From Candidatus Binatia bacterium (GTDB lineage: Bacteria > Desulfobacterota > Binatia > Bin18): a DNA stretch of 64,000 nucleotides. The notes below the pieces were generated by a model. The model was given only the letters and a program-made list of their open reading frames with translations. It ran no database searches and was not told where the DNA came from. This document shows, in pieces, positions 1 through 64,000 of the stretch. The position numbers and the translations under genes are program-made. The DNA is taken from positions 4,064,001 through 4,128,000 of the forward strand of contig OY761159.2 in assembly GCA_963664395.2 (NCBI GenBank), given 5' to 3'. Every line of letters begins with the position of its first letter. Positions within the stretch are counted from its first letter, which is position 1.

Positions 1-42
1 TTTCAATGACGCTAGAGTGAGGTGGAGAGAGCGAGGCGTCCT

Positions 43-1716
43 ATGAGTACGGCCCTGAGCACCGGACGGATCGAGTTTGCGACCCAGCCTGAGCACTATC
101 GGCACTGGACCGTGTCGATTGACGGGCGGGTCGCCACCCTGGCGATGGATGTGCAGGAAGATGCGCCCCTGGTTCCGGGCTATGAGCTCAAACTCAATTC
201 GTATGACCTGGGCGTGGACATTGAACTCTACGATGCAGTTCAGCGCTTGCGCTTTGAGCATCCCGAAGTCGCCGCGGTGGTGCTCCGTTCGGCCAAGCCC
301 CAGGTCTTTTGTGCCGGGGCAAACATTCGCATGCTGGCCCAGTCTTCACACGCGCATAAGGTCAACTTTTGCAAATTCACGAACGAGACCCGCAACAGCA
401 TTGAAGACGCCAGCGCCTACTCCGGGCAGACATATATATGCGCCATTAATGGAGCTGCCTCAGGTGGTGGCTATGAACTGGCCCTGGCTTGTGAGCATAT
501 TATTCTCATTGACGATGGCGCAAGCGCGGTGGCCCTGCCCGAGTTGCCGTTGTTAGCGGTTTTGCCCGGAACCGGCGGCCTGACGCGTCTTGTTGACAAA
601 CGGCACGTGCGGCGTGATCACGCTGATTTCTTTTGTACAACGTCTGAGGGCTTGCGTGGAAAACGGGCCCGCGAGTGGAATCTGGTTGACGAACTCGCTC
701 CGCGCTCGAGTTTTGATGAAACGGTGCAAACGCGGGCTTTGACTTTTGCCGCCCAATCGGACCGTCCTGCTGACGCGGTCGGAATCTCCCTGACTCCCCT
801 GGCCCGCTCTATTGAAGACACGACCATTGCCTACGAGCATGTGACGATCGAGCTGGACCGAGCGCTGCGGACCGCCTCGTTCACGATCCACGCGCCGAGC
901 GGCGACCTGCCGCTCACACTGGAAGCCGTCCATACTGCCGGGGCGCGCTTCTGGCCCCTGGCGCTCGCGCGTGAGTTTGACGACGCCATGCTGCACTTAC
1001 GGCTGAATGAAGAAGAGATCGGGACGTGGGTTTTTCGCACAAGCGGAGAGGCCGCTTTGGTCGAAGCCGCTGACCGCCTCCTGTCCGAGCACGCGGATGA
1101 CTGGCTGATACGCGAGATTACCTTATATCTCAAACGGACCTTCCAACGTCTGGATGTAAGCGCGCGGAGCCTGATTGCTCTGATTGAGCCGGGCAGTTGT
1201 TTCGTCGGAACTCTGCTCGAACTGGCGTTGGCCGCTGACCGGTCGTATATGCTGGACGGTACGTCTGAGGGAAGTGGGCTGCCTCCGGCGGCTCTCCGTT
1301 TGACGCCCATGAACTTTGGGCCGCTACCCATGAATAACGCGCTCACCCGCCTGACCGGCCGCTTCCCGGCTCAGCCGGATCATATTGCAGAGTTGGCGGC
1401 GTATTGTGAGCGGGATATCGACGCCGAGACGGCTGACGCACTTGGGCTCGTCACTTTTACCCCGGATGATATCGACTGGGAGGACGAAGTCAGACTGGCC
1501 CTGGAAGAACGCGCCAGTTTCTCGCCCGACGCCCTCACCGGGATGGAGGCCAGCCTGCGCTTTGCCGGCCAGGAAACCCTCCAAACCAAGATATTCGGGC
1601 GTCTGAGCGCCTGGCAAAACTGGATATTTCAGCGCCCGAATGCCGTCGGCGAAGACGGGGCCTTGACGCTGTATGGCACGGGCAAACAGAGCCGTTTTCG
1701 GAAACAGAGGGTGTAG
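43..1716 (+). CDS. boxC: 2,3-epoxybenzoyl-CoA dihydrolase (crotonase-fold ring-cleavage enzyme)
   Basis: Signature segments YELKLNSYDLGVDIEL, FCAGANI, GGGYELALAC, LLAVLPGTGG, IFGRLSAWQNWIFQRPNAVG; adjacent to boxB; ATG at 43 preferred over GTG at 22. Confidence 0.93.
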   Translation: MSTALSTGRIEFATQPEHYRHWTVSIDGRVATLAMDVQEDAPLVPGYELKLNSYDLGVDIELYDAVQRLRFEHPEVAAVVLRSAKPQVFCAGANIRMLAQSSHAHKVNFCKFTNETRNSIEDASAYSGQTYICAINGAASGGGYELALACEHIILIDDGASAVALPELPLLAVLPGTGGLTRLVDKRHVRRDHADFFCTTSEGLRGKRAREWNLVDELAPRSSFDETVQTRALTFAAQSDRPADAVGISLTPLARSIEDTTIAYEHVTIELDRALRTASFTIHAPSGDLPLTLEAVHTAGARFWPLALAREFDDAMLHLRLNEEEIGTWVFRTSGEAALVEAADRLLSEHADDWLIREITLYLKRTFQRLDVSARSLIALIEPGSCFVGTLLELALAADRSYMLDGTSEGSGLPPAALRLTPMNFGPLPMNNALTRLTGRFPAQPDHIAELAAYCERDIDAETADALGLVTFTPDDIDWEDEVRLALEERASFSPDALTGMEASLRFAGQETLQTKIFGRLSAWQNWIFQRPNAVGEDGALTLYGTGKQSRFRKQRV

Positions 1717-1718
1717 CC

Positions 1719-3152
1719 ATGGCGATTGATTATACTGAGCGCATTCCGAACAATGTTGCCCTAGCCGACAACCGCCGACTCCAACGCGCTCTGGAGTCGT
1801 GGCAACCGAATTATTTACGCTGGTGGGATGAGTGTGGTCCTGAAGGCACGCAGGCGTTTGACGTCTACCTGCGAACGGCTGTCAGTGTCGAGTCCGACGG
1901 CTGGGCACATTTTGACTATGTGAAAATGTCGGACTACCGCTGGGGTATTTTCTTGGCCAATCCGCACGCAGAGCGGCGTATTGCCTTTGGTGACCATATG
2001 GGAGAGCCGGCCTGGCAGGAAGTACCAGGCGAATATCGCAGCTTATTACGCCGCCTGATCGTCACCCAAGGTGATACCGAACCTGCCTCCGTCGAACAAC
2101 AGCGCCATCTGGGCCACACCTGCCCATCACTGTATGACCTGCGCAACCTGTTTCAGATCAATGTTGAAGAGGGCCGCCATCTGTGGGCCATGGTGTACGT
2201 GCTGCACGCCTATTTTGGCCGCGATGGCCGTGAAGAAGCCGAGCTGATGCTGGAGCGCCATTCCGGTGATGTGGATAAACCGCGTATCCTGGGTGCATTC
2301 AATGAAGAGACGCCGCACTGGCTGTCCTATTTTATGTTTACCTTTTTCACCGACCGCGACGGGAAATATCAGCTCGCCTCGCTGGCCGAATCCAGCTTCG
2401 ATCCTTTAGCCCGCACCTGCCAGTTCATGCTCACGGAAGAAGCGCATCACATGTTTGTAGGTGAAACCGGTGTGATGCGGATTATCCAACGCACCTGCGC
2501 AGTCATGAACGAACTCCGGACCGATGACCCTGCGCGTATCCGGGCGGCAGGGGCCATAGACCTGCCGACCTTGCAGCGCTTCATCAATTTTCATTACAGC
2601 GTCTCGCTCGACCTGTTTGGCCAAGAACGTTCGACCAACGCCGCGGACTACTTTACGACCGGTCTCAAAGGCCGCTATCGCGAAACCCGTATCAATGACG
2701 ACCATCGTCTCACGGATCTGACCTGGCCGGTCTGTCGCCCCCAAGATGGTATTATTGGGTATGAAGAAGCTCCGGCTTTACTCGCCATTAACGAACGCTT
2801 ACGAGACGATTATATTGCCGATACGCAGCGTGGTCTGGACCGCTGGAACAAGGTGATTGAACAGCGGGGTATTGAGAGCCCGCTCCGCCTGCCACATCGT
2901 GGCTTCCACCGGCAGATTGGCGCTTTTTCTGATGTCCATATCTCTCCTCAAGGAGATATGGTTACGGCTGAAGAGTGGCAGCGTCAGCTTTCCTCCTGGC
3001 TGCCGACCGAGGAGGATCATGCCTTTGTGGTCTCGCTCATGCAGCCGGTCACCGAACCGGGTGCAATGGCGAGCTGGATCGCCCCGCCGGCCCGTGGGAT
3101 AAACAGTCAGCCCCTCGACTTTCCGTATGTGCACCATGCGGAAAACGCATAG
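1719..3152 (+). CDS. boxB: benzoyl-CoA 2,3-epoxidase diiron subunit
   Basis: IPNNV N-terminus, QGDTEPASVEQQ, diiron ExxH motifs EEGRH and EEAHH, TDRDGK; 2 nt after boxC stop. Confidence 0.95.
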   Translation: MAIDYTERIPNNVALADNRRLQRALESWQPNYLRWWDECGPEGTQAFDVYLRTAVSVESDGWAHFDYVKMSDYRWGIFLANPHAERRIAFGDHMGEPAWQEVPGEYRSLLRRLIVTQGDTEPASVEQQRHLGHTCPSLYDLRNLFQINVEEGRHLWAMVYVLHAYFGRDGREEAELMLERHSGDVDKPRILGAFNEETPHWLSYFMFTFFTDRDGKYQLASLAESSFDPLARTCQFMLTEEAHHMFVGETGVMRIIQRTCAVMNELRTDDPARIRAAGAIDLPTLQRFINFHYSVSLDLFGQERSTNAADYFTTGLKGRYRETRINDDHRLTDLTWPVCRPQDGIIGYEEAPALLAINERLRDDYIADTQRGLDRWNKVIEQRGIESPLRLPHRGFHRQIGAFSDVHISPQGDMVTAEEWQRQLSSWLPTEEDHAFVVSLMQPVTEPGAMASWIAPPARGINSQPLDFPYVHHAENA

Positions 3153-3154
3153 GT

Positions 3155-3199
3155 CAAGACAGCACTCAACAAGACGGCGTTCAACGAGACATGGTTCAA
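3155..3199 (+). repeat. three imperfect 15-bp tandem units (caagacagcactcaa / caagacggcgttcaa / cgagacatggttcaa)
   Basis: Read directly in the boxB-ligase intergenic gap. Confidence 0.6.
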
Positions 3200-3212
3200 G
3201 AGGGGAGCAGGC

Positions 3213-4913
3213 ATGCAGGCCAATACAGTGACCATTGATACTGTTGACTCTATTGATTCTGCGGGTTCATCAGCGTCCATTCGGTTTGCTCCACGTTTCA
3301 ATGTTGCCGTGGCGTTTATCGACCGGCATCTGGAAGAAGGACGGGCGCATAAGGCCGCCATCCGCACGGTCCACGGCGATGTAACCTATGGGCAGCTTGC
3401 TGAGAACGTCAATCGGTGTGGCAATGCTCTACGCTCGATGGGAGTCGAGAGCGGCAACCGGCTGTTCATGATCGTCAAAGATTGCCCTGAGTTTTTCTTT
3501 CTCTTTTGGGGCGCTATTAAGGCCGGGATTGTGCCCGTACCGGTCAACACGCTGCTCCGGGCGGCCGATTATCAATACATGATAGACGACTCCGATTGTG
3601 CGCTTGTGGTCTATTCTTCGGAGTATGCGCAGAGCGTAGAATCCGCCCTTGCCGAGGCCGAACGCAAACCTCAGTCCTTATGCGTCGCCGGGGAAGGGCG
3701 CATGGCAGGGGGAGGCTCCAGCCTGGCAGCTCGTATGCAGGCCGTGTCTGCTGAGTTGGAACCCGCACCGGCTACGGCCGAAGACGACTGCTTTTGGCTG
3801 TATTCCTCAGGCTCGACCGGCCGGCCCAAAGGTGCGGTCCACCGCCAGCGAGACATGGTGGTCACCTGTGTCCGGTACGCCCGGAGTGTCCTGGGTATGA
3901 CCGAAGATGATGTGTGTTTCTCCGCGGCCAAGCTGTTCTTTGCCTATGGTCTTGGGAACGCCATGACGTTTCCGCTCTGGTGCGGAGCCAGCGCAGTATT
4001 AAGCGATCAGCGTCCCTCGCCGGATATGACGTTTGCACTGATTGAACGTTTTCAGCCCACGCTCTATTTCGGGGTGCCGACTTTGTACGCGGCTCAATTG
4101 CTCGCCCTGGAGCAAAAAGAAGAACAAAAACAAAAACCGCGCGAGTTCCCGTCCTTACGCGCCTGTGTCTCGGCCGGCGAGGCTCTTCCGGCTGAGGTGT
4201 TCCGTCGCTGGAAAGAGTACACCGGCCTGACGATTCTGGATGGAATCGGCTCGACCGAACTGCTGCATATTTTCATTTCCAACCGCCCGGATGATTACAA
4301 GCCGGGCACCAGTGGCCGCCCGGTTCCCGGCTACGAGGCCAAGATTGTGGATGAAAGCGGGAAGCCTGTCGCTGTCGGCGATATGGGCCGCCTCCTGATT
4401 CGGGGCCAATCCGGGGCCGCCTATTACTGGAACAACCCCGAGAAGACCGCACAAACCATGCTGGGAGACTGGAACAACCCCGAGAAGACCGCACAAACCA
4501 TGCTGGGAGACTGGATCAACACCGGAGATACCTATGTCCAAGACGAAGATGGGTATTTTGCCTACTGCGGACGGGCGGATGACATGCTCAAGGTCTCGGG
4601 CCAGTGGGTCTCGCCGGCCGAAGTCGAGAGCATCCTGTTTCAACACCCGGCCGTGCTGGAGGCCGCTATTGTCGGCTGGGAAGACGACAATAGCCTGACC
4701 AAACCCAAAGCCTTTGTGGTGCTCAAAGAAGGCCGACCCGCCTCAGAAGACTTGGCCCAAGAACTGAGCGCTTTTGTTAAAGACCGCACTCTGCCGCATA
4801 AATACCCACGCTGGGTCGAATTCGTATCCGAGCTGCCTAAGACTGCGACCGGAAAAATTCAGCGCTATAAGCTGCGCACGCCTTCCTTTGGATTCCCGTT
4901 TTCACGGGAATGA
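3213..4913 (+). CDS. benzoate-CoA ligase family acyl-CoA synthetase
   Basis: YSSGSTGRPKG AMP-binding motif, AAKLFFAYGLGN (benzoate-CoA ligase family), ILDGIGSTE, GRADD, PKTATGK; follows boxCB. Confidence 0.9.
   Translation: MQANTVTIDTVDSIDSAGSSASIRFAPRFNVAVAFIDRHLEEGRAHKAAIRTVHGDVTYGQLAENVNRCGNALRSMGVESGNRLFMIVKDCPEFFFLFWGAIKAGIVPVPVNTLLRAADYQYMIDDSDCALVVYSSEYAQSVESALAEAERKPQSLCVAGEGRMAGGGSSLAARMQAVSAELEPAPATAEDDCFWLYSSGSTGRPKGAVHRQRDMVVTCVRYARSVLGMTEDDVCFSAAKLFFAYGLGNAMTFPLWCGASAVLSDQRPSPDMTFALIERFQPTLYFGVPTLYAAQLLALEQKEEQKQKPREFPSLRACVSAGEALPAEVFRRWKEYTGLTILDGIGSTELLHIFISNRPDDYKPGTSGRPVPGYEAKIVDESGKPVAVGDMGRLLIRGQSGAAYYWNNPEKTAQTMLGDWNNPEKTAQTMLGDWINTGDTYVQDEDGYFAYCGRADDMLKVSGQWVSPAEVESILFQHPAVLEAAIVGWEDDNSLTKPKAFVVLKEGRPASEDLAQELSAFVKDRTLPHKYPRWVEFVSELPKTATGKIQRYKLRTPSFGFPFSRE
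4426..4515 (+). repeat. perfect in-frame 42-bp tandem duplication (WNNPEKTAQTMLGD x2) bounded by actgga microhomology
   Basis: 4426-4467 identical to 4468-4509; actgga at 4426, 4468 and 4510. Confidence 0.95.
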
Positions 4914-4914
4914 C
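4890..4914. repeat. ATTCCC-N8-GGGAAT palindromic repeat (dRS3-like motif) supplying the ligase stop codon
   Basis: ggattcccgttttcacgggaatgac; TGA at 4911-4913 lies inside it. Confidence 0.7.
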
Positions 4915-5029
4915 AGACCGTATTGCGTCATATCTGCTAGGTATCCAGCCCCAAAAGGGGCTGGTCTTAGCCCGCTGCTTCGGTAAATTAAACGCCACGT
5001 GGATGTATAATCTGCGAGATGAAAAGCCT

Positions 5030-8000
5030 ATGCGATGTCTCCACTGTGACACTGACAATCCGGACGGCGCAAAGTTTTGTATTGAATGCGGAACTGCGCT
5101 CCGGAACCGCTGTCCTTCCTGCGGCTTTGATAATGTCGCCAGAGCCAAATTCTGCATGGAGTGCGGTACGTCGCTGACTCCTCCCCAACCCCTAATCCCC
5201 AACCCTCAACCCCCAGCCCCCAACACCTATACGCCGCCACATCTGGCCGAGCGTATCCGCGCCGAGCAGGCCGCGCTCGAAGCACGTGGAGCGGTGGATG
5301 GCGAGCGCAAAACCATTACCGCGCTGTTTGCCGATATCAAAGGCTCGATGGACCTCATTGAGGACCTCGACCCCGAAGAAGCCCGCGCCATCGTTGACCC
5401 GGCCCTGCACCTCATGATGGCTGCGGTGCATCGCTACGAAGGCTATGTGGCCCAGTCCATGGGCGATGGCATTTTTGCACTCTTTGGTGCGCCTATCGCC
5501 CATGAAGACCATGCGCAGCGTGCCTTGTTTGCCGCGTTACGCATGCAGGAAGAGGGGAAAGCCTATGCCGAACGCCTCCGTCATGACAAAGGGATCAATC
5601 TTCAGATGCGGGTGGGCGTCAACACGGGCGAGGTCGTCGTGCGCTCGATTCGCAAAGACGACCTGCACACTGACTATGTTCCGGTTGGTCATTCGACCAG
5701 TTTAGCCGCCCGCATGGAAGGGCTGGCAACGCCGGGCTCTACCGTCGCCAGTGCGTATACCCACCAGCTTACTGAGGGCTATTTCGAGTTCAAGGATTTG
5801 GGTGCGGCGAAGATCAAAGGCGTGACTGAACCCTTGCAGATTTACGAAGTCCTCGGGGTTGGCGCGCTGCGCACCCGTCTCCAGGTGTCAGCCGCGCGTG
5901 GCCTGTCTCGCTTTGTTGGTCGGAAGAAAGAACTTGACCATCTCAAACAGGTCCGCGCACAAGCGATAAACGGACAGGGCCAGATGGTCGGGGTGATGGG
6001 CGAGCCGGGAGTTGGCAAGTCCCGGCTGTTTCACGAATTCAAAGTGCTGTCTGAGAAGCACTGTCTTGTCCTCGAAACATTTTGTGCCGCCCATGGCAGC
6101 GGCTATGCGTATCTGCCCTTGATTGAGTTGCTGAGGAATTATTTCCATATTCGCCCCCAGGATGATGAACGCACGCTGCATGAAAAAGTCGCCGGACGCG
6201 TGGTTGCGCTTGAGCGTGCACTCGAAGACGGATTGCCCTATCTGCTCACCCTCTTAGGCCATTCGGAATTCACCGCGGCGCTACAGCAGATGGACCCCCA
6301 CATCCGCCAACAACGCTCCTTTGACACCATCAAACAGCTCCTGGTGCGTGAAAGCCTCAGCCAGCCGGTCGTGCTGATTTTTGAGGACCTGCAATGGCTG
6401 GACGAGGGCACGCAGGCCTTTCTGGATGACCTGAGTGAGAGCCTGGCCACCGCGCAAATGGTCCTGTTGACGAACTATCGCCCGGAGTATCGGCATGCGT
6501 GGGGCAGCAAGACCTATTACAGCCAGCTCCGACTCGATGCGCTGGGTATGGAAGAGGCCAAAGAACTCTTGGCCGTGCTCCTGGACGAAGCAAACTGGAC
6601 TGTCACCGCCGCTTCGCTGGAGCCACTCAAACAGCTCATATTGGAGAAAACAGAGGGGACGCCATTTTTTATGGAAGAAATGGTTCGGGCGCTGTTTGAC
6701 CAAGGTGTCCTGGTCCAAGGGATGGGCGGTATTGCCCTCACCAAGTCGCTTGATGAGATCCATATCCCGGCGACCGTCCAGGGAGTTCTGGCCGGTCGCA
6801 TCGACCAATTAGGCGCAGCAGAAAAAGAGCTGCTCCAGACCGCGGCAGTGATTGGCCGGGAGTTCTCGCTCAGCCTGCTGACCCAGGTCGCCCACGCGGC
6901 TGAGGAGATACTCGTGCCCCTGCTCTCCCGTTTGCAAACGGCCGAGTTTATCTATGAGCAACCCGCCTTTCCCGAAGTCGAGTATACCTTTAAGCACGCG
7001 CTCACCCAGGATGTTGCCTATGGCTCGCTGGTATCCGAACGCCGCCGGGAAGTGCACGCCCGGACGGCCCAGGCCATTGAATCCCTGTTTCACGAGCAAC
7101 TGACTGACCGCCGCCTCAGAGAACTCGCCTATCATTCGGTCCACAGCGGTAATGCGGAAAAAGCCGTCGAGTACTATCAACGCGCCGGAGAGATGGCGCT
7201 GAAGCACTCGGCGTATACGGAGGCGATTCGTGATCTCAACCATGCGCTGGACTTGCTCCCGACGCTGTCCCACACCCCGGACCGTCCGCAGCAAGAGCTG
7301 ACCCTGCTCATCTCACTCGGCTCGTGCCTGATGGCAACCAAGGGCTATGCCGCGCCCGAAGTGGAGATCGTGTACACCCGCGCCCGCGAATTGTCGCGCA
7401 CGATTGGGGACCTGCCGCAGAAGTTTCCCGTGCTTTTTGGTTTATGGCGTTTTTATCTTGTGCGTGGGGAGTATGCCGCCGCCGGGGAAGTGATTGAAAA
7501 GCTCCAACGCCTGTCCGAGTGTATGCCCGGCTCCCAGCAATTTCTGCCGGCCCAGCAGGCGCTGGGATTGACGGCCTTCCGGTTAGGCGAGTTTGCTGAC
7601 GCCAGGGTGCATCTGGAACGTGCCGTGGCCATGTATGATCCGGGTGTCCATGGCCCTGAGAATGCGCAGGGAGTGATAGGCCAAGACCCTGGTGTGGCCA
7701 GTCTGGCCTTTCTGGCCTGGATGCTGTGGCACCTCGGCTATCCCGCTCAGGCCCTCCAACGCAGCCAGGAAGCCATCGCGCTCGCACGCGAGATTTCCCA
7801 TCCGTATAGTTTGGTCTTTGCCTTGCATTTTGGAACGGCGGTCCATCGCTTTCGAGGTGAAGGGGCGATAGCCCAAACCCAGGCAGAAGGCGTTGTCGCG
7901 TTGGCGAGTGAGCAGGGATTTCCGTACTTCCAGGCCGCCGGGACCTATTTGCGCGGTTGGGCAATCGCAGAACAGGGGCAGGTAGAAGCGGGCATTGCCG

Positions 8001-8467
8001 ACATGCTGAAGGGCCGGCGCATATGGCAGGAGTCCGGTATTCGGCAGCTTGGCCAAGTGTCGCTGCTTTTGGCCGAAGCCTATCGCAAAGTCGATCGAGT
8101 CAAGGACGGCCTCGCCGTGTTGGCCGAAGCCGAAGCCGAGATGGACAAAAGTCACGAAAAATGGTGGCAGGCTGAATTGCTGCGCACGCGCGGGGAATTA
8201 TTACTCGCTTCCCAAGACGGCGAAAACAGCCCGGAAGTCACAGCCTGTTTTCAGCGCGCTATCCGGACCGCCCACAGTCAGCAGGCCAAGTCCCTGGAAC
8301 TCCGTACCTCGATTCGCCTGGCCACATTGTGGCAAGAGCACGGCAAGCCGGACGACGCATACCAACTCCTCTCGAATATCTATGGTTGGTTTACCGAGGG
8401 ATTCGATACGCCGGACCTGTGGGCCGCGAAGGAATTGCTGGATGAGCTGGCGCCCGTTCCTGCGTAG
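5030..8467 (+). CDS. double zinc ribbon + class III adenylate/guanylate cyclase + AAA/STAND-type ATPase + TPR protein
   Basis: Four CxxC pairs; cyclase motifs LFADIKGS, MGDG, RVGVNTG; Walker A GEPGVGKS, Walker B LIFEDLQW; F-H-ALTQDVAY; C-terminal GFDTPDL; ATG 5030 preferred. Confidence 0.9.
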   Translation: MRCLHCDTDNPDGAKFCIECGTALRNRCPSCGFDNVARAKFCMECGTSLTPPQPLIPNPQPPAPNTYTPPHLAERIRAEQAALEARGAVDGERKTITALFADIKGSMDLIEDLDPEEARAIVDPALHLMMAAVHRYEGYVAQSMGDGIFALFGAPIAHEDHAQRALFAALRMQEEGKAYAERLRHDKGINLQMRVGVNTGEVVVRSIRKDDLHTDYVPVGHSTSLAARMEGLATPGSTVASAYTHQLTEGYFEFKDLGAAKIKGVTEPLQIYEVLGVGALRTRLQVSAARGLSRFVGRKKELDHLKQVRAQAINGQGQMVGVMGEPGVGKSRLFHEFKVLSEKHCLVLETFCAAHGSGYAYLPLIELLRNYFHIRPQDDERTLHEKVAGRVVALERALEDGLPYLLTLLGHSEFTAALQQMDPHIRQQRSFDTIKQLLVRESLSQPVVLIFEDLQWLDEGTQAFLDDLSESLATAQMVLLTNYRPEYRHAWGSKTYYSQLRLDALGMEEAKELLAVLLDEANWTVTAASLEPLKQLILEKTEGTPFFMEEMVRALFDQGVLVQGMGGIALTKSLDEIHIPATVQGVLAGRIDQLGAAEKELLQTAAVIGREFSLSLLTQVAHAAEEILVPLLSRLQTAEFIYEQPAFPEVEYTFKHALTQDVAYGSLVSERRREVHARTAQAIESLFHEQLTDRRLRELAYHSVHSGNAEKAVEYYQRAGEMALKHSAYTEAIRDLNHALDLLPTLSHTPDRPQQELTLLISLGSCLMATKGYAAPEVEIVYTRARELSRTIGDLPQKFPVLFGLWRFYLVRGEYAAAGEVIEKLQRLSECMPGSQQFLPAQQALGLTAFRLGEFADARVHLERAVAMYDPGVHGPENAQGVIGQDPGVASLAFLAWMLWHLGYPAQALQRSQEAIALAREISHPYSLVFALHFGTAVHRFRGEGAIAQTQAEGVVALASEQGFPYFQAAGTYLRGWAIAEQGQVEAGIADMLKGRRIWQESGIRQLGQVSLLLAEAYRKVDRVKDGLAVLAEAEAEMDKSHEKWWQAELLRTRGELLLASQDGENSPEVTACFQRAIRTAHSQQAKSLELRTSIRLATLWQEHGKPDDAYQLLSNIYGWFTEGFDTPDLWAAKELLDELAPVPA
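5183..5224 (+). repeat. six heptamer units (CCCCAAC-like) encoding the Pro-rich linker
   Basis: ccccaac ccctaat ccccaac cctcaac ccccagc ccccaac; related heptamers at 8466-8494 and 17405-17432 on the opposite strand. Confidence 0.75.
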
Positions 8468-8606
8468 GGCAGGGGTTAGGGGGCAGGGGTTAGGACACTT
8501 TGTCACAAGCATTGTAAACGTCTGTCTGACTTCCTATACTCGGCCTACTTTTCCTAAAAAGGAATCAACCGTCGGAGGGACGGTATCTCTCTCGGGGAGG
8601 TTTTTT

Positions 8607-10121
8607 ATGAGCAGTAATGGCGATACGAACGGGGCGAGCATACGCGCCCGGTTGCATCATCCGGTGATAGATGCAGACGGACATTGGCTGGAGTTTGGGC
8701 CAACGGTGCGTGAACAGTTGCAAAAAATCGGCGGCGCCAAGGCAGTCGAAGGTTTCTCCGTGTTCACCAAACTTGTCCAAGAGCACTTAAGCATGTCAGT
8801 GGCTGAACGGCGTCACCAGCGTGCTGCGCAGCAGGCCTTTTGGGGGATTCCAACCAGGAATACGCGTGACCGGGCAACGGCCATGATGCCGCAGTTGCTG
8901 TATGAACGCCTGGATGAGTTCGGCATAGACTTTACTGTTCTCTATCCTACGGCTGGGCTGGGATTGACCCGCGGTAGTGATACCGAACTCCGCAAGGCGT
9001 CCTGCCGGGCGTTTAATATTTTTAGCGCAGACTATTTTCGGGCTTATGCCGATCGCATGACCCCTACGGCAGTTATTCCGATGCATACGCCCGACGAGGC
9101 CCTGGAAGAAATCGACTATGTGACCTCGCAGCTCGGCATGAAGGTTGTCATGCTGGGCAGCATGATCAAACGGCCCATCCCTGCTGCGGTTGAACAGTAT
9201 CCGGGGGCGGAAGAGCTGCTGACGTGGCGTGACGTGCTTGGCCTGGACAGCGAATACGACTACGACCCGGTCTGGGAGACCTGTGTTGAACGTGGCCTGT
9301 CGCCGACGTTTCATACCGGCTCGCGTGGCTATGCGCTACGGATTTCGCCCTCTAATTTTGTGTACAACCACATTGGCCATTTTGCCGCGGCGAACGAAGC
9401 CGTGTGTAAAGCGCTCTTTCTCGGTGGCGTCACCCGGCGTTTCCCCACGCTCAAATTCGCCTTTTTGGAGGGTGGAGTCGGCTGGGCGTGTCAGTTGTAC
9501 GCCGACCTGATTGAACATTGGGAGAAGCGGAATATCGAGGCGCTGGCAGAGGTTGATCCAGCTCATCTCGACCAGCAACTGCTGGGCGAATTGGTGCGGC
9601 AATACGGCAACGCAGACATGGCCGAGGCGTTCAAGCAGCGCGAAGCGGCCTTGGACACCGTCCTGAGTTCACAAGGCGCGACTGCCATTGGCGGTATTGA
9701 TAATCTGGACGATTTTTCGGCCTGCGAGATCACGCAGGCGTCGGACATTCATGACTTGTTTGTCAAAAATTTCTATTTTGGCTGTGAGTCGGATGACAAG
9801 ATGAACGCCTGGGCCTTCAATCGACAGTGCAATCCGTTTGGGGCGCAGCTCAATGCGCTCTTCGGTTCGGACATTGGCCATTTTGACGTTGCGAATATGA
9901 ACCAGGTGGTGCCTGAAGCGTATGAGCTGGTTGAAAAAGGTCTGGTCAGTGACGCTGGTTTTCGTGACTTTATGTGCACCAATCCAGTCCGTTTTTGGGG
10001 TGAGGCCAACCCGGACTTTTTCAAAGGAACGGCGGTCGAAGAGACCGCTAGCGCGATTCTGTCGGAGGGGACAGTCGAAACGAGGCCGAACGGTCACGCG
10101 ACGAGTCAGTTGTCGAAGTAG
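8607..10121 (+). CDS. amidohydrolase family (Amidohydro_2-like) protein
   Basis: VIDADGH, LYPT, YDPVW, FH, FAFLEGGVGW, FGSDIGH; GGAGG RBS before ATG 8607 (ORF-track start 8049 overlaps the upstream gene). Confidence 0.85.
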   Translation: MSSNGDTNGASIRARLHHPVIDADGHWLEFGPTVREQLQKIGGAKAVEGFSVFTKLVQEHLSMSVAERRHQRAAQQAFWGIPTRNTRDRATAMMPQLLYERLDEFGIDFTVLYPTAGLGLTRGSDTELRKASCRAFNIFSADYFRAYADRMTPTAVIPMHTPDEALEEIDYVTSQLGMKVVMLGSMIKRPIPAAVEQYPGAEELLTWRDVLGLDSEYDYDPVWETCVERGLSPTFHTGSRGYALRISPSNFVYNHIGHFAAANEAVCKALFLGGVTRRFPTLKFAFLEGGVGWACQLYADLIEHWEKRNIEALAEVDPAHLDQQLLGELVRQYGNADMAEAFKQREAALDTVLSSQGATAIGGIDNLDDFSACEITQASDIHDLFVKNFYFGCESDDKMNAWAFNRQCNPFGAQLNALFGSDIGHFDVANMNQVVPEAYELVEKGLVSDAGFRDFMCTNPVRFWGEANPDFFKGTAVEETASAILSEGTVETRPNGHATSQLSK

Positions 10122-10141
10122 GGGCGGTGCGCACACTGCCC

Positions 10142-10837
10142 CTAGGCCATTAAGCGGGCGATATCTTCATCCAAACCGTTGCGTATCTGCTCTGCGAGCG
10201 CGTCCCGGGCGCGTCCCTTGGTGCGGCCGTAGGACGGCAGGTCGAGTGCCGCGAGGTGACGGGCTTCGCTGAGCGCTTCGTCCAAAAGGGTTTTGGCGGC
10301 GCACACCCGGTCCAAGAAGCCGACATCGACTGCCTCGGTTGGACTGTATAAGCGGGCTTGGATAACCGCATTGGTAAAGTGACGTTTGGACAACCGTTCA
10401 CGCGCGAACATCAGACCAAACTCAGGTAGCGTCATACCAATAGCGACTTCATTGAGTCCGATCTTGAAGTCGCCCTGGGTGCCCAAACGGGTATCGCAGG
10501 CGAGAAGCATAAAGCCGCCGGCGGCAATTGCGTGGCCGGTGCTGGCGGCCACAACCGGTTGAGGATGGGTGAAAATCTTGAGCAGCATTCTGGCACCGGC
10601 AGTCACGAGTGTGTATCCGGCCTGCGGACCGGACTGAAGAACCGACAGGTCAAACCCCGCGGAAAAACGACCGGGCCGTCCGGTCAGGACCACCGCCTTG
10701 GCTTCCTGCGCAGCTTGATCCAAAGCGTTATTCACGCCGTCAATCAGTGCATGGTTGACCGCGTTGGCCTTGCCGTCGTCAAGACGAAGAATGGCGATAA
10801 CATCGTTCAGTTCATAGTGCACAGGATTGTCTGACAT
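10142..10837 (-). CDS. enoyl-CoA hydratase/isomerase (crotonase) family protein
   Basis: DDGKANA, FSAGFDL, GHAIAAG, IGLNEVAIG; AGGAG RBS. Confidence 0.88.
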   Translation of the reverse strand: MSDNPVHYELNDVIAILRLDDGKANAVNHALIDGVNNALDQAAQEAKAVVLTGRPGRFSAGFDLSVLQSGPQAGYTLVTAGARMLLKIFTHPQPVVAASTGHAIAAGGFMLLACDTRLGTQGDFKIGLNEVAIGMTLPEFGLMFARERLSKRHFTNAVIQARLYSPTEAVDVGFLDRVCAAKTLLDEALSEARHLAALDLPSYGRTKGRARDALAEQIRNGLDEDIARLMA

Positions 10838-10857
10838 GGATTTTCTCCTTCGCAAAT

Positions 10858-11601
10858 TTAGTGTCCCTTATCCTGTAGCGTCTCTGCTGTATAGGTAAAC
10901 CGGACGCGGGTCTCTTGGGCCGTCCGGACTGAGATCGGCCGTGTCTGTTCTCCAAGCCGCTCGTGCCAGAGGCGCAAGCGATACGCTCCCGGAGGGATGT
11001 GGCTGATGCCGAACCGACCGGCGGCATTCGTTACTGCGGTATAGGGATGGTCGGTGACAATGATATGCGCGCGCATCCAGGTATGCAGTACATCACAATC
11101 GATGAGAACATGACCCGGTTGCGTAAAACGATAGGCTTTCTCCGACCAGTATGGCAGGCCCAGATTAAACACGGTCTCGTAGCCATTTTGACGGGCATGG
11201 ACATTATGCAGGATGAAGTCGCTGTTCCGAAGTTCGAGCATTTGCCCGACGGTTATGGTTTGTACGCGCGGGACAAAGGCACAGCTTTTGTTATCCAGCA
11301 GTGCGGGAAGGGCGGGGCTGCCTTTGACGGCGTGGACGCCTTCAAGAACGACAACGACATTCTTGAGTCCGCGCTGAGCATCGATCAGCAGACTCTCGTC
11401 AGGTATGCTTTCTCCGCAGACTTCCTTGTTTTTGTGAACGGGCAGGGTGACCGGTGGTGGCGCTTGACCGTCGAATACGACCTGTCCGCTTATGCTGCTG
11501 CCATGCTCTACTGTGATTTCCCGGTAGGCATGGGTAGGTGGGACGAGGGTAAATAATATGAGTTGGCTGGCGTACCAGCATACTGATTTGTAAGGCGTCA
11601 C
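10858..11601 (-). CDS. secreted carboxypeptidase-regulatory-like / cupredoxin-like domain protein
   Basis: Signal-like N-terminus, SISGQV, LDNKSCAFVP, LHNVH, CDVLHTWM, IPPGAYRLRLWHE. Confidence 0.7.
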   Translation of the reverse strand: MTPYKSVCWYASQLILFTLVPPTHAYREITVEHGSSISGQVVFDGQAPPPVTLPVHKNKEVCGESIPDESLLIDAQRGLKNVVVVLEGVHAVKGSPALPALLDNKSCAFVPRVQTITVGQMLELRNSDFILHNVHARQNGYETVFNLGLPYWSEKAYRFTQPGHVLIDCDVLHTWMRAHIIVTDHPYTAVTNAAGRFGISHIPPGAYRLRLWHERLGEQTRPISVRTAQETRVRFTYTAETLQDKGH

Positions 11602-11641
11602 GCTTTATACATGACGGCTTTCGTGAAGGCGGGTCAAGTCA

Positions 11642-13036
11642 TCACTCCACCGACAAGCCCTCAACCCAGTTGGCGTGAAAGCCGTACGGCACCCGGTGGG
11701 GGAGGTGAACGGTGGCCAGTGGCTCGTGCGCGATATTTTCGGCGTCGAGAATGACCAGATCGCTCCGATTTTCCTCTTTGCGGTACACTCCCACGAGCAG
11801 AAAGCCTTCGCCTTCGGCTGACTGCGTGGAGCGTGGAACAAAAATCGGCTCCGAGGAATAGCTGTTCGGACCGAACGCATGAGTATGGGAGCGACCGTTT
11901 GCATGGTCATACCCAATGACCGTGTTAAAAAGACCTTCCGAGGGAGGAACGGCACCCTCTTGGCCCGCCGCATACCCCTTCCGATAGGGCAGGCCGGCAT
12001 AGCGTTCGTCCAGGCGGGGAAACTCGCTGAGGCGGTCGTCCCGTTGCGCCTGGGTGATCGAGCGGTCCGTCAGGTCAAGCGACCAGCGAGTGAAGACCGG
12101 GATATTGGTCTCCAGGTCTCCTTCGGCAACCTGAAACAGTGGCAGCAGGCGAAACTGACACACGTCGGCAATGACCGTATTGCCCTGGGTGTAGGCATTC
12201 ATGGCATGAAACACAAAGCAGGGGTCGGTTTCAAACCAGACGATATCAGCGCTGCCTCCGTTACGTGGCATGACCCCGATGCGGGTTCCCAGTTCCGGTT
12301 CCCAGCGTACAGGAGAACCGGAGATCAGATTTTCCGGGCGGAGCGTGGCCGGAAAGACCATGAAGATGACGTGCTCTCGGGTGACAATGAAATCGTGCAT
12401 CATGGTCGGCACCGGAAGGTGAATCTCTTCGCTCCGGGTCAGAGCGCCGTCCGCACAGGCGACCGCGTAGCGCACATACGGCGGGAACGGCCCGTAGCCA
12501 AAAAAGAGGAGTTCGCCCGTTTCCGGATCGACCTTGGGATGAGCGGTCATCGCCCCCTGGAGCTTGCCGTGAAAATCGTACACGCCAATGGTTTCGAGCG
12601 TTGATGGGTCAAGTTCATAGGGCGGGCCGCCTTCCCATAAGGCGAGCAGTCTGCCGGCATGGAAGACGATATTGGTATTAGCCGCATTCGGAAAAACGCC
12701 CTGGGCTCGTTCGTCCGTATTGCTCAGGTCGCTGAGGCCGGCAAAGAGCGCTTCCCCGTGTTGGCGTTCGAGTGTGAACCGTTCCGTGCGGACCCAACGA
12801 TTCCGATAATGCGCTCTGCCTGCACTTAGAGTAAACGCATGGATCATGCCGTCACCGTCAAACCAGTGATACTGTCCGCGCGGCGCAAACTGCGGGTTTG
12901 AGCCGTTCCGGTACAGGGTGCCGTTTAACTCGGCTGGGATTTCGCCCGTGACGACCAGGTCGTGAATCTCGCCTTCCATGGGCCAGGGGGCATAATTCCC
13001 CTGGAGAAATGGATCGTCAGGAAAAGGCCGGCTCAT
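11642..13036 (-). CDS. carotenoid oxygenase (RPE65/lignostilbene dioxygenase) family, cytoplasmic
   Basis: GNYAP, GTLYRNG, HWFDGDGM; four Fe-binding His (TAHPK, MMHDF, VFHAMN, GFHANW); EPIFVP. Confidence 0.92.
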   Translation of the reverse strand: MSRPFPDDPFLQGNYAPWPMEGEIHDLVVTGEIPAELNGTLYRNGSNPQFAPRGQYHWFDGDGMIHAFTLSAGRAHYRNRWVRTERFTLERQHGEALFAGLSDLSNTDERAQGVFPNAANTNIVFHAGRLLALWEGGPPYELDPSTLETIGVYDFHGKLQGAMTAHPKVDPETGELLFFGYGPFPPYVRYAVACADGALTRSEEIHLPVPTMMHDFIVTREHVIFMVFPATLRPENLISGSPVRWEPELGTRIGVMPRNGGSADIVWFETDPCFVFHAMNAYTQGNTVIADVCQFRLLPLFQVAEGDLETNIPVFTRWSLDLTDRSITQAQRDDRLSEFPRLDERYAGLPYRKGYAAGQEGAVPPSEGLFNTVIGYDHANGRSHTHAFGPNSYSSEPIFVPRSTQSAEGEGFLLVGVYRKEENRSDLVILDAENIAHEPLATVHLPHRVPYGFHANWVEGLSVE

Positions 13037-13734
13037 TTCGTCCTCCTGCTGGCTCTTGGTCGAGAGGTTTTCGTGGTGGTACGCGAGGCTGTTCCGGTCG
13101 GACCACGCTTGGGCTGGGAGCGCTCCTGAAGGGGCTGCATTTGGGTACTGAGTAGTCCCATCATCCAGTGGTTTGCGGAAAGATCAAACAACGCAAACAC
13201 CTCGTCGGTCTGAGCGGAGGGTAATCGTCCGGCGAGGGCCAGGGAGGTGAGACCGTGGACCATTATCCACAAGACATTGGCTTCCTTATCAATATCAATA
13301 CCTTGAAATCCACGCTCCTCAACCCAGGTCTTCAACGTCGCCCGCATCACGGCCCAACTCTGCCGCATGCGCTCACGCTGATGCGGCATACCCATCGTTT
13401 CCAGGCTCATGTCCTGGAATATGAGCTGATAAAAGGTAGGATTTTGCAGCCCAAAACGAATATAGCGCCGGCCCATCTGGAAGAGCTGTTCCTCTAATGT
13501 AGGCTCTGCGCGGGCAAGCTCCATCTCGGCGGTGAGTAAGTCACCCGCCTGTAATTTGAGCGTCAGGAGCAGTTCTTCCTTGCCGGTAAAATGCTGATAG
13601 ATGGCCGTAGCGCTATAGCCCAACAGGCCGGCCACCGCGCGCATGGTGAGGCCAGTAGCGCCTTTTTCTTCAACAATCCGTAAGGCCGCCTGAAGGATAT
13701 CTTCTCTGAGGGTTGGATTCGCAGCGCGTGGCAT
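13033..13734 (-). CDS. TetR/AcrR regulator with WHG-like C-terminal domain
   Basis: HTH LTMRAVAGLLGYSATAIYQHFTGKEEL; WIMVHGL; stop overlaps the next start (ATGA). Confidence 0.9.
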   Translation of the reverse strand: MPRAANPTLREDILQAALRIVEEKGATGLTMRAVAGLLGYSATAIYQHFTGKEELLLTLKLQAGDLLTAEMELARAEPTLEEQLFQMGRRYIRFGLQNPTFYQLIFQDMSLETMGMPHQRERMRQSWAVMRATLKTWVEERGFQGIDIDKEANVLWIMVHGLTSLALAGRLPSAQTDEVFALFDLSANHWMMGLLSTQMQPLQERSQPKRGPTGTASRTTTKTSRPRASRRTK

Positions 13735-13791
13735 GGTGACTTCCGTTGTGAGACTATTAGCTACCAAGGTAAGGAGGAGAGGTCATCCTCC

Positions 13792-15327
13792 TTATAATGC
13801 CGCAAAATTCCCATGGAACCCGAGTGGTAGCCAATAGGGGAGACTGGCAATCGCCAGCGGACCGTCGGCTATATGGTTGGCATCAAACACCGCTACTTGG
13901 GTGCGCTTGCGTTTGCTGTCCAAGCCCGTCCCCACCAGCCAGCCGTCTGTTTCCGCAGTACCGCCGGGACGCGGAATGAAAATATGTTCTTCCACGCACA
14001 CCTCGGCTGGATACCGAAATATCTCACGCAGGCCACTTTCCAGGTCGTAGCGGCCCGCCGCATTGAATAAGGGGTGTGATACTGAGTTGTCGGGCTGGCG
14101 TAAAACGGAATATACAAATCGATTGCGGCGACCACTCCGGCGCGGATTAACCCGAGGGAACTCGGTTTCTCCACCGAGTGTCTCCTCCCGAGTCGTCCCC
14201 TTGTGTATATCCAGGCTTATCAGCGTACAGACCGGAGGAGCGCCCTGATGAAAATCACCGCCGTGCATGACGTTCCGCAAGCCGCCAAAGAGAGCCGAGG
14301 CGTCTTGCCGGCGACAGGCATCAAAGCGAATAACGCCATTTCCATCTTCCCAGGCATTGCCGTAGTGGAATGTAAAGCTGGGTGGCAGCTCCAGCGTATG
14401 ATACGTGCTGAGATCAGATTTCTTAAAAACTAAGACCTGGGTTCCCTGCTCCGGGTGCCAGACATGACTATCCAGGAAGGAGTGACCAGAAGCTATCCTT
14501 TCCCGGTCGAACAGCAAGGGAGGAATAACGAGAATCAGATGGCGCTGCGTGGCCAGAAAGTCGTGAACCATGCCGGCCTTTTTCAGTGGTACGGCTTCGA
14601 GCTGTTTTAAGTGACCTTGTGGAGAGATGTGGTATAGCAAGAGCATATTCCGAAACGGAGCCAGCCCAAAATTCCACAAGGTCCCGTCCGGTTCAATACG
14701 GGGATGGGCCGAGAAGGGCAGGCCGGCGGTTTCTTCAGACCAATAATGCGGTCCCCGCGTCTCCAAGGTGTCCGGGTCAAGAGCGTAGGCATCGCCAGCC
14801 TCCCAGAGGGCGAGTAACCGGCCGGCATGGGGGAGGGCGTTGATGTTTGCCGCGTTGACTTCCGCCGGACTGCGGGGCGGTTGTGCGCCTGGCGGGATCG
14901 TCCCAAAGCCCCATACCAATGGTTTTCCAGCCTGGGCTTCTCGCCGATATTTCTCCGTCTCAACAAAACGCCCGATATGCGACACGCCAGCGTCGGAGAA
15001 ACGAAACGCCTGAACCATGCCATCGCCATCAAACCAATGCTGATAACGCACAGTACCAACGACGTGTTTGGCCGGACCGTTCCGGTAAAACGTGCCTCGA
15101 AGCTGAGGCGGGATTGTGCCCTCGATAGTGAGCCGCGGGGTGTCAAAGCTCTGAGCTGCCGCGGTCTCAAAGCCGAGGAGCCAGGGATGTTCAGCCAGGG
15201 CGGTGTGAAAGGCGTCCGTCTGACCAATCTGCTCAGTCTGATTGGCGACTGCTGGAAGACGACCCGGATTGATGAGACCGGCTGCGCCGAGGGCCAATGC
15301 GGATTGTAAAAAATCACGCCGTCGCAT
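13792..15327 (-). CDS. carotenoid oxygenase family protein with twin-arginine signal peptide
   Basis: MRRRDFLQSALALGAAG Tat motif; GTFYRNGP, HWFDGDGM; His ligands SAHPR, MVHDF, TFHYGN, GFHGNF. Confidence 0.9.
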   Translation of the reverse strand: MRRRDFLQSALALGAAGLINPGRLPAVANQTEQIGQTDAFHTALAEHPWLLGFETAAAQSFDTPRLTIEGTIPPQLRGTFYRNGPAKHVVGTVRYQHWFDGDGMVQAFRFSDAGVSHIGRFVETEKYRREAQAGKPLVWGFGTIPPGAQPPRSPAEVNAANINALPHAGRLLALWEAGDAYALDPDTLETRGPHYWSEETAGLPFSAHPRIEPDGTLWNFGLAPFRNMLLLYHISPQGHLKQLEAVPLKKAGMVHDFLATQRHLILVIPPLLFDRERIASGHSFLDSHVWHPEQGTQVLVFKKSDLSTYHTLELPPSFTFHYGNAWEDGNGVIRFDACRRQDASALFGGLRNVMHGGDFHQGAPPVCTLISLDIHKGTTREETLGGETEFPRVNPRRSGRRNRFVYSVLRQPDNSVSHPLFNAAGRYDLESGLREIFRYPAEVCVEEHIFIPRPGGTAETDGWLVGTGLDSKRKRTQVAVFDANHIADGPLAIASLPYWLPLGFHGNFAAL

Positions 15328-15405
15328 GGGAGCCTCCTTTGAAATAGCGCAGCTCCACCCGGATATGGAGGTGAGTGTCACGACTGGGAGTCAACATCCC
15401 GGATC

Positions 15406-15834
15406 CTACTTCAACTCAATATTCAGTGTGAGCGGAGTGCTCTCGACCATAAACGAAATCGCCTCAAACCCTGGAGGACCGAATGTCCCGCGTGCGTTAG
15501 TGCTAAACCCATACGCCTCAGTCGGAATACCGAGCATGTTGGCGTCAAGTTTTTCATTCTCATTCTTGTCGTGAAAGGCGGCGATAGCGTATTGACCGGG
15601 AGGAATATCGGCAAAGATAACGCGGAGCAGATTGGCATGCGTCCGTATTCGCACCCCGCCAAACATTTTCTCGGACTGATACCCGGCCTCGTTATTGTAC
15701 AGCGCCGCTTGGAGTCCGCCGGTTGGAGTAAACCCATGCAACATGACTTCAATATCGGCGGCCAGCCCAAGACGCGGCAACAATACGCAAGCAAGGATTC
15801 CAATCCCGGCAACATATTCTGAGATGGTAGGCAC
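15406..15834 (-). CDS. DUF2141 family secreted protein
   Basis: Signal peptide; PPGQYAIAAFHDKNENEKLD..LGIPTEAYGFS.N..GTFGPP.F. Confidence 0.85.
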   Translation of the reverse strand: MPTISEYVAGIGILACVLLPRLGLAADIEVMLHGFTPTGGLQAALYNNEAGYQSEKMFGGVRIRTHANLLRVIFADIPPGQYAIAAFHDKNENEKLDANMLGIPTEAYGFSTNARGTFGPPGFEAISFMVESTPLTLNIELK

Positions 15835-15862
15835 CTTTTCTCTTCCCTTGTAGTTTTTTATA

Positions 15863-15901
15863 TTACGATGTTAAGTAACATTGTTAAGTAACGTCGTCAA
15901 G
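15863..15901. promoter_or_regulatory. triple 13-bp operator-like array, probable TetR binding site, overlapping a TTGACG -35 on the minus strand
   Basis: ttacgatgttaag / taacattgttaag / taacgtcgtcaag; central unit TAACA-T-TGTTA is palindromic; directly upstream of the DUF2141 gene. Confidence 0.65.
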
Positions 15902-16000
15902 TTATTTTCGGAATACACTTAAGCGCCGTTGTCCTTTGACTGCGCTGACGCTAGGCTGCTCGGACAAACAGGAGGGACGGGCTCGTCCAAGGGGGAGAGT

Positions 16001-17419
16001 ATGTCTGCTGCCGAACTTTGTTTTCTCAGCGCAACCGAACTGGCCAAACGCATCCGCACCCGCGAGGTGTCATGTCGGGAAGTCATGGAGGCCCACCTGG
16101 CGCGGATCGATCACATCAATCCGCAGGTGAATGCGATTGTGACCCTTTTGGCGGAGAGTGGCCTGGAGCGGGCGACCGAAGCCGATGAGGCGCTCACGAG
16201 AGGGAAGGAGGTCGGCCCGCTGCACGGCCTGCCCATTGCCCACAAAGATTTGGTCTTGACCAAAGGCATACGCACTACGCTCGGCTCGCCGATCTTTGCC
16301 GATTTTGTGCCCGACCAGGACGAGATTATCGTCGAACGCCTGCGCGCCGCCGGCGCGATTGCCATCGGCAAGACGAATACGCCCGAGTTCGGGGCCGGCT
16401 CGCAAACGTATAACGAAGTGTTTGGGGAGACGCTCAACCCATATGATCTCTCCACAACCTGTGGTGGCAGTAGCGGTGGTGCCGCGGTTGCGCTGGCGAC
16501 TGGGATGCTGCCGATTGCGGATGGTAGCGACCTGGGCGGCTCGCTGCGTAACCCGGCCAGTTTTTGTAATGTGGTGGGGTTTCGACCCTCGCCCGGCCGG
16601 GTGCCCACCTGGCCGCACCGCGTCGGCTGGTTTCCGCTTGTAGTCGAAGGGCCTATGGCCCGCACCGTGCAGGATGTGGCCTTATTGCTCAGCGTCATGG
16701 CCGGACCTGACCCGCGCGTGCCGATTGCCAATACTGAGTCGGGCGAGCAGTTTGTGCAGCCGCTTGAGCGCTCCTTTGCGGATACCCGTATTGCCTGGAG
16801 TCCGACGCTGGGCGGCCTGCCGGTTGATGCCCGAGTGACCGCGGTGCTCGAAAGTCAGCGTAGCGTGTTCGCCGACTTGGGCTGTGTCATTGAGGAAGCG
16901 ACACCCGATTTCCAAGATGCCGATGAAGTCTTTCGCGTCTGGCGGGCGTGGTATTTTGATCTGTCCTTGGGCGAGCTGCTACCCGAACACCGGGACAAAA
17001 TGAAGGACACGGTCATCTGGAATATCGAAGAAGGGACAAAACTCACTGGCCCACAAATTGGTCAGGCCGAAAAAAAACGCACACTGCTGTATCACCGGGT
17101 GCGCGAGTTCATGGAACAGTACGAATTCCTGATTCTTCCCGTCTCGCAAGTGCCACCGTTTGATGTCAAACAGCGCTACGTGCGTGAGATTAACGGCGTC
17201 CAGATGGAGACGTATTTGGACTGGATGCGCTCGTGTTACTACATCAGCGTAACCGGCTTGCCGGCTATCTCAGTGCCGTGCGGTTTCACACCAGAGGGCC
17301 TGCCCGTTGGCGTACAGATCGTTGGCCGGCATCAAAACGAATTGGGTGTGCTTCAGTTGGCATATGCGTTTGAGCAGGCGACGCGGGTAGGGGAAAGAAG
17401 GCCGGAGATTGGGGATTAG
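16001..17419 (+). CDS. amidase signature family protein
   Basis: GPLHGLPIAHKD, GKTNTPEF, GGSSGGAA, GSDLGGSLRNPA; GGGGAG RBS before ATG 16001. Confidence 0.92.
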   Translation: MSAAELCFLSATELAKRIRTREVSCREVMEAHLARIDHINPQVNAIVTLLAESGLERATEADEALTRGKEVGPLHGLPIAHKDLVLTKGIRTTLGSPIFADFVPDQDEIIVERLRAAGAIAIGKTNTPEFGAGSQTYNEVFGETLNPYDLSTTCGGSSGGAAVALATGMLPIADGSDLGGSLRNPASFCNVVGFRPSPGRVPTWPHRVGWFPLVVEGPMARTVQDVALLLSVMAGPDPRVPIANTESGEQFVQPLERSFADTRIAWSPTLGGLPVDARVTAVLESQRSVFADLGCVIEEATPDFQDADEVFRVWRAWYFDLSLGELLPEHRDKMKDTVIWNIEEGTKLTGPQIGQAEKKRTLLYHRVREFMEQYEFLILPVSQVPPFDVKQRYVREINGVQMETYLDWMRSCYYISVTGLPAISVPCGFTPEGLPVGVQIVGRHQNELGVLQLAYAFEQATRVGERRPEIGD

Positions 17420-17442
17420 GGATTGGGGGTTGGTATTTTGCT

Positions 17443-17579
17443 CCTTCCCTCCTTGGGGGAGAGCCTGTCCTGAGCGTACTTCGACTTCGCCTCTCTGGGG
17501 CTACGCTCAGCACGAACGGAGTCGAAGGGCCGGTCCTGAGCAGAGTGGAATGAAGTCGAATGGGGCTAGGGTGAGGGGG
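17443..17579. repeat. nested composite of REP-like elements
   Basis: Halves of the ccctctccc..gggagag|ggctagggtgaggg element enclose two cctgagc..gtcgaa(g)gg units, one of which contains cttcgac..ctacgctcagcacgaacgg. Confidence 0.65.
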
Positions 17580-17657
17580 GAGTTTAGGGATGAGCGGAGT
17601 GGAGCCCGACAGCGTTCTGAGTATGTCAATTCGTAAATTATAGAGGAGGACTATCCC

Positions 17658-18674
17658 ATGCAATTTGGTTTTATGGAGGATTTTCGGAACCCCGAGCCCT
17701 GGGCGCGGCCATTTCCCGAGCTATATAACGCGCTGTTAGATCAAACCATTCGGGCCGAGGAACTCGGCTATGAGCACGTCTGGCTGACCGAGCACCATTT
17801 TACCGCGGACGGCTATAATCCGTCGCTGTTGCCGACTGCCGCCGCGATTGCCACCCGAACGAGCACTATTCGGATTGGGACGTTTATTCTGCTGCTGCCG
17901 TTTCAGCATCCGATTCGGGTGGCGGAAGATGCGACCTGTGTCGATATCTGGTCAAACGGCCGGTTCGACCTGGGTGTCGGGCAGGGCTATTCGTATATGG
18001 AATTTGACGCTTTGTGTATGCCGCGCAAGGAACGTTCGGCGCGTTTGCGCGAAGGTGTCGAGCTGATTCAAAAAGTCTGGACTGAAGACGCGGTCACGTT
18101 TGACGGGCGTTTTACTCAGGTGAAAGACCTGACCCTGAGCCCTAAGCCGGTGCAGCAGCCTATGCCTATGTGGATAGGCGCACGCGCGGAAAAAGCGACT
18201 CGCAACGCGGCCCGGCTGGGCTGTCATCTCATGGCAACCCTGGGTCCCGACCCGGCGCCATGGTATATTGACGAGCTCAAAAAATGCGGGCGCAATCCGG
18301 ACGATTTCAACATCGCTCAATTGCGACTGGTGTATCTGGCCGACACCGAAGACCAGGCCTGGGCGGACTGCCAGGACCATCTGTTCAGTATGATGGAGTT
18401 CTACGGCCATATTCTGGCTGAGGCGAATGATGCGCCTGGGGACAAAGATGTGTGGCAGTTCACCAAGCCGAGCGAACTCCGCCACTCGGCCTTTGGTGAA
18501 GCGGTGATGATCGGCACGCCGGACCAGGTTGCCCGAAAAATGGAACGCTTCAAAGACGAATTTCAATGCACGCACCTCATCATGAGCACGCAACTGGCCG
18601 GCATGGACCCCAAGAAATCGACCCGCTCGCTGGAGCTGTTCGCCAAGGAGATCATGCCGAGCTTTCGGGGGTGA
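17658..18674 (+). CDS. LLM-class flavin-dependent oxidoreductase
   Basis: AEELGYEHVWLTEHHF, RIGT, HPIRVAED, GRFDLGVG.GY, PKPVQ. Confidence 0.9.
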   Translation: MQFGFMEDFRNPEPWARPFPELYNALLDQTIRAEELGYEHVWLTEHHFTADGYNPSLLPTAAAIATRTSTIRIGTFILLLPFQHPIRVAEDATCVDIWSNGRFDLGVGQGYSYMEFDALCMPRKERSARLREGVELIQKVWTEDAVTFDGRFTQVKDLTLSPKPVQQPMPMWIGARAEKATRNAARLGCHLMATLGPDPAPWYIDELKKCGRNPDDFNIAQLRLVYLADTEDQAWADCQDHLFSMMEFYGHILAEANDAPGDKDVWQFTKPSELRHSAFGEAVMIGTPDQVARKMERFKDEFQCTHLIMSTQLAGMDPKKSTRSLELFAKEIMPSFRG

Positions 18675-18754
18675 GCTGCGGTGAGATGGGAAGTAAGACA
18701 ACTGTAATGTGAAAAGACAATTCAACAAGGACGGAAAGGATAGCGGATAAAATC

Positions 18755-19891
18755 ATGCCCTATGAAGAGGTCTCTGAACCTATTTCTGGTAAAGAGGCGT
18801 TTAGACAATTTGATGGCGCTGCGGTGCAATCGCAAGCAGCTTTCTTATTATTACTTGGTATACAAGCGGGGTCTGATTCCGAAGAAGCACAGGAAAAGAA
18901 ACTTTCAGATATTATTTCCGAAGAGGATAGGGGAAAATTTTCCTTCCCCCCGCTCTTGCCTTCTCCTCGGGAACTTTTTGCCGGTGAAGATATACGAACC
19001 AGTCTTACCCGTGGTTACTTATCCGGCGATGAGAGTTGGGAAAAGATTTCCAGTGAACAGAAACAAAAAATCATACCTGACCTGATTGACGACTTTTACA
19101 GGAAACAAACCCGACAGGCCGCAGCAGAACTCATGAAAGCTTGTCTGTTCCATCGAGACCCGCTTGTACGGGTTGCGGCGGCAGCTTCTCATGTCGAACT
19201 CAGTTCAGAATGGGGGCGTCCAATCAGCATTCTGGAACAAGGCACGCACGAGCAGGATAGTCTCGTGCGTGACGTGGCAGCCACTGCGCTAGCCCGTATC
19301 ATTCCCGATCATCCCCGTCTCGCGGAACTCGCCACACCTATTCCTATTAACAGGGACGGCGAGCCGTCTCACACGAGTCTTCTTGTCCACGGAACCTGGG
19401 TGCGGAATTTCTCATGGTGGCAGCCTGGAGGGGATTTTCACAGCTATTTGCTGAACAATGTGCGCGACGACCTTTACGGTGACAATGACGTCTTTTCGTG
19501 GTCTGGATTATATAACGACTCAGCGCGTCAGCTTGGAGCCCAGGACCTCATTGACTGGGTCGAGAGGCACGATATGAACGGCTTGGAGCACCTTTTTGCA
19601 CACAGTCATGGCGGCAGTGTTGCCACGTTGGCAAGCCAGGCAGGTCTGGATATTGGGAAACTGGTTCTGCTGAGCTGTCCGGTTCATGACAATTATTTAC
19701 CCGATTTCGACAACGTGGATGAAGTCGTCTCAATACATGTCCGCCTGGACCTTGTAGTCCTCGTCGACCGAGGAAGGCAGAAATACAAGCATCCTAAAAT
19801 CCGAGAGCATGTTCTCCCTGTCTGGTTCAATCATTCGGCAACTCACGATCCAAATGTTTGGCAGAGGCACAATATACCGGCTTTGCTCTGA
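18755..19891 (+). CDS. HEAT-repeat + alpha/beta-hydrolase (lipase-like) protein of unknown function
   Basis: HEAT-like DPLVRVAAA and DSLVRDVAATAL; LLVHGTW, FSWSG, nucleophile elbow AHSHGG, C-terminal H; AT-richer 5' half. Confidence 0.7.
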   Translation: MPYEEVSEPISGKEAFRQFDGAAVQSQAAFLLLLGIQAGSDSEEAQEKKLSDIISEEDRGKFSFPPLLPSPRELFAGEDIRTSLTRGYLSGDESWEKISSEQKQKIIPDLIDDFYRKQTRQAAAELMKACLFHRDPLVRVAAAASHVELSSEWGRPISILEQGTHEQDSLVRDVAATALARIIPDHPRLAELATPIPINRDGEPSHTSLLVHGTWVRNFSWWQPGGDFHSYLLNNVRDDLYGDNDVFSWSGLYNDSARQLGAQDLIDWVERHDMNGLEHLFAHSHGGSVATLASQAGLDIGKLVLLSCPVHDNYLPDFDNVDEVVSIHVRLDLVVLVDRGRQKYKHPKIREHVLPVWFNHSATHDPNVWQRHNIPALL

Positions 19892-19971
19892 GTGGGGGAG
19901 AAGTCTTCATGCCTTTCGGCTGTTAGGATATAAAGAAACATCCAGGCTAAGCGTGAAAGAAGAGGCTGGTT

Positions 19972-20343
19972 ATGAACCTCGCAAAAGTGGCACAACTGTT
20001 TGTTTCTAAAACGGTCTGGAACGTCACGGGTTTTGATGCGGCTGGCCGCGCGCTAATCCACGCTCTCAACTCTGATGACGAGAACATTCGTACCATAGCT
20101 GGAATGTTCCTCGTCCAAACCGGACAGCGGGCCGAGCCGCTCCTTGAGGAGGCACTGCACAAAGGCCAGTATCTTCCGATGGTCATCAATGTTCTCGGGA
20201 GCATTGGGGACCCAGGAATTGTGTCCGAGTTGCGTCCATTCACCAAAGACCGCGACCCTGAAATCGCCCAAGCCGCCCAAGATGCAATTCGGGCCATTCA
20301 TTTCGCGAGTCGATCAGACCCCTCAGCGAGTAGGTCGGATTAG
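19972..20343 (+). CDS. small HEAT-repeat protein
   Basis: LIHALNSDDENIRTIAG, VLGSIGDP, DRDPEIAQAAQDAI; GAGG RBS; stop TAG lies in the downstream REP. Confidence 0.7.
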   Translation: MNLAKVAQLFVSKTVWNVTGFDAAGRALIHALNSDDENIRTIAGMFLVQTGQRAEPLLEEALHKGQYLPMVINVLGSIGDPGIVSELRPFTKDRDPEIAQAAQDAIRAIHFASRSDPSASRSD

Positions 20344-20402
20344 CGGAGCGTAATCCGACAAGGACGGGATGTCGGGTTACGCCTGTGGCTAACCCGACCT
20401 AC
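20330..20402. repeat. GTAG-family REP doublet in inverted orientation (REPIN-like)
   Basis: gtaggtcggattagcggagcgtaatccgaca ... tgtcgggttacgcctgtggctaacccgacctac; GTAG/CTAC termini, each half a hairpin. Confidence 0.8.
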
Positions 20403-20447
20403 ACGGCTACACATAACATTGCTCTAGGGATGCACCCCCCTCCAACA

Positions 20448-20486
20448 TCAGTGCTGGCGAAACTGCCGGGTGGTCCGGGACCTCAC
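20448..20486 (-). pseudogene. 12-codon stub of a RelE/ParE-like toxin (VRSRTTRQFRQH*)
   Basis: GTG overlaps the antitoxin TGA (GTGA coupling); N-terminus resembles the MxSxTTxxFR start of the usual partner toxin. Confidence 0.5.
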
Positions 20487-20701
20487 AGGGCGTCCGGGTC
20501 GAGTGCTTCGGTCAGTCCTTTGCGATCTTCTTGCTCGGCCTCTGCCGCGAGTTGTTCGAGCGCGTCAGACGAGCGTGCAAATGCCGCGTGCCAATGCTGC
20601 TCATCTTCTATTTCTTCCAGGATAAGTGCGGCGATAGCGTTTTGTTGATCTATGGGAAGTCGTTTGGCCTGTTCTACTGCCCTGTCAAGCAATTCACTCA
20701 T
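20483..20701 (-). CDS. small acidic putative antitoxin
   Basis: 72 aa MSELLDRAV..LP..QQNAIAALILEEIEDEQHW..AFARS..LEQLAAEA; GAGGGAG RBS. Confidence 0.7.
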   Translation of the reverse strand: MSELLDRAVEQAKRLPIDQQNAIAALILEEIEDEQHWHAAFARSSDALEQLAAEAEQEDRKGLTEALDPDAL

Positions 20702-20832
20702 GGTCGGGGTTCTCCCTCATCGGGTTATGTCGGGCTAGGCGTCCCGGTGGCGAACGTCCATAAAAGATGAACCCGGTAGGCTAAAAAAGCAAGCTCATTT
20801 AGGATATAGGGAAACGCCAACAGGAGGCGATC

Positions 20833-21594
20833 ATGCGATTTGAAAACACAGGTGTCCTGATCACAGGCGCGGGCAGCGGGATTGGCCGGGCAGCAAGCCT
20901 GGCCTTTGCCGAAGAAGGTGCGGCTATTGCCGCAGCAGACCTCCGGCTTGAAGCGGCCCAGGCAACCGCCAGCGCGATTGAGGAAGTAGGACGGACGGCC
21001 GTGGCCCTCCAGGTCGATGTCACGCAACCGGATTCGGTACGGGCCATGGTCGAGCAGGCTGTGGCCGGACTCGGCTCACTGGATGTGCTGGTAAACAGCG
21101 CGGGGGTGCGTGAGATTGTGCCGTTCTTGGAATTGCCTGCCGAAGAATGGCTGAAGGTCATCGGCACGAACCTGACCGGGACGTTTTTGTGCAGTCAAGC
21201 CGTTGCCCAGCATCTGATTGCCCAGAATAAAGGCGGAAAGATTATTAACCTGTCGTCGGTCGCCGGTCTCATGGGCGTGCCGAACCGGCCGGCCTATGTG
21301 GCCTCCAAACATGGGGTGGTCGGCCTGACCAAGGAAATGAGTATGGAACTGGCTGATAAGAACATTCAGGTCAATGCCATCGCCCCAGGCGTTGTCGAGA
21401 CAGCTATGACCGCTGGCTATTTTGATAATCCGGATATCGTGGCCTCGCTCAAAAAAGCGCATCCGGCCGGACGCTGGGCACAGCCTGAAGAAATCGCCCG
21501 GCTGATGCTGTTCCTGGCGTCTGAGGACGCAGACTTCATGACTGGCGCGACGATTCCCATTGACGGTGGGTTTGTGGCTGGAAAGTCCATATAA
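20833..21594 (+). CDS. SDR family oxidoreductase
   Basis: TGAGSGIG, VNSAG, YVASK, VNAIAPG, IDGG. Confidence 0.93.
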   Translation: MRFENTGVLITGAGSGIGRAASLAFAEEGAAIAAADLRLEAAQATASAIEEVGRTAVALQVDVTQPDSVRAMVEQAVAGLGSLDVLVNSAGVREIVPFLELPAEEWLKVIGTNLTGTFLCSQAVAQHLIAQNKGGKIINLSSVAGLMGVPNRPAYVASKHGVVGLTKEMSMELADKNIQVNAIAPGVVETAMTAGYFDNPDIVASLKKAHPAGRWAQPEEIARLMLFLASEDADFMTGATIPIDGGFVAGKSI

Positions 21595-21605
21595 GGGAGC
21601 GCGAA

Positions 21606-22844
21606 ATGACCGAACACACACAGATTCTTGAAGGGGTGCGTATTCTTGACCTGACCCAATGGCTGGCCGGACCGCAGGCCACGCGGCTGATGGTTGACCT
21701 TGGGGCGGAAGTCATCAAGGTTGAACTCCCACCCAAAGGTGAACACAGCCGGCACATCCGCATCGTGCCCAAGGACGGCAAGGATGGCGCTACGCCGAGC
21801 TATTTCATCATGCACAACCGGGGCAAGAAGAGCCTGTGCGTGGATATCAAAACCCCGGCCGGCCAAGCTGTCATCAAGGATTTGGTCCAGCACTGCGACG
21901 TGCTGTTCGAGAACTTCACGCCCGGCATCATGGAGCGCTACGGTCTGACCTACGACAGCCTGTCCGCCATCAACCCGAGCCTCGTTATGTGCTCGGTCTC
22001 GACCTACGGGCAGACCGGGCCGTACTCCCGCCGCATCGGCAACGATCTGGTTGCTCTGGCGGCTGGCGGATTGCTGCATCTGGTTGGCGAGCCGGACGGC
22101 TATCCGGCCTATCCGGCCTCGGCCATTGGCGATCACATGACCGCGCTCAACGCCTTCGGCGCGATCATGGCGGCCCTGTTTCATCGTCAGCGCACGGGCG
22201 AGGGCCAGTATATCGACCTGGCCCTGGTGGACTGCACCTACAACTCGCACGACTGGGCGCTGGCGGCCTACAGCGTGACCGACGGCGCGGTCGACCCGCA
22301 GCGCGGTGGCTCGCAGCGGGCCGGGGCGTTTCCGTACGGCGCGTTCAAATCAAAGGACGGCTATATCGCCATCGGACTGATTACCGAAGCTCATTGGGTG
22401 ACGTTGGTGAAACACATGGGGCACGAAGAGTTACTGACCTCGCCCGAATTCAAGACCAACCGCTGGCGCATTCAGAACGCGGACGCCCTGCGCGTCATTA
22501 TCGAAGAGTGGCTGCAATCGCTGCCGAGTGATGAAGAGGCGATTCGGATTATGGCCGATGAACTCCGCCTGCCGGTTGCCCCGATTCTGTCCGTCGGCCA
22601 ATTCGCGGAAGACCCGCATTTAAGCAAACGCATGATAGAAACCATGCCCAACCCCGACTACGGCGAGCTGAAGCTACTCAAATCTCCCCACAAATTTTCC
22701 AAAACCCCGCCGCGCATCCCCGGCCCGGCGTCACGCCTTGGTCAACATACGGACGAGTTGCTGGGCGGCTTATGCGGATATACGGCCGAACGGATACGGG
22801 AATTAAAGGACCAGGGCATCCTTGTTGAGAATGCGGAAGGGTAG
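21606..22844 (+). CDS. CaiB/BaiF family III CoA-transferase
   Basis: LEGVRILDLT..LAGP, DLGAEVIKVE, NRGKKS, ENFTPG, G.GQYIDLAL, LGQHTDE. Confidence 0.92.
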   Translation: MTEHTQILEGVRILDLTQWLAGPQATRLMVDLGAEVIKVELPPKGEHSRHIRIVPKDGKDGATPSYFIMHNRGKKSLCVDIKTPAGQAVIKDLVQHCDVLFENFTPGIMERYGLTYDSLSAINPSLVMCSVSTYGQTGPYSRRIGNDLVALAAGGLLHLVGEPDGYPAYPASAIGDHMTALNAFGAIMAALFHRQRTGEGQYIDLALVDCTYNSHDWALAAYSVTDGAVDPQRGGSQRAGAFPYGAFKSKDGYIAIGLITEAHWVTLVKHMGHEELLTSPEFKTNRWRIQNADALRVIIEEWLQSLPSDEEAIRIMADELRLPVAPILSVGQFAEDPHLSKRMIETMPNPDYGELKLLKSPHKFSKTPPRIPGPASRLGQHTDELLGGLCGYTAERIRELKDQGILVENAEG

Positions 22845-22863
22845 CCAATGACAAGGAGAGCGT

Positions 22864-23613
22864 ATGCAGAAGCGGAAGAAAATGACGGGCAGTTGGAGGA
22901 CGAGCAGGGTGCTGACAATCGGGCTCGTCTGCGCTGTGGGTCTGCTGCCGCTGACCGCTCAAGCTCAAAACGCAGCCTATAACCAGACCACTCTGGTCGC
23001 ACTGTGTAAGATATCCGCCGCCGGTGCCTCGGGTCGGTTCGACACCGCCGAGCAACTCTTCAGCGGGGGCAAAGACGCCGGACTCAGCGAACTCCAGATG
23101 TACGAGGCGGTCTTGAACCTGCTGCCCTATATCGGCTATCCGCGGACTCTGAGCACGCTGGGACGCTTTCAGCAGGTATATCCCGACTACATCAGCCAAC
23201 GTTCCCAGGGGCAGAGTCCCCAGCCGACCGAACCCTGGCCGGAGTATGCCCCGACCATCTGGGGAGAACGCGGGATGCGGGTTCAAGAGCAGCTAACCGG
23301 CGGCAGCGAGGAGAACAAAAGGCTCATCCAGCGGCTCAGTCAGATCAGTCCCGAACTGGCCGAATGGGTGCGCTATGACGACTTCGGTCGGGTCTTTGGT
23401 CGAGCCGGGCTACTTCTGATTGAACGCGAAGCTATCGTGCTTGGCGCGCTGATTGCCCAGGGAGCGCCCCAGATCGCTTTTCACTACAAAGCCCTGCTCC
23501 GCGTCGGGGGCGATGACAGCCTGGTCGATGCCCTGCTTGAGGCGGTAACGGACATCGTGGATAAAAGGGCGCTGGCCTCCGCGCGGCACCATATTGCCGA
23601 GGCACGCAAGTAG
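22864..23613 (+). CDS. exported carboxymuconolactone decarboxylase/AhpD-like protein
   Basis: Signal peptide (..AQAQ); PYIGYPR and FGRVFGR.GL..ERE..V motifs typical of tandem CMD domains; start uncertain. Confidence 0.6.
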   Translation: MQKRKKMTGSWRTSRVLTIGLVCAVGLLPLTAQAQNAAYNQTTLVALCKISAAGASGRFDTAEQLFSGGKDAGLSELQMYEAVLNLLPYIGYPRTLSTLGRFQQVYPDYISQRSQGQSPQPTEPWPEYAPTIWGERGMRVQEQLTGGSEENKRLIQRLSQISPELAEWVRYDDFGRVFGRAGLLLIEREAIVLGALIAQGAPQIAFHYKALLRVGGDDSLVDALLEAVTDIVDKRALASARHHIAEARK

Positions 23614-23618
23614 GAAAC
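23536..23618 (+). repeat. direct repeat A1 (3' end of CMD-like gene); partner A2 at 27396-27478
   Basis: 83 bp, 7 mismatches by manual alignment. Confidence 0.92.
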
Positions 23619-23634
23619 CACTGTAGATGAGGCC

Positions 23635-26472
23635 ATGACGCCAAGCCAATTCATCACCAAGTGGCACCCCTCCCAACTCAAAGAGCGCTCGGCGTCGCAA
23701 GAACACTTCATCGACCTGTGTCGGCTGCTGGATGAACCCACGCCCGCCGAAGCCGACCCTATCGGCGACCACTACTGCTTCGAGCGCGGTGCGCGTAAAG
23801 ACACCGGCGGCAAAGGTTGGGCCGACGTGTGGAAGCGTCACCACTTCGCCTGGGAGTACAAAGGCAAACACAAGAATCTGGACGCCGCCTTTAATCAGTT
23901 GCGGCAATCCGCCCTGGCCCTGGAGAATCCGCCCCTGTTGATCGTCTCGGACATGGCGCGGTTCCGTGTCCGCACCAATTGGACCAACAGCGTCAGCGAG
24001 ACCCACGAGTTTACGCTGGACGATCTCGCGGACGCAGCCACGCGCAATATCTTAAAATGGGCGATGTCCGAGCCCGAACGGCTCCGGCCCGGCGAAACTC
24101 GCCAAACCGTCACCGAACGCGCGGCCACCACTTTTGCCGCCCTGGCGCAGGCGTTACGGGAGCTCGGCCACGAGAGTCACGTCGTTGCGCATTTCGTGAA
24201 CCGTCTCGTCTTCTGCATGTTCGCCGAAGACGTGGGCCTGCTGCCGAACAACATGTTCACGCGGATGTTGGAACGCAGCCGGCTCAAGCCGGAGCAGTTT
24301 GTCGAGTATGCATCGCGTCTGTTTGGCGCGATGTCCACGGGTGGCGATGTCGGTTTCGAGGAAGTGGCGTGGTTCAACGGCGGGCTGTTCGACGATGACA
24401 CGGCCCTGCCGCTGGAGAAAGCCGACATTGACACCGTACTCGTGGCGGCGGCACTCGACTGGTCGGAGATTGATCCTTCGATACTGGGTACGCTGTTCTA
24501 GCGCGGGCTTGACCCGGACAAACGCTCGCAACTAGGCGCGCATTACACCGACCGGGACAAGATCATGCTGATCGTCGAGCCGGTGATAATCCGCCCCTGG
24601 CTGGCCGAGTGGGAGACGGCCAAGGCCGAGATTGTGTCGAGTCTGGAAAAGGAAACTGCCGCCAAATCAGCCTCTACACAGACCCGGCGACGTAGAGAGG
24701 CCGAGCGCCTGTTAGGTCAGTTCCTGGAGCGGCTGCGGAGTTTCACCGTGCTTGATCCTGCCTGTGGCTCTGGCAACTTCCTGTATCTGGCGCTTCATGC
24801 CCTCAAGGACTTGGAGCATCGCGTACAGTTGGAGGCCGAAGCGCTGGGCTTAGAGAGAGAATTCCCCGCCCTCGGTCCGGCCAACGTCAAGGGTATTGAG
24901 ATCAACCCCTACGCTGCCGAACTGGCCCGTGTGTCGGTCTGGATTGGCGAAATCCAATGGATGCGGCGCAACGGTTTCAACGAATCCCGCGCCCCGATCC
25001 TCAAACCGCTCGACACCATCGAATGCCGGGACGCCCTCCTGACGCCGGAGGGGAGGGAATCCGAGTGGCCCGAGGCCGATGTCGTGATCGGGAATCCACC
25101 GTTTTTGGGTAGCAAGCGAATGCGGGAGGTATTGAGCGACGAGTACACGGAAAGCTTGCGACAGTCCTATGCTGGTGCGGTCCCGGCATTCGCGGACCTT
25201 GTGTGCTACTGGTTCCATAGAGCGAGTGAGCTGGTAGCCGAGGAGAAGATTTCTCGTGGTGGCTTGGTCGCTACCAATTCGGTCCGGGACGGGAGGAGCC
25301 GAGTTGTGATCGACCGGATTGCTGAAAGCGGTATCATTTTCGAGGCATGGTCTGACGAGCCCTGGATAGTTGAAGGGGCTGCTGTGCGGGTCTCCATAGT
25401 CTGCTTCGCTGGCCAGGAAGCTGGACTTACTCCTCATCTGAATGGTGTGCCGGTGGGTTCCATCCATACTGACCTTACAGCAGACGGTGTTGATCTGACG
25501 CAAGCGGTTCAACAGGCCGAGAACAAAGGCGTAGCATTTGCGGGCAACAAGAAGTACGGCACGTTCGATATTCCCGGCGATCTTGCGCGAACTTGGTTAT
25601 GCCTGCCTGCCAATCCGAACGGCAAGCCGAACTCCGATGTCCTCAGGCCATGGATCAACGGGATGGATGTGGTCCGCCGCCCTGCTGGTAAGTGGATTAT
25701 CGACTTCGGTTCTTCCATGAGCGAATCTGATAGCGCCCTCTACGAAGTGCCGTTTGCCCATGTGGCGGAACACGTCAAGCCGACGCGCATTAAAGACCGC
25801 GCAAGACAGACCAGAGAACTCTGGTGGAGGCATGAACGTCCTCGCCCGGAAATGTGGAGGGTGCTGCAAAGTTTATCACGCTACATCGCAACTCCAGCGG
25901 TTGCAAAGTATCGCCCGTTCGTCTGGTGTGACGCTCGGATTTGTCCGGATCAGCAACTGATCGTCATCGCGCGCGACGACGACACAACGTTCGGTATCTT
26001 GCACAGCCGCTTTCACGAGGTCTGGTCGCTCCGGCTGGGAACCAGTCTGGAAGACCGTCCGCGCTACACGCCCACCACGACGTTCGAGACGTTCCCGTTT
26101 CCAGAAGGACTATCGCCTGACATCCCCGCCGCCGACTATGCCGACAATCCACACGCCGTTGCCATTGCCGAGGCCGCCCGGCGGCTGGTCGAGTTGCGCG
26201 ACCGCTGGCTCAACCCGCCCGAATGGGTGGAGTGGGTAGACGAACCGGTGCCCGGCTATCCCAAGCGCCCGGTTCCCCGCAACGAGGATGCCGCGAAAGA
26301 ACTCAAGAAACGCACCCTGACCAACCTGTATAACACTCGCCCACAATGGCTGGCCGACGCGCACACCGCCCTTGATGAAGCCGTGGCAGCGGCTTACGGC
26401 TGGGACGCTGATATTTCTGACGATGAGGCGTTGCGCGAACTGCTGGAGTTGAATCTGGCGCGAAGCGAGTGA
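23635..26472 (+). pseudogene. MmeI/YeeA-like type IIG/IIL restriction-modification enzyme interrupted by one in-frame TAG at 24499-24501
   Basis: Nuclease ADVW..FAWEYKG, GTLF*RGLDPDKRSQLGAHYT, motif I DPACGSGNF, motif IV GNPPF, C-terminal RTLTNLYN; ORFs 23635-24501 and 24565-26472 share a frame. Confidence 0.88.
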
Positions 26473-26514
26473 AAAGTACCCGGCGGGAGGAGATGTTGGG
26501 TTACGTTTCGCTAA
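26426..26514 (+). repeat. direct repeat B1 (3' end of RM gene plus truncated REP); partner B2 at 27303-27396
   Basis: 52-bp core with 5 mismatches (ALRELLELNL..E* coding) followed in both copies by gagatgt..ggttacg.ttcgctaa. Confidence 0.88.
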
Positions 26515-26538
26515 GGGTCCTCGTCGAGTGGGTGCGGT

Positions 26539-26567
26539 TTGACCAGGTCGCTTCTAGTTGCTACTTT
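26539..26567 (+). promoter_or_regulatory. sigma70-like promoter, probably giving a leaderless antitoxin mRNA
   Basis: TTGACC (26539-44), 17-bp spacer, TACTTT (26562-67); ATG 7 nt later with no SD. Confidence 0.55.
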
Positions 26568-26574
26568 TCCGTAC

Positions 26575-26868
26575 ATGAGAGCGGTTGGAATAAAAGTATT
26601 GAACAGCCGGTTAAGCGAGTATGTGCGGCTCGCTGCATCGGGCGAGACCATTCTGGTCACGGACCGCGACCGTGTTGTCGCGGAAATCGGTCCTCCGAGA
26701 GAAACCAGAAGCCCAATGCTTGCCGATGCACTGCTGGCCGAGGCCGTGCGCAAGGGGTGGCTGACGCCGCCAACGCTGCCCGCCACGGGGGAGCCTCCGA
26801 CTCCGGAACGAGTTGCGCCGCTCTCTACTCTTCTTGGCGAATTGGATGCCGATAGAAGCGAACGGTGA
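26575..26868 (+). CDS. Phd/YefM family antitoxin
   Basis: MRAVGIKVLNSRLSEYVRLAASGETILVTDRDRVVAEIGP; overlaps the PIN gene (GTGA). Confidence 0.88.
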   Translation: MRAVGIKVLNSRLSEYVRLAASGETILVTDRDRVVAEIGPPRETRSPMLADALLAEAVRKGWLTPPTLPATGEPPTPERVAPLSTLLGELDADRSER

Positions 26869-27260
26869 TCTACCTCGATACCTCTGTTGTGCTCGCCCAA
26901 CTCCTGGCGGAAGACCGCCGCCCACCCATCTCGCTTTGGGACGGGGCCCTGGTGGCCAGCCGGTTGATGGAATACGAGGTCTGGACCCGACTACATGCGC
27001 GCGGACTTGCGGAGTCGCACGGCGAGGCCGCAAGCGGGCTCATCGGACGGGTCGCGTTGCTGGAGCTATCCCCACCAGTGCTCGCGCGCGCCCTGGATGC
27101 TTTTCCCGTGCCTGTTCGCACGCTCGACGCCCTGCATCTGGCGTCATGCGACTACCTGCGCAACCAAGGGCAGGCGGTCTCGCTTGCCAGCTACGATCGC
27201 CGGATGACCGCCGCTGCCCGCGCCCTGGCTATGCCGGTCTACGACCTGGAACCCTCCTGA
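26865..27260 (+). CDS. vapC: PIN-domain ribonuclease toxin
   Basis: MIYLDTS, RTLDALHLA, LASYDRRM..AA. Confidence 0.9.
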   Translation: MIYLDTSVVLAQLLAEDRRPPISLWDGALVASRLMEYEVWTRLHARGLAESHGEAASGLIGRVALLELSPPVLARALDAFPVPVRTLDALHLASCDYLRNQGQAVSLASYDRRMTAAARALAMPVYDLEPS

Positions 27261-27302
27261 ACCGTGCGACGGATTACGGTCGGAACGAGGCGAGCGACGG
27301 AA

Positions 27303-27478
27303 AGGCGTTGCGCGAACTGCTGGAATTGAATCTGACGCGGGGTGAGTGAAAAGTGATTGGTAGCGGTGAAGAGATGTCAGGTTACGCTTCGCTAACTTGA
27401 GGCGGTAGCGGACATCGTGGACGAAAAGGCGCTGGCCTCCGCGCGGCAGCATGTTGCCGAGGCGCGCAAGTAGGAAAC
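27303..27478 (+). repeat. abutting orphan gene ends B2 (RM gene 3' end + cut REP) and A2 (CMD gene 3' end)
   Basis: Matches 26426-26514 and 23536-23618; joined at gctaac|ttgagg. Confidence 0.9.
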
Positions 27479-27500
27479 AAATTTTCAGAGGGAGCGCAAA

Positions 27501-27533
27501 GATGTCAGGCTGCGCTTCGCTAACCTGACCTAC
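27501..27533. repeat. complete GTAG-family REP (gatgtcaggctgcgcttcgctaacctgacctac)
   Basis: Same family as 20370-20402; truncated copies at 26492-26514 and 27373-27396. Confidence 0.8.
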
Positions 27534-27556
27534 AGCTCTAAGGATGGGGAGGGACG

Positions 27557-28512
27557 GTGACAAACGAAACCAGCGGATTTCGCTTATACCTGCAAGTGCG
27601 GATTGGAAATAACCTGAATACCGATGAGGAACTCCTCACAACCTACCTTGATGGGCGAGAGGTGACGATCAGACCCAGCTATGGGCCTCCGTCGATTTCA
27701 AAAGCGGAGTGGCTCGTCTTCGAGGCGCGTGGGTTCCCCACCGAACCGGAAGCGCGTACTTTCGGCGAGCGGCTCAGAGCAAACGTACAGCTTGCGGCGC
27801 TTTGTTCCAGCCCTGGTACGTTGATACGGGCCTAGACGAGGTCTTAGGTTCGATCAACGAAGAATACTATCGGTCAAAGGGCTGGCTGAAACCCCACCAG
27901 CGGCACGGCGATGATGTACATGGTCTCTTAATTCTCCCCGATGATGACAATACGGTGTTTAGCCGCGGCCGGGCGAAGGGAACGACCAAATCGGATCCTA
28001 AGCTCTTCCTTGAGGCAATGCGCGAACTAGCCGATCAACCGTCAGTCACAGAACCTACAATCGCTCTTTCAGTGCGGCTCCTGAATCTTGCTCACATCAA
28101 TTCTCAGCCACCCGCCAGAATCGTCCTCGCTGTTTCAGCCGTCGAGACGGTCGCTCAGGACGAGAATTGGACTGATGAGCAACGTGCTTTGATAAAGAAT
28201 CTCGCTGTGGAGATTGAAGATCCAGAAGTCAAAGAAGCCGTCAAACGTATGCATATGCATAAGATCAGCATACTACAGGGGATAAAACGGGTGCTGGATA
28301 ACAATAGCCTCGGCCATCTGTGGGGAGAGTGGAAAGACCTTTATGAGCGCCGCAGTCGTTTCTTTCATGGAGGCAGAGAGTTCACAAGGCAGGAGATCCA
28401 GAAACTTGCTTCCGACGCCCTGAAGCTCTGCGGCAAGATTATTCTTGGGATCATCAAGCGAACGGGCCTCAAGCTGCCATCTGTTGCCAGCGTGAATTTC
28501 AGAGGTATCTAA
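27557..28512 (+). pseudogene. frameshifted HEPN-domain protein (ApeA/MauJ-like)
   Basis: Two overlapping ORFs join near 27815-27820 (LCSSPG|VDTG); LAVSAVE helix and RxxxxH motif RSRFFHG; GGAGG RBS. Confidence 0.6.
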
Positions 28513-28631
28513 CACGCAGCAAGCCTTAATGACTGCTACGCCTTGTTCTCAACGAGCCCCGGCGATAGACAAGCGCGGGAGTTTTTGTTTTTCTAGGCAG
28601 CCTCTACCATGAACCCATAAGGAGAACGCGT

Positions 28632-29645
28632 ATGCTGCCAGTTGGTTATCTCCCCTGTACTCAAGACCCCCCGTCCGGGACGAATATGGGGCGGGTGATT
28701 GATGAAGTGATTGCCGAAGCCCAGGCCGCCGAGGCCAGTGGCTGGGACGGCTGTTTTCTGACCGAACACCACCAACAGGAAGATGGCTATCTGCCCAACC
28801 CGTTGCTGCTGGCCGGATTGGTTGGGATGAAGACTGAGCGCCTGAAGGTTGGGACGTGCGTGCTGTTGATGCCGCTCCACCATCCCGTTCATGTTGCGGA
28901 AGACTGTGCCGTGATTGACCAGGCGACCAAGGGGCGTCTCGTCCTGAGCATCGGTGTGGGCTATCAGCCGCACGATTTCGAGGCGTTCGAGATTCCGATC
29001 ACCGAGCGAGCCACCCGGACCGAAGAAGCCGTCGATATTATCCGCAAGAGCTGGACGGGTGAGCGCTTCTCTTTTGAGGGCAAACATTTTCACTATCAGG
29101 ACACTTTGATTACGCCCGGTCCGAGTCAGCAGCCGGGCCCGCCGATCTGGATGGCGTCGTGGACGCCGGTCGGGCTGCGCCGTGCGGGCCGGCTGGCGGA
29201 TGGCTGGATCGCCGATCCGGTGCAGAGTCTCAGCGTCATTAAAGACTATGCCGCCCGCTATCGCGCCGCGGCGGAAAAGGCTGGCCGCAAGCCGTATATC
29301 TGCCTGATGCGGGATGCCGTGCTGGCCGACAGCATGGCCGACGCCGAAGCCGCCAGCGAGCCGACCATGTATACCCACCGTTTCTACTTTCAGTACGACG
29401 CCTATGTCCCGGATGAACATATCAAAGATGTCAAGACGCCCGAAGAGCTGACCTTTGCCACGGCCTCCACAGAACGGCTGATCGTCGGTTCGCCCGAAGA
29501 CTGCCTGGAGCAACTCCAGATGTGGAAAGAGGCCATTCAGCCGGACTACTTGATTATGCGCTTTCGACAGCCGGGCGGCCCGTCGCATGAGCATACGTTG
29601 CAGGCGATACGAACCTTTGGTGAAAAGGTGATTCCGAATTTGTAA
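28632..29645 (+). CDS. LLM-class flavin-dependent oxidoreductase
   Basis: AEASGWDGCFLTEHH, HPVHVAED, GRLVLSIGVGY, AGRLADGW. Confidence 0.9.
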   Translation: MLPVGYLPCTQDPPSGTNMGRVIDEVIAEAQAAEASGWDGCFLTEHHQQEDGYLPNPLLLAGLVGMKTERLKVGTCVLLMPLHHPVHVAEDCAVIDQATKGRLVLSIGVGYQPHDFEAFEIPITERATRTEEAVDIIRKSWTGERFSFEGKHFHYQDTLITPGPSQQPGPPIWMASWTPVGLRRAGRLADGWIADPVQSLSVIKDYAARYRAAAEKAGRKPYICLMRDAVLADSMADAEAASEPTMYTHRFYFQYDAYVPDEHIKDVKTPEELTFATASTERLIVGSPEDCLEQLQMWKEAIQPDYLIMRFRQPGGPSHEHTLQAIRTFGEKVIPNL

Positions 29646-29659
29646 GGAGTTTTCAGTGA

Positions 29660-29692
29660 CCCTCACCCCGACCCTCTCCCAGGGGGAGAGGG
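29660..29692 (-). repeat. REP-like element, ccctctccc..gggagagggc.ggggtgaggg family
   Basis: Reverse copy of the elements at 44808, 44950, 63569 and the split copy at 17443-17579. Confidence 0.8.
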
Positions 29693-29702
29693 AGAGGACA
29701 AG

Positions 29703-31079
29703 ATGATGGAAATTCCGCTGACTCAACATCTGGCCGCATTCTGTACCCGGCTCGATTACGACAGCCTGCCGGCCGAGGTGGTTGATCGGGCCAAGTATTT
29801 CTTTCTCGACTATCTGGGCGTTGCGGTGCGTGGCTCGCTGTCCGATTCCAGTCAGCCGCTCTACCGTATGGCGAACAGCCTTGCTTCGGCTGGGCGGGGA
29901 ACGGTCTTAGGCCGTCTGGAGAAAGTGGACTTCCCGTATGCGGCCCTGGCCAACGGCACGTCCGCGCATAGTCTGGAACTGGACGACACCCATCAGGCCG
30001 GGTCGATTCATCTCGGTGTGTCGGTCTTTTCTGCGACGTTAGCCGTTGCGGAGCAGGTTGGGGCGAGTGGCAAGGATTTTCTCACAGCTAGTGTTGTCGG
30101 CTTTGAGGTTGCCGCCCGGCTGGCCATGGCGCTGAAACCGGCAGAGCACTATGGGCGCGGATTTCATCCGACGGCGACCTGCGGTACCTTTGGCGCCGCG
30201 GCCAGTGCGGCCAAGCTGCTGGGGTTGAGTGAGGCGCAACTGCTGTCCGCCCTCGGCATCGCCGGCAGTCAGTCTGCCGGGTCTATGGAGTTCCTGGCCG
30301 AGGGTGCCTGGACGAAACGTCTCCATCCGGGCTGGGCCGCATTCAGCGGTATCCACGCCGCTCTGTTGGCAAAAGAAGGCTTCATTGGTCCGCGCACGAT
30401 CCTCGAAGGACGGGACGGCTTTCTCAAGGCGTATGGGGTGCGGCCCGAGCCGAGCAAAATCAGCGAGGGTCTGGGCGAGGATTTCCAGATTCTCCATACC
30501 GCAGTCAAACCGCACGCCTGCTGCCGCTACACTCAGGCTCCGATTGATGCCGTGCTCAACATCGTACAGGAACACGATGTGAAACCGGAGCAAGTCGAGC
30601 GGGTCACCATCGGCATGCTCGAAACAGGTATTCCGGTGATCTGTGAGCCGGGCGAGCGCAAGTCTCGGCCCACGAATGTAGTTGAGGCTCAGTTCAGCCT
30701 GCCCTTTGGCGTTGCGGTGGCGGTGGTCAAACGCCGGGCCGGGCTGGATGAATTTTCTGAAGTCATGTTGGAGGACGCCGCAATCGTAGCGCTCATGTCC
30801 AAGGTCGGGTACGAACGTGACCCGGAGCTGGAAAAAAACTATCCCAAGGAATGGCCGGCCTGGGCGCGTGTCTCTCTGACCAATGGACAGGAAGTCTCTG
30901 CTCAGGTCCGTTTTCCAAAAGGCGATCCGGAGAACCCGTTATCGTGGGATGAACTGCGGGTGAAATACGCCGATCTCGTGAGCGCGGTGTGGGCGGACTC
31001 CCGCGCTGCCTGGGCATGCGAGGCTGTCCGGACGCTTGAAGACGAATCCGATCTCCGCAATGTGACCCAAGGGCTGTAA
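29703..31079 (+). CDS. MmgE/PrpD family protein
   Basis: AALANGTSAHSLELDDTH, RGFHPT, KRLHPG, KPHACCRY, AQFSLPF, KGDPENPL. Confidence 0.92.
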   Translation: MMEIPLTQHLAAFCTRLDYDSLPAEVVDRAKYFFLDYLGVAVRGSLSDSSQPLYRMANSLASAGRGTVLGRLEKVDFPYAALANGTSAHSLELDDTHQAGSIHLGVSVFSATLAVAEQVGASGKDFLTASVVGFEVAARLAMALKPAEHYGRGFHPTATCGTFGAAASAAKLLGLSEAQLLSALGIAGSQSAGSMEFLAEGAWTKRLHPGWAAFSGIHAALLAKEGFIGPRTILEGRDGFLKAYGVRPEPSKISEGLGEDFQILHTAVKPHACCRYTQAPIDAVLNIVQEHDVKPEQVERVTIGMLETGIPVICEPGERKSRPTNVVEAQFSLPFGVAVAVVKRRAGLDEFSEVMLEDAAIVALMSKVGYERDPELEKNYPKEWPAWARVSLTNGQEVSAQVRFPKGDPENPLSWDELRVKYADLVSAVWADSRAAWACEAVRTLEDESDLRNVTQGL

Positions 31080-31124
31080 TCGCAAGCGAGTGTCGTGCTG
31101 GACGCTCAGTAGGGGGAATAAAGA

Positions 31125-32192
31125 ATGGACTATGGTTATGTGTTTCCTGGTAGAGTGCGTGTCTACAAAGATGTCATGTTGGCGGAAAAGCGCGGCTATA
31201 CGCACGCCTGGCTGTATGACTCCCAAATGTTGTTCAGTGATGTCTATGCGTCCCTGGCCCTGTGCGCGGTGAATACCAAAAAAATCAAGCTAGGGCCTGG
31301 GGTGACCAATCCGGCCTCACGTATTGCGCCGGTCACCGCGTGTTCCATAGCCTCGATTAACGAACTTGCTCCGGGCCGGACTATCCTCGGAATCGGCACC
31401 GGCAATACCGCCCGGCGGACCTTAGGCATGCCGGCGGCCCGGCTGGCTGATCTGCGTGAACACGTTGAAACCTGCCGCGAGCTGTTAGCCGGCAAGACCA
31501 CAGCCTACCAGGAAGGCCAGCGTCGGCGGATGGTGCAGTTTCTGAATCCCAAAGGCGGCTGGATCAATATCAAGAAAAAAGTACCCATTTATGTCGCGGC
31601 GAGTGGTCCGAAGACCTTAGAGCTTGCGGGTGAAATTGCGGACGGCATTATCCTGTTTGGGGCGGTCAGCCCCAGTTTGATTGAATTCGCAATGAACCAT
31701 ATCCGGACCGGGGCCGAGCGAGCCGGGCGAGATCCCAAGCGGATCTATACCTTGTGTATGACCGCGTTCCATCTCACCAGTAAGGGCGAGCAACTGGAAA
31801 CCTCGAAAGTCCGCAAAGCGGTTGGACCGTTTGTCTCGTCCTCCAGTAATATTTTTGCCTTTTCCTGCCCCGACCCGAACGATCTGCCGGCTGACCTGCG
31901 GGATGATTTAATGGCCTTCAAAAATGCGTATCGTGCGCCGGAAGGGTCTATCGAAACCCGCCACCTCAAACTTTACGCAGACTATCTGCAAGGCTTTCAG
32001 AAAGAGCACGAACCGCTGGTGACAGAAAAAATTATCCGGGCGACGACCCTGACCGGGACAAAAGAAGAAGTGCTGGAATCGGTTAAGGCCATGAAGAAAG
32101 CCGGCATCAATCAGGTCGCGGTCCAGCCGGTGACGGATGCCCGCGAAACCATTGACGCCTTCGCCAAGGCTGTGATTCGCAAACTGAAATAG
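31125..32192 (+). CDS. LLM-class (Mer-like) oxidoreductase
   Basis: AWLYDSQ, LGPGVTNP..R, PGRTILGIGTG, AASGPKTLELAGEIADG. Confidence 0.88.
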   Translation: MDYGYVFPGRVRVYKDVMLAEKRGYTHAWLYDSQMLFSDVYASLALCAVNTKKIKLGPGVTNPASRIAPVTACSIASINELAPGRTILGIGTGNTARRTLGMPAARLADLREHVETCRELLAGKTTAYQEGQRRRMVQFLNPKGGWINIKKKVPIYVAASGPKTLELAGEIADGIILFGAVSPSLIEFAMNHIRTGAERAGRDPKRIYTLCMTAFHLTSKGEQLETSKVRKAVGPFVSSSSNIFAFSCPDPNDLPADLRDDLMAFKNAYRAPEGSIETRHLKLYADYLQGFQKEHEPLVTEKIIRATTLTGTKEEVLESVKAMKKAGINQVAVQPVTDARETIDAFAKAVIRKLK

Positions 32193-32232
32193 AGGAAATA
32201 GAGGAAATAACAGCCTGGGAGGAAAACCGTGC

Positions 32233-32667
32233 CTATCGCTGCGAAGCGTACGGAACGAGCACGGCGGTGCCGGTAATGGCGCGCTCGCTGTGCTCGTTCT
32301 CAACGACCAGGTCGCAGTATACGGTCGGTACGCCGTCTTCCTCGTTTTTCTCGGTAATCATGCCCCACAGCGCAATCGTGTCGCCGTGGCGCACGGGTGT
32401 GCGAAAGGTCGTGTTCAGGCTGCGCAGCCGCCAGCCCACAAAAAAGTCTTGGAGCATTTGACATAAATACGTGGTGTTCAAAGGGCCGGGAATAATCGGC
32501 TTGGTCAGCCCGGCCTGCTCAGCATCCTTCTTATGAAAGAAGAATTTCAGGCCGGTGATCCGGACCGCCTCGGCGTAGTTCAGTACGTCTGCCTTGGTCG
32601 GCGTTTTGTAGACCGGTCCGATCTCGTCACCGATCTCTATAGCGTCAAAGGATTTTGGCTGCTGCAT
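32233..32667 (-). CDS. MaoC-like (hot-dog fold) dehydratase subunit
   Basis: FDAIEIGDEI, FH..DAEQAGL..PIIPG, FRTPVRHGDT. Confidence 0.8.
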   Translation of the reverse strand: MQQPKSFDAIEIGDEIGPVYKTPTKADVLNYAEAVRITGLKFFFHKKDAEQAGLTKPIIPGPLNTTYLCQMLQDFFVGWRLRSLNTTFRTPVRHGDTIALWGMITEKNEEDGVPTVYCDLVVENEHSERAITGTAVLVPYASQR

Positions 32668-32685
32668 TGTTTCCTACCGGGCTTC

Positions 32686-33628
32686 CTACTGGAACACGGG
32701 CATGACTTCGGTGGCGAAAATTTTGAGCGTGGCCAGAAAATCATCCTGAGCTATATCGCTGAACATCATGGTGAACAGCGTTACGCCTTTTTTATTTTTC
32801 TCCTTCAATGCTTCAATGACGCCGTCCGGGTCGCCGCACACGCCGCATTTGTCGAGGTTGGCCAGCCGGCCCAGGGTCTTTTTGGCCCGAGGGTATTTGC
32901 TGTCAAAATCTTGTTGGTCTTTCCCCAGCACGACCAGCGTCTGTTCCGATATCTCAATTTCTTCCGGGTTGCGGCCGATGGTTTTGCAATGGTCGGTAAT
33001 CACCGCCCACTTCTGCTCGATTTTATGCGCTGCGGCCGCCGGACAATTCCAGCGGTCGGCGTGCTCGGCAACAATCTTGAGCCCCTTGTGCTCGGCCATC
33101 GCACCAATCGTAATGGGCGGGTAGGGCTTCTGAACTGGTTTGGGATTACAGTGCGCCTCCGCGATTGTGTAGTGTTCGCCCGCATACGAGGCGGCGTCTT
33201 CAGTAAACATTTTTTTCATGATTACGACGCCTTCTCTCATCTGATCCGCTCGGGTGCCACCGGACGGAAAGGGATAGCCGTAGGCTTCATACTCCTCATT
33301 CATCCAGCCGGCTCCCAAACCTATTTCTACCCGGCCTGCACTGATGTTGTCCAAACTGGCCGCCATCTTGGCCAGAAAGGCGGGGTTCCGATAGGAGTTG
33401 CAGCACCAGGCCGCCGATGCGGAGCGTGGTGGTGACCATGGCCATGGACGACATGACCGTCCAGCCCTCCAGGAAATCGACCTGGGTCATCCCCCGCGGC
33501 CACATGTGATCGGTAAACCAGATAGAGTGAAAACCGTACTCCTCGCAGGCAAGCGCCCGTTCCTTGAGCAACGGAAACGGCAGGCCGATTTGGGGCTGAA
33601 AAAGACCAAATTGAATCGGGCGGGCCAT
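32686..33628 (-). pseudogene. LLM-class (F420-type) oxidoreductase with frameshift near 33400
   Basis: 5' ORF (IWFTDH..LRIGGLVL) and 3' frame (CNSYRNPAFLAKMAASLD..SAGR) join if 2 nt (tg) are restored in ctg[tg]caac. Confidence 0.85.
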
Positions 33629-33846
33629 AGTATTCTCCTCTCGTGCGTCAGGGCGTGTAGTCTGCTCGGTACTGCCTCTCCAACAGGCTTATTATCGTCT
33701 CGACCGCGCGGCGTCTATTGCCGCGGCAACGAGGGGTTTTACCTTGACAATCATGAGGACCACAGACAAGATGCCCAAAACGCTAAAAACGCCCAAGGGC
33801 ATAAGACGAGTACAATCTTGTCTAACGTTGCTGGAGTGAGACCGCT

Positions 33847-34995
33847 ATGGATTTTGAACTGACGCAAGAACAGCTAATGATCCGCGACCTGTGTCGTGAT
33901 TTCGCCAAGAAAGAAATCGCCCCATACGCAGACGAATGGTCCGCCACGGAGTATTTCCCGACTGAGGTCTTTCAAAAGCTCGCCGAGTTGCAGTTGATGG
34001 GACTGCTCATCCCCGAGGAATATGGAGGCTCCAACGCCGGCACCATGGGCATGGTCATGGCGATTGAGGAGTTGGGCAAGGTCGATCAGTCGATTGCCAC
34101 CACCCTCCAGGCCCACTTGACCATAGGCTCGCTGCCGTATCTGCACTTTGGTACGGACGAGCAAAAGAAAAAATGGCTGACTCCCCTGGCCACGGGCAAA
34201 CACTTAGGCGCATTCGGCCTGACCGAACCCCAGGCCGGCTCTGATGCCGCTAACATTATGACCACGTCTCGTCTCGACGGTGATTGCTGGGTTGTGAATG
34301 GCACCAAGAGTTTTATCTCAAACGCGGGTACGCCGCTGAGTTACGGCCTGGTTGCGCTCACGACGAATGGCAGCAGCGACAACGGTAAAAAACAATACAG
34401 CGCGCTGATTATTCCCAAGGGTACGCCCGGTTATACAGTCGGCCAGCGGTATAAAAAAATAGGCTGGCATACGGTCGATACGCGGGAGCAGGTGTTTGAG
34501 GATGTCCGCGTACCGCGTGAAAATCTCCTGGGCGAGCAAGGCTCGGGCTTTCGGGCGTTTCTGAAGACGCTCGAATGCGGACGTATTTCAGTCGCTACGC
34601 TCGGCCTGTCGTTGGCCGAAGCCTGCCTGGATTTGTCGCTCAGGTATGCCTTGGAGCGCAAAACCTTTGGCCAGCCCTTGGCCTCACATCAGGCTATCCA
34701 GTTCAAATTGGCCGACATGGCGACCCAGGCTGAGATGGCGCGGCTGATGATCTACCGTGCTGCCACGCTGCGCGACGAAGGGAAACCCTACGCCAAAGAG
34801 GCGGCCATGGCGAAGCTGGCTTCGTCTGAAATCGCAGTGAAGACGGCCGAAGAAGCCGTCCAGATTCACGGCGGGTACGGCTATATGCGCGAATCACCAG
34901 TCTCCCGTTTCTATCTGGACTCAAAAATTCTCACCATCGGTGAAGGAACCAGCGAAGTGCAGCGGATGGTGATTGCCAGGCAGTTGGGTTGTTAA
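33847..34995 (+). CDS. acyl-CoA dehydrogenase
   Basis: IPEEYGG, AFGLTEPQAGSDA, NGTKSFISN, QIHGGYGY, IGEGTSEVQR. Confidence 0.94.
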   Translation: MDFELTQEQLMIRDLCRDFAKKEIAPYADEWSATEYFPTEVFQKLAELQLMGLLIPEEYGGSNAGTMGMVMAIEELGKVDQSIATTLQAHLTIGSLPYLHFGTDEQKKKWLTPLATGKHLGAFGLTEPQAGSDAANIMTTSRLDGDCWVVNGTKSFISNAGTPLSYGLVALTTNGSSDNGKKQYSALIIPKGTPGYTVGQRYKKIGWHTVDTREQVFEDVRVPRENLLGEQGSGFRAFLKTLECGRISVATLGLSLAEACLDLSLRYALERKTFGQPLASHQAIQFKLADMATQAEMARLMIYRAATLRDEGKPYAKEAAMAKLASSEIAVKTAEEAVQIHGGYGYMRESPVSRFYLDSKILTIGEGTSEVQRMVIARQLGC

Positions 34996-35009
34996 GAACG
35001 GAGATTTCT

Positions 35010-35777
35010 ATGACACTTCCATATTTTGATCTTTCTGGAAAAACGGCCATTATCACCGGTGGCAGTAAGGGCCTTGGGGAACAAATGGCCTATGCCTTGG
35101 CTGAGGCGGGGGCTGATGTTGCGATCGTCAGCCGTACGCAGGCTGACCTCGACGCCGTATCGTCTGCTGTCCATGCAGCAACCGGGCGCAACGTGGTTGG
35201 TGTTGCCGCGGATGTCACCAAAGACGCCGATATTCAGGCCATGGTGCAGGCGGTTATGGCTGAATTCGGTCAGATCGATATTTTGATTAACAACGCCGGT
35301 ATCGGGGGGACGACCCCGATGCATGAGCTGACCGAAGAAGAGTGGGATCGTTTTATGAACCTGAACCTCAAGGGCCCCGTTCTATGCTCCAAGCATGTCG
35401 GGGTAGAGATGGCCAAACGCAAAAAGGGCAATATTATCAACGTGTCTTCTCTGTTCTCGAAAATTGTCGCGCGTTATATGGCAGCCTACGGTGCGACCAA
35501 AGCCGCTCTGGTGTCTTTTACCCGGACCCTGGCCCTCGAATGGGCCCGAGATAATATCCGCGTGAACGCCTTGTGTCCGGGGTATTTTGATACCCCCATG
35601 AACCACGCATTTTGGGAGACCAAGGGGGGCAAGGGGATTATAAGCAGAATCCCGATGCAGCGGGTTGGTGATCCTAAAGAACTCAAACCGGCGATTATCT
35701 TTCTGTCCTCGGACGCAAATACCTTCATGACCGGTACGACGCTCTTCGTTGACGGCGGACATAGTCTGGTTGGGTAA
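35010..35777 (+). CDS. SDR family oxidoreductase
   Basis: TGGSKGLG, NNAG, YGATK, VNALCPG, VDGG. Confidence 0.92.
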   Translation: MTLPYFDLSGKTAIITGGSKGLGEQMAYALAEAGADVAIVSRTQADLDAVSSAVHAATGRNVVGVAADVTKDADIQAMVQAVMAEFGQIDILINNAGIGGTTPMHELTEEEWDRFMNLNLKGPVLCSKHVGVEMAKRKKGNIINVSSLFSKIVARYMAAYGATKAALVSFTRTLALEWARDNIRVNALCPGYFDTPMNHAFWETKGGKGIISRIPMQRVGDPKELKPAIIFLSSDANTFMTGTTLFVDGGHSLVG

Positions 35778-35803
35778 GCTGATACGGAAACCGGGAGGAA
35801 AGT

Positions 35804-37117
35804 ATGGAACCCTGGCAGCATACGTATAAGGACAAACTCATCTCAGCCGAACAGGCCGCGCACCTCGTCAAGTCGGACAGTTTGGTCCGTCTGCATATCG
35901 GCAAACCGCCCATCCCCATTCTGGATGCCTTGGCCGCGCGCAATGGAGAGCTGGCACAGGTGACCCTCATCCAGTGTTATCCGCTGTACGAGCACCCCAT
36001 CTGGAACGAGGCCGCCTACGACGCCTCGTTCAATCGGATTGTTGATTACGTTGGGGCCGGCTGCCGTGAGGGTATGAAAAAGCACTATGTGGATTTCATG
36101 CCGCTCGACTATCCCCAGTATGCCAAGCAGGCCGAACAGGGCCGGACCAATACCTGGAACGCCGACATCTTCTTTGGTGTGATCTCGCCGCCGGATGAAA
36201 AAGGCTATTGCAGTTTCGGCAATGCCCTCTGGTACAACAAGGACGTGGCCAAGGCTGCCAAGTGTTTTGTCGCGGAAGTCGACCCGGCCTGTATTCGCAC
36301 CCACGGCGATAATTGGATTCATGCGTCTGAGATCGACTATCTGGTCGAGGAGACCAAGCCGTTTCCGTTTGGGACCCCACCGCCGCCGGACGAGGAACAG
36401 GGCACTTTAGAGGTCATTGGCGAATTTGCCTCAACCCTGATTAAGGACGGCGACACCGTCCAAATGGGCATTGGCGCGATCTCCGAAGCCATTGGCCTGT
36501 TTCTCATGGATCGGAACGATCTGGGGATTCATAGCGAAATCATGACCGCCAGCCATGTTGAACTGGTCAAGCGCGGCGTGGCGACCGGCAAATACAAATC
36601 GATGCATAAAGGCAAGGCGGTCGCGGCCATGGTCGTTGGCGGCGCAGATTTGGAATTCGTGAATAACAACCCGGCCTTTGAGTTGTACAGCGTGCTGTAT
36701 ACGAACTCCCTGCTGACCATTGCCGCCCAGAAGAGTCAGGTCGCTGTGAACAGCACTCTGTCTATCGACTTGACCGGTCAGGCCGCGGCCGAGTCGATCG
36801 GCCCGCAGATGTATTCCGGTATCGGCGGGCAGATGACGTTTATGATGGGCTCGATGTACTCGGACGGGGGGCGCTCCATCATGGTGCTGCCGTCCACGGC
36901 GCGCAGAGGTTCACTGTCCCGCATTGTTCCCATGCTGGAGCCGGGGAGTACGCTGACCACGCCCCGCCAGTACACGGACTATGTGGTGACGGAATTTGGT
37001 ATGGTGAATCTTCAGGGGAAAACGCAACGCCAGCGCGCCGAGTCCCTGATTAGTATCGCGCATCCCGACTTTCAGCCTGAGTTGCAACACGCGGCAAAGA
37101 AAATGTTCTGGCCCTAG
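35804..37117 (+). CDS. acetyl-CoA hydrolase/transferase (4-hydroxybutyrate CoA-transferase-like)
   Basis: PPDEKGYCSFG, DGDTVQMGIG, DLGIHSE, YSGIGGQ, VVTEFG, IAHPDF. Confidence 0.9.
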   Translation: MEPWQHTYKDKLISAEQAAHLVKSDSLVRLHIGKPPIPILDALAARNGELAQVTLIQCYPLYEHPIWNEAAYDASFNRIVDYVGAGCREGMKKHYVDFMPLDYPQYAKQAEQGRTNTWNADIFFGVISPPDEKGYCSFGNALWYNKDVAKAAKCFVAEVDPACIRTHGDNWIHASEIDYLVEETKPFPFGTPPPPDEEQGTLEVIGEFASTLIKDGDTVQMGIGAISEAIGLFLMDRNDLGIHSEIMTASHVELVKRGVATGKYKSMHKGKAVAAMVVGGADLEFVNNNPAFELYSVLYTNSLLTIAAQKSQVAVNSTLSIDLTGQAAAESIGPQMYSGIGGQMTFMMGSMYSDGGRSIMVLPSTARRGSLSRIVPMLEPGSTLTTPRQYTDYVVTEFGMVNLQGKTQRQRAESLISIAHPDFQPELQHAAKKMFWP

Positions 37118-37140
37118 GGCCAAACAGCGGCCCGCCACCG

Positions 37141-38433
37141 ATGGGAGAAAAATTTCGAGTGTGTTGGTCCAAAACCCTTCCGGACATAGGGGCAGCCCCA
37201 CGGGGCTACCTTTTTCGTCGGAGCGTCGCCCGCAGTGCTCTCACAGGGCTGGCTGTGTTGCTTGTTCTGCTCCTTCCTCTGCCGACATGGCCCCAAACGG
37301 TTGATGAACTGCTTTCTAATCCGGTAGCCTTTGACAGGCAAGGGGTCAAAGTTACCGGTCAAGTAACAACCCTCATCGTTGAGGAAGGTGAAAAACCGTA
37401 CACCAAGTTTAAGCTTGGAGACACGGACCAGACGATCCCGGTCTTTATGCGTGGCGCCCAGGCGCTGACCGAAGGCGAGTCGTATGAAGTTGATGGGGTG
37501 TTTCTGGTCAAACCGTCCAGTGACGGTTCAGAGCAGATCAGTGGGATTGTGGGCCAGGCCGTTCTTCCCCTTCTTCTCCTGGAAGAAGAGTCAATGGAGG
37601 TAGCGGAAGAGGAAACGGCCGAGGCCTTGGAGCCGCAAGAACTGGAAGACCCGCAGGCGGAATCTGAAGTGACCGCTGCTGCAATCGATCTCTTGGTAGG
37701 TGAGCTGTTAGATGATCCGGTTGTGTTTGACCGGCAGGCGATCAGCGTTTCGGGTGAAATAACGACGCTGGTAATCGAAGCCGGGGACAATCCCTCCACC
37801 AAGTTCAAGCTGCAGGACGCAAGTGGCGAGATCCCGGTTTTTATGCGTGGCGTCCAGCCACTGACTGAAGGTGAGTCATATGAGGTGGATGGCGTGTTCC
37901 TGGTGAAGCCGACAAACGATGGGGCAGGCGAGGTGGGCGGGATTGTGGCAAGGACGGTTGAACCTGTTGAATCGGGAACAGCTTCGGTCCTGGCCGCCGA
38001 GGCTTCTACAGACAAGAAGGCTGCGCCCCCCGTCTACAAGGCTCCAGCCTATGCGGTTCGAGATCTCCTGGCCGACCAGTCGAATTTTGATCGCCGCTTC
38101 GTGAGTGTGACCGGACAAGTGACAACCCTCACCACCCGCTATGGGGAAAGGACGTACCAGAAGTTCAAGCTTACAGATGAGAGCGGTACGATCCCGGTTT
38201 TCATTCCAGGGACTTCCTCGTGTGAGCAAGGTCAGATTTGTAAAGTCACCGGGGTGTTCTTAATTAAAAGAACACAAGATGGAGAGTCTGAGATCAGTGG
38301 GATTAAGGCCGATGCCGTCGAGAAGGTGGATGATGCGCCGTATCGGGAATGGATAAGTGTGGTGTTTCAGGATCAGTTGGGAAGAACGGGTCCCAACCGC
38401 AGGTTGCCAGGGGGATTTGCGTTCCAGGAATAA
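37141..38433 (+). CDS. exported protein with three tandem OB-fold-like repeats
   Basis: Hydrophobic signal; three ~85-aa units LL.....FDR....V.G..TTL......Y.KFKL.D....IPVF......GVFL.K; acidic linker; start uncertain. Confidence 0.7.
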   Translation: MGEKFRVCWSKTLPDIGAAPRGYLFRRSVARSALTGLAVLLVLLLPLPTWPQTVDELLSNPVAFDRQGVKVTGQVTTLIVEEGEKPYTKFKLGDTDQTIPVFMRGAQALTEGESYEVDGVFLVKPSSDGSEQISGIVGQAVLPLLLLEEESMEVAEEETAEALEPQELEDPQAESEVTAAAIDLLVGELLDDPVVFDRQAISVSGEITTLVIEAGDNPSTKFKLQDASGEIPVFMRGVQPLTEGESYEVDGVFLVKPTNDGAGEVGGIVARTVEPVESGTASVLAAEASTDKKAAPPVYKAPAYAVRDLLADQSNFDRRFVSVTGQVTTLTTRYGERTYQKFKLTDESGTIPVFIPGTSSCEQGQICKVTGVFLIKRTQDGESEISGIKADAVEKVDDAPYREWISVVFQDQLGRTGPNRRLPGGFAFQE

Positions 38434-38463
38434 GGGCGACGGGGGCGCCGCCCTGACGAGATG

Positions 38464-38853
38464 TTAGCCAACCAGAATCTCTTTGGCGTGAATCGTATCC
38501 AGGTATTCCCGCACGGCCTGAATCTTGCCGTCGTTCAGTTCAATCATGAAGTGATACTGGTTGTTGTAGACTTTGCCGTTGGCGAGTTCGCCATACGACT
38601 CCGCTTCCACCGCAACCCGGTCGCCTTCGGCAATCACACCCTTGGGCGTGATTTTGAGGCCGTTCGGCATAGCCGCGCCGATCCCTTTCACCAGTTCGCC
38701 GAACTCCGTTTTGGTTTTGGTGCCGGACAGCTCGAACTTGCCGGCCACCCACCACGTGGCATCGTCAGCCATCATGCCCAGCGCCTCCTCAAATTTCCCG
38801 GCTGAAAAATTCTCAAAGAAACCTAAGACAACGCCTTTATTCGCTTCGCTCAT
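38464..38853 (-). CDS. SnoaL/NTF2-like protein
   Basis: NKGVVLGFF, ADDATWW, IAEGDRVAVEAES, YNNQYHF, REYLDT; AGGAGG RBS. Confidence 0.88.
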   Translation of the reverse strand: MSEANKGVVLGFFENFSAGKFEEALGMMADDATWWVAGKFELSGTKTKTEFGELVKGIGAAMPNGLKITPKGVIAEGDRVAVEAESYGELANGKVYNNQYHFMIELNDGKIQAVREYLDTIHAKEILVG

Positions 38854-39063
38854 ACGCGACCTCCTTTGCGCTGCATCGTCACAACGATGCAGGTCGGGGT
38901 AAGATTCCCCCTTATAGCCCACATGCCCGAGCCTGCGCAAGCGAAGCGGCGAACGGGGCAGGTCTAACCAATTGAGCCTCCACGGGTGACAGTCGCTTTA
39001 GTTCTGCAGTGCTTTAGCTAGCGACTGCAGCGCCGAAGACGGATGAGCACCTGTACGAGCAGC

Positions 39064-39095
39064 ATTTGTCCATTCATCATTGATGAAAGACAAAT
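39064..39095. terminator. AT-rich hairpin downstream of ilvD
   Basis: atttgtc-ca-ttcatca-t-tgatgaa-a-gacaaat. Confidence 0.45.
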
Positions 39096-39104
39096 ATTTC
39101 TTTA

Positions 39105-40790
39105 TCAACTATTGCCCGGCTGGGTCACCGCGCCTTCGGAGGCGGAGGTGACTTGGGCCGCATACTTGGCGAACACGCCGGAGGTGTAACGCGGGGCCGG
39201 TGGTTGCCAGGCATCCAAGCGGGTTTGTATCTCAGCATCGCTCAACTCAACATTGAGCTGGCGATTTTCAATATCGATCACCACCATGTTGCCTTCCCGG
39301 AGAATAGCGATAGGACCGCCAACCGCGGCTTCCGGCGCAATATGACCGGCCATGAGACCCCGCGTCGCTCCGCTGAAGCGTCCGTCCGTGATTAAGGCCA
39401 CAGAGTCGCCGAGTCCCTCACCAACGATGGCCGCGGTCACGCCTAACATCTCTCGCATGCCCGGCCCGCCTTTCGGACCTTCATAGCGAATAACTACGAC
39501 ATCGCCTTCTTTGACGTGACGTTGCGTGACCGCGGCCATTGCATCTTCTTCACACTCGAAGAGACACGCCGGCCCCCGGTGATACTGACGCTCATGCCCG
39601 GCGACTTTGATGACGCAGCCGTCAGGCGCAAGATTCCCCCGCAGAATGACCAGACCGCCGGTGGCTTTGAGGGGATTGACCAGCGGCAGAATGACATCCT
39701 GGCCCGGTGTTTCAACGGCCTTTGCCGCCTCAACCGCAAGAGTTTCTCCGCTGGCGGTCAGTTGTCCGCCGTCAATCAGGCCGCCGTCAACCAAGCGCTG
39801 GGCAATCAATTGGATGCCGCCGGCTTTATCTACATCAGTAGCAACATATTTCCCGCCGGGTTTGAGGTCGGCAATAAGCGGGGTGCGGCGACTGACCGCA
39901 TCAAAATCGTCAATACCGAGCGGAATCTCGGCTTCCCGCGCCATTGCCAGTAAATGCAGCACCGCGTTAGTTGACCCGCCGGTTGCGGCCACACAGGCAA
40001 TGGCGTTCTCAAACGCCTGACGGGTCAAGATGTCCAGCGGCCGAATATTTTTGTGGAGCAGGTCCATTACGAGCTGTCCGCACTGGACCGCGACCGCGTC
40101 TTTGCGCGCATCGGTTGCCGGAACGCTGCCCGTGCCCATGGGCGACAGGCCGATGAATTCCATGACGGTGGCCATGGTGTTGGCGGTATACTGTCCCCCG
40201 CAGGCCCCGGCCCCCGGACAGGCGAAGTCTTCGATATGTTTGAGGTCGGTGTCACTCATGCGTCCGGCGGCATTGGCTCCAATGGCCTCGAACACGTCCT
40301 GAATGGTCACGTCTCTGTCCTGAAAGCGGCCAGGTGCGATCGAACCGCCATACAACAGCAGCCCTGGGATATTGAGGCGGGTCAGGGCGAGTGCCCCGGC
40401 GGGAATGGTCTTGTCGCAGCCCACGATAATGACCATGGCATCGAACAAATAGCCCCGACCGACCAGCTCAAGCGAGTCGGCAATGACCTCTCGGCTGACG
40501 AGGGAGGCTTTCATACCAACCGTCCCCATGGTGACGGCATCACTGATGGAGATGGTATTGATTTCCATGGGCGTGCCCCCAGCCTCCCGCACGCCCTGCT
40601 TGACCTTGTCTGCCAGATGGCGCTGGTTGAAATTGCACGGCATGGTTTCAATCCAGGTATGCGCCACGCCGACCAGCGGTTTGGCCAGATCGTCATCCGT
40701 AAAGCCGATGGCCTTGAACATGGAGCGCGCCCCGGCGCGGTCGCGGCCCTCGGTAATGATGTGACTGGAGTGTTTGGGATTGAAAGCCAT
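39105..40790 (-). CDS. ilvD: dihydroxy-acid dehydratase
   Basis: PCN, SLVSRE, GCDKT, CPGAGACGGQYTANTM, GGSTN, YEGPKGGPGMREM, TDGRFSG. Confidence 0.96.
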   Translation of the reverse strand: MAFNPKHSSHIITEGRDRAGARSMFKAIGFTDDDLAKPLVGVAHTWIETMPCNFNQRHLADKVKQGVREAGGTPMEINTISISDAVTMGTVGMKASLVSREVIADSLELVGRGYLFDAMVIIVGCDKTIPAGALALTRLNIPGLLLYGGSIAPGRFQDRDVTIQDVFEAIGANAAGRMSDTDLKHIEDFACPGAGACGGQYTANTMATVMEFIGLSPMGTGSVPATDARKDAVAVQCGQLVMDLLHKNIRPLDILTRQAFENAIACVAATGGSTNAVLHLLAMAREAEIPLGIDDFDAVSRRTPLIADLKPGGKYVATDVDKAGGIQLIAQRLVDGGLIDGGQLTASGETLAVEAAKAVETPGQDVILPLVNPLKATGGLVILRGNLAPDGCVIKVAGHERQYHRGPACLFECEEDAMAAVTQRHVKEGDVVVIRYEGPKGGPGMREMLGVTAAIVGEGLGDSVALITDGRFSGATRGLMAGHIAPEAAVGGPIAILREGNMVVIDIENRQLNVELSDAEIQTRLDAWQPPAPRYTSGVFAKYAAQVTSASEGAVTQPGNS

Positions 40791-41011
40791 ACGTCCCTCC
40801 TTGGATGGCAAAAAAAAGATAGCAAAAAAATAACATTCTCTTCCTGCTCTATAGTCTTGTCAGACGACTCAGTGCAAGCCTTTGCCCCAGCCTTCACTCT
40901 TGACAGTCGAGAGTCATCTTATAGCTTGTGGACGACTCTGGCCGAACCGTTGGCCGCCTCGGGACTATTTGGTCACGCCAGCGTTATCGGTATGAAAGAA
41001 AAGGGGGGAGT

Positions 41012-41842
41012 ATGCTTGAAACAATCGCTTCCGGGTATGGACTGCTTGAAGGGCCGCGGGTGGACGGCGCGGACAATTTGTATTTCAGTGATGTGACCAA
41101 TGGCGGTGTGTACTGTCGGGCCCCAAGCGGAGAGATATCCACTGTTGTTCCGCGTCGGCGCGGAGTCGGCGGCATCGCCCTACATGCCGACGGCGGCTTG
41201 GTCATCTCCGGGAAAAACGTGTGTCACGTCAAAGACGGCACAACGCGCATCCTGTTCCAGCGCGAGGATATTCCCGGCTTTAATGATCTCTTTACGGATT
41301 CCCAGGGCCGTATCCTGGTCGGCTCACTGCGCTCCGATCCCTTCAAGCTGAAGGCCCAGGTCCCGGGTGAACTGTGGCGGCTGGCGGGCGAGGACTCGGC
41401 GGTTGAACTGTACGGCGATGTCGGTATCACCAACGGCATTGGCTTCTCACCGGACGGCAGCAAGCTGTATCACTCCGACAGTGTGCCGCGTCATATTATT
41501 CTGCACGATGTTGCGGCTGACGGCTCCATGACGAATCGCCGCATTCTCGCCAGTCTGCCCGCGGATTGGGTGCCGGATGGACTGGCGGTTGATGCAGACG
41601 GCTGCGTGTGGGTCGCTGTCTATGGTGGTGGCTGTGCCCTGCGCTACACACCTGAGGGCAAGGAAGACCGGAAGGTTGAGGTTCCGGCCAAGGCGGTCAC
41701 GAGTTTGTGTTTTGGAGGTACAGACCGGCGTGAGCTGTATATTGTTACGGCAGACAATACCGCAGAGCCGGCCCGCAAGGGAACGATTTTCCATACGCGG
41801 GTGGATGTCCCCGGTCTGGCGGTGACGCCGGCAAACATTTAG
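41012..41842 (+). CDS. SMP-30/gluconolactonase family protein
   Basis: EGPR, FND..D..GR, NGIGFSPDG, PDGLAVDADG, TSLCFGG. Confidence 0.9.
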   Translation: MLETIASGYGLLEGPRVDGADNLYFSDVTNGGVYCRAPSGEISTVVPRRRGVGGIALHADGGLVISGKNVCHVKDGTTRILFQREDIPGFNDLFTDSQGRILVGSLRSDPFKLKAQVPGELWRLAGEDSAVELYGDVGITNGIGFSPDGSKLYHSDSVPRHIILHDVAADGSMTNRRILASLPADWVPDGLAVDADGCVWVAVYGGGCALRYTPEGKEDRKVEVPAKAVTSLCFGGTDRRELYIVTADNTAEPARKGTIFHTRVDVPGLAVTPANI

Positions 41843-41873
41843 CGCGTAGGGTGGGGACCTCCGGCACTCGACT

Positions 41874-43049
41874 TCACTCGACCTTCATAATGCGGTCCAA
41901 GAGCCGGTCTCGGACCGCTGCGTTTGTCGCCAGGTCAACCGCTGTCCAGGCCATTGCCAGCGCCCCGTCAATAATGGCCTTATCCGCGGCTTCGGTCACG
42001 CAGTGGGCGGCAAACTCGGGCTGATGGTTGACGGCAGGCAGCGAATCAATACCAATAGCCGGGTGAATGGCGGGCATCGCAAGGGAGACATTGCCCATGT
42101 CTGTTGAGCCAGCCGCCCGTTTGAGAGACGTATCAACGGTTGGAAAAACCCGGCCCAGCGCCTCGGCATTCCGGCGATAGGCGGCGGCCATATCCGGGTC
42201 GTGCAGCATCTCCGCATACGGTTTTTCACCGCCGTGTATTTCGAGCTTGGAGCCGGTTGCCAGTGCGCCGGCTTCAAAGCACCTGACGACTTTCTGCTTG
42301 ATCCCGTCGAGATCCGCCAGCGTGTTCGCCCGGACAATATACTTCGCCACCGTGTGGGCCGGGATGATGTTTGGCGCTTCACCCCCTTTGGTAATAATGC
42401 CGTGAATCCGGTCCGTGGAACGGATGTGTTGGCGGAGCAGGCCAATAGCTGTTTGGGCGACGGTCAAGGCATCCGCGGCATTAATGCCGCGTTCGGGAAA
42501 GGCTGAGGCGTGCGCCTCTTTGCCGTGGTAGCACACCTCAAACATGGAGGCGGCGATAATGGGAAATTCTACCACGTCCAGCGGCGCGGGATGGACCATC
42601 ATCGCCGCGTGCATGCCCGCAAACGCGCCGCGTTCGAGTAAGAGAATTTTCCCCCCGGCATCGCACACTTCTTCTGCCGGGGTGCCGATCACGCTCACGG
42701 TCAGACCCACCTCATCCGCAATCTTTGCCGCGGCAATCCCCGCCCCAACCGATGCGGCGGCAATAATATTATGCCCACAGGCATGGCCGATCCCTGGCAG
42801 GCTGTCATATTCCGCGCAGATGCCAATATGCAGCGGCCCACTCCCGGCCCGGGCGATAAACGCAGTCGGAAGATCACAGATGCCTGTTTCCACACGGAAG
42901 CCCGCGTCCAGCAGCGCTTCCGAAAGCCACTGAGCAGCCTGTTCTTCTTCAAAGCCAATTTCCGGATTGGCGTGAATCCGGTGACTCAGGGCAATGAGAT
43001 CGTCTCGCGCGTGGTCAAATCGTTCGTGGGCTCCAGCCTTGGCGTCCAT
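41874..43049 (-). CDS. M20 metallopeptidase/amidohydrolase (PM20D2-like), paralog 1
   Basis: PEIGFEE, AEYD.LP, HACGHN, GTPAEE, GINAAD, GSTDMGNVS. Confidence 0.9.
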   Translation of the reverse strand: MDAKAGAHERFDHARDDLIALSHRIHANPEIGFEEEQAAQWLSEALLDAGFRVETGICDLPTAFIARAGSGPLHIGICAEYDSLPGIGHACGHNIIAAASVGAGIAAAKIADEVGLTVSVIGTPAEEVCDAGGKILLLERGAFAGMHAAMMVHPAPLDVVEFPIIAASMFEVCYHGKEAHASAFPERGINAADALTVAQTAIGLLRQHIRSTDRIHGIITKGGEAPNIIPAHTVAKYIVRANTLADLDGIKQKVVRCFEAGALATGSKLEIHGGEKPYAEMLHDPDMAAAYRRNAEALGRVFPTVDTSLKRAAGSTDMGNVSLAMPAIHPAIGIDSLPAVNHQPEFAAHCVTEAADKAIIDGALAMAWTAVDLATNAAVRDRLLDRIMKVE

Positions 43050-43198
43050 ATTTTCTCCTTTTTCTTTTTCCGCCTTACCACACGTCCTTCTTCGGCGTCC
43101 AGCGTATGCGTCTGGGAGAAAAGACTCCCCTAAATCGACGTGTTGGAAAGAACGTGGTAGGTCTTTTCGAGAGAGGCAAACAAGAAGGAGGATTTCTC

Positions 43199-43600
43199 AT
43201 GGATGCAGTCTGGTGCGGACAACTCGCTGTTTCGGCCTTTTTCGCCATCGCTTTTTTACAATCAGCAGCAGACAAGTGGTTTGACAGCGCGGGGAATATC
43301 GAGTTTTTCGGCGGCCATTTTTCCAATAGTCCGCTGGCCGGCCTGGTCCCGCTGATGTTCTGGACCATTACGGTACTCGAATCTCTGGCCGGTGTGTTGA
43401 GCGGCATTGGCGCGCTGATGATCCTGCTCGGCATGGGAACGGACATAGCGGTGTGGGGACTGACGCTCTCAAGCGTCTCGTTGCTGTGTCTGTTCTTCGG
43501 CCAACGCTTAGCCAAAGATTATGCCGGCGCTGCGGTGATCGCCGCATACTTTGCCGTGGCGCTGCTGGGCTTTGCCATCCTTTCCACCGCCGGCGGATGA
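43199..43600 (+). CDS. DoxX family membrane protein
   Basis: FLQSAADK, HFSNSPL, LFFGQRLAKDYAGAA; GGAGG RBS. Confidence 0.8.
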   Translation: MDAVWCGQLAVSAFFAIAFLQSAADKWFDSAGNIEFFGGHFSNSPLAGLVPLMFWTITVLESLAGVLSGIGALMILLGMGTDIAVWGLTLSSVSLLCLFFGQRLAKDYAGAAVIAAYFAVALLGFAILSTAGG

Positions 43601-43617
43601 TGCTCTAGGATGATGCT

Positions 43618-44790
43618 CTAGGCGGCGGCTCTCCGCTGCATCAGTCGGTCACGTATCTGCGCATCTGTCGCCATATCAATTGCCGTCCAGGCCATGGACA
43701 GGGCCCCGTCGATCAGGGCTTTGTCCGCGGCTTCGGTAACACAGTGGGCGGCGAATTCGGGCTGGTGATTCACCGCCGGCAACGAGTCAATCCCGATAAA
43801 TGGGTGGATCGAGGGTAAGGCCAAAGACACATTGCCCATGTCCGTTGAACCCGCCGCGCGTTCAATTGCCGGACCACGCTCCGGGAAGTTGCGCCCGAGC
43901 GCTTCTGAGTTACGTTGGTACAGATTCGCTATCTCCATATCGGAGCGGTGTTCCGCGTAGGGCTTGTCTCCGCCAGCTATTTCGAGCCTTGTCCCTGTTG
44001 CCAGGGCACCCGCTTCAAAACAGCGCCGGACTTTTTCTTTGATTGCGTCCAACTCGTCCAGGGTCTTGGCTCGGACAATATATTTGGCCTCGGTATGAGC
44101 GGGGATGATGTTCGGGGCGTCTCCGCCTTTAGTGATAATGCCGTGAATGCGGTCCGTTGAGCGAATGTGCTGACGCAGGAGACCAATGGCCGTCTGCGCA
44201 ACCGTCAATGCGTCAGCCGCATTGATGCCACGTTCGGGAAAAGCCGAAGCGTGGGCTTCCTTGCCCGTATAGTGCACATGAAACATGGAACAGGCGATAA
44301 TGGACGGATCAACCACATCCATGGGAGCGGGGTGGACCATCATGGCGGCATGGACGTTTTGAAATGCGCCACGTTCCAGAAGGAGGATTTTGCCGCCGGC
44401 ATCTCCAACTTCTTCCGCTGGCGTGCCCAATACGCTGACGGTCAGGCCGACTTCATCCGCTACCTGAGCCGCAGCAATCCCGGCGCCAACAGCACTGGCT
44501 GCAATAATATTATGACCACAGGCATGGCCGATACCGGGCAGGCAGTCGTATTCGGCGCAGATGGCAATGTGCAACGGTCCGCTGCCGGCCCGCGCGACAA
44601 AAGCGGTCGGCATGTCACAAATCCCGGTTTCAACGCGAAAGCCGGCGTCGCTCAGCGTTTCGGCAATCCAGGCGGAAGCTTGTTCTTCTTCAAAACCAAG
44701 CTCGGGATGGGCATGAATACGATGACTCAGAGCAATGAGGTCGTCTTGAGATTGCGTAAAGCGTTCCTGAGCGCCCGACTTCGCATCCAT
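43618..44790 (-). CDS. M20 metallopeptidase/amidohydrolase, paralog 2
   Basis: Same motifs and colinear with 41874-43049. Confidence 0.9.
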   Translation of the reverse strand: MDAKSGAQERFTQSQDDLIALSHRIHAHPELGFEEEQASAWIAETLSDAGFRVETGICDMPTAFVARAGSGPLHIAICAEYDCLPGIGHACGHNIIAASAVGAGIAAAQVADEVGLTVSVLGTPAEEVGDAGGKILLLERGAFQNVHAAMMVHPAPMDVVDPSIIACSMFHVHYTGKEAHASAFPERGINAADALTVAQTAIGLLRQHIRSTDRIHGIITKGGDAPNIIPAHTEAKYIVRAKTLDELDAIKEKVRRCFEAGALATGTRLEIAGGDKPYAEHRSDMEIANLYQRNSEALGRNFPERGPAIERAAGSTDMGNVSLALPSIHPFIGIDSLPAVNHQPEFAAHCVTEAADKALIDGALSMAWTAIDMATDAQIRDRLMQRRAAA

Positions 44791-44807
44791 GATGTTCTCC
44801 TTATTTT

Positions 44808-44985
44808 CCCTCTCCCCCGGGGCGAGGGCTGGGGTGAGGATTTTCTTCGCCCTAACACACCGGCGTATCTGACGTCCAGCGGGAGATGAAAATCGTTCTT
44901 GACTCCGTTACACTAGGGATGCCTGTCCGTCTCTGCGGAAGCCTCAATTCCCTCTCCCCTGGAGGGCGAGGGCTGGGGTGAGGGG
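44808..44985 (+). repeat. two copies of the ccctctccc..gagggctggggtgagg REP-like element (44808-44839, 44950-44985)
   Basis: Read directly; they flank the divergent M20/copA promoter region. Confidence 0.8.
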
Positions 44986-45011
44986 ACTGCTCGAATATGA
45001 AAGGGGTATGA

Positions 45012-47273
45012 GTGGGGACTGTTCCCGAAACATTACAGAATCCTACTTCGACCCGTATTGGCATTCGAGGCATGCACTGTGCTGCGTGTGTTGCCAAGGT
45101 CGAACAGGTGTTATTCCAAACACCGGGCGTTATGCGGGCGAGTGTCAATCTGGCGAGTGAAGAAGCCTTCGTCGAATATGTCCCTGGTCAAGCAAGCCTG
45201 ACCGGCATTGGAGCGGCTGTTGCCTCAATCGGCTTTGAGATGGTCGAACGTGGAGAGACGGAGGAAGTTGAGCGGCAACACCGTGACGAATACCTCCTGC
45301 TGAAAAAGAAGCTGATCGTCAGTGCAGCTTTGACCGGCGTGATCCTGCTCGGGGCAATGACATCGCTCCTGTCTGTCCTGCCGCTTGGCGCTCCGGTGTG
45401 GTTGTTTGTCCTGACCACTCCGGTCCAATTCTGGGTCGGCGGGCAATTTTATCGAAGCGCCTGGGCCAGGGCGCGGCATGGCTCCAGCGATATGAATACG
45501 TTGATCGTGGTGGGGACCTCGGCGGCCTATCTCTACAGTACGGTGGCGGTATTTGCGCCTGGTTTTTTCGCGACAGCGGGCCAGCAGCCCCAGATGTATT
45601 TCGATACGGCCGCGGTAATTATTACCCTGATCTTGCTAGGTCGCCTGTTGGAAGCGCGAGCGAAGCGAAGAACGACCGAGGCCATTCGGCGGCTGGCTCA
45701 ATTGCAACCCAACACGGCGACGCTGTTGCGCGGGGAGGGGGAACAGGAAACCGTTTCGGTCGATCATGTTCAGGTTGGCGATCAGGTCCTTATCCGACCC
45801 GGTGAGCAAATTCCCGTAGACGGTATTGTGCAGGCCGGCTCGTCCGCGGTTGACGAATCCATGCTGACTGGTGAGAGCCTGCCGGTTGAAAAGCAGCCCG
45901 GAGACACGGTGACTGGTGCGACTATCAACACAACGGGTGCTTTGACTGTGCTGGCGACCAAGGTTGGCAAAGAGACGGCCCTGGCTCGGATCATTGATCT
46001 CGTCCGCCAAGCGCAGGGATCAAAGGCGCCGATTCAACGTCTGGCCGACAGGATTGCGGCGTACTTTGTGCCGGTTATTATTGCGACTGCTGTCGCCACG
46101 TTTTGTCTCTGGCTTGTGCTCGGACCGGACCCGTCCCTCACCTTTGCCCTCATGACCTTTGTTGCCGTGCTGATTATTGCGTGTCCGTGTTCACTGGGCT
46201 TGGCAACACCGACCGCCATCATGGTCGGCACCGGACGTGGGGCCGACCATGGCGTGCTCATCAAAGGCGGAGAGATATTAGAGCGGGCGCATACCCTCAC
46301 GACTGTGGTCTTTGACAAAACCGGGACCCTGACCACTGGAAAGCCAGCGGTGACTGATATCCTTCCGTCCGAGACGGTTCCCGAGCGTGTCGCTCTTAGC
46401 AGCGAAGAGCTCCTGCGTTTGGCGGCAGGTGCGGAATGGCAAAGCGAGCATCCGCTGGGACAGGCCATTGCGCAACAGGCCAAGGCGCAGGGCCTGACGC
46501 TTGCGCCGGTTGAGTCGTTTGTTGCGCTTGCCGGCCACGGAGTAGAAGCCCGGCTGGAAGGAAAGGCTGTCTTGATTGGCAGTCAACGCCTCCTCGCGCA
46601 GCGCGGCATTCAGTCTGGCGACATGCTGGGACAGAGTGAGGCCCTCTCCCGCGAGGGGAAGACTCCGCTCTATGTTGTGGTCAACCGGCGGGTCGTTGGA
46701 TTGATCGCGGTCGCCGATAGGCTCAAGCCTCGGGCTGCCGAAGATGTCCGCCGGCTTCAGCACATGGGGCTCGAAGCCGTCATGTTGACTGGTGATAATC
46801 GCCACACGGCCCACGCGATTGCCCGTCAGGCCGGCATTACTCGGGTTTTGGCCGAGGTTCTCCCCGAGGAAAAGGCTGCCGAGATTGCGCGCCTCCAGGC
46901 CAACGGTGCTGCCGTCGCCATGGTTGGCGATGGGATAAATGATGCTCCGGCCCTGGCCCAAGCGACTATTGGCATTGCCTTGGGAACCGGGACGGATATT
47001 GCCATTGAGGCCGCTGATATTACGCTTATGCGCGGCGAATTGAGCGGTGTGTCTACGGCAATTGCGTTATCGCGTCGAACGGTGCAGGTCATTCGTCAGA
47101 ATTTATTCTGGGCGTTTGTCTATAACACTGCGGGTATTCCCCTGGCCGCCGGACTGCTCTATCCGTTCTTCGGGATTTTGCTTGACCCCATGGTTGCCGC
47201 GTTGGCCATGGCGTTGAGTTCGGTCTCGGTGTTGATGAATTCGTTGCGATTGCGAACGATGCGATTGGAATAG
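45012..47273 (+). CDS. copA: copper-translocating P1B-type ATPase
   Basis: GMHCAAC HMA domain, [25 protein letters not shown] and MALSS Cu(I) signatures. Confidence 0.93.
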
Positions 47274-47330
47274 GGCGGTGCACAGGGACATTCTACCTGC
47301 CTTGGTGTCTTGGTGACTTGGTCGTATAAC

Positions 47331-48731
47331 ATGAGCTACTCCACAACGGTCCGTACTGAACGTTTTGTATTTGCCGACCTGCGCGAAGTATTCGCCAAGG
47401 CCAATGAAGACAAGTCGGGCGACCGCTTGGCAGGGATTGCCGCAACATCCGAGCAGGAACGGGTTGCGGCAAAGCTGGTGCTGGCTGACATCCCGTTGTC
47501 GGAAATCGTCGAGAATCCACTCATAGAGCCCGCCCAAGATGAAGTGAGTCGCCTCATTCTTGATACCCATGACCAAGAGATGTTCCATCCGTTTTCACAT
47601 CTGACTGTTGGCGAGTTCCGAGAATACTTACTCGACGATGCACAGGATGGTGATCGCCTGAATGCCTTGCGGTGGGCCATCACTCCGGAAATCGCTGCCG
47701 CCGTGGCCAAGCTGATGAGCAATAAAGATCTGGTATTGGCCGCAAGCAAAATCCGCAACATCACGCGCTGTCGGAATACCATGGGTCAGCCCGGCGTCCT
47801 TGGTATTCGCGTGCAGCCGAATCATCCAGCCGACGATCTGGGCGGGATTCTCCTGTCCGCAATTGATGGCTTGCTGTTCGGGTGCGGGGACGCCGTCATC
47901 GGCGTGAACCCGGCGACCGAGTCCGTGGAGACGGTCAGCCGGATTCTGCACGGACTCCAGCGTTTGATTGAAGTGTATGACATTCCAACCCAATCGTGCT
48001 GCCTGGCTCATATCAGTACGCAACTCAACAGCCTGGAGCGTGGCGCCCCGGTGGACTTGCTGTTTCAGTCCATTGCCGGGACGGAAGCGGCCAACGCGAG
48101 TTTTGGAATTAATCTGAATATTCTGCGCGAGGGCCGCGAGCGTGTCCGTGAACATCATCGGAGTCGCGAGGTGACGTGGGTGGGCGACGCGGTCATGTAT
48201 TTTGAAACCGGGCAGGGGAGTGCGCTGTCGGCCAATGCCCACCACGGCGTGGATCAACTCACGCTCGAAGCCCGAACCTACGGTGTGGCCCGCGCCTTTG
48301 CGCCCTTCCTGGTCAATACCGTCGTGGGCTTTATCGGGCCCGAATACTTATATGACGAACGCCAGATCGTTCGCGCCGGTTTGGAAGATCATTTTATGGG
48401 CAAGCTGCTCGGACTGCCCATGGGGTGTGACGTGTGCTACACCAACCACGCTCAGGCTGACCAGAACTCGGCGGATAATCTCTTGCTTCTGCTGACCGCG
48501 GCCGGCTGCAATTATTTTATGGGGGTCCCGTGTGCCGATGATGTGATGTTGAGTTATCAATCAACCAGCTTCCACGACGCACTCGGAGCCCGCCAACTTT
48601 TTGGTCTCCAGCCAGCTCCGGAGTTTTTGGCCTGGTTGGAGCAGATGGAAATCTTTCGTAATGGAAACCTCGTGGCATCCGATAGTCCGGCTCGACAACG
48701 CCTGGAAGAAGGTGTCGGGCGGATTGCCTGA
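47331..48731 (+). CDS. eutB: ethanolamine ammonia-lyase large subunit
   Basis: KSGDRLAG, RVQPNHP.DD, GDAVIGVNPA, YFETGQGS, NTVVGFIGPEY, CYTNH, YQSTSFHD. Confidence 0.96.
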   Translation: MSYSTTVRTERFVFADLREVFAKANEDKSGDRLAGIAATSEQERVAAKLVLADIPLSEIVENPLIEPAQDEVSRLILDTHDQEMFHPFSHLTVGEFREYLLDDAQDGDRLNALRWAITPEIAAAVAKLMSNKDLVLAASKIRNITRCRNTMGQPGVLGIRVQPNHPADDLGGILLSAIDGLLFGCGDAVIGVNPATESVETVSRILHGLQRLIEVYDIPTQSCCLAHISTQLNSLERGAPVDLLFQSIAGTEAANASFGINLNILREGRERVREHHRSREVTWVGDAVMYFETGQGSALSANAHHGVDQLTLEARTYGVARAFAPFLVNTVVGFIGPEYLYDERQIVRAGLEDHFMGKLLGLPMGCDVCYTNHAQADQNSADNLLLLLTAAGCNYFMGVPCADDVMLSYQSTSFHDALGARQLFGLQPAPEFLAWLEQMEIFRNGNLVASDSPARQRLEEGVGRIA

Positions 48732-48771
48732 ATTTCATCCCCTCCGGGGAGGGGAATCGTTTTTAAGTACG

Positions 48772-49554
48772 ATGAAGACTCCGGCTCAATCAGACAATCG
48801 CGATCCACTGGCTGAAATCCGGACCCGTACTTCAGCACGGATATTTGTTGGCCGGTCCGGTCCGGCGTACCGTACGCGGACGCAGCTCAGCCTGCGTTCG
48901 GATCATGCGTTAGCCAGGGACGCGGTGCAGGCCGACAGCCATTGGGAACGGGACCTTGGTACGGACTTTCTGCAAGAGTGGGGGCTGTTTGAAGTGGCCA
49001 GCCAAGCGCAGAGTAAAGCCGAATATCTGATGCGACCCGACCTGGGTCGGAGACTCAATGACCGGGTGGAGATCACGCGCCAGTGTGCTGTTGGTGCCGA
49101 TCTGCAAGTTGTTATCGGGGATGGGCTCTCGGTCGCTGCCGTTATCAGACAGGTGCCCGACCTGCTGCCGCTACTCCATGCCGGTGCGGAAAAACGTGGC
49201 TGGCGTTTTGGCCAGCCCTTTTTGATCCGCCATTGCCGCGTAGGGGTGCTGAACGACATTGGTGAGCTACTTGACCCGACCGTTATCGTGCTCCTCATTG
49301 GAGAGCGGCCCGGTCTTATGACAGCAGAGAGCCTCTCCGCGTATATGGCCTATCGCCCCCGGTCCGGCCACACTGATGCCGAGAGAAATCTGGTCTCAAA
49401 CATTCATGCCCACGGCGTGGCTATTGGAGAAGCCGCCGACCGTATCCTGGGTTTGGCCGAGCTCATGCGGCGGGCCCAACTGAGTGGAGTTGCGGTCAAA
49501 GAAGAGCTTGGGGTGCTGGCACAAAACGCTATGCCGACTCTTTCTGACAAGTAA
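48772..49554 (+). CDS. eutC: ethanolamine ammonia-lyase small subunit
   Basis: T.ARI..GRSG, HALARDAV, YLMRPDLGRRL, DGLS, IGERPGL, RNLVSNIH. Confidence 0.94.
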   Translation: MKTPAQSDNRDPLAEIRTRTSARIFVGRSGPAYRTRTQLSLRSDHALARDAVQADSHWERDLGTDFLQEWGLFEVASQAQSKAEYLMRPDLGRRLNDRVEITRQCAVGADLQVVIGDGLSVAAVIRQVPDLLPLLHAGAEKRGWRFGQPFLIRHCRVGVLNDIGELLDPTVIVLLIGERPGLMTAESLSAYMAYRPRSGHTDAERNLVSNIHAHGVAIGEAADRILGLAELMRRAQLSGVAVKEELGVLAQNAMPTLSDK

Positions 49555-49576
49555 TAGGGAGGCGGGTGACGCTGCT

Positions 49577-49996
49577 ATGAGTCGAAAAGGAAAGAAAGCG
49601 GTAAACTCGGTAAGCGCTCCCAACGATGTTGCGGTGCGGGCCGACCGCTGGCTGTGGGCCGCACGGTTTTATAAGAGCCGTTCGTCAGCGGCCGAAGCCT
49701 GTGAGGGCGGAAAGGTCAAGGTGAACGGGCAGACGGCAAAACCGCATAAGCTGGTGCGGGTGGATGATACCCTTGAATTTACCCATCCGCATGGACCAAA
49801 GAAGCTGAAGGTGCGGGCGGTATCTGATACGCGCGGTCCGGCAACTGATGCCCGCCTACTGTATGAAGACCATTCGCCGCCGCCTCCAAAAGATGAGTTC
49901 TTTGATTTCTTTGAGCAACCGTCTTCCCGGTCCCGGGGAAGCGGCCGCCCAACCAAGCGGGAGCGCCGCGAGACCGAATGGTTGCACGGGCGATAA
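49577..49996 (+). CDS. hslR: ribosome-associated heat shock protein Hsp15 (S4 domain)
   Basis: RADRWLWAARFYKSRS.A...C.GGKV.VNG, RGPA, GRPTKRERR. Confidence 0.9.
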   Translation: MSRKGKKAVNSVSAPNDVAVRADRWLWAARFYKSRSSAAEACEGGKVKVNGQTAKPHKLVRVDDTLEFTHPHGPKKLKVRAVSDTRGPATDARLLYEDHSPPPPKDEFFDFFEQPSSRSRGSGRPTKRERRETEWLHGR

Positions 49997-50028
49997 GACG
50001 ATAAATGGATAATCGGAGTGAGGAAAAT

Positions 50029-51084
50029 ATGATGACTGATCTGATGATTGATCTGCGGAGCGATACGGTCACCTTGCCGAGTCAGGCCATGCGCGACGCA
50101 GTTGCTCATGCCGAGCTTGGTGATGATGTCATGGGAGAAGACCCGACGGTCAATCGGCTGGAAGAACTGGCTGCGGAAAAGATGGGCAAAGAGGCCGCGC
50201 TGCTGGTGAGCAGTGGAACCATGGGCAATCTGGTCGCCTTACTCAGCCACTGCACCCGGGGACAGGACGTCATTCTTGGCGACCAGTGCCATATTTTCAA
50301 ATACGAAGCCGGGGGGGCGTCAGCCCTGGGTGGGCTGGCCTTTCACACCGTGCCCACGGGCCGTTTCGGAGAACTCGCCCTGCCGGATGTGGAACGGGCT
50401 ATATATCCCGCTGATGTGCATTACGCCCCGCCGGGGCTGATCTGTCTGGAGAACACGCATAATCGCTGCGGAGGGACGATCCTGCCGGTCGAGTATCTTC
50501 GCTCTGTTCGGAACCTGGCCGATACGGCCGGCGTGCCGGTGCATCTTGACGGCTCGCGCATCTTTAACGCTGCGGTGGCCTTGGGCTGTGACGTGAGGAC
50601 GCTCACCCAAGCCGTCGATACGGTCCAGTTTTGTTTGTCCAAAGGACTGTCGGCTCCAGTCGGTTCTCTCGTGTGCGGGAGTCGGGAGTTTATCCAGCGG
50701 GCTCGGCGTTATCGGAAAATGGTCGGCGGCGGGATGCGTCAGGCCGGCATTATTGCCGCGCCCGGAATCGTAGCCCTGAATGAAATGGTCGAACGTTTGG
50801 CCGAAGACCACCAGACCGCACGCCGGCTGGCTGAAGGCTTGGCTGAGCTGCCGGGCGTACGCATCGACCTTGAGACGGTCCAGACCAATCTGGTGATTTT
50901 TTCCGTGCCGACTCCTCATGCCAATGGCGGTTCTTTTGCTGAAGTGCTCGGGCAGGCCGGAGTTAAGGTCGGTGCTATCGGCGGCGAACGCTTCCGCGCC
51001 GTGACGCATTACGGCATATCGCACGCGGACATAGATGAGGCGTTACAGATCATACGCCAGACCTGGCAGCCGGCCGCGGCCTAA
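50029..51084 (+). CDS. ltaE: low-specificity L-threonine aldolase
   Basis: IDLRSDTVT, GDDV.GEDPT, SGTMGN, ENTHN, HLDGSRIFNA, CLSKGL, GGGMRQAG. Confidence 0.94.
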   Translation: MMTDLMIDLRSDTVTLPSQAMRDAVAHAELGDDVMGEDPTVNRLEELAAEKMGKEAALLVSSGTMGNLVALLSHCTRGQDVILGDQCHIFKYEAGGASALGGLAFHTVPTGRFGELALPDVERAIYPADVHYAPPGLICLENTHNRCGGTILPVEYLRSVRNLADTAGVPVHLDGSRIFNAAVALGCDVRTLTQAVDTVQFCLSKGLSAPVGSLVCGSREFIQRARRYRKMVGGGMRQAGIIAAPGIVALNEMVERLAEDHQTARRLAEGLAELPGVRIDLETVQTNLVIFSVPTPHANGGSFAEVLGQAGVKVGAIGGERFRAVTHYGISHADIDEALQIIRQTWQPAAA

Positions 51085-51156
51085 GCGAATCGGCGCGCCT
51101 ATACATCTTTTCCTGGCTGGGATAGAGGAAAACGATTAACGTAATAGGAGGGAACT

Positions 51157-52128
51157 ATGGCAAAGGTACAAACCGTTCTTGGCGATAAGACTGCGGACGA
51201 GCTGGGCTTTACGCTCGTACATGAGCACCTGACGGTCGGCTTCCCCGGTTATGAATGGGACAATACCAGTTTTGATCGCAAGAAAGAGCTCGATGGAGCG
51301 GTCGAAAAGCTCAAAGAGATTAAAGAGCTGGGAGTGACCTCGTTTGTTGATCCCTGCCCCATGGAATTAGGCCGTGACCCGGAATTCGCCGCCGAATGCG
51401 CCGAGCGGTCCGGGCTGAACGTCATCATTGCCACCGGCCTGTACAACGAAGCCTTGGGCATCCCGCCGCATTTCCGCAGTCTTGGGGCGGATGATATTGC
51501 CGAGGTGTATGTGCGTGAGATCACCGAAGGGATCGGGAATACCGGTATCAAGGCCGGCATCATTAAAACCGCCACCGGTGGCATTCCGGGCATGACCGAG
51601 ACGGCGACGAGTATCGGCCAGCACGAGGAGACGTGTTTGCGGGCCGCGGCACGGACGCACAAGGTTACGGGGCTGCCTATTCTGTGCCACAACGACGAGT
51701 TGGGTCCGTTCGGACGAGAGACCCTGGACGTCTTTGAAGACGAAGGGGTCGATTTTAACCGGGTGATGATCGGCCACGCGTGTGGTGTGGGTGATATGCG
51801 CTACTACTTTGACGTGCTTGAGCGGGGCGCATGGCTCGGTTTTGATCGCTTTGGAGTAGAGACTATTGCTTCCGATAAAATGCGCCAAGCCTCCCTCATC
51901 GGTCTACTGGCGGTCGGGTATGACCGGATTATGCTATCGCACGATGCCGTGCACTGCATGATGGGCCGTCCGAGCGCAGCGTGGGAACAGTTCATTGCGG
52001 CCTGCCCGAACTGGAACTATTCCCACATCCTGAAGAATATCATTCCGCAACTGAGCAGAGCCGGGGTGAGCGAGGGCACCATTCATACCATGACGGTTGA
52101 AAATCCCAAAAATTACTTTGGGGGATAG
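51157..52128 (+). CDS. phosphotriesterase-like (PTE/Php family) lactonase
   Basis: VQTVLG, TLVHEHL, GIKAGIIK, IGH, FDRFG, LSHD, NPK..F. Confidence 0.9.
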   Translation: MAKVQTVLGDKTADELGFTLVHEHLTVGFPGYEWDNTSFDRKKELDGAVEKLKEIKELGVTSFVDPCPMELGRDPEFAAECAERSGLNVIIATGLYNEALGIPPHFRSLGADDIAEVYVREITEGIGNTGIKAGIIKTATGGIPGMTETATSIGQHEETCLRAAARTHKVTGLPILCHNDELGPFGRETLDVFEDEGVDFNRVMIGHACGVGDMRYYFDVLERGAWLGFDRFGVETIASDKMRQASLIGLLAVGYDRIMLSHDAVHCMMGRPSAAWEQFIAACPNWNYSHILKNIIPQLSRAGVSEGTIHTMTVENPKNYFGG

Positions 52129-52161
52129 GAGTTGCTCTTTTCTGGGGCCGGCCGCTAGCGG

Positions 52162-52581
52162 CTACTCTTTCAACTCAATGGATATCTGGCTGTAGCGCGT
52201 GTCGCCGACGTTGGTCAGCGTATGAGTCACGCCTTTGACCGGGGGCATAATGACCTGGCCGGCCTCGGGATAATGTGTCTGGCGTTCAGGCTCCGGTCCG
52301 GCTTTTGTTGCCCTGAGCTTTGCACCCTCAAGGCAAATTACAACTTCGTCAAACTGATGGGTATGCTGCTTGGTGGATTGGCCTGGCTCCAGCACGAGTT
52401 TCCAGACTGTGACGCGCTCGTGGTCGAGAAGTAGGAGCGGTTTGACTGTGGTGCCTGCGGCATTCACTGGCGTGTGTACCAGCACGGCAATGCCTACTCC
52501 GAGGCCACACAGAGCCAAGAGCAGGCCGACACTCAGGCCGACACTCAGGCCGACACCCAGGCCAAGGAAAAAACGTTTCAT
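52162..52581 (-). CDS. exported/membrane-anchored cupin domain protein
   Basis: N-terminal hydrophobic segment with a 12-bp repeat (GLSV); LEPGQST..HTH..D, H.LTNVG. Confidence 0.75.
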   Translation of the reverse strand: MKRFFLGLGVGLSVGLSVGLLLALCGLGVGIAVLVHTPVNAAGTTVKPLLLLDHERVTVWKLVLEPGQSTKQHTHQFDEVVICLEGAKLRATKAGPEPERQTHYPEAGQVIMPPVKGVTHTLTNVGDTRYSQISIELKE

Positions 52582-52621
52582 GTCCGGCTCTTTCTTGTGC
52601 TGCTCGTTTGGCCTGTTGGGC

Positions 52622-53185
52622 CTATTTGGCCCGAGAGACATATCCTCCGGTTTCGGTGTCTACACGAATGGACTCGCCAATGTTGATAAAACCAGGAACG
52701 CGGACCACGAGGCCGGTTTCCATGGTGGCTGGCTTTAACTCATTCGTGACCGTTGCCCCCTTCATGGCGGGTGGGGTGTCTGTCACGGTGAGATCGACTG
52801 TCTTTGGCAGGCTGATGCCAACAGGACCTCCTTCGTACAGATCAATCGTGATCTTCATATTTGGTACGAGGTACTGTACCGCTTCCCCGAGGATGTCTTT
52901 CGATAAAGTAATCTGCTCGTAATCCTTGGAGTGCATGAAGCAGTATTCGTCGCCGGATTCGTACAAATATTCCATTTCCCGCTGCTCGAGGGTGATACGG
53001 TCTACTTTGTCGTTTGAGCTGAATTTATGCTCCGTTTGTAATCCACTCCGAAGATTGCGCAGTTTGGTTTGCACAAAGCCGCGTTTATTGCCAGGGGTGA
53101 CGTGTGTCAAATCCATGATGCGGTGGAGATCGTTTTGATACATGACAAGCGTCCCTACCCGCAGCTGAGTCGCTGGTATGAGCAT
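52622..53185 (-). CDS. efp: elongation factor P
   Basis: LRVG, HVTPG..GFVQTKLRNL, YEQI, KPATMETG..V.VP.FI..GE.IRVDT..G.YVSR. Confidence 0.95.
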   Translation of the reverse strand: MLIPATQLRVGTLVMYQNDLHRIMDLTHVTPGNKRGFVQTKLRNLRSGLQTEHKFSSNDKVDRITLEQREMEYLYESGDEYCFMHSKDYEQITLSKDILGEAVQYLVPNMKITIDLYEGGPVGISLPKTVDLTVTDTPPAMKGATVTNELKPATMETGLVVRVPGFINIGESIRVDTETGGYVSRAK

Positions 53186-53263
53186 CCGTCCTATCCTCCT
53201 GTCTATTCTGAGCGCTGGTAATCTAACAGTGGCTTGGCAAAACGCGCACGCAAGGCAGGCACG

Positions 53264-53686
53264 CTACTGGAGTTGATCTTCAGCCGGGGTTGGCGGCGCG
53301 AAAATCGGAGAACCATGATGGTGCACAATGAACCACTGGCCGTCCCGCTTTTCAAACAGATTCGTCGTCAAAATCTGTGACCGGGAGGTCCCATCCGGTC
53401 CTTGCGATTCGAGATTTTCGATGAGGACAGCCCAGCCCAGGCTCCCGGATACTTCTACGCGGACATCTGTCACATCAAAACGCATGGATTGGGTATGGGC
53501 AAAAATTCGCTCCCAACTCGCCATAACGGGCCCCCAACCTGACAGGAGCGGCCAACCCGGATGGATACATTTGATGTGGCTTGCTTGCAGCCAGACCTTT
53601 TCCATCTCGGTCATGTTCAGCGTTTCAAAGGCGCGGTAAAATGCCCGGTTTGCTGCGGTCACAGCGTCGCGCTCTTCCATATGCAT
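53264..53686 (-). CDS. SnoaL-like (NTF2 fold) protein
   Basis: AANRAFYRAFE, CIHPGW..L.GW..V..SW, TNLF, HHGSP. Confidence 0.88.
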   Translation of the reverse strand: MHMEERDAVTAANRAFYRAFETLNMTEMEKVWLQASHIKCIHPGWPLLSGWGPVMASWERIFAHTQSMRFDVTDVRVEVSGSLGWAVLIENLESQGPDGTSRSQILTTNLFEKRDGQWFIVHHHGSPIFAPPTPAEDQLQ

Positions 53687-53689
53687 TCC

Positions 53690-54019
53690 TTATGCTGGTT
53701 TTGGGGCCATGAAAACAAGGACCGTCAGTTGGTCGGAGCCCCTATTGCCGACGCCGTGCTCGGCGCCGGATGGAGCCAGCGCAATGTCGCCAGGTTCAAG
53801 CTCTCGTGTGTCCTGTCCAATATGAACAGTGGCCCGTCCGTCAAGCACATAATAGATTTTGTCGGAGCCGGTATGCGTGTGGGGCGTTTGTTCCTGCCCA
53901 GGTTCAAAGCAGTACACATCGCAGAACATTCGATCGGTTGTAAACAGATTGACCTTTTTCATCTTCTCGGACGAAAAGGCAATCTGGCCGGCTAGCTGCT
54001 TAAAAATATCCATTGTCAT
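53690..54019 (-). CDS. cupin domain protein
   Basis: YCFEPGQEQTPHTH..SDK.YYVLDG, P.G.EHGV.N. Confidence 0.88.
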   Translation of the reverse strand: MTMDIFKQLAGQIAFSSEKMKKVNLFTTDRMFCDVYCFEPGQEQTPHTHTGSDKIYYVLDGRATVHIGQDTRELEPGDIALAPSGAEHGVGNRGSDQLTVLVFMAPKPA

Positions 54020-54432
54020 CCACCTTACTCATCCCTTGTACGCGGACGGTCGATTCCAATTGATCCAATTGATATTGGTACGTCTTCGCAAAGAGATGCA
54101 TACCACCTTTATTTTACGGCCAAAAGCCCTGAGCCGGCAGAGAGAAGAGATTGACTGTTCTCAAAGGCTATTCCATATGGCATCACAAAATGCAGCGTCC
54201 CTTTCTCCAGGTATTAGCTGCACAAGCGCAGGTGCTAGAGGCCCAGCGACGTGCTGTGCACGTACGAAAGAGGCTGAACGACGCGTGGAGATCGTTGCAG
54301 TTGGCACGCTCAGGAGGTTCTCCGCCAATGTTATGACCGCCCCACATTTTCAAAATATACTTGTTTTTCAAAGCCTTTCCCTGGCATACTACAAGAAGCA
54401 GGATATAGTGGTTGCATCTGGAGGTGGAAGGT

Positions 54433-54627
54433 ATGGATCTTTCCCAATGTCGAAAGTGTACAAAAGGAGTGCTCGTCCCGTTATCTGATTACGGCCCGCG
54501 AGGATCAGACCTTGATTTCAAAGTGTGGGCGTGTACGAATCCGATGTGTGGCTTTACCATTCGGATTGACAAAGGGGTTATTCAATCCGGTCTCCGCGTG
54601 GGCGAATCAAAACGTCGCCCCGAGTAG
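54433..54627 (+). CDS. small zinc-ribbon-like protein of unknown function
   Basis: CRKC..G.LVPLSDYG..WACTNPMCGF.IRIDKG; GGAGG/GAAGG RBS. Confidence 0.7.
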   Translation: MDLSQCRKCTKGVLVPLSDYGPRGSDLDFKVWACTNPMCGFTIRIDKGVIQSGLRVGESKRRPE

Positions 54628-54800
54628 CACCGCTCGTAAGCACGACGCTCGGTCCGCGCATTCTTTTTTTCCTCCTTTTTTCCCTTCCTCCACATTCTCT
54701 ACAGTACATATCGCTCTCAGGTAAGCTCAGGCCCTCGCTTGTTTTGCTCCGCCCATCCTTGGTATGAGAACGGCGAGCGTATGAGAAATGAGGTGAAGGC

Positions 54801-56030
54801 ATGAAACAAGCACTCGATGGAGTCCGCGTCCTCGAATTTACCCAGGTGATGGCCGGGCCGTTCTGCGCCATGCTCCTTGGGGACTTGGGTGCGGATATTA
54901 TTAAGGTCGAGCCGCCAGGCGGAGATACCACCCGGCGCATGGGACAACGGCATGGTATGGAGAGCACCGGCTATTGGGCGGTCAACCGGAATAAGCGTGG
55001 CATTGTTCTCAATCTCAAAGACCGCCGTGCCCAGGACCTTGCGCGCACACTCGTGCGCCAGGCTGACGTTGTTGTGGAGAATTATCGTCCGGGTGTGATG
55101 GCCGGATTCGGACTGGACTATGAAAGATTGAAGAAGGAGCAGTCCAGCCTCATCTACGCCTCTGTATCCGGCTTTGGCGCGACTGGCCCATATGCGCACA
55201 AAGGGGGCTTTGATCTCGTTGCCCAGGGTATGTCAGGCATTATGTCAGTCACGGGCGAGGACGGAATGCCACCGATAAAATGTGGTATTCCAGTGACCGA
55301 CCTGGGGGCCGGTCTCTTTGCCGAACAAGCCATTCTTGCCGCGTACATCCATCGTCTCAAAACAGGCGAAGGCCAATATATTGATACGTCGCTGCTGGAA
55401 GCGGGCGTCGCACTGTCCGTATGGGAATCGACGCAGTATTTTTCAACCGGAGACATCCCTGAGCCCATGGGTTCGGCGCATCGGATGTCGGCTCCGTATC
55501 AAGCGATCCGCTGCGCAGACGGCTATATCAATTTGGGTGCGGCCAATACCCGGACATGGGAGAAGTTTGCCAACGCCATCGGGCGCCCGGAACTGGTAGA
55601 CCGGCCCGAATACGCAGAAGACGGTCTGCGCGTCCAAAACCGCCATCAACTCACCCGAGAAATAGAAGCCGTCACCACCCAGCAGCCGCGCTCACATTGG
55701 TTGGCTGTGCTCGAAGGGATGGGCGTCCCGTGCGGACCGATCTCAAATTACGCCGAGGTCTTTGCCGACCCGCATATTCAAGCGCGTAACATGGTGCAGG
55801 AGATGGAACATCCGGTTGGGGGGACAGTGCAGGTGCTTGGTCCGGCGGCCAAACTGTCCGAGACGCCAGCCCGGCTGACTCGGCGTTCCCCGTTGTATGC
55901 TGAGCATACGGCCGAGGTTTTAGCCGAGATTGGTTGTGTGGCGAGCGAGATTCAGGAATTGGAAAAGGCCGGAGTGATAGTAACGTGTCCTGACTCTCCT
56001 CAATGCGGCGTCAATAACTGTGCTCCGTAG
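54801..56030 (+). CDS. CaiB/BaiF family III CoA-transferase
   Basis: LDGVRVLE, AGPFC, DLGADIIKVEPP.GD, NRNKR, ENYRPG, GFD. Confidence 0.93.
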   Translation: MKQALDGVRVLEFTQVMAGPFCAMLLGDLGADIIKVEPPGGDTTRRMGQRHGMESTGYWAVNRNKRGIVLNLKDRRAQDLARTLVRQADVVVENYRPGVMAGFGLDYERLKKEQSSLIYASVSGFGATGPYAHKGGFDLVAQGMSGIMSVTGEDGMPPIKCGIPVTDLGAGLFAEQAILAAYIHRLKTGEGQYIDTSLLEAGVALSVWESTQYFSTGDIPEPMGSAHRMSAPYQAIRCADGYINLGAANTRTWEKFANAIGRPELVDRPEYAEDGLRVQNRHQLTREIEAVTTQQPRSHWLAVLEGMGVPCGPISNYAEVFADPHIQARNMVQEMEHPVGGTVQVLGPAAKLSETPARLTRRSPLYAEHTAEVLAEIGCVASEIQELEKAGVIVTCPDSPQCGVNNCAP

Positions 56031-56740
56031 ACAAACAGTACGCCGGCCAGGGTTGCAACCGGAAGCTGGCGCGAGTGACTGGCATCATGCGCTGCGGGGA
56101 GGAGACTGCCGGCTCCCAGATAGAGAAAGACGCCGCCAAACCACGCGAGCAACAGGGCAAGCATCTCTGTTTGAAAGGTCACAAACGACTGGGCATAGAC
56201 TCCGGCAAGTGGTGCCAGGGCGGTGAGAACGAGCATGATTCTGGTGGCGCGGACTGTCTGCTGCGTACCGAGCATGACGCCGGCAACACTCGCCCCGTCG
56301 GCAATTTTGTGAAGTAGGATACCCAAGGCAATAGCCCAGCCCACATGCTCGCCCGCCTGAAAGCCCTTGCCTATGGCAAACCCATCAAAAAAACTATGCA
56401 CCAGAATACCTATTGCACCCCAGATACCGGCGTGTGGGGCATGGGCATGGTGCGCGGCTTGCTCGGCCGCTGTCTCTCGCTGGTGGGTTAAATGCTCGAC
56501 AAGATAGAAGCACAGAAAGCCTAAAGTACAGGATAACAAGACATGATGATGGTGGAAGGATGAGCCGGGCGTTGCGAGCAATTCAAGCGATTCTGGAATC
56601 ACCTCCATCAACGCAGCAGCAATCAGGGCGCCGGCGCAAAAGGCAAAAACCGGGCCCTGGTAGACCTGGAGGCGCAAAACGAGCAGCCCGCCACCAAGGG
56701 TCAGTACAAAAGTCGCACCAGCTACCCAGAATGCTGTCAT
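56000..56740 (-). CDS. ZIP family metal transporter
   Basis: EVIPE, His-rich loop, HSFFDG, HKIADG, LLP.AH. Confidence 0.88.
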   Translation of the reverse strand: MTAFWVAGATFVLTLGGGLLVLRLQVYQGPVFAFCAGALIAAALMEVIPESLELLATPGSSFHHHHVLLSCTLGFLCFYLVEHLTHQRETAAEQAAHHAHAPHAGIWGAIGILVHSFFDGFAIGKGFQAGEHVGWAIALGILLHKIADGASVAGVMLGTQQTVRATRIMLVLTALAPLAGVYAQSFVTFQTEMLALLLAWFGGVFLYLGAGSLLPAAHDASHSRQLPVATLAGVLFVYGAQLLTPH

Positions 56741-56807
56741 TGTAAAGCGCTCTCTACGGTAATTTCGGGGAATAAGATGAGCCGAGTCTTACTAAAGCGG
56801 TTTTCAG

Positions 56808-57665
56808 TTATCGAGGTCGAAAGGCGCGAAATACCCAGGCACAGGCTAATAGGAAAGAGAGACACGCCGCAGCCATTTGGCCCGGCGGGAAATCATAATG
56901 ATTAGCGATGACAAAAGCAAAGACGCTACTGCCTAATGAGACGCACGGAGCGAGGACAAACAAGCTCTGCGCGGTCCAGCCTACATTCTTGGCCACTAAA
57001 GCCGGAAGAACCAGACTCGCAAAAGCAAACACGACTCCGGAAACATGTATGGAAAACCCGACGGCCAGGCCGAGCCAAGTCGAGAGCAGGCCGTTCCAGA
57101 GCCCGGTTCTCAGACCGACCGCGCGGGCCATTACGGGATCGAGTGTGATCAGCAGGACGGGCCGGTAATACACAATGAGGGCGGAGACGGTCAACAGCGT
57201 CATGCCGGAAAAAACCCAGACATCTCCGACTCGTGCCCCAATGATCGTGCTGGACAACAGGCGGTTGACTTCGTCCATGCCGTGCGGGCTGTGGGCGAGC
57301 AGCAGAATGGAGGCGCTCACGGAGAACAGAAAGACCCAGCCGGTGATGGCCTCGTGCGTTTCCTGACCGGCCCGCCGTCCGCCGCCGGTTGTGAGAAAGG
57401 CGGCCAGCACGGCAAACAGTCCGCCCATGAAGGAGTGGACCAGATCGGAGTTCCACCAACTGAGGGAGTCCGTGCTGAGCAGGTTGCCAAACCAGATTCC
57501 CACTGCGATGCCCAACAGCGACGCTTGAGAAACGGCTGCGCCGATGAAGATCTGATCGCGGGCAACCACCAGTACGCCGATCAGCGAGAGCAGAATGCCA
57601 ATCAGCCAGCCGGACAGATAGGCGTTCTGGAAGAGCGGCCACGAACTCACGAAACTGTCGATCAT
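56808..57665 (-). CDS. metal (Zn/Mn) ABC transporter permease
   Basis: Multi-TM; FIGAAVSQ.S.LG, EAITG, LDP.MARAVG, D.PPG. Confidence 0.88.
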   Translation of the reverse strand: MIDSFVSSWPLFQNAYLSGWLIGILLSLIGVLVVARDQIFIGAAVSQASLLGIAVGIWFGNLLSTDSLSWWNSDLVHSFMGGLFAVLAAFLTTGGGRRAGQETHEAITGWVFLFSVSASILLLAHSPHGMDEVNRLLSSTIIGARVGDVWVFSGMTLLTVSALIVYYRPVLLITLDPVMARAVGLRTGLWNGLLSTWLGLAVGFSIHVSGVVFAFASLVLPALVAKNVGWTAQSLFVLAPCVSLGSSVFAFVIANHYDFPPGQMAAACLSFLLACAWVFRAFRPR

Positions 57666-57673
57666 TATGGAGC

Positions 57674-58420
57674 CTAAGAATGCAGGTCGGACGAACCTTC
57701 TGGCGAGACGTGCAGATGAATACGCTGGCCGCGCCCATAGACGCGATCCAGGTTGGACTCGTTCAGTACCTCGGCTTTGGGGCCGGCAATAAGGGTCCCC
57801 TGCGCGACCAAGCCGATATGGGTGGCGTGGCGTTCGGCAATGCCAAGATTATGGGTGACGAATAGACAGGTGTTGTTCTCCTGGCGGTGAATGTCGGTCA
57901 AGGTTTGCAGGAAGTCATTTTCCGCAGTGAGGTCAAGGTTGTTCGTGGGCTCGTCCAGAATCAACAGGGCCGGGCGTCTCACTAGCGCTCGCGCAACCAG
58001 TGCGCGCTGGCGCTGGCCACCCGACAGTGTCCAGTAGTTTTGATGCTTGTGTTGGTCCAGATCGAGCATGCTCAGCGCCCGGTCCAGATACTCCCGTCGT
58101 GTGGCCCGGTTCAGGCCGGTGCCGACCAGACCCAGGCCGACGAATTCACGGACGGTAATCGGCAGTGTGGGATTGATGTCACAGCGCTGCGGCACGAATC
58201 CGACCCCGTTGGGTATATGCCGGTAGAGGCGACCCGTCTGCGGCTTGAGCAATCCGAGTAAGGTCTGGAGCAGGGTAGTCTTCCCAGCACCGTTCCGGCC
58301 CAGCACGAACCATAATTCGCCGGTGCGGATCGTCAGGTTTATGCGCCCGAGAACCGCAAAGTTTCCGTATCCGACCGACAGATTGGTCGTTTGCAGAACA
58401 ATATCAGTATCGCTGTCCAT
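57674..58420 (-). CDS. metal ABC transporter ATP-binding protein
   Basis: GRNGAGKT, GFVPQR, LSGGQRQR, LDEPT, VTH. Confidence 0.92.
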   Translation of the reverse strand: MDSDTDIVLQTTNLSVGYGNFAVLGRINLTIRTGELWFVLGRNGAGKTTLLQTLLGLLKPQTGRLYRHIPNGVGFVPQRCDINPTLPITVREFVGLGLVGTGLNRATRREYLDRALSMLDLDQHKHQNYWTLSGGQRQRALVARALVRRPALLILDEPTNNLDLTAENDFLQTLTDIHRQENNTCLFVTHNLGIAERHATHIGLVAQGTLIAGPKAEVLNESNLDRVYGRGQRIHLHVSPEGSSDLHS

Positions 58421-58505
58421 GAGGCCGTACCATATCTGCGGAACAGGAGCATTGTAAGCGGCTTTGCCACGGACAACACAAGCGCCCCGACAGCTCCGGC
58501 AATGG

Positions 58506-59561
58506 CTAGCTCGAACCGCCGGCCAGGGCCGCCGCGATCTGCTTCACGTTGTAATCCACCATATCGAGATAGTGCGCCGTCCCAGGGCGAGCAGTGACTT
58601 GTTCGGCCATGTGTACAACCGTGGCGCTGGAATTCTCGGAAACGAACTGCGCATAACGGGGGTCGTAATAGGCAGTCGCCATAACGACCTTCACTCCGTT
58701 CGTCTTCATCAGCTCAACAAGCGTATTCAGATGTTTCGTGGTTGGGGGAATGCCCGGCATGGGTTCGAGATAGGCGATCAGGTCGAGTCCGAAGAGTTCA
58801 GAGAAGTAAACCCAGACATTGTGGTCGGCGACGAGCTTGCTGCCGACATAGGGCCGCAGGCGGCCGAGCCAGCCGCTTAACAGAGACTCCTGTCCCTGAC
58901 TCTTGAGAAAGCTGTCCAGCCGTCCATGCCGGGCCAGCACCGCCAGCTTCTCGAAGTCGTAGGCGTCGGCCAGCGCTTCGCCGACGAGGGCCACGCCCAA
59001 GCGGCGCCGGAAGTCGGCATAGCGCTCGGCGAAATACGGGGCGCTGGCAGGTCGGAGGGCGCTCAGCCGGTCCCGCAGCAGCCGTGCGACACGCAGGCCG
59101 TTCATGGGGTCCAGCAGATAATGCGGATTGCCGAGCGGATGTACATCCCCCATGGAGCGATCGACCGGCGCGCTGGGAATCTGAAGCGGAGCGATGGCCG
59201 CGGACGCATCGATATAGCCCTGGCTACCAGGGAGGATATTGCCGTTACGAGCATTTTGCAGCAGGGGCGGCGCCCACCCAACTTCCAGCTCCAAACCCAT
59301 CTGAACATACACATCACAGATGCTCAGGGCCTTGATGAAGCTCGGCTTGGGTACCACGAAGTGAGCGTTTTCCGTGCCTTTGGCAAAGACCGTCAGCGTG
59401 GTCTGCTCGCCGCCAATCTCCTGGACCAAGCTGCCGAGGTCGGGAACCGTGGCACAGGCTTTGAGTGACTGCGCCTGGGCGGCCGGAGTCGGCCCCGGCC
59501 CGACAATCAGGCTCGCTAGTGTGAGCGCAGAGATAAGAAAACGGATCATCAACATGAGCAT
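58506..59561 (-). CDS. metal ABC transporter substrate-binding protein (ZnuA/TroA family)
   Basis: Signal peptide; NAHFV, GLELEVGW, DRSMGDVHPLGNPHY, EP.PGIPP. Confidence 0.9.
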   Translation of the reverse strand: MLMLMIRFLISALTLASLIVGPGPTPAAQAQSLKACATVPDLGSLVQEIGGEQTTLTVFAKGTENAHFVVPKPSFIKALSICDVYVQMGLELEVGWAPPLLQNARNGNILPGSQGYIDASAAIAPLQIPSAPVDRSMGDVHPLGNPHYLLDPMNGLRVARLLRDRLSALRPASAPYFAERYADFRRRLGVALVGEALADAYDFEKLAVLARHGRLDSFLKSQGQESLLSGWLGRLRPYVGSKLVADHNVWVYFSELFGLDLIAYLEPMPGIPPTTKHLNTLVELMKTNGVKVVMATAYYDPRYAQFVSENSSATVVHMAEQVTARPGTAHYLDMVDYNVKQIAAALAGGSS

Positions 59562-59588
59562 GCTCTCCTGTGTCTCCTGTTCGACTGG

Positions 59589-61226
59589 CTAGAAATCGTG
59601 GGCCCGATGCGCACCGTACATCCATTCGAAGCCGAGCCAGACGGTCTGCGCGTCGTTCTTGAGGTGGCTGGCAGTATCGTAGTTGTACTGGAGCCGGATG
59701 CGTGAAAACTCGGACGGTCGCCAGACCAGCAAGGGAGAGAGACGGTGCCGGTCATCCCGGAACGGGTCGTTCTGGCGTCCGCCGATGCTGTGTCCGCTAC
59801 CGCCGGCGTACTCATAGCGCAGGCCGGCGGCCCAGTTGGTCTGAAACCCGTACAAAAGCTGGGTATACAGGCCCCAGTCCTTGAACGCGCGGCCCGGCAG
59901 GCTGTCGAGGTCGCCGTCGTCGGCTGCCTGGGTGTAGCGGGTTGCGTGATAGTCGCGTTTCATGACCTCGGTCTGCCAGGTCAGGAACGGAGAGCCGAAA
60001 TTGCCGCCCGGCTGCCAGCGCCACTTCATGTCCAGCCCGTACAGCCAGGTGTCGGCATCCCGCCCGGTTGCGTTCGGCCCGTACAGGCCGGACAGGCCGA
60101 ACACCGCGGTCACTTCGTCGGTGAATTCGAACGAGTTCTCCCAACGGGTCAGATAGACGAAATCTCCAAAGCCGCGCACGTCCTGAGCGACAATCGGGCG
60201 GCCGGCTATACCGTTGCCCTGGCTGCCTTCCGCGTGGTCATCTTCTTCCTCGGCGTGATTGTCTTCTCCCTCGGCATGATCGTCTTCCTCTTCGTCCATA
60301 TGCTCGTCGTGCTCGTCACCGTGGCTATGGGCCAATTCTCCGCCCAGAAAGCTGGCCATGGTCACGCCATTGGCATTCTGCATACCGAAGTGAAACTCGG
60401 AGAACCACGGCGTGGGCGGGAGCCACGAGGCCCGAAAACCGGCCTGCCGCATGCCGTCTCCGCCGAACATGCGGGAGTTGACAACCGGTTGATCGACCCA
60501 ATCCCAGGCGTGGGGGTGTTGCGGGTTGATCATCCCGAACTCGGTCAGAAAATGGCCAACCTCAAGCTGAAGACCGTAAGGCAGGGCCGACGAGGTGAGA
60601 AAGGCTTCTTCAAGTTCGACCGCAGTCTTGCCGGTGCTTGGATTGACCGCGGTGAGGACATGCGCCTCGCCGGTGAAGTAGGGGTCAATGGCACCGGCCA
60701 GAGAAATTTCGGCCTGACCCAAGGTGAAGCCACGTTGTTTCGGGTCGTGACCCCCGCCCTGCAGCGTCGAAATCGCGGCGTCCCGCTCGCTGGAGCCGCC
60801 GGCAAAGAACAGAACATCGGTCGAAATGTCAATGAGGCGTAACTGCGTGTTCCCGCCCAGCGGCTGTGACCACAGCGCCCGCCGGTCCGGCTCTGGCTCA
60901 AAATCCGGGACGCCGAGTTCGTCAAGCGCTTTGTCCAGGGGCGAGGCGACTCGGCCGGCCATGCTTTCAGCCTGGCGTCGCTGTATGGCCTGCACTTGCG
61001 CCTCTTGCTCCTCGACCTGTTGCTTGAGGGCTTGATCCCGTGAGTTCGACTCTTTTTGCATTTGTAAAAGGAGTCGCTGGAGTTGCTCGACAGTTTCCTG
61101 CAGGCGGTCAACCTGACTGCGGAGTGCTTGGACCTCATCCGAGTCGCTGGCCTGTGCGCTGGTGTCTGGCTGGGATAAAAAAATGGAGACGACCGAGATG
61201 AAAAAAATGCGGATTATGCCACGCAT
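59589..61226 (-). CDS. outer-membrane beta-barrel (zinc-uptake-associated porin/receptor) with His/acidic insert
   Basis: Signal peptide, coiled coil, GGGHDP, IDPYF, LEEAF, N.QHPHAWDWVDQP, PSEFSRIRLQYN, terminal GAH.AH.F. Confidence 0.8.
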   Translation of the reverse strand: MRGIIRIFFISVVSIFLSQPDTSAQASDSDEVQALRSQVDRLQETVEQLQRLLLQMQKESNSRDQALKQQVEEQEAQVQAIQRRQAESMAGRVASPLDKALDELGVPDFEPEPDRRALWSQPLGGNTQLRLIDISTDVLFFAGGSSERDAAISTLQGGGHDPKQRGFTLGQAEISLAGAIDPYFTGEAHVLTAVNPSTGKTAVELEEAFLTSSALPYGLQLEVGHFLTEFGMINPQHPHAWDWVDQPVVNSRMFGGDGMRQAGFRASWLPPTPWFSEFHFGMQNANGVTMASFLGGELAHSHGDEHDEHMDEEEDDHAEGEDNHAEEEDDHAEGSQGNGIAGRPIVAQDVRGFGDFVYLTRWENSFEFTDEVTAVFGLSGLYGPNATGRDADTWLYGLDMKWRWQPGGNFGSPFLTWQTEVMKRDYHATRYTQAADDGDLDSLPGRAFKDWGLYTQLLYGFQTNWAAGLRYEYAGGSGHSIGGRQNDPFRDDRHRLSPLLVWRPSEFSRIRLQYNYDTASHLKNDAQTVWLGFEWMYGAHRAHDF

Positions 61227-61239
61227 ATGATTTCCTCTG

Positions 61240-61256
61240 TTGCATAGTAGTTGTAA
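61240..61256. promoter_or_regulatory. putative Zur/Fur box
   Basis: ttgcatagtagttgtaa, an imperfect TGCAA-N5-TTGCA-type inverted repeat just upstream of the porin start; minus-strand TTGACA at 61287-61292. Confidence 0.55.
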
Positions 61257-61383
61257 TAGAAACATAATTGGATAAAGGTGCGGGGTTGTCAAGCCGACAC
61301 CCTTCCGGTGTCCGTTGTAGGAATGGACGTGAGGTACTTTTTTCTTGCCGGAAGTCATAGAAATCGGTAAGATGGGCAGCGCT

Positions 61384-61830
61384 ATGAAAAAGGAAAGAAC
61401 CGTTCGGTCAATAGCAGAGCTACGCACCCTGATTCGATCTACTGGGCTGCGTAGCACAGGTCCCCGGGTTGCTGTTTTGCAGCGGCTTCAGCAGGCGACG
61501 ACTCCTATGAGCCATGCGGAGACCGCCGAAGCTCTGGAGCCGGCGGGCTTGGACCGGGCGACGCTCTATCGGAATCTCATTGACCTCACCGACACCGGTC
61601 TCTTGTCGCGAACGGATCACGGCGATCACGTCTGGCGTTTTGAACTGCGTGACACTGCGCACGGCCAGATCGAAAAACATCCCCATTTTACCTGTATTGA
61701 CTGTGGCGAGGTCGAGTGTCTGCCCGATACGAGCATCGAGGTATCCGCACCGCGCCGCTCGCCCCGCGCGATCAAAAAACACCATTTCGAAGTACAGCTC
61801 ACCGGCCTGTGCGACCGCTGCGCGGCCTAG
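61384..61830 (+). CDS. Fur family regulator (probably Zur)
   Basis: GLRST.PR.AVL, DRATLYRNL, HPHFTCIDCG, GLCDRC; divergent from the metal uptake operon. Confidence 0.88.
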   Translation: MKKERTVRSIAELRTLIRSTGLRSTGPRVAVLQRLQQATTPMSHAETAEALEPAGLDRATLYRNLIDLTDTGLLSRTDHGDHVWRFELRDTAHGQIEKHPHFTCIDCGEVECLPDTSIEVSAPRRSPRAIKKHHFEVQLTGLCDRCAA

Positions 61831-61945
61831 ATGCGGATTGTGGCCGACGCTCAATTTGTGACGGGGTCGCTTACTTTCTGCGCTCAGAGCCGAAGGCTAA
61901 ATCATCTCGCCGCCTTCCGCACGAAGCGGGCCGGCAACCAAAGAC

Positions 61946-63547
61946 CTATACGCCGTGCCGGTCGCGAAGAATGGTCGCGGCCTGTGTGATGGCTGTCAGT
62001 TTTTGTTCGGCAAGCGTAGCTGACGCGATCGGATTATCTGCAAACGTGGCAAAACCGCAGTCCGGCGTCAGGAGTAGACGCTCGGCTCCAAAGAGAGTGA
62101 CCGCTTTTTCCGCTTTAGCGACAATCTGCTCGACCGTCTCAAGGCTTTGCGTCTTTTGATTCACCACCCCAATGCCGATGCGCCGGTCGTCCGGCAGGCC
62201 GCGCAGCACGGCCTCATCGCCAGCCCGAGGCGTGCAGAGTTCCAGCAGGAGCGTACCAACCTTGACGTTTTTCAAGAGAGGCAGCAGCGGCCGGTAGTCG
62301 CCGGCCAGGGCCACGCTTTCATCCGGGGTCCAGTTGCCGCGACAGATGTGCAGCGCCAGCCGTTCTTGCGGCAAGTCGGCGACCACCTGATTAATGAGCG
62401 ATTCGGCAAAGACCAATTCCTCCGCGGCCTCACGCTTCTCTCCCAGCGCGCCACACATAAACGTGCGATTATTTGATGTACCGCTAAAGACGACCTCGGT
62501 CAGGACCGGCTCGTCCAATTGAACCAGCGAGACACCCGCGGCGAGCAGGGAGTAGAGTTCCTCGCGTAGGACCCGAACGACATCCGTGGCGAGTTCTTCC
62601 CGCGTGTCATAGGCCCGGTCGGAGATGCATTCCATCCACATCGTGCGGGTGAGGAGATAGGGGCCGGGCAGGGCGACCTTGAGTGGCCGGTCGGTCAGGC
62701 TGGCAAGAAAAGTTGCCTCGTGAACGGCCAGCGAGCGGCTGCGACCCAGCGGGCCAAACACCGCCGGATGGCGGATTTTGCCGGCCGGGACATCGAGTGC
62801 ACGCAGCTCACGCTCGAATTCTTCGGGGTCATCGACATACGGCAGCAGGTCGGTAATCGGAATCAACTGGCAGTTGTCGAGCAGCCCGCCCACGAAGCTG
62901 GCGTAATTGTCCCGACGCTGCTCACCGTCTGTGAGTACGTCTACCCCGGCCCGTTGTTGGGCGGCGACCGCCAGCCGCACGGCGTCGTCCGCGGTTTGGC
63001 CAAACTCTTCATCTGACATGCGGCCTTCGAGATGATCGTTGAGGGCGCGTAACAGCCAGGGTGGCCGCGGCCAACTCCCGACGCCCATGACAGACAGGGG
63101 GGCAATGGTCGGGGCCGGGGCCGGCTGCGGAAGGCGGTCGGGAATCACGACTTCGGCGATGGGTTGGGTAATCGGTGCGTATTCCTTTTCGTGCGTTGAG
63201 CCATTGCGTGCTGAACGTTGTTTCGCCTTCTTCTTTTTCAACTTTGGCTGAACGGGTGGCTCCGGTTCCACGGAGCGCAGGTTCGCTGCCGGGCCTTTCG
63301 AGACCAGAAAACTGTTCTGCTTGCCCTGGCTGATGTGGGATACCAAGTCGTTTCCGGTCAGCCGACACCAGGCCGGTAGGTCTTCGACGACCGACGTTTC
63401 GGTGGACAGGATTTCGAGCAGTTGGCCTGGAGCAAGGGGGTCGATATGCTTGCGGATCAGTAATAACAGGCCATTGCCACAGTCGAGGTCCCCGCCGTCG
63501 AAACTGTCTATCGGTTGGTATGGGTGCGTCTGCGTATCGGCAGCCAT
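61946..63547 (-). CDS. TusA/SirA-like domain fused to cobalamin-independent methionine synthase II (MetE C-terminal-like) domain
   Basis: N-terminal FDGGDLDCG..EDLPAWCRLTGN; VGSWPRP, TDGEQRR, QLDEP, Zn ligands HIC, E, PDCGF. Confidence 0.88.
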   Translation of the reverse strand: MAADTQTHPYQPIDSFDGGDLDCGNGLLLLIRKHIDPLAPGQLLEILSTETSVVEDLPAWCRLTGNDLVSHISQGKQNSFLVSKGPAANLRSVEPEPPVQPKLKKKKAKQRSARNGSTHEKEYAPITQPIAEVVIPDRLPQPAPAPTIAPLSVMGVGSWPRPPWLLRALNDHLEGRMSDEEFGQTADDAVRLAVAAQQRAGVDVLTDGEQRRDNYASFVGGLLDNCQLIPITDLLPYVDDPEEFERELRALDVPAGKIRHPAVFGPLGRSRSLAVHEATFLASLTDRPLKVALPGPYLLTRTMWMECISDRAYDTREELATDVVRVLREELYSLLAAGVSLVQLDEPVLTEVVFSGTSNNRTFMCGALGEKREAAEELVFAESLINQVVADLPQERLALHICRGNWTPDESVALAGDYRPLLPLLKNVKVGTLLLELCTPRAGDEAVLRGLPDDRRIGIGVVNQKTQSLETVEQIVAKAEKAVTLFGAERLLLTPDCGFATFADNPIASATLAEQKLTAITQAATILRDRHGV

Positions 63548-63568
63548 GCTTTTCCCCATGCTCCGTTT

Positions 63569-63601
63569 CCCTCTCCCTCTGGGAGAGGGCCAGGGTGAGG
63601 G
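63569..63601 (+). repeat. REP-like element ccctctccctctgggagagggccagggtgaggg
   Basis: Same family as 29660, 44808, 44950. Confidence 0.8.
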
Positions 63602-63628
63602 TCTTTCTTAATGGAGTGAGAGTCTTCC

Positions 63629-63991
63629 CTAATACGACACGCTCGGCGTCCCGCCGGCCAGAAATTCGACCAGTTTGGCGCCGCCAACAATCTTGGCCCC
63701 CGGAACAAGGTTGTTCTCATCCAGACCGCGTTTCTTAAAGCACGGCGAGCACACATATATCGTACCGTCGGCTTCGGCAAAATTGGTCATCAGTTCTTTG
63801 AGCGGCGCAAAGCCGTCCTCATGCATATCGTCGGCATAGCCGCCAACGGCCAAACGCACGCCCTCGGTGCTCAAGAAGACCAGGGTTTCCTGGTCCGAGC
63901 CCAGCGCGGCGTTGGCAATCACAAAGGCGACGGTTGCCTTGTCGGTATTATCCTTTGCGTGGGTCAGTGAGACGCAGAATTGTCCTGCCAT
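63629..63991 (-). CDS. DsrE/DsrF-like family protein
   Basis: DKATVAF..ANAA, VFLSTEGVRL, IYVCSPCFKKRGL, GA.IVGGA. Confidence 0.88.
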   Translation of the reverse strand: MAGQFCVSLTHAKDNTDKATVAFVIANAALGSDQETLVFLSTEGVRLAVGGYADDMHEDGFAPLKELMTNFAEADGTIYVCSPCFKKRGLDENNLVPGAKIVGGAKLVEFLAGGTPSVSY

Positions 63992-64000
63992 AGTGGGTCC

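Follow-up and report, generated by a model that had tools for sequence, protein, structure and literature searches.

Nested, diverged gene-tail repeats and REP elements point to integrase-free accretion at a defence hotspot of a Candidatus Binatia genome

The region described here belongs to a 64-kb stretch of DNA that was analysed as a whole (the window) and that comes from a Candidatus Binatia genome, G000; related genomes are given the other G numbers. A variable interval, the hotspot, is enclosed there by two convergent core genes, and the following features were found.

21606-22844, plus strand: CoA-transferase (CoA-T) family III gene (PF02515, E 1.9e-108), the conserved left flank of the hotspot
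22864-23613, plus strand: CMD-family gene (PF02627), a variable cassette by presence/absence
23536-23618, plus strand: A1, proximal copy of the outer repeat, i.e. the 3' end of the functional CMD gene (the final 78 coding nt with the stop codon, and 5 nt more)
23635-26472, plus strand: MmeI-like type IIG restriction-modification (RM) gene with five MmeI Pfam domains, the putative cargo of the outer insertion
26426-26514, plus strand: B1 unit, the RM 3' tail of beta type, a spacer and a REP truncated behind GCTAA
26515-27308, plus strand: vapBC module, with an antitoxin-like ORF at about 26578-26868 and a PIN toxin gene at 26865-27260
27303-27396, plus strand: B2 unit, a stranded RM tail of alpha type, a spacer and a REP truncated behind GCTAAC
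27396-27478, plus strand: A2, distal copy of the outer repeat, a stranded CMD tail
27500-27533, plus strand: full REP behind A2, hairpin at 27504-27529 followed by CTAC
27557-28512, plus strand: orfX, an unassigned ORF, the final variable cassette before the right border
28552-29729, minus strand: right border of the hotspot, composed of orfY (28593-29729) and the conserved 41 nt downstream of it

All the domains of the RM protein (MmeI_N, MmeI_hel, MmeI_Mtase, MmeI_TRD and MmeI_C) were detected over two ORF halves, as the frame is interrupted by one in-frame TAG (24499-24501) at a position where the intact orthologue of G012 has Glu. Judged from the reading frame, the gene appears to be inactivated by this nonsense codon. 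The vapBC module shows the organization expected of such pairs, a PIN toxin gene (PF01850, 33.8 bits) behind a small ORF which overlaps it by 4 nt; the Phd/YefM match of this antitoxin-like ORF is weak (21.5 against a cut-off of 29.8). Since the same unit with identical boundaries occurs at two other loci, G006b and G007b, it represents a discrete module. The orfX frame is shifted in this genome and intact (315 aa) in G012.

The two pairs of repeats proposed in the initial annotation were recovered both by a repeat search and by BLAST. The outer copies, A1 and A2, share 83 nt at 92% identity (7 mismatches, offset 3860 nt, BLAST E 2e-28), and the inner pair, B1 at 26419-26477 and B2 at 27296-27354, has a core of 59 nt (86%, offset 877 nt), which extends into the REP part when 26426-26514 is compared with 27303-27395 (81.7%, E 1e-18). 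Both pairs are direct and the B pair is nested inside the A pair, so that the cargo is flanked by repeats longer than 30 bp (83 nt for A, 59-93 nt for B). The C at 27396 belongs both to the cut REP and to A2. The latter is orthologous to A2 of G012, with 5 mismatches, and the B2 unit is 94.5% identical to that genome's own RM tail with a full REP. Fusion of the beta-type REP cut (GCTAA) to vapBC was seen also in G002 and G005, and vapBC, B2 and the REP move as one unit, found in five genomes in three different left contexts. Behind A2, the junction of the CMD tail with the REP is identical to the CMD-REP junction of G011; in no genome was the complete CMD-REP-orfX arrangement, the empty site for A, found, just this junction in G011.

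Among 21 congeneric genomes, the length of the hotspot interval ranges from 99 to 7599 bp, and its contents are unrelated: Uma2, Schlafen/AlbA_2, NACHT-HEAT STAND, HEPN_LA2681, RM and vapBC genes, and others. The CMD gene is present in 12 of the 21, i.e. it is a variable cassette itself. A defence-rich variable site of this kind is in agreement with the earlier suggestion that the hotspot grows by accretion. At least five independent tail duplications occurred at it, all of them direct and all concerning 3' ends.

CMD tail, 83 nt: G000 and G012
RM tail, about 90 nt: G000, G001, G002 and G012
CoA-T tail, about 50-62 nt: G018, G021 and G023
CoA-T tail, 326 nt: G002
orfY tail, 78 nt: G006

The CoA-T gene at the left flank has thus had its own 3' tail displaced in four genomes (G002, G018, G021 and G023), in the last three of which remnants of the tail lie behind the CMD gene, and the tail of orfY at the right border has been displaced as well. 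Plain deletion remnants are also present at the hotspot, namely a 178-nt RM tail (G002, G005), a CMD head (G019) and vapC fragments.

Insertion of cassettes with displacement of gene tails has known precedents, and in the genome studied here it is recurrent. On the main contig, C1, which was the one scanned, 12 genes have a second copy of their 3' tail 0.4-11 kb downstream, with cargo in between. Classification of 50 isolated repeat pairs yielded these 12 downstream tails, 1 pair of opposite polarity and 2 5' heads; the ORFs were defined by a crude longest-ORF rule, and the scan is blind to weak pairs, B1/B2 itself being missed. The repeats are 44-366 nt long. Among the cargo, which in the smallest cases measures 0.4-0.9 kb, are two vapBC pairs and one DUF4258/DUF2283 pair, methylase/ATPase genes and an AAA_21 ATPase, as well as an entire type I-F CRISPR-Cas system.

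REPs are mobile repeats, which also act as gyrase-binding sites and as join-points of duplications. The family present here, GTAG with GTCGGATTAGCG.AGCGTAATCCGAC, has 73 copies in the genome at up to 6 mismatches and shows what defines such elements, GTAG beside an imperfect palindrome and many intergenic copies. Three REP-like copies at the locus, at 26491-26514 (ending with GCTAA), 27372-27396 (ending with GCTAAC) and 27500-27533 (full, GTCAGG..CCTGAC and CTAC), are diverged members of this genuine family; hairpin folding was predicted in the full copy only (-7 kcal/mol, z -2.6), with no fold obtained for the first of the cut copies. A link between REPs and duplicated tails, as claimed at the outset, was supported by strong enrichment at the distal junction: a REP lies exactly where the end of the cargo meets the old tail in 4 of the 12 tail cases of this genome (P about 6e-6, a rough value), the remaining 8 junctions having no REP, as well as in two of the four additional events seen in relatives (G002 and G006). 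Two independent events with different anchors, the CMD tail in G000 and G012 and the CoA-T tail in G002, finish at the same REP. The idea of a common cut point holds at the present locus (GCTAA/GCTAAC) but not in general, as other junctions fall 1-8 nt past a complete REP or have none; a genome-wide look at truncated REPs is biased by detection. Microhomologies at the junctions are C/C.TGA, GAGGC and GCTG, of which GAGGC marks the right junction of the vapBC module. In the literature searched, no role of REPs as ends of transferred gene cassettes was found.

We propose, with a probability of roughly 60%, that insertions, each involving an incoming gene tail and an illegitimate join and none an integrase, have accumulated layer by layer at this locus, a hotspot between convergent core genes. 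DNA of a related genome would carry the donor allele of the upstream gene's 3' end, and then the cargo. It would recombine with the resident gene within the last 40-330 nt of the latter, and the far end of the cargo, often at a REP hairpin or a few bases past it, would be fused illegitimately, with a microhomology of 1-5 nt, to the beginning of the resident tail. The gene would remain intact with the imported tail, and the resident tail would become stranded downstream. The outer event may have brought in the MmeI-type RM gene, bounded by A1 and A2. One plausible route would involve a circularised fragment and a single crossover, another one-ended homologous recombination and end-joining; no circular intermediate or excision product was observed. 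In addition, something would have to make REPs preferred ends of the cargo. As a part of the same explanation, and at its strength, the inner pair probably arose when the vapBC module was joined to RM tails belonging to two distinct alleles, it being ambiguous which tail was the incoming one. The claim that each cargo brings the tail of the upstream gene is retained in part: displaced tails do recur, but some of the tails here are mere deletion remnants (the RM tail of G002 and G005), and the polarity of the vapBC event is ambiguous.

The rival that survives best, though we regard it as unlikely, is a true insertion with long target duplication, where the cargo is placed between widely staggered breaks and the two copies, identical at first, diverge later. 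Such insertion of RM genes was reportedly described by Nobusato et al. in 2000. The RM gene insertions presented in the available excerpts of Furuta, Abe & Kobayashi 2010 (PMC2853133) form a class which our locus resembles: an RM gene (type IIG here) without mobility genes is placed between direct repeats well above 30 bp, the repeats cover the stop codon and the target gene therefore stays intact, empty sites are found in relatives for two analogous cases elsewhere in the genome, and alleles of the type IIG gene differ in their TRD. Differences between A1 and A2 are mainly non-synonymous (5 of 7 changed codons), and the A pair itself is thus devoid of an allelic signature; no donor genome for A1 was identified, the 83-nt comparison being uninformative.

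On the other hand, the 16 usable tail pairs contain 155 differences, distributed as 45/20/90 over the codon positions, mostly at the third and with avoidance of the second (20/155), which departs from uniformity (P 2.6e-11) and rejects the in-situ duplication model (P 8e-5). In the CoA-T tail pair of G002, with 14 differences in 325 nt and an intact frame, 11 of the 13 changed codons of its coding part are synonymous and 2 change a residue. The third-position bias indicates that the copies are diverged alleles, as the initial annotation had them, and not duplicates of the resident target made in situ. Every pair is at least 4% diverged, and the copies, 4-26% apart, bear the mark of having evolved separately as functional genes, unlike the published repeats, which in the excerpts of that paper are near-identical to the target, e.g. 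45/46 or 47/47 (PMC2853133). Cargo at our loci extends beyond RM to toxin-antitoxin pairs, a CRISPR-Cas system and genes unrelated to defence, REPs occur at the distal junction, and events are nested. Empty sites were found for the ADH-vapBC case (G011, G012, G013 and G017) and for the luciferase-TA case (G021), the sole one with a close empty-site relative. The single tail of G021 matches the displaced copy at 100 of 111 positions and the proximal copy at 96 of 111, and the proximal tail end is common to the cargo-bearing genomes G002 and G005. In this case, the predicted displacement of the resident tail downstream was borne out.

The 3' ends of genes are classical targets of integrases, which bring a replacement tail. 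It could therefore be asked whether the repeats are attL and attR of site-specific islands, whose integrase gene was deleted or acted in trans; we find this improbable. No integrase or transposase was found by Pfam in the 57 picked ORFs (of at least 90 aa) of the window, said from the beginning to lack them, in the 46 ORFs of the hotspot in 16 relatives, or in the 63 ORFs in and beside cargo intervals (11 of the 12 C1 cases and 3 other repeat pairs); ORFs of the twelfth case, the A/B locus, were covered by the scan of the window. Thus, the integrase gene expected at an island end is missing. The genome encodes five tyrosine recombinases, two of them of XerC/D size, to serve twelve target genes, which speaks against islands, as do the variable length of the repeats and the small size of some cargo (0.4-0.9 kb). 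In their favour, one of the five recombinase genes is located 5.8 kb away from one of the 12 cases.

Just as improbable is a role of a RAYT (HUH tyrosine transposase), which in place of host repair would cut and join REP-bounded cassettes at the distal junction. It could account for the enrichment of REPs and for several joins lying 1-8 nt past the CTAC end, and each of the congeners searched contains numerous REP doublets, frequently inverted. With its GTAG and imperfect palindrome, its dozens of copies and the presence of a RAYT-like ORF, the family resembles known REP/REPIN-RAYT systems. This RAYT-like ORF, in which HUH and Tyr motifs were recognized by eye, nevertheless scores 59.5 bits against NF047646 (NCBIfam cut-off 80), contains an in-frame insert and has no copy of this REP family (REP1) within 10 kb. 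Moreover, some junctions fall within the stem and others past the element or away from any REP, they share no cleavage motif, and a REP is present at one cargo end only.

Still less credible is the view that stranded tails are leftovers of full second gene copies after 5' deletion: deletion remnants do exist at the hotspot, but an extra copy in the same orientation would be required for at least 12 different genes, the distant congeners G013, G017 and G022 are single-copy with short empty sites, and tails prevail over heads by 13:2 with a polarity of 12:1. Stitching of haplotypes of co-occurring strains might be feared in an assembly of metagenome type, with 14 contigs and 5.4% contamination, yet it is very unlikely, to the point of being negligible, because G012, which belongs to another species and is assembled in a single contig, has the same nested order and REP-A2 junction. 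In addition, contigs of sequencing runs from other studies cross 26251-26604 and 27281-27552 without a difference, and 27306-27587 with a single one.

A further likeness is to 3'-end displacement. In the available parts of Jackson et al. 2009 (PMC2935791) and Kirchberger et al. 2017 (PMC5361080), C-terminal or 3'-end displacement is described for rhs, CDI and T6SS loci, and is attributed either to homologous recombination via circular intermediates or to illegitimate recombination facilitated by homology, both put forward as proposals. As there, an incoming 3' end with cargo supplants the resident one with no integrase, the resident end is pushed downstream in the same orientation, and repeated events lead to arrays of orphan ends. 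Whereas the new tip in those accounts is a different toxin domain with an immunity gene, anchored in a long conserved core, the tail in our case is another allele of the last 15-110 codons of an ordinary gene, and the payload consists of separate genes placed after the stop codon. Homology-facilitated illegitimate recombination was reportedly described in transformable bacteria by de Vries & Wackernagel in 2002, Prudhomme et al. in 2002 and Meier & Wackernagel in 2003. It is also treated, for such bacteria, in the excerpts available of a further paper (PMC3240628). Shared features are one homologous and one illegitimate end, short microhomology and foreign DNA beside the anchor. The products of this process are reportedly insertion-deletions, whereas here the resident anchor end is kept, and a circular intermediate or a break-repair variant would fit better.

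Core defence hotspots were analysed by Johnson et al. 2023 (PMC10250203), where, in the portion available, the route by which they are built is left open and no scars are expected from homologous exchange. Our locus, too, is a defence-rich and highly variable interval between fixed core genes, not obviously part of a mobile element. It differs in that stranded tails are left at it, scars which record the order in which cargo was added to the hotspot.

The initial annotation proposed that the cargo of this locus is framed by two nested direct repeats, derived from the 3' ends of the CMD and RM genes, and a repeat search bore this out, A1/A2 and B1/B2 being found as described. In what follows, a working (native) tail is the copy still in its gene, and a stranded tail is the displaced, distal copy of that 3' end. 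The arrangement in the window is as follows:

21606-22844: CoA-transferase gene
22864-23613: CMD-family gene
23536-23618 and 27396-27478: A1 (working) and A2 (stranded) CMD tails, the outer repeat; 83 nt, 92% identity, spaced 3860 nt
23635-26472: MmeI-like type IIG RM gene
26419-26477 and 27296-27354: B1 and B2, RM tails, the inner repeat; 59 nt, 86% identity, spaced 877 nt
about 26578-27260: vapBC-like pair
REP-like copies: ending GCTAA (26514), ending GCTAAC (27396), and a full copy at 27500-27533
27557-28512: orfX, a frameshifted ORF with no assigned function
28593-29729, minus strand: orfY, no assigned function

A PrpD-family gene is also among the genes of the window, and none of 57 window ORFs (at least 90 aa, picked by us) matched an integrase or transposase family. 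When gaps are allowed, the B unit extends through the spacer and part of the REP (26426-26514 versus 27303-27395); among the three REP-like copies at the locus only the full one (27500-27533) gives a hairpin fold. The GC content of the cargo, 0.56-0.65, is similar to that of the flanks, and thus base composition does not hint at a distant donor.

The RM gene is interrupted by a single in-frame TAG (24499-24501), a codon that specifies Glu in its intact orthologue in G012, a genome of another species of the genus; position 24499 is G in contigs from three of four public runs, which may originate from related genes. Identity to the same orthologue is 49-75% in the target-recognition region (window 25100-26000, codons about 500-800) and 84-94% elsewhere, a pattern resembling allelic exchange of the TRD in a type IIG gene. 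The frameshift in orfX is a 2-nt insertion near 27817, the G012 orfX being intact (315 aa), and no Pfam or NCBIfam family was found in orfX. About 33 nt near the 5' end of orfY (29659-29692) have copies of about 90% identity beside RM and vapBC paralogue loci (G000c, G006b, G006c, G012b, G014b and G019c), and orfY alignments are broken at this point in G002, G006, G011, G012 and G021; the stretch is probably another small mobile repeat. An inverted, REPIN-like REP1 doublet lies at 20330-20402, and near-identical 84-nt REP1 doublets were present in many copies in each congener searched.

The nested locus is very unlikely to be an assembly artefact. The single-contig genome G012 has the order A1-RM-B-...-vapBC-B2-cut REP-A2-full REP-orfX, as does the source genome, G000, and the junction between REP and A2 is identical in both. 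Public-run contigs from other studies bridged B1, REP and vapB (26251-26604 and 26298-26880, 0 differences), while vapC-B2-REP-A2-REP (26949-27587 and 27281-27552, 0 differences; 27306-27587, 1 difference) and CMD-A1-RM (22600-23933, 4 differences) were also bridged by public-run contigs; one of the runs concerned may be the source sample. Contigs from four public runs, in which rare forms are lost, showed neither an A1-A2 join nor a circle junction. Two weak joins in such contigs, 26192 to 27316 and 27335 to 28552, probably derive from related RM alleles or from relatives. Among runs recorded as DNA, the largest word shares for window 22600-28700 belonged to runs labelled as sponge metagenomes; when all runs are taken together, those with the highest shares bear coded organism names.

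The interval between the CoA-transferase gene and orfY, a variable hotspot, was fetched from 20 same-genus genomes and mapped together with G000 (21 in all). Measured from the CoA-transferase stop to a conserved 41 nt behind orfY, the shortest intervals are of 99 and 100 bp (G013, G017), followed by 250 bp (G022), and the longest of 7375 bp (G012) and 7599 bp (G016). At this hotspot the CMD gene occurs in 12 of the 21 genomes, a full-length RM gene in three and a complete vapBC pair in three; further occupants are Uma2, Schlafen/AlbA_2, NACHT-HEAT STAND, AAA_16, HEPN_LA2681, deoxyribosyltransferase-like, RTX, PAS-HTH and DUF2157/GDYXXLXY proteins. No integrase or transposase was found among 46 hotspot ORFs scanned in 16 genomes. 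Plain deletion remnants occur as well: the RM gene is cut to its last 178 nt in G002 and G005, about 40 nt of the CMD head are left in G019, and part of vapC is missing in G005, G011 and G012. In G016 (locus L024, 1988-5791), the space between the CoA-transferase and CMD genes is filled by an AAA_16 gene and a gene for a 1267-aa NACHT-HEAT STAND protein with internal tandem repeats of about 93 nt.

When each of the 21 loci was compared with itself and the junctions were read, five independent events were recognized, every one a direct repeat of a gene 3' end including the stop codon; duplication of a 5' head was seen in none of these loci.

Stranded-tail events at the hotspot
A: CMD tail, 83 nt; G000, G012
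B: RM tail, about 90 nt; G000, G001, G002, G012
C: CoA-transferase tail, about 50-62 nt, behind the CMD gene; G018, G021, G023, each decayed differently
D: CoA-transferase tail, 326 nt, 95.7% identity, enclosing CMD, an RM remnant, vapBC, B2 and REP; G002
E: orfY tail, on the other strand, 78 nt, 91% identity; G006

The same arrangement recurs elsewhere in the source genome. A 12-mer diagonal scan of its main contig, C1 (4.82 of 5.04 Mb), yielded 309 seed clusters, merged into 191 pairs, of which 59 were isolated. The 50 pairs with an aligned length of up to 450 nt were classed with the help of a rough ORF map (120 aa or longer). Twelve of these 50 are 3' tails of long ORFs that have a second copy of like orientation 0.4-11.3 kb downstream, outside long ORFs (44-366 nt, 74-93% identical), which is a lower bound because the scan missed B1/B2. 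A single tail pair had the opposite polarity (12 versus 1, P 0.003) and two pairs were 5' heads (tails versus heads 13 versus 2, P 0.007), the remainder being mostly within-gene or intergenic repeats. The tail pairs enclose as cargo two vapBC pairs, a DUF4258/DUF2283 pair accompanied by a REP doublet, a block of methylase, HATPase and Phd genes, genes for an AAA_21 ATPase and for a surface protein of 2402 aa, a cupin-glyoxalase pair and small ORFs of unknown nature, as well as a complete type I-F CRISPR-Cas locus (Cas1, Cas2-3, Csy1-4), which lies between lptE and a 44-nt stranded lptE tail (C1:3496656-3507992, L054). A truncated vapC head adjoins this stranded lptE tail. Among 63 ORFs in or beside the tail-pair intervals and three other repeat pairs, no integrase or transposase was found; the five tyrosine recombinase genes of the genome are all outside the window, the distance to a tail-pair case being 5.8 kb for one of them.

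One conceivable origin of such pairs would be duplication in situ, with one copy drifting neutrally. Eighteen pairs of native and stranded tails were compared, of which 16 had a usable frame (two, with no stop in the repeat, were dropped), and their 155 differences fall on codon positions 1, 2 and 3 as 45/20/90, a split that departs both from uniformity (P 2.6e-11) and from the expectation under in-situ duplication (P 8e-5). Judged by codon position, the paired tails are to be regarded as alleles; they diverge by at least 4% in every pair. In event D of G002, the 325-nt CoA-transferase tails differ at 14 sites, 11 of the 13 changed codons in the 321-nt coding part are synonymous, the frame of the stranded tail is open over 107 codons, and it is the working tail that bears most lineage-specific changes. 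Five G:C-to-A:T changes are clustered within 30 nt of this working tail (L015, about 1496-1528 of the oriented locus) and are unique among the genomes compared; they may represent clustered mutations at a recombination tract or the contribution of an unsampled donor. The short A1/A2 pair does not bear the allelic signature on its own (five of seven changed codons are non-synonymous), and no donor signal emerged when its 83 nt were compared with those of 12 orthologues.

For two genome-wide cases, relatives have clean empty sites, where a lone tail runs directly into the sequence found behind the stranded copy of G000, namely the ADH-vapBC case (G011, G012, G013, G017) and the luciferase-TA case (G021). 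In the latter, over 111 positions, the tail of G021 agrees with the stranded copy at 100 and with the working copy at 96, and G002 and G005, which bear the cargo, have the same end (GAAGACCTGCA...) as the working copy; thus, the stranded luciferase copy is the resident one, and the working tail came with the cargo. In both the luciferase case and G002, resident-like sequence gives way to foreign-like sequence within the repeat, which fits a crossover inside the tail, although it is suggestive only.

The vapBC unit is a discrete module (26515-27308) that recurs, its left end unchanged, at other loci (G006b, G007b and G014b), and in five genomes, with three different left contexts, it is followed by an alpha-type RM tail and a REP. 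B1 is beta-type and B2 alpha-type, i.e., they are tails of two RM alleles, and the RM gene of G012 itself has an alpha-type end. Either of the two tails may have arrived with vapBC.

Three GTAG-type palindromic families were recognized in the genome, REP1 (73 copies), REP2 (18) and REP3 (about 5). A REP lies exactly at the boundary between cargo end and stranded tail in 4 of the 12 cases of G000, and in 6 of 16 events when relatives are included:

CMD case (A): REP1 cut at GCTAAC
luciferase case: REP1 doublet, then CTACAAGG joined to the tail
antiporter case: REP3, then CTACTACA joined to the tail
8.7-kb case: REP3 cut after GTAGGGGCGA
event D, in a relative: CTACG joined to GCTG
event E, in a relative: CTACCGGA joined to the tail

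The probability of at least four such hits in 12 is about 6e-6, a rough estimate in which REP-associated positions make up about 5.2 kb of the roughly defined non-ORF DNA (about 486 kb). One and the same REP, that behind B2, terminates both A, anchored in the CMD gene, and D, anchored in the CoA-transferase gene. Where both parents are readable, the junctions overlap by 1-5 nt (C, or C.TGA with one mismatch, in A; GAGGC between vapBC and the RM tail; GCTG in D). The common break point of truncated REPs, proposed in the initial annotation, is not a rule, since the cuts are at GCTAA, GCTAAC and, in G004, GCTAACCT, and other joins lie beyond a whole REP. A genome-wide search found a few truncated REPs besides the two of the locus; it detects only cuts in the middle third, so that it does not address randomness of the cut point. 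Readings of the REP as an integron attC site or as an XerCD/dif module were rejected by eye, the core sites being a misfit and no recombinase gene lying nearby. A RAYT-like ORF, i.e., one resembling REP-associated HUH tyrosine transposases, scores below the family cut-off (C1:3119200-3119960; L001 1393-2064, minus strand) and is interrupted in frame by about 40 aa encoded by REP2-like DNA; a second copy, 7.6 kb off (C1:3111955-3112315), is 84% identical over 361 nt.

Two routes may be considered for cargo that is integrase-free, flanked by allelic tails, joined at microhomologies and enriched in REPs at its ends, and whose distal tail is, in one case, the resident copy. In the first, a donor fragment reaching from within the tail to a REP would be circularised, or excised as a circle, and would then integrate via a single crossover in the tail; such a circular single-crossover route has been proposed for rhs tips (PMC2935791). 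In the second, one-ended homologous recombination or break repair would copy the tail and the cargo off donor DNA, and the copied end would then be joined to resident DNA, which resembles the HFIR-like route put forward for T6SS arrays (PMC5361080). We infer that repeats which are short and diverged would be retained, since long, identical ones lead to loss of the cargo. Ku was not found in the genome, which makes classical end-joining unlikely; ComEC is present and uninformative. REPs are linked with gyrase and with the join-points of duplications, and candidates for their role at the ends are hairpin-induced breakage or polymerase release, gyrase and RAYT. It is conceivable, albeit improbable (about 0.15), that REPs, cut or nicked by RAYT or through hairpin processing, are the ends of transferable blocks, which circularise and re-enter via recombination in the tail of the co-excised gene. 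If this were true, it would constitute a genome-wide cassette system, integron-like and integrase-free; core defence hotspots would be built in this way, up to whole CRISPR-Cas loci, and stranded tails would form a readable stratigraphy.

Elements of this picture have precedents. RM genes between long direct repeats that span stop codons, with no mobility genes, are a described class whose mechanism is given as unknown (PMC2853133); those repeats are near-identical target duplications, unlike the present ones. In the source genome, a gene for a 1034-aa Eco57I/MmeI-type methylase lies between 152-nt direct repeats of 97% identity (C1:495107-500138, L060), possibly a classical case of 'long target duplication'. 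Displaced 3' ends and arrays of orphans are on record for rhs (PMC2935791) and T6SS (PMC5361080) loci, where the tips are functionally different toxin ends, whereas here they are allelic ends of ordinary genes. How core defence hotspots are assembled with no mobile-element genes is stated as an open question in PMC10250203. In searches of the main texts of open-access papers, we did not find the combination of ordinary-tail anchors, repeats that are allelic, cargo bounded by REPs and a generality that extends to CRISPR-Cas. The literature searched yielded nothing relevant on REP plus illegitimate recombination, and a broad search on 'long target duplication' combined with toxin-antitoxin, CRISPR or REP gave a single review in which that phrase occurs.

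Stranded gene tails are scars that give the order of additions, show that the incoming DNA carried the anchor gene in an allele of its own, and suggest that the transferred blocks end preferentially at REP hairpins. Because the same signature surrounds toxin-antitoxin, restriction/methylase and type I-F CRISPR-Cas genes in one genome, it may serve as a general marker with which to search for integrase-free gene gain, and the tail, the cargo and the REP provide concrete substrates for experiments on the route.

Follow-up and report, generated by a model that had tools for sequence, protein, structure and literature searches.

A widespread bacterial module that joins TusA-like and DsrE-like cysteine proteins to a MetE-like zinc enzyme

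What does a MetE-like zinc enzyme do when it is fused to one cysteine carrier domain and encoded next to another? This question is raised by a gene pair of Candidatus Binatia bacterium at the end of the window (the whole stretch of 64,000 nucleotides that was analysed), in which a DsrE-like gene is followed by a gene for a TusA::MetE-like fusion protein. A preliminary description of the locus had proposed that protein-bound sulfur is channelled to the zinc site to make or break a thioether, rather than used in ordinary methionine synthesis.

The gene pair and its boundaries

The ORF list contained both open reading frames of the preliminary description at the same coordinates, with the dsrE-like gene directly upstream of the fusion gene. 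The features, in window positions, are as follows.

63629..63991, minus strand: dsrE-like gene, 120 aa, first gene of the operon (ORF list)
63560..63628, no strand: spacer of 69 nt between dsrE and the fusion gene, containing a REP-like palindrome
61946..63559, minus strand: TusA::MetE-like fusion gene, 537 aa (ORF list)
63290..63511, minus strand: TusA-like carrier domain of the fusion protein, residues 17-90 (Pfam TusA)
63110..63289, minus strand: Lys/Pro-rich flexible linker of the fusion protein, residues 91-150 (alignment and model)
61946..63109, minus strand: single-barrel MetE-like (MesD-like) zinc domain, residues 151-537 and stop codon (Pfam Meth_synt_2)
61345..61830, plus strand: convergent gene for a Fur-family regulator, given as context only (Pfam FUR, 48.9 bits)

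A strong ribosome-binding site, AAAGGAGGA, lies 6 nt ahead of the ATG of dsrE. The REP-like palindrome in the spacer (core CCCTCTCCCAGAGGGAGAGGG) occupies about 63560-63611, and when a 1-kb query was compared with the own genome, 25 of the 26 matches were short matches to this REP-like element. RNA-library contigs (four runs from two studies) covered most of dsrE and of the fusion gene at a likeness of at least 95%, as contigs that cannot show transcription or co-transcription; they piled up and broke at the REP element, and none spanned both genes.

The operon had been expected to continue beyond the end of the window. The data showed that it does not: dsrE starts at 63991, a conserved promoter lies just beyond the window, and the next genes are the divergent metY-metX-metW. 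The promoter elements TTG and TATGAT, just past the window end, were invariant in all ten aligned Binatia upstream regions. The promoter scan alone was at chance level (one found, 1.0 expected), and the call gains weight only because the elements are conserved in the ten relatives. The divergent cluster consists of metY (647.5 bits; cut-off 495.1), metX (526.2 bits; cut-off 331) and metW, and a control region of 164 nt is common to it and the module operon. This metYXW synteny was confined to one lineage, with 11 of 80 related loci, all close Binatia relatives, having it.

On the other side, the pair had been described as converging on a zinc-uptake regulator. A convergent Fur-family gene is present beside genes with ZnuA, ABC_tran and ABC-3 matches; its product reached no curated NCBIfam cut-off and may plausibly be Zur. 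A functional tie of the module to this regulator was not supported; the synteny was found in 9 of 81 loci, all of them close relatives.

Cysteines and zinc site of the two proteins

Pfam and motif analysis bore out the earlier domain reading, namely a DsrE-like protein, a variant TusA, a linker and a single-barrel MetE with the HxC, E and C ligands and the FMCGAL cysteine. The 120-aa protein belongs to Pfam DsrE (PF02635; E 1.7e-15, 57.7 bits against a cut-off of 22.7), and its identity across related loci was 66-98%. It carries the motif VC81SPC84FKKRGL, with the CxxC codons at nt 63740-63751, and both C81 and C84 were Cys in 74 of 74 orthologues. Its AF2 model had a pLDDT of 95.9. Foldseek gave 3MC3 as the best match (TM 0.86), and TusD (2D1P_A, 0.77), DsrE (2HY5_A, 0.76) and YchN (1JX7, 0.75) were also matched. 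In known relays DsrE has a single active cysteine, in contrast to the CxxC of the module protein.

In the fusion protein, residues 32-88 belong to Pfam TusA (PF01206; 32.5 bits against a cut-off of 28.6). The domain matched TusA in the PDB (3LVJ/1DCJ, E 5.5e-4) and was modelled as beta-alpha-beta-alpha-beta-beta. The CPxP motif of the TusA/SirA family is absent: the fused domain has DLDC27GNG in its place (C27-G-N/S-G across loci), and the free copies have C-G-E/D-L. A second cysteine, C65, lies in PAWC65. C27 was Cys in 79 of 79 loci, and C65 in 75 of 80. The linker varied in length and sequence in alignment A1 and was modelled as disordered (pLDDT <50 for residues 97-123).

The zinc domain matched Pfam Meth_synt_2 (PF01717) with 96.3 bits (E 2.9e-27; cut-off 21). 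Meth_synt_1 (PF08267) scored 19.5 bits, below its cut-off of 27, and therefore the enzyme part is a single barrel. Its motifs are GS162WPRP, DGE213Q, MWMEC311I, LD349EP, FMC369GAL, H404-I-C406, E440-L-C442 and PDC501GF. In the alignment, the zinc ligands H404, C406, E440 and C501 fall on the HIC, LE and NCG motifs of 3RPD, and they reproduce the His-x-Cys/Glu/Cys pattern of the reference ligands, H641, C643, E665 and C726 of E. coli. The amino-acid triad S162, E213 and D349 matches the homocysteine/methionine-binding residues S433, E484 and D599 of E. coli and aligns with Ser22, Glu73 and Asp188 of 3RPD, the methionine-binding residues according to Price et al. (2021, PMC7857596). The zinc ligands, the triad, C311 and C369 were invariant in alignment A2 (56 sequences), and C442 was conserved at 90% or more. 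In the census of 80 loci, C311, C369, C406 and C501 were Cys in all 80 and C442 in 71.

The closest structure was the MesD-type 3RPD, both by sequence (E 8.8e-27, 97.4 bits, with the GS, DGEQ, DEP, HxC, LE and CG motifs aligned) and in the Foldseek search with the fusion model (TMt 0.79, E 2.3e-21, 26% identity); the next matches were MetE C-terminal barrels. The AF2 model of the fusion protein (pLDDT 80.8) contains the (beta-alpha)8 barrel, and the C369 loop was modelled with low confidence (pLDDT <50 for residues 361-372). From the alignment, which is what places it, C369 is predicted to be an active-site loop cysteine near the zinc site. In comparison with known core methionine synthases, the fusion protein gains a tethered TusA-like domain, the loop cysteine C369 and the further cysteines C311 and C442.

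Conservation and spread of the module

Eighty related loci from other genomes were kept for comparison. The N-terminal TusA domain was fused to the MetE-like domain in all 80, and a DsrE-like gene lay upstream on the same strand in 74. In five of the six loci without dsrE, the fusion gene is within about 1.7 kb of a contig end, L073 being the exception. A free tusA-like gene was found upstream of dsrE in 59 of the 80 loci; in the own genome it is at G000:C1:4283443-4284093, 156 kb away from the pair. The pair is the two-gene form, in Candidatus Binatia, of a widespread three-gene module consisting of a tusA-like gene, a dsrE-like gene (CxxC) and tusA::core-metE. The preliminary description had made its proposal depend on conservation of the fusion and the linkage, and the module passed this check.

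The module was conserved across many bacterial phyla, with 63-98% identity of the fusion protein, and the gene arrangement is far beyond chance. Of 8000 proteins scored, 5890 matched the family, one-genome-per-species data contained at least 547 stretches in which it was confirmed, and a protein atlas search with the fusion protein returned its own family alone. Around the nearest unfused relatives (P0129 type, 44% identical), a DsrE-like gene was nearby in none of 80 metagenome loci and a TusA-like gene in one of 80.

Among 136 neighbour proteins of 25 diverse loci, no further universally conserved partner was found, nor did this survey find a conserved gene for a methyl-donor protein in the module. 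The operon of some lineages also contains an ABC importer and a second DsrE; the importer has a 'hybrid' HtxB/PtxB-type binding protein, with the tryptophan of HtxB and the serine/histidine by which PtxB binds the third oxygen. Thiol/redox neighbours seen in other loci were a redoxin, an FAD disulfide oxidoreductase with GST, a second DsrE and a PALP-CBS enzyme. Cultured, non-pathogenic carriers include Duganella species and Saltatorellus ferox. In the literature searched, we found no description of the module and no biochemical or genetic datum on any of its members.

Possible functions of the module

We compared the fusion protein with known methionine synthases. It has the catalytic barrel fold and zinc-thiolate site of two-barrel MetE, but it lacks the N-terminal Meth_synt_1 barrel that binds methyl-folate, is 17-19% identical and scored 75.5 and 69.4 bits against cut-offs of 541 and 929.95. 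All ten curated NCBIfam methionine-synthase models were below cut-off, the best being NF003317 (158.7 bits against 406). With MesD/MesX (Price et al., 2021, PMC7857596; 3RPD), it has in common a single MetE-type barrel without the folate-binding half, the H-x-C/E/C zinc site with an S/E/D amino-acid triad, dependence on a dedicated partner encoded alongside and the usual coexistence with MetH. However, it is just 26% identical to 3RPD, a TusA domain is fused to its barrel, three cysteines are additional, and the partners are TusA-like and DsrE-like cysteine proteins where MesD has MesX/DUF1852. Price et al. (2021) assign MesD by similarity to ACIAD3523, at about 55% identity and 390 bits, or at 560 bits; the fusion protein, compared with 3RPD in place of ACIAD3523, reached 97.4 bits at 26% identity and falls short of this level. 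MesX (DUF1852, PF08908) gave no match in the own genome (95.9% complete) but was equally silent in all 14 control genomes, and none was present among the 136 neighbour proteins of the 25 loci.

The two carriers were also compared with known sulfur-handling systems. YedF joins a SirA/TusA domain (CPXP) to a DsrE domain with CGXC and co-occurs with SelD, according to Lin et al. (2015, PMC5322559). The module likewise pairs a TusA-like unit with a CxxC-bearing DsrE-like unit, mostly in SelD-containing genomes. In contrast to YedF, its units are encoded by separate genes, a MetE-like enzyme is attached, and the TusA motif is CG(N/E)G or CGEL instead of CPXP; neither protein matched the YedF NCBIfam model (TIGR03527), and the CxxC is present as CSPC. 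The DsrE3/TusA and DsrEFH/TusBCD relays have the same two folds and pass sulfur from cysteine to cysteine, but they feed sulfur oxidation or tRNA thiolation. DsrE3A-TusA of Metallosphaera is reportedly an example of the DsrE3/TusA relay, and we know of no relay of either kind that ends in a MetE-type enzyme. Carrier-bound sulfur builds a sulfur amino acid in CysO-CysM and HcyS-MetY, which are protein-thiocarboxylate routes to cysteine or homocysteine. These are analogous only in the way they work: carrier-bound sulfur is common to both, whereas they use ubiquitin-like thiocarboxylates and PLP enzymes instead of TusA/DsrE cysteines and a zinc barrel.

With slightly less than even confidence, we favour the reading that the module is a cysteine relay that would pass sulfur or selenium to a homocysteine-type zinc site, and that the fusion protein is not a free-standing methyl-transferring methionine synthase. 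We prefer it because the curated cut-offs were missed (the closest structure, MesD, notwithstanding), because 75 of 80 carrier genomes contained MetH, and because 19 loci yielded no cobalamin or SAM riboswitch at Rfam gathering thresholds, where three tRNAs alone matched. MetH was also present in the own genome, and the five misses are assemblies of unknown completeness. These results fit the earlier claim that the pair does not serve ordinary methionine synthesis. The linkage of the carriers, its specificity relative to unfused relatives and the homocysteine context of an operon divergent from metY-metX-metW also count for the relay, as do the constraint on the cysteines and active-site residues, the lack of a conserved methyl-donor gene, the thiol/redox neighbours in other loci and the precedent of YedF. 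Against it, the intact homocysteine triad and the MesD-type closest structure fit a true methionine synthase equally well. The restriction of the metYXW synteny to one lineage, the low confidence of the modelled C369 loop and the lack of selenocysteine variants of the conserved cysteines in 160 loci also weigh against the relay. We infer the direction, cargo and reaction of the relay, as distinct from the domains, conserved residues, gene linkage and taxonomic spread observed above. A chalcogen atom (sulfane sulfur or selenium) would be taken up on cysteines; the free TusA would hand it to the DsrE CxxC, from which it would reach C27 of the tethered TusA and finally the C369 loop. There it would meet a homocysteine-type amino acid bound at the zinc site, on which the enzyme would form or resolve a chalcogen bond, yielding, for example, (seleno)homocysteine or its persulfide from carrier-bound S/Se.

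Selenium may be the cargo as readily as persulfide sulfur. SelD was present in 82 of 86 carrier genomes, and one of the four others has a SelD fragment. However, the background was already 73-78% (157 of 201 Burkholderiales genomes; 110 of 151 genomes of the phylum of genome G023). The pooled odds ratio for SelD and the module was 6.5, with a naive p of 8e-6 that is uncorrected for kinship. Within the Burkholderiales sample, which was evenly drawn, 5 of 7 carriers and 152 of 194 others had SelD, which was not significant. The selenium link is modest, and selenium as an exclusive marker of the module was rejected on account of this background and the Burkholderiales sample. No selenocysteine was found in 80 loci at C27, C65, C311, C369, C406, C442, C501 or the DsrE CxxC, and none at the FMC cysteine in 80 unfused relatives (160 loci in all). 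We consider it unlikely, though worth stating, that the module is a dedicated selenium-assimilation pathway. In lineages with the in-operon importer, its 'hybrid' binding protein would then take up a pyramidal XO3 anion such as selenite, the DsrE CxxC and TusA cysteines would capture it as selenotrisulfide or perselenide, and the tethered TusA would deliver it to the zinc/homocysteine-type site, giving selenohomocysteine without free selenide, or selenium for SelD.

A somewhat unlikely alternative to the relay makes the fusion protein a true core methionine synthase independent of cobalamin, which would form a fifth 'Mes' type and serve as a backup for MetH, with TusA and DsrE in a MesX-like part, supplying or carrying the methyl group or keeping the zinc-thiolate site reduced in aerobes. 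Its best solved relative is indeed the MesD-type 3RPD (sequence E 8.8e-27; TMt 0.79), its zinc ligands and homocysteine triad are intact, and its operon is divergent from metYXW here. Among 30 carrier genomes, 23 had MetH but no two-domain MetE, and therefore a B12-independent backup would be useful to them; the remaining 7, however, already own both MetH and MetE. MesD too is mostly found alongside MetH (75% of cases), yet 22% of its hosts have no other synthase, in contrast to the presence of MetH in 75 of 80 fusion carriers (MesD figures from Price et al., 2021, PMC7857596). The missing riboswitches in the 19 loci and the failure to reach any curated methionine-synthase cut-off also speak against this alternative, and methyl transfer has no need of four or five conserved cysteine proteins. 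In general chemistry, moreover, thioethers of cysteine do not count as activated methyl donors.

Two further alternatives concern the carriers and the direction of transfer. It is improbable, in our judgement, that the module is a salvage or dealkylation system in which the substrate at the zinc site would be methionine, selenomethionine or a similar thio- or seleno-ether and the relay would accept its S/Se for reuse, for example selenium for SelD. The preliminary description allowed for this in its wording 'make or break a thioether', the crystals of 3RPD contained selenomethionine in this pocket (structure title; Price et al., 2021, PMC7857596), SelD is frequent in carriers, and the loci L068, L104 and L105 have selD at most about 3 kb from the fusion gene, in the company of a cystathionine-beta-synthase-like gene. 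However, this selD neighbourhood is limited to one Burkholderiales lineage, the SelD background is high in the same order and phylum, and the module encodes no methyl or alkyl acceptor. To our knowledge, enzymes of the MetE fold do not break C-S or C-Se bonds at an unactivated carbon. TusA-like and DsrE-like folds also have non-transfer roles, and a regulatory or protective role is therefore possible. It is very improbable, though, that the carrier domains transfer nothing and have a regulatory or structural role, such as that of a redox switch attached to an ordinary MetE-like paralogue. The own genome has 9 loci with single-barrel Meth_synt_2 paralogues, so that the fold serves many purposes there, and the TusA motif departs from the canonical CPxP. 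In contrast, the carrier cysteines are invariant across phyla (C27 in 79 of 79, DsrE CxxC in 74 of 74), one operon retains two or three carrier genes as separate units, and some lineages add an ABC importer and a second DsrE to it.

If the relay reading is true, the module would be the first TusA/DsrE relay ending in a MetE-type zinc site and a protein-bound route to or from homocysteine. If the selenium-assimilation reading is true, selenium would enter metabolism by a new enzymatic route and the MetE fold would have a new function. Core (folate-independent) MetE-like enzymes pose an acknowledged puzzle, from the source of the methyl group used by MesD to the roles, still to be assigned, of many single-barrel paralogues. 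Cultured carriers make the module accessible to direct tests. Since the family is large, strongly constrained (at least 63% identity across phyla) and always tied to cysteine carriers, it marks a reaction that is missing from the maps of sulfur and selenium amino-acid metabolism.

The two genes and their products

The preliminary description had proposed that a DsrE-like protein lies beside a fusion of a variant TusA domain, a linker and a single-barrel MetE-like domain. This was borne out by the open reading frames, the Pfam matches and every motif named.

The window corresponds to G000:C1:4064001-4128000.

Genes and elements of the operon region (window coordinates)
63629..63991, (-): dsrE-like gene, 120 aa; open reading frame and Pfam DsrE (57.7 bits, cut-off 22.7)
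61946..63559, (-): fusion gene, 537 aa; open reading frame and Pfam TusA and Meth_synt_2
63560-63611: REP-like palindromic element between dsrE and the fusion gene, core CCCTCTCCCAGAGGGAGAGGG
beyond the window, next gene, divergent: metY (TIGR01326, 647.5 bits, cut-off 495.1)
beyond the window, divergent: metX (NF001209, 526.2 bits, cut-off 331)
beyond the window, divergent: metW (PF07021)

The TusA match in the fusion protein covered residues 32-88 (32.5 bits, cut-off 28.6), the Meth_synt_2 match scored 96.3 bits (cut-off 21), and the folate-binding Meth_synt_1 domain scored below the Pfam cut-off. The motifs DLDC27GNG, a Lys/Pro linker, FMC369GAL, H404-I-C406, E440 and C501 were read in this protein, and VC81SPC84 in DsrE. 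The AlphaFold model of the fusion protein (mean pLDDT 80.8, pTM 0.73) showed an alpha/beta domain of the TusA type joined by a disordered linker (residues 97-123 below pLDDT 50) to a barrel. Among solved structures this barrel was closest to the MesD-type enzyme 3RPD (Foldseek E 2.3e-21, TMt 0.79, 26% identity), with C-terminal MetE barrels ranking next. The DsrE model (pLDDT 95.9) matched the folds of 3MC3, YchN, DsrE and TusD.

The HMMER alignment with 3RPD placed GS162WPRP, DGE213Q and LD349EP opposite its Ser, Glu and Asp residues, named as methionine-binding by Price 2021 (PMC7857596), and matched its zinc ligands with HIC, LE and DCG. All seven zinc-ligand and Ser/Glu/Asp residues were invariant in a 56-sequence alignment, and the intact zinc site (HxC, E, C) reported earlier holds. 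The cysteines C406, C501, C369 and C311 were each conserved in 80/80 genomic loci and C442 in 71/80; in the carrier domain C27 was Cys in 79/79 and C65 in 75/80, and the DsrE CxxC was invariant in 74/74 sequences. C369 belongs to an insertion that separates the DEP strand from the HxC strand, where the segment is longer than that of 3RPD and residues 361-372 are of low confidence in the model; the alignment suggests that this loop may lie over the zinc site.

A 1-kb query against the genome gave 26 matches, 25 of them short ones to the REP-like element; the dsrE-metY spacer of relatives also has a similar palindrome. Contigs from RNA libraries (four runs, two studies) aligned to both genes over most of their length with at least 95% likeness, with depths in the thousands at the palindrome between the genes, where they break. 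These contigs establish neither transcription nor co-transcription of dsrE and the fusion gene.

Operon boundaries, linkage and spread

The operon had been expected to continue beyond the window end, which was not the case. The dsrE start at 63991 is preceded by AAAGGAGGA, and a TTGTCT-17-TATGAT site just past the window (window-equivalent 64032-64060) has TTG and TATGAT elements invariant in 10/10 aligned upstream regions of Binatia relatives. Since divergent metY, metX and metW follow, the operon does not extend past the window end, and it shares a control region of 164 nt with these homocysteine-synthesis genes. The metYXW synteny was found in 11/80 loci, all close relatives, and therefore counts as one evolutionary event. 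Convergence on a regulator was correct for this genome, in which a convergent Fur-family gene, plausibly for a zinc-uptake regulator, lies downstream beside ZnuA/ABC/ABC-3 genes, but this synteny was present in only 9/81 loci. A 622-aa protein without a Pfam match is encoded at window 59589-61457, (-), flanked by the Fur-family gene on one side and the ZnuA/ABC/ABC-3 genes on the other; it is rich in His, Asp and Glu along one stretch, HDEHMDEEEDDHAEGEDNHAEEEDDHAEG, and could be a component of the outer membrane or periplasm that binds metal. At the other end, beyond metW and a PNP_UDP_1 phosphorylase gene, translations at window-equivalent 68309-70384 (7310-9385 of L009, the stretch reaching past the window end) showed two small Phd/YefM-like ORFs and one of 562 aa that resembles a DNA methyltransferase.

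Linkage was then counted in the 80 best related loci. The TusA domain was fused to the core in 80/80, and a dsrE-like gene (66-98% identical) lay upstream on the same strand in 74/80, so the fusion and its linkage are conserved; among the six loci without dsrE, five have the fusion gene about 1.7 kb or less from a contig end, the exception being L073. The feature is real and strongly conserved. A free TusA-like gene (motif D-x-x-C-G-E/D-L) was found just upstream of dsrE in 59/80 loci, an HtxB-like ABC importer within or adjoining the operon in 14/80, a second DsrE-like gene in 8/80 and a 128-aa protein without a Pfam match in 4/80. No free TusA was encoded in cis at the Binatia-type loci (L020-L030, L065; also L058); the copy of this genome lies elsewhere on the contig:

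G000:C1:4283443-4284093 (= L106:3443-4093), (-): free TusA-like gene, fused to a Cys-rich N-terminal stretch

This stretch (CxxC...C...CxxC) also occurs at L085 (6608-7225), a Terriglobia locus. Downstream of the free TusA-like gene lies a gene for a DUF5942 membrane protein.

P0129 (391 aa), among the nearest unfused barrel relatives, is 44% identical and keeps the FMC cysteine. At metagenome loci of this unfused type a nearby DsrE-like gene was found in 0/80 and a TusA-like gene in 1/80, so the carrier tie is specific to the fused family. Among 136 neighbour proteins at 25 diverse loci there was no further universal partner. Recurrent thiol or sulfur neighbours were a redoxin (L085), an FAD disulfide oxidoreductase with a GST (L055), a ThiH-like radical-SAM enzyme (L038, L048), a TudS-like protein (L062), a thioesterase (L086) and a cystathionine-beta-synthase-like enzyme with SelD (L068, L104, L105).

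Of 8000 proteins scored in a word-indexed search, 5890 reached E <=1e-3. The best 120 relatives were 63-98% identical and 498-575 aa long, most with both Pfam domains, and in one-genome-per-species data at least 547 members were confirmed among 562 pattern matches. The 80 best loci belonged to Candidatus Binatia (88-92% identity), to which the window itself belongs, Actinomycetota, Burkholderiales (Duganella, Paraburkholderia and Polynucleobacter among them), Planctomycetota (Saltatorellus ferox among them), Bdellovibrionales, Rokubacteria, Terriglobia and Mycobacteriales. Among 201 evenly drawn Burkholderiales genomes, 7 had the fusion gene, a patchy distribution as for an accessory trait. 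Unpublished genomes contributed L031, L033, L034, L043 and L078 to the operon and cysteine census (L078 exemplifying the ATPase and the second DsrE, L034 two neighbour proteins), and G056, G232, G234, G235, G242, G267, G280, G297, G327, G361, G367, G399 and G427 to the SelD and MetH tallies; no conclusion rests on them alone.

L032:7985-9124 and L080:8064-9221 each have one in-frame stop inside the core domain (aligned to D318 and E350); each is either a broken copy or a product of misassembly. In P0130 (503 aa, alignment A4), a divergent fused relative with 48% identity, the TusA domain and C27 are retained, but neither the zinc ligands (HxC, Glu and Cys) nor the FMC cysteine is present; this protein may be a non-catalytic offshoot. 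Core-MetE paralogues form an unusually large family in this genome, with nine loci for single-barrel Meth_synt_2 proteins that are 24-34% identical to the core of the fusion (for example C1:3635954-3636943 and C1:4175366-4176346).

Selenium genes and the HtxB-like binding protein

SelD, scored above the TIGR00476 cut-off, was found in 82/86 carrier genomes (31/31, 48/50 and 3/5 new carriers of the Burkholderiales sample), and one of the four others contains a SelD fragment. The background was also high, with 157/201 Burkholderiales genomes and 110/151 genomes of the phylum of G023, a set that may itself include carriers. The pooled association had an odds ratio of 6.5 (naive p 8e-6, uncorrected for kinship), and within the even Burkholderiales sample the enrichment was not significant (5/7 carriers versus 152/194 others). 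Three loci, L068, L104 and L105, all of one lineage, have selD about 3 kb or less from the fusion gene. SelA (596 bits) is encoded in this genome, as is SelD:

G000:C1:4506291-4507208, (-): SelD, inside a 759-aa open frame

Because this frame is 759-775 aa in the Binatia relatives, SelD is fused to another domain. SelU was not found in this genome, and across 160 loci none of the conserved cysteines was replaced by selenocysteine. YedF, which joins a TusA-like unit to a CxxC DsrE-like unit and is tied to selenium (Lin et al. 2015, PMC5322559), is a precedent for the pairing in the module.

The importer genes include a binding protein, also present at 13 other loci:

L095:4494-5375, in the operon: HtxB-like binding protein of Duganella callida, near HtxB 5ME4 (E 2.2e-84)

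It retains HtxB W52, but in place of HtxB N128 and F158 it has Ser and His, through which PtxB contacts phosphite's third oxygen (Bisson et al. 2017, PMC5700983), and it matches the uncharacterised 'hybrid' class of that paper. Judged from these residues, phosphite would fit a pocket shaped for a pyramidal XO3 anion, and selenite or sulfite may fit it likewise. Its match to the NCBIfam 'putative selenate' binding-protein model, of the same superfamily, was weak (74.6 bits versus 250). Selenium as the cargo is a live possibility, not established.

Methionine synthesis or chalcogen transfer as possible roles

The main alternative is that the module enzyme is a methionine synthase, to which the fold, the zinc site, the Ser/Glu/Asp triad, the metYXW neighbourhood and the absence of two-domain MetE from 23/30 carrier genomes would all fit. 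However, all curated synthase models scored below their cut-offs (best 158.7 against 406), and MetH was present in this genome, in 30/30 carriers and in 45/50 further carriers (the five without it being assemblies of unspecified completeness), whereas 22% of MesD hosts have no other synthase according to the text of Price 2021 (PMC7857596). In addition, 7/30 carriers had both MetH and MetE, a search of 19 loci yielded no cobalamin or SAM riboswitch, and the module contained no conserved candidate methyl-donor protein. We regard a methionine synthase as unlikely and retain it as the main rival reading; the earlier view that this is not ordinary methionine synthesis agrees with the model scores, MetH and the riboswitch result.

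Full-text literature searches (MetE-type synthases, MesX/DUF1852, TusA, DsrE, persulfide and selenium; supplementary tables lay outside their scope) returned no paper on the module. The words TusA, SirA and DsrE are absent from the text of Price 2021, whose supplementary files may list members.

Two or three conserved cysteine carriers are genetically tied to a zinc enzyme with extra active-site cysteines, which is predicted to hold a homocysteine-type amino acid. We tentatively favour, as possible and not quite probable, a reading in which the carriers pass a chalcogen from cysteine to cysteine to a zinc-bound substrate. The atom would be handed from free TusA to the DsrE CxxC, then to C27 of the tethered TusA and to C369, from which it would reach the zinc-bound substrate, and an S/Se bond on the bound amino acid would then be formed or resolved by the enzyme. 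The cargo could be S or Se, and the direction given for the relay and the kind of product are provisional. The module is a new variant on known parts, a core MetE-family enzyme with a TusA/DsrE relay, and its function is putative.
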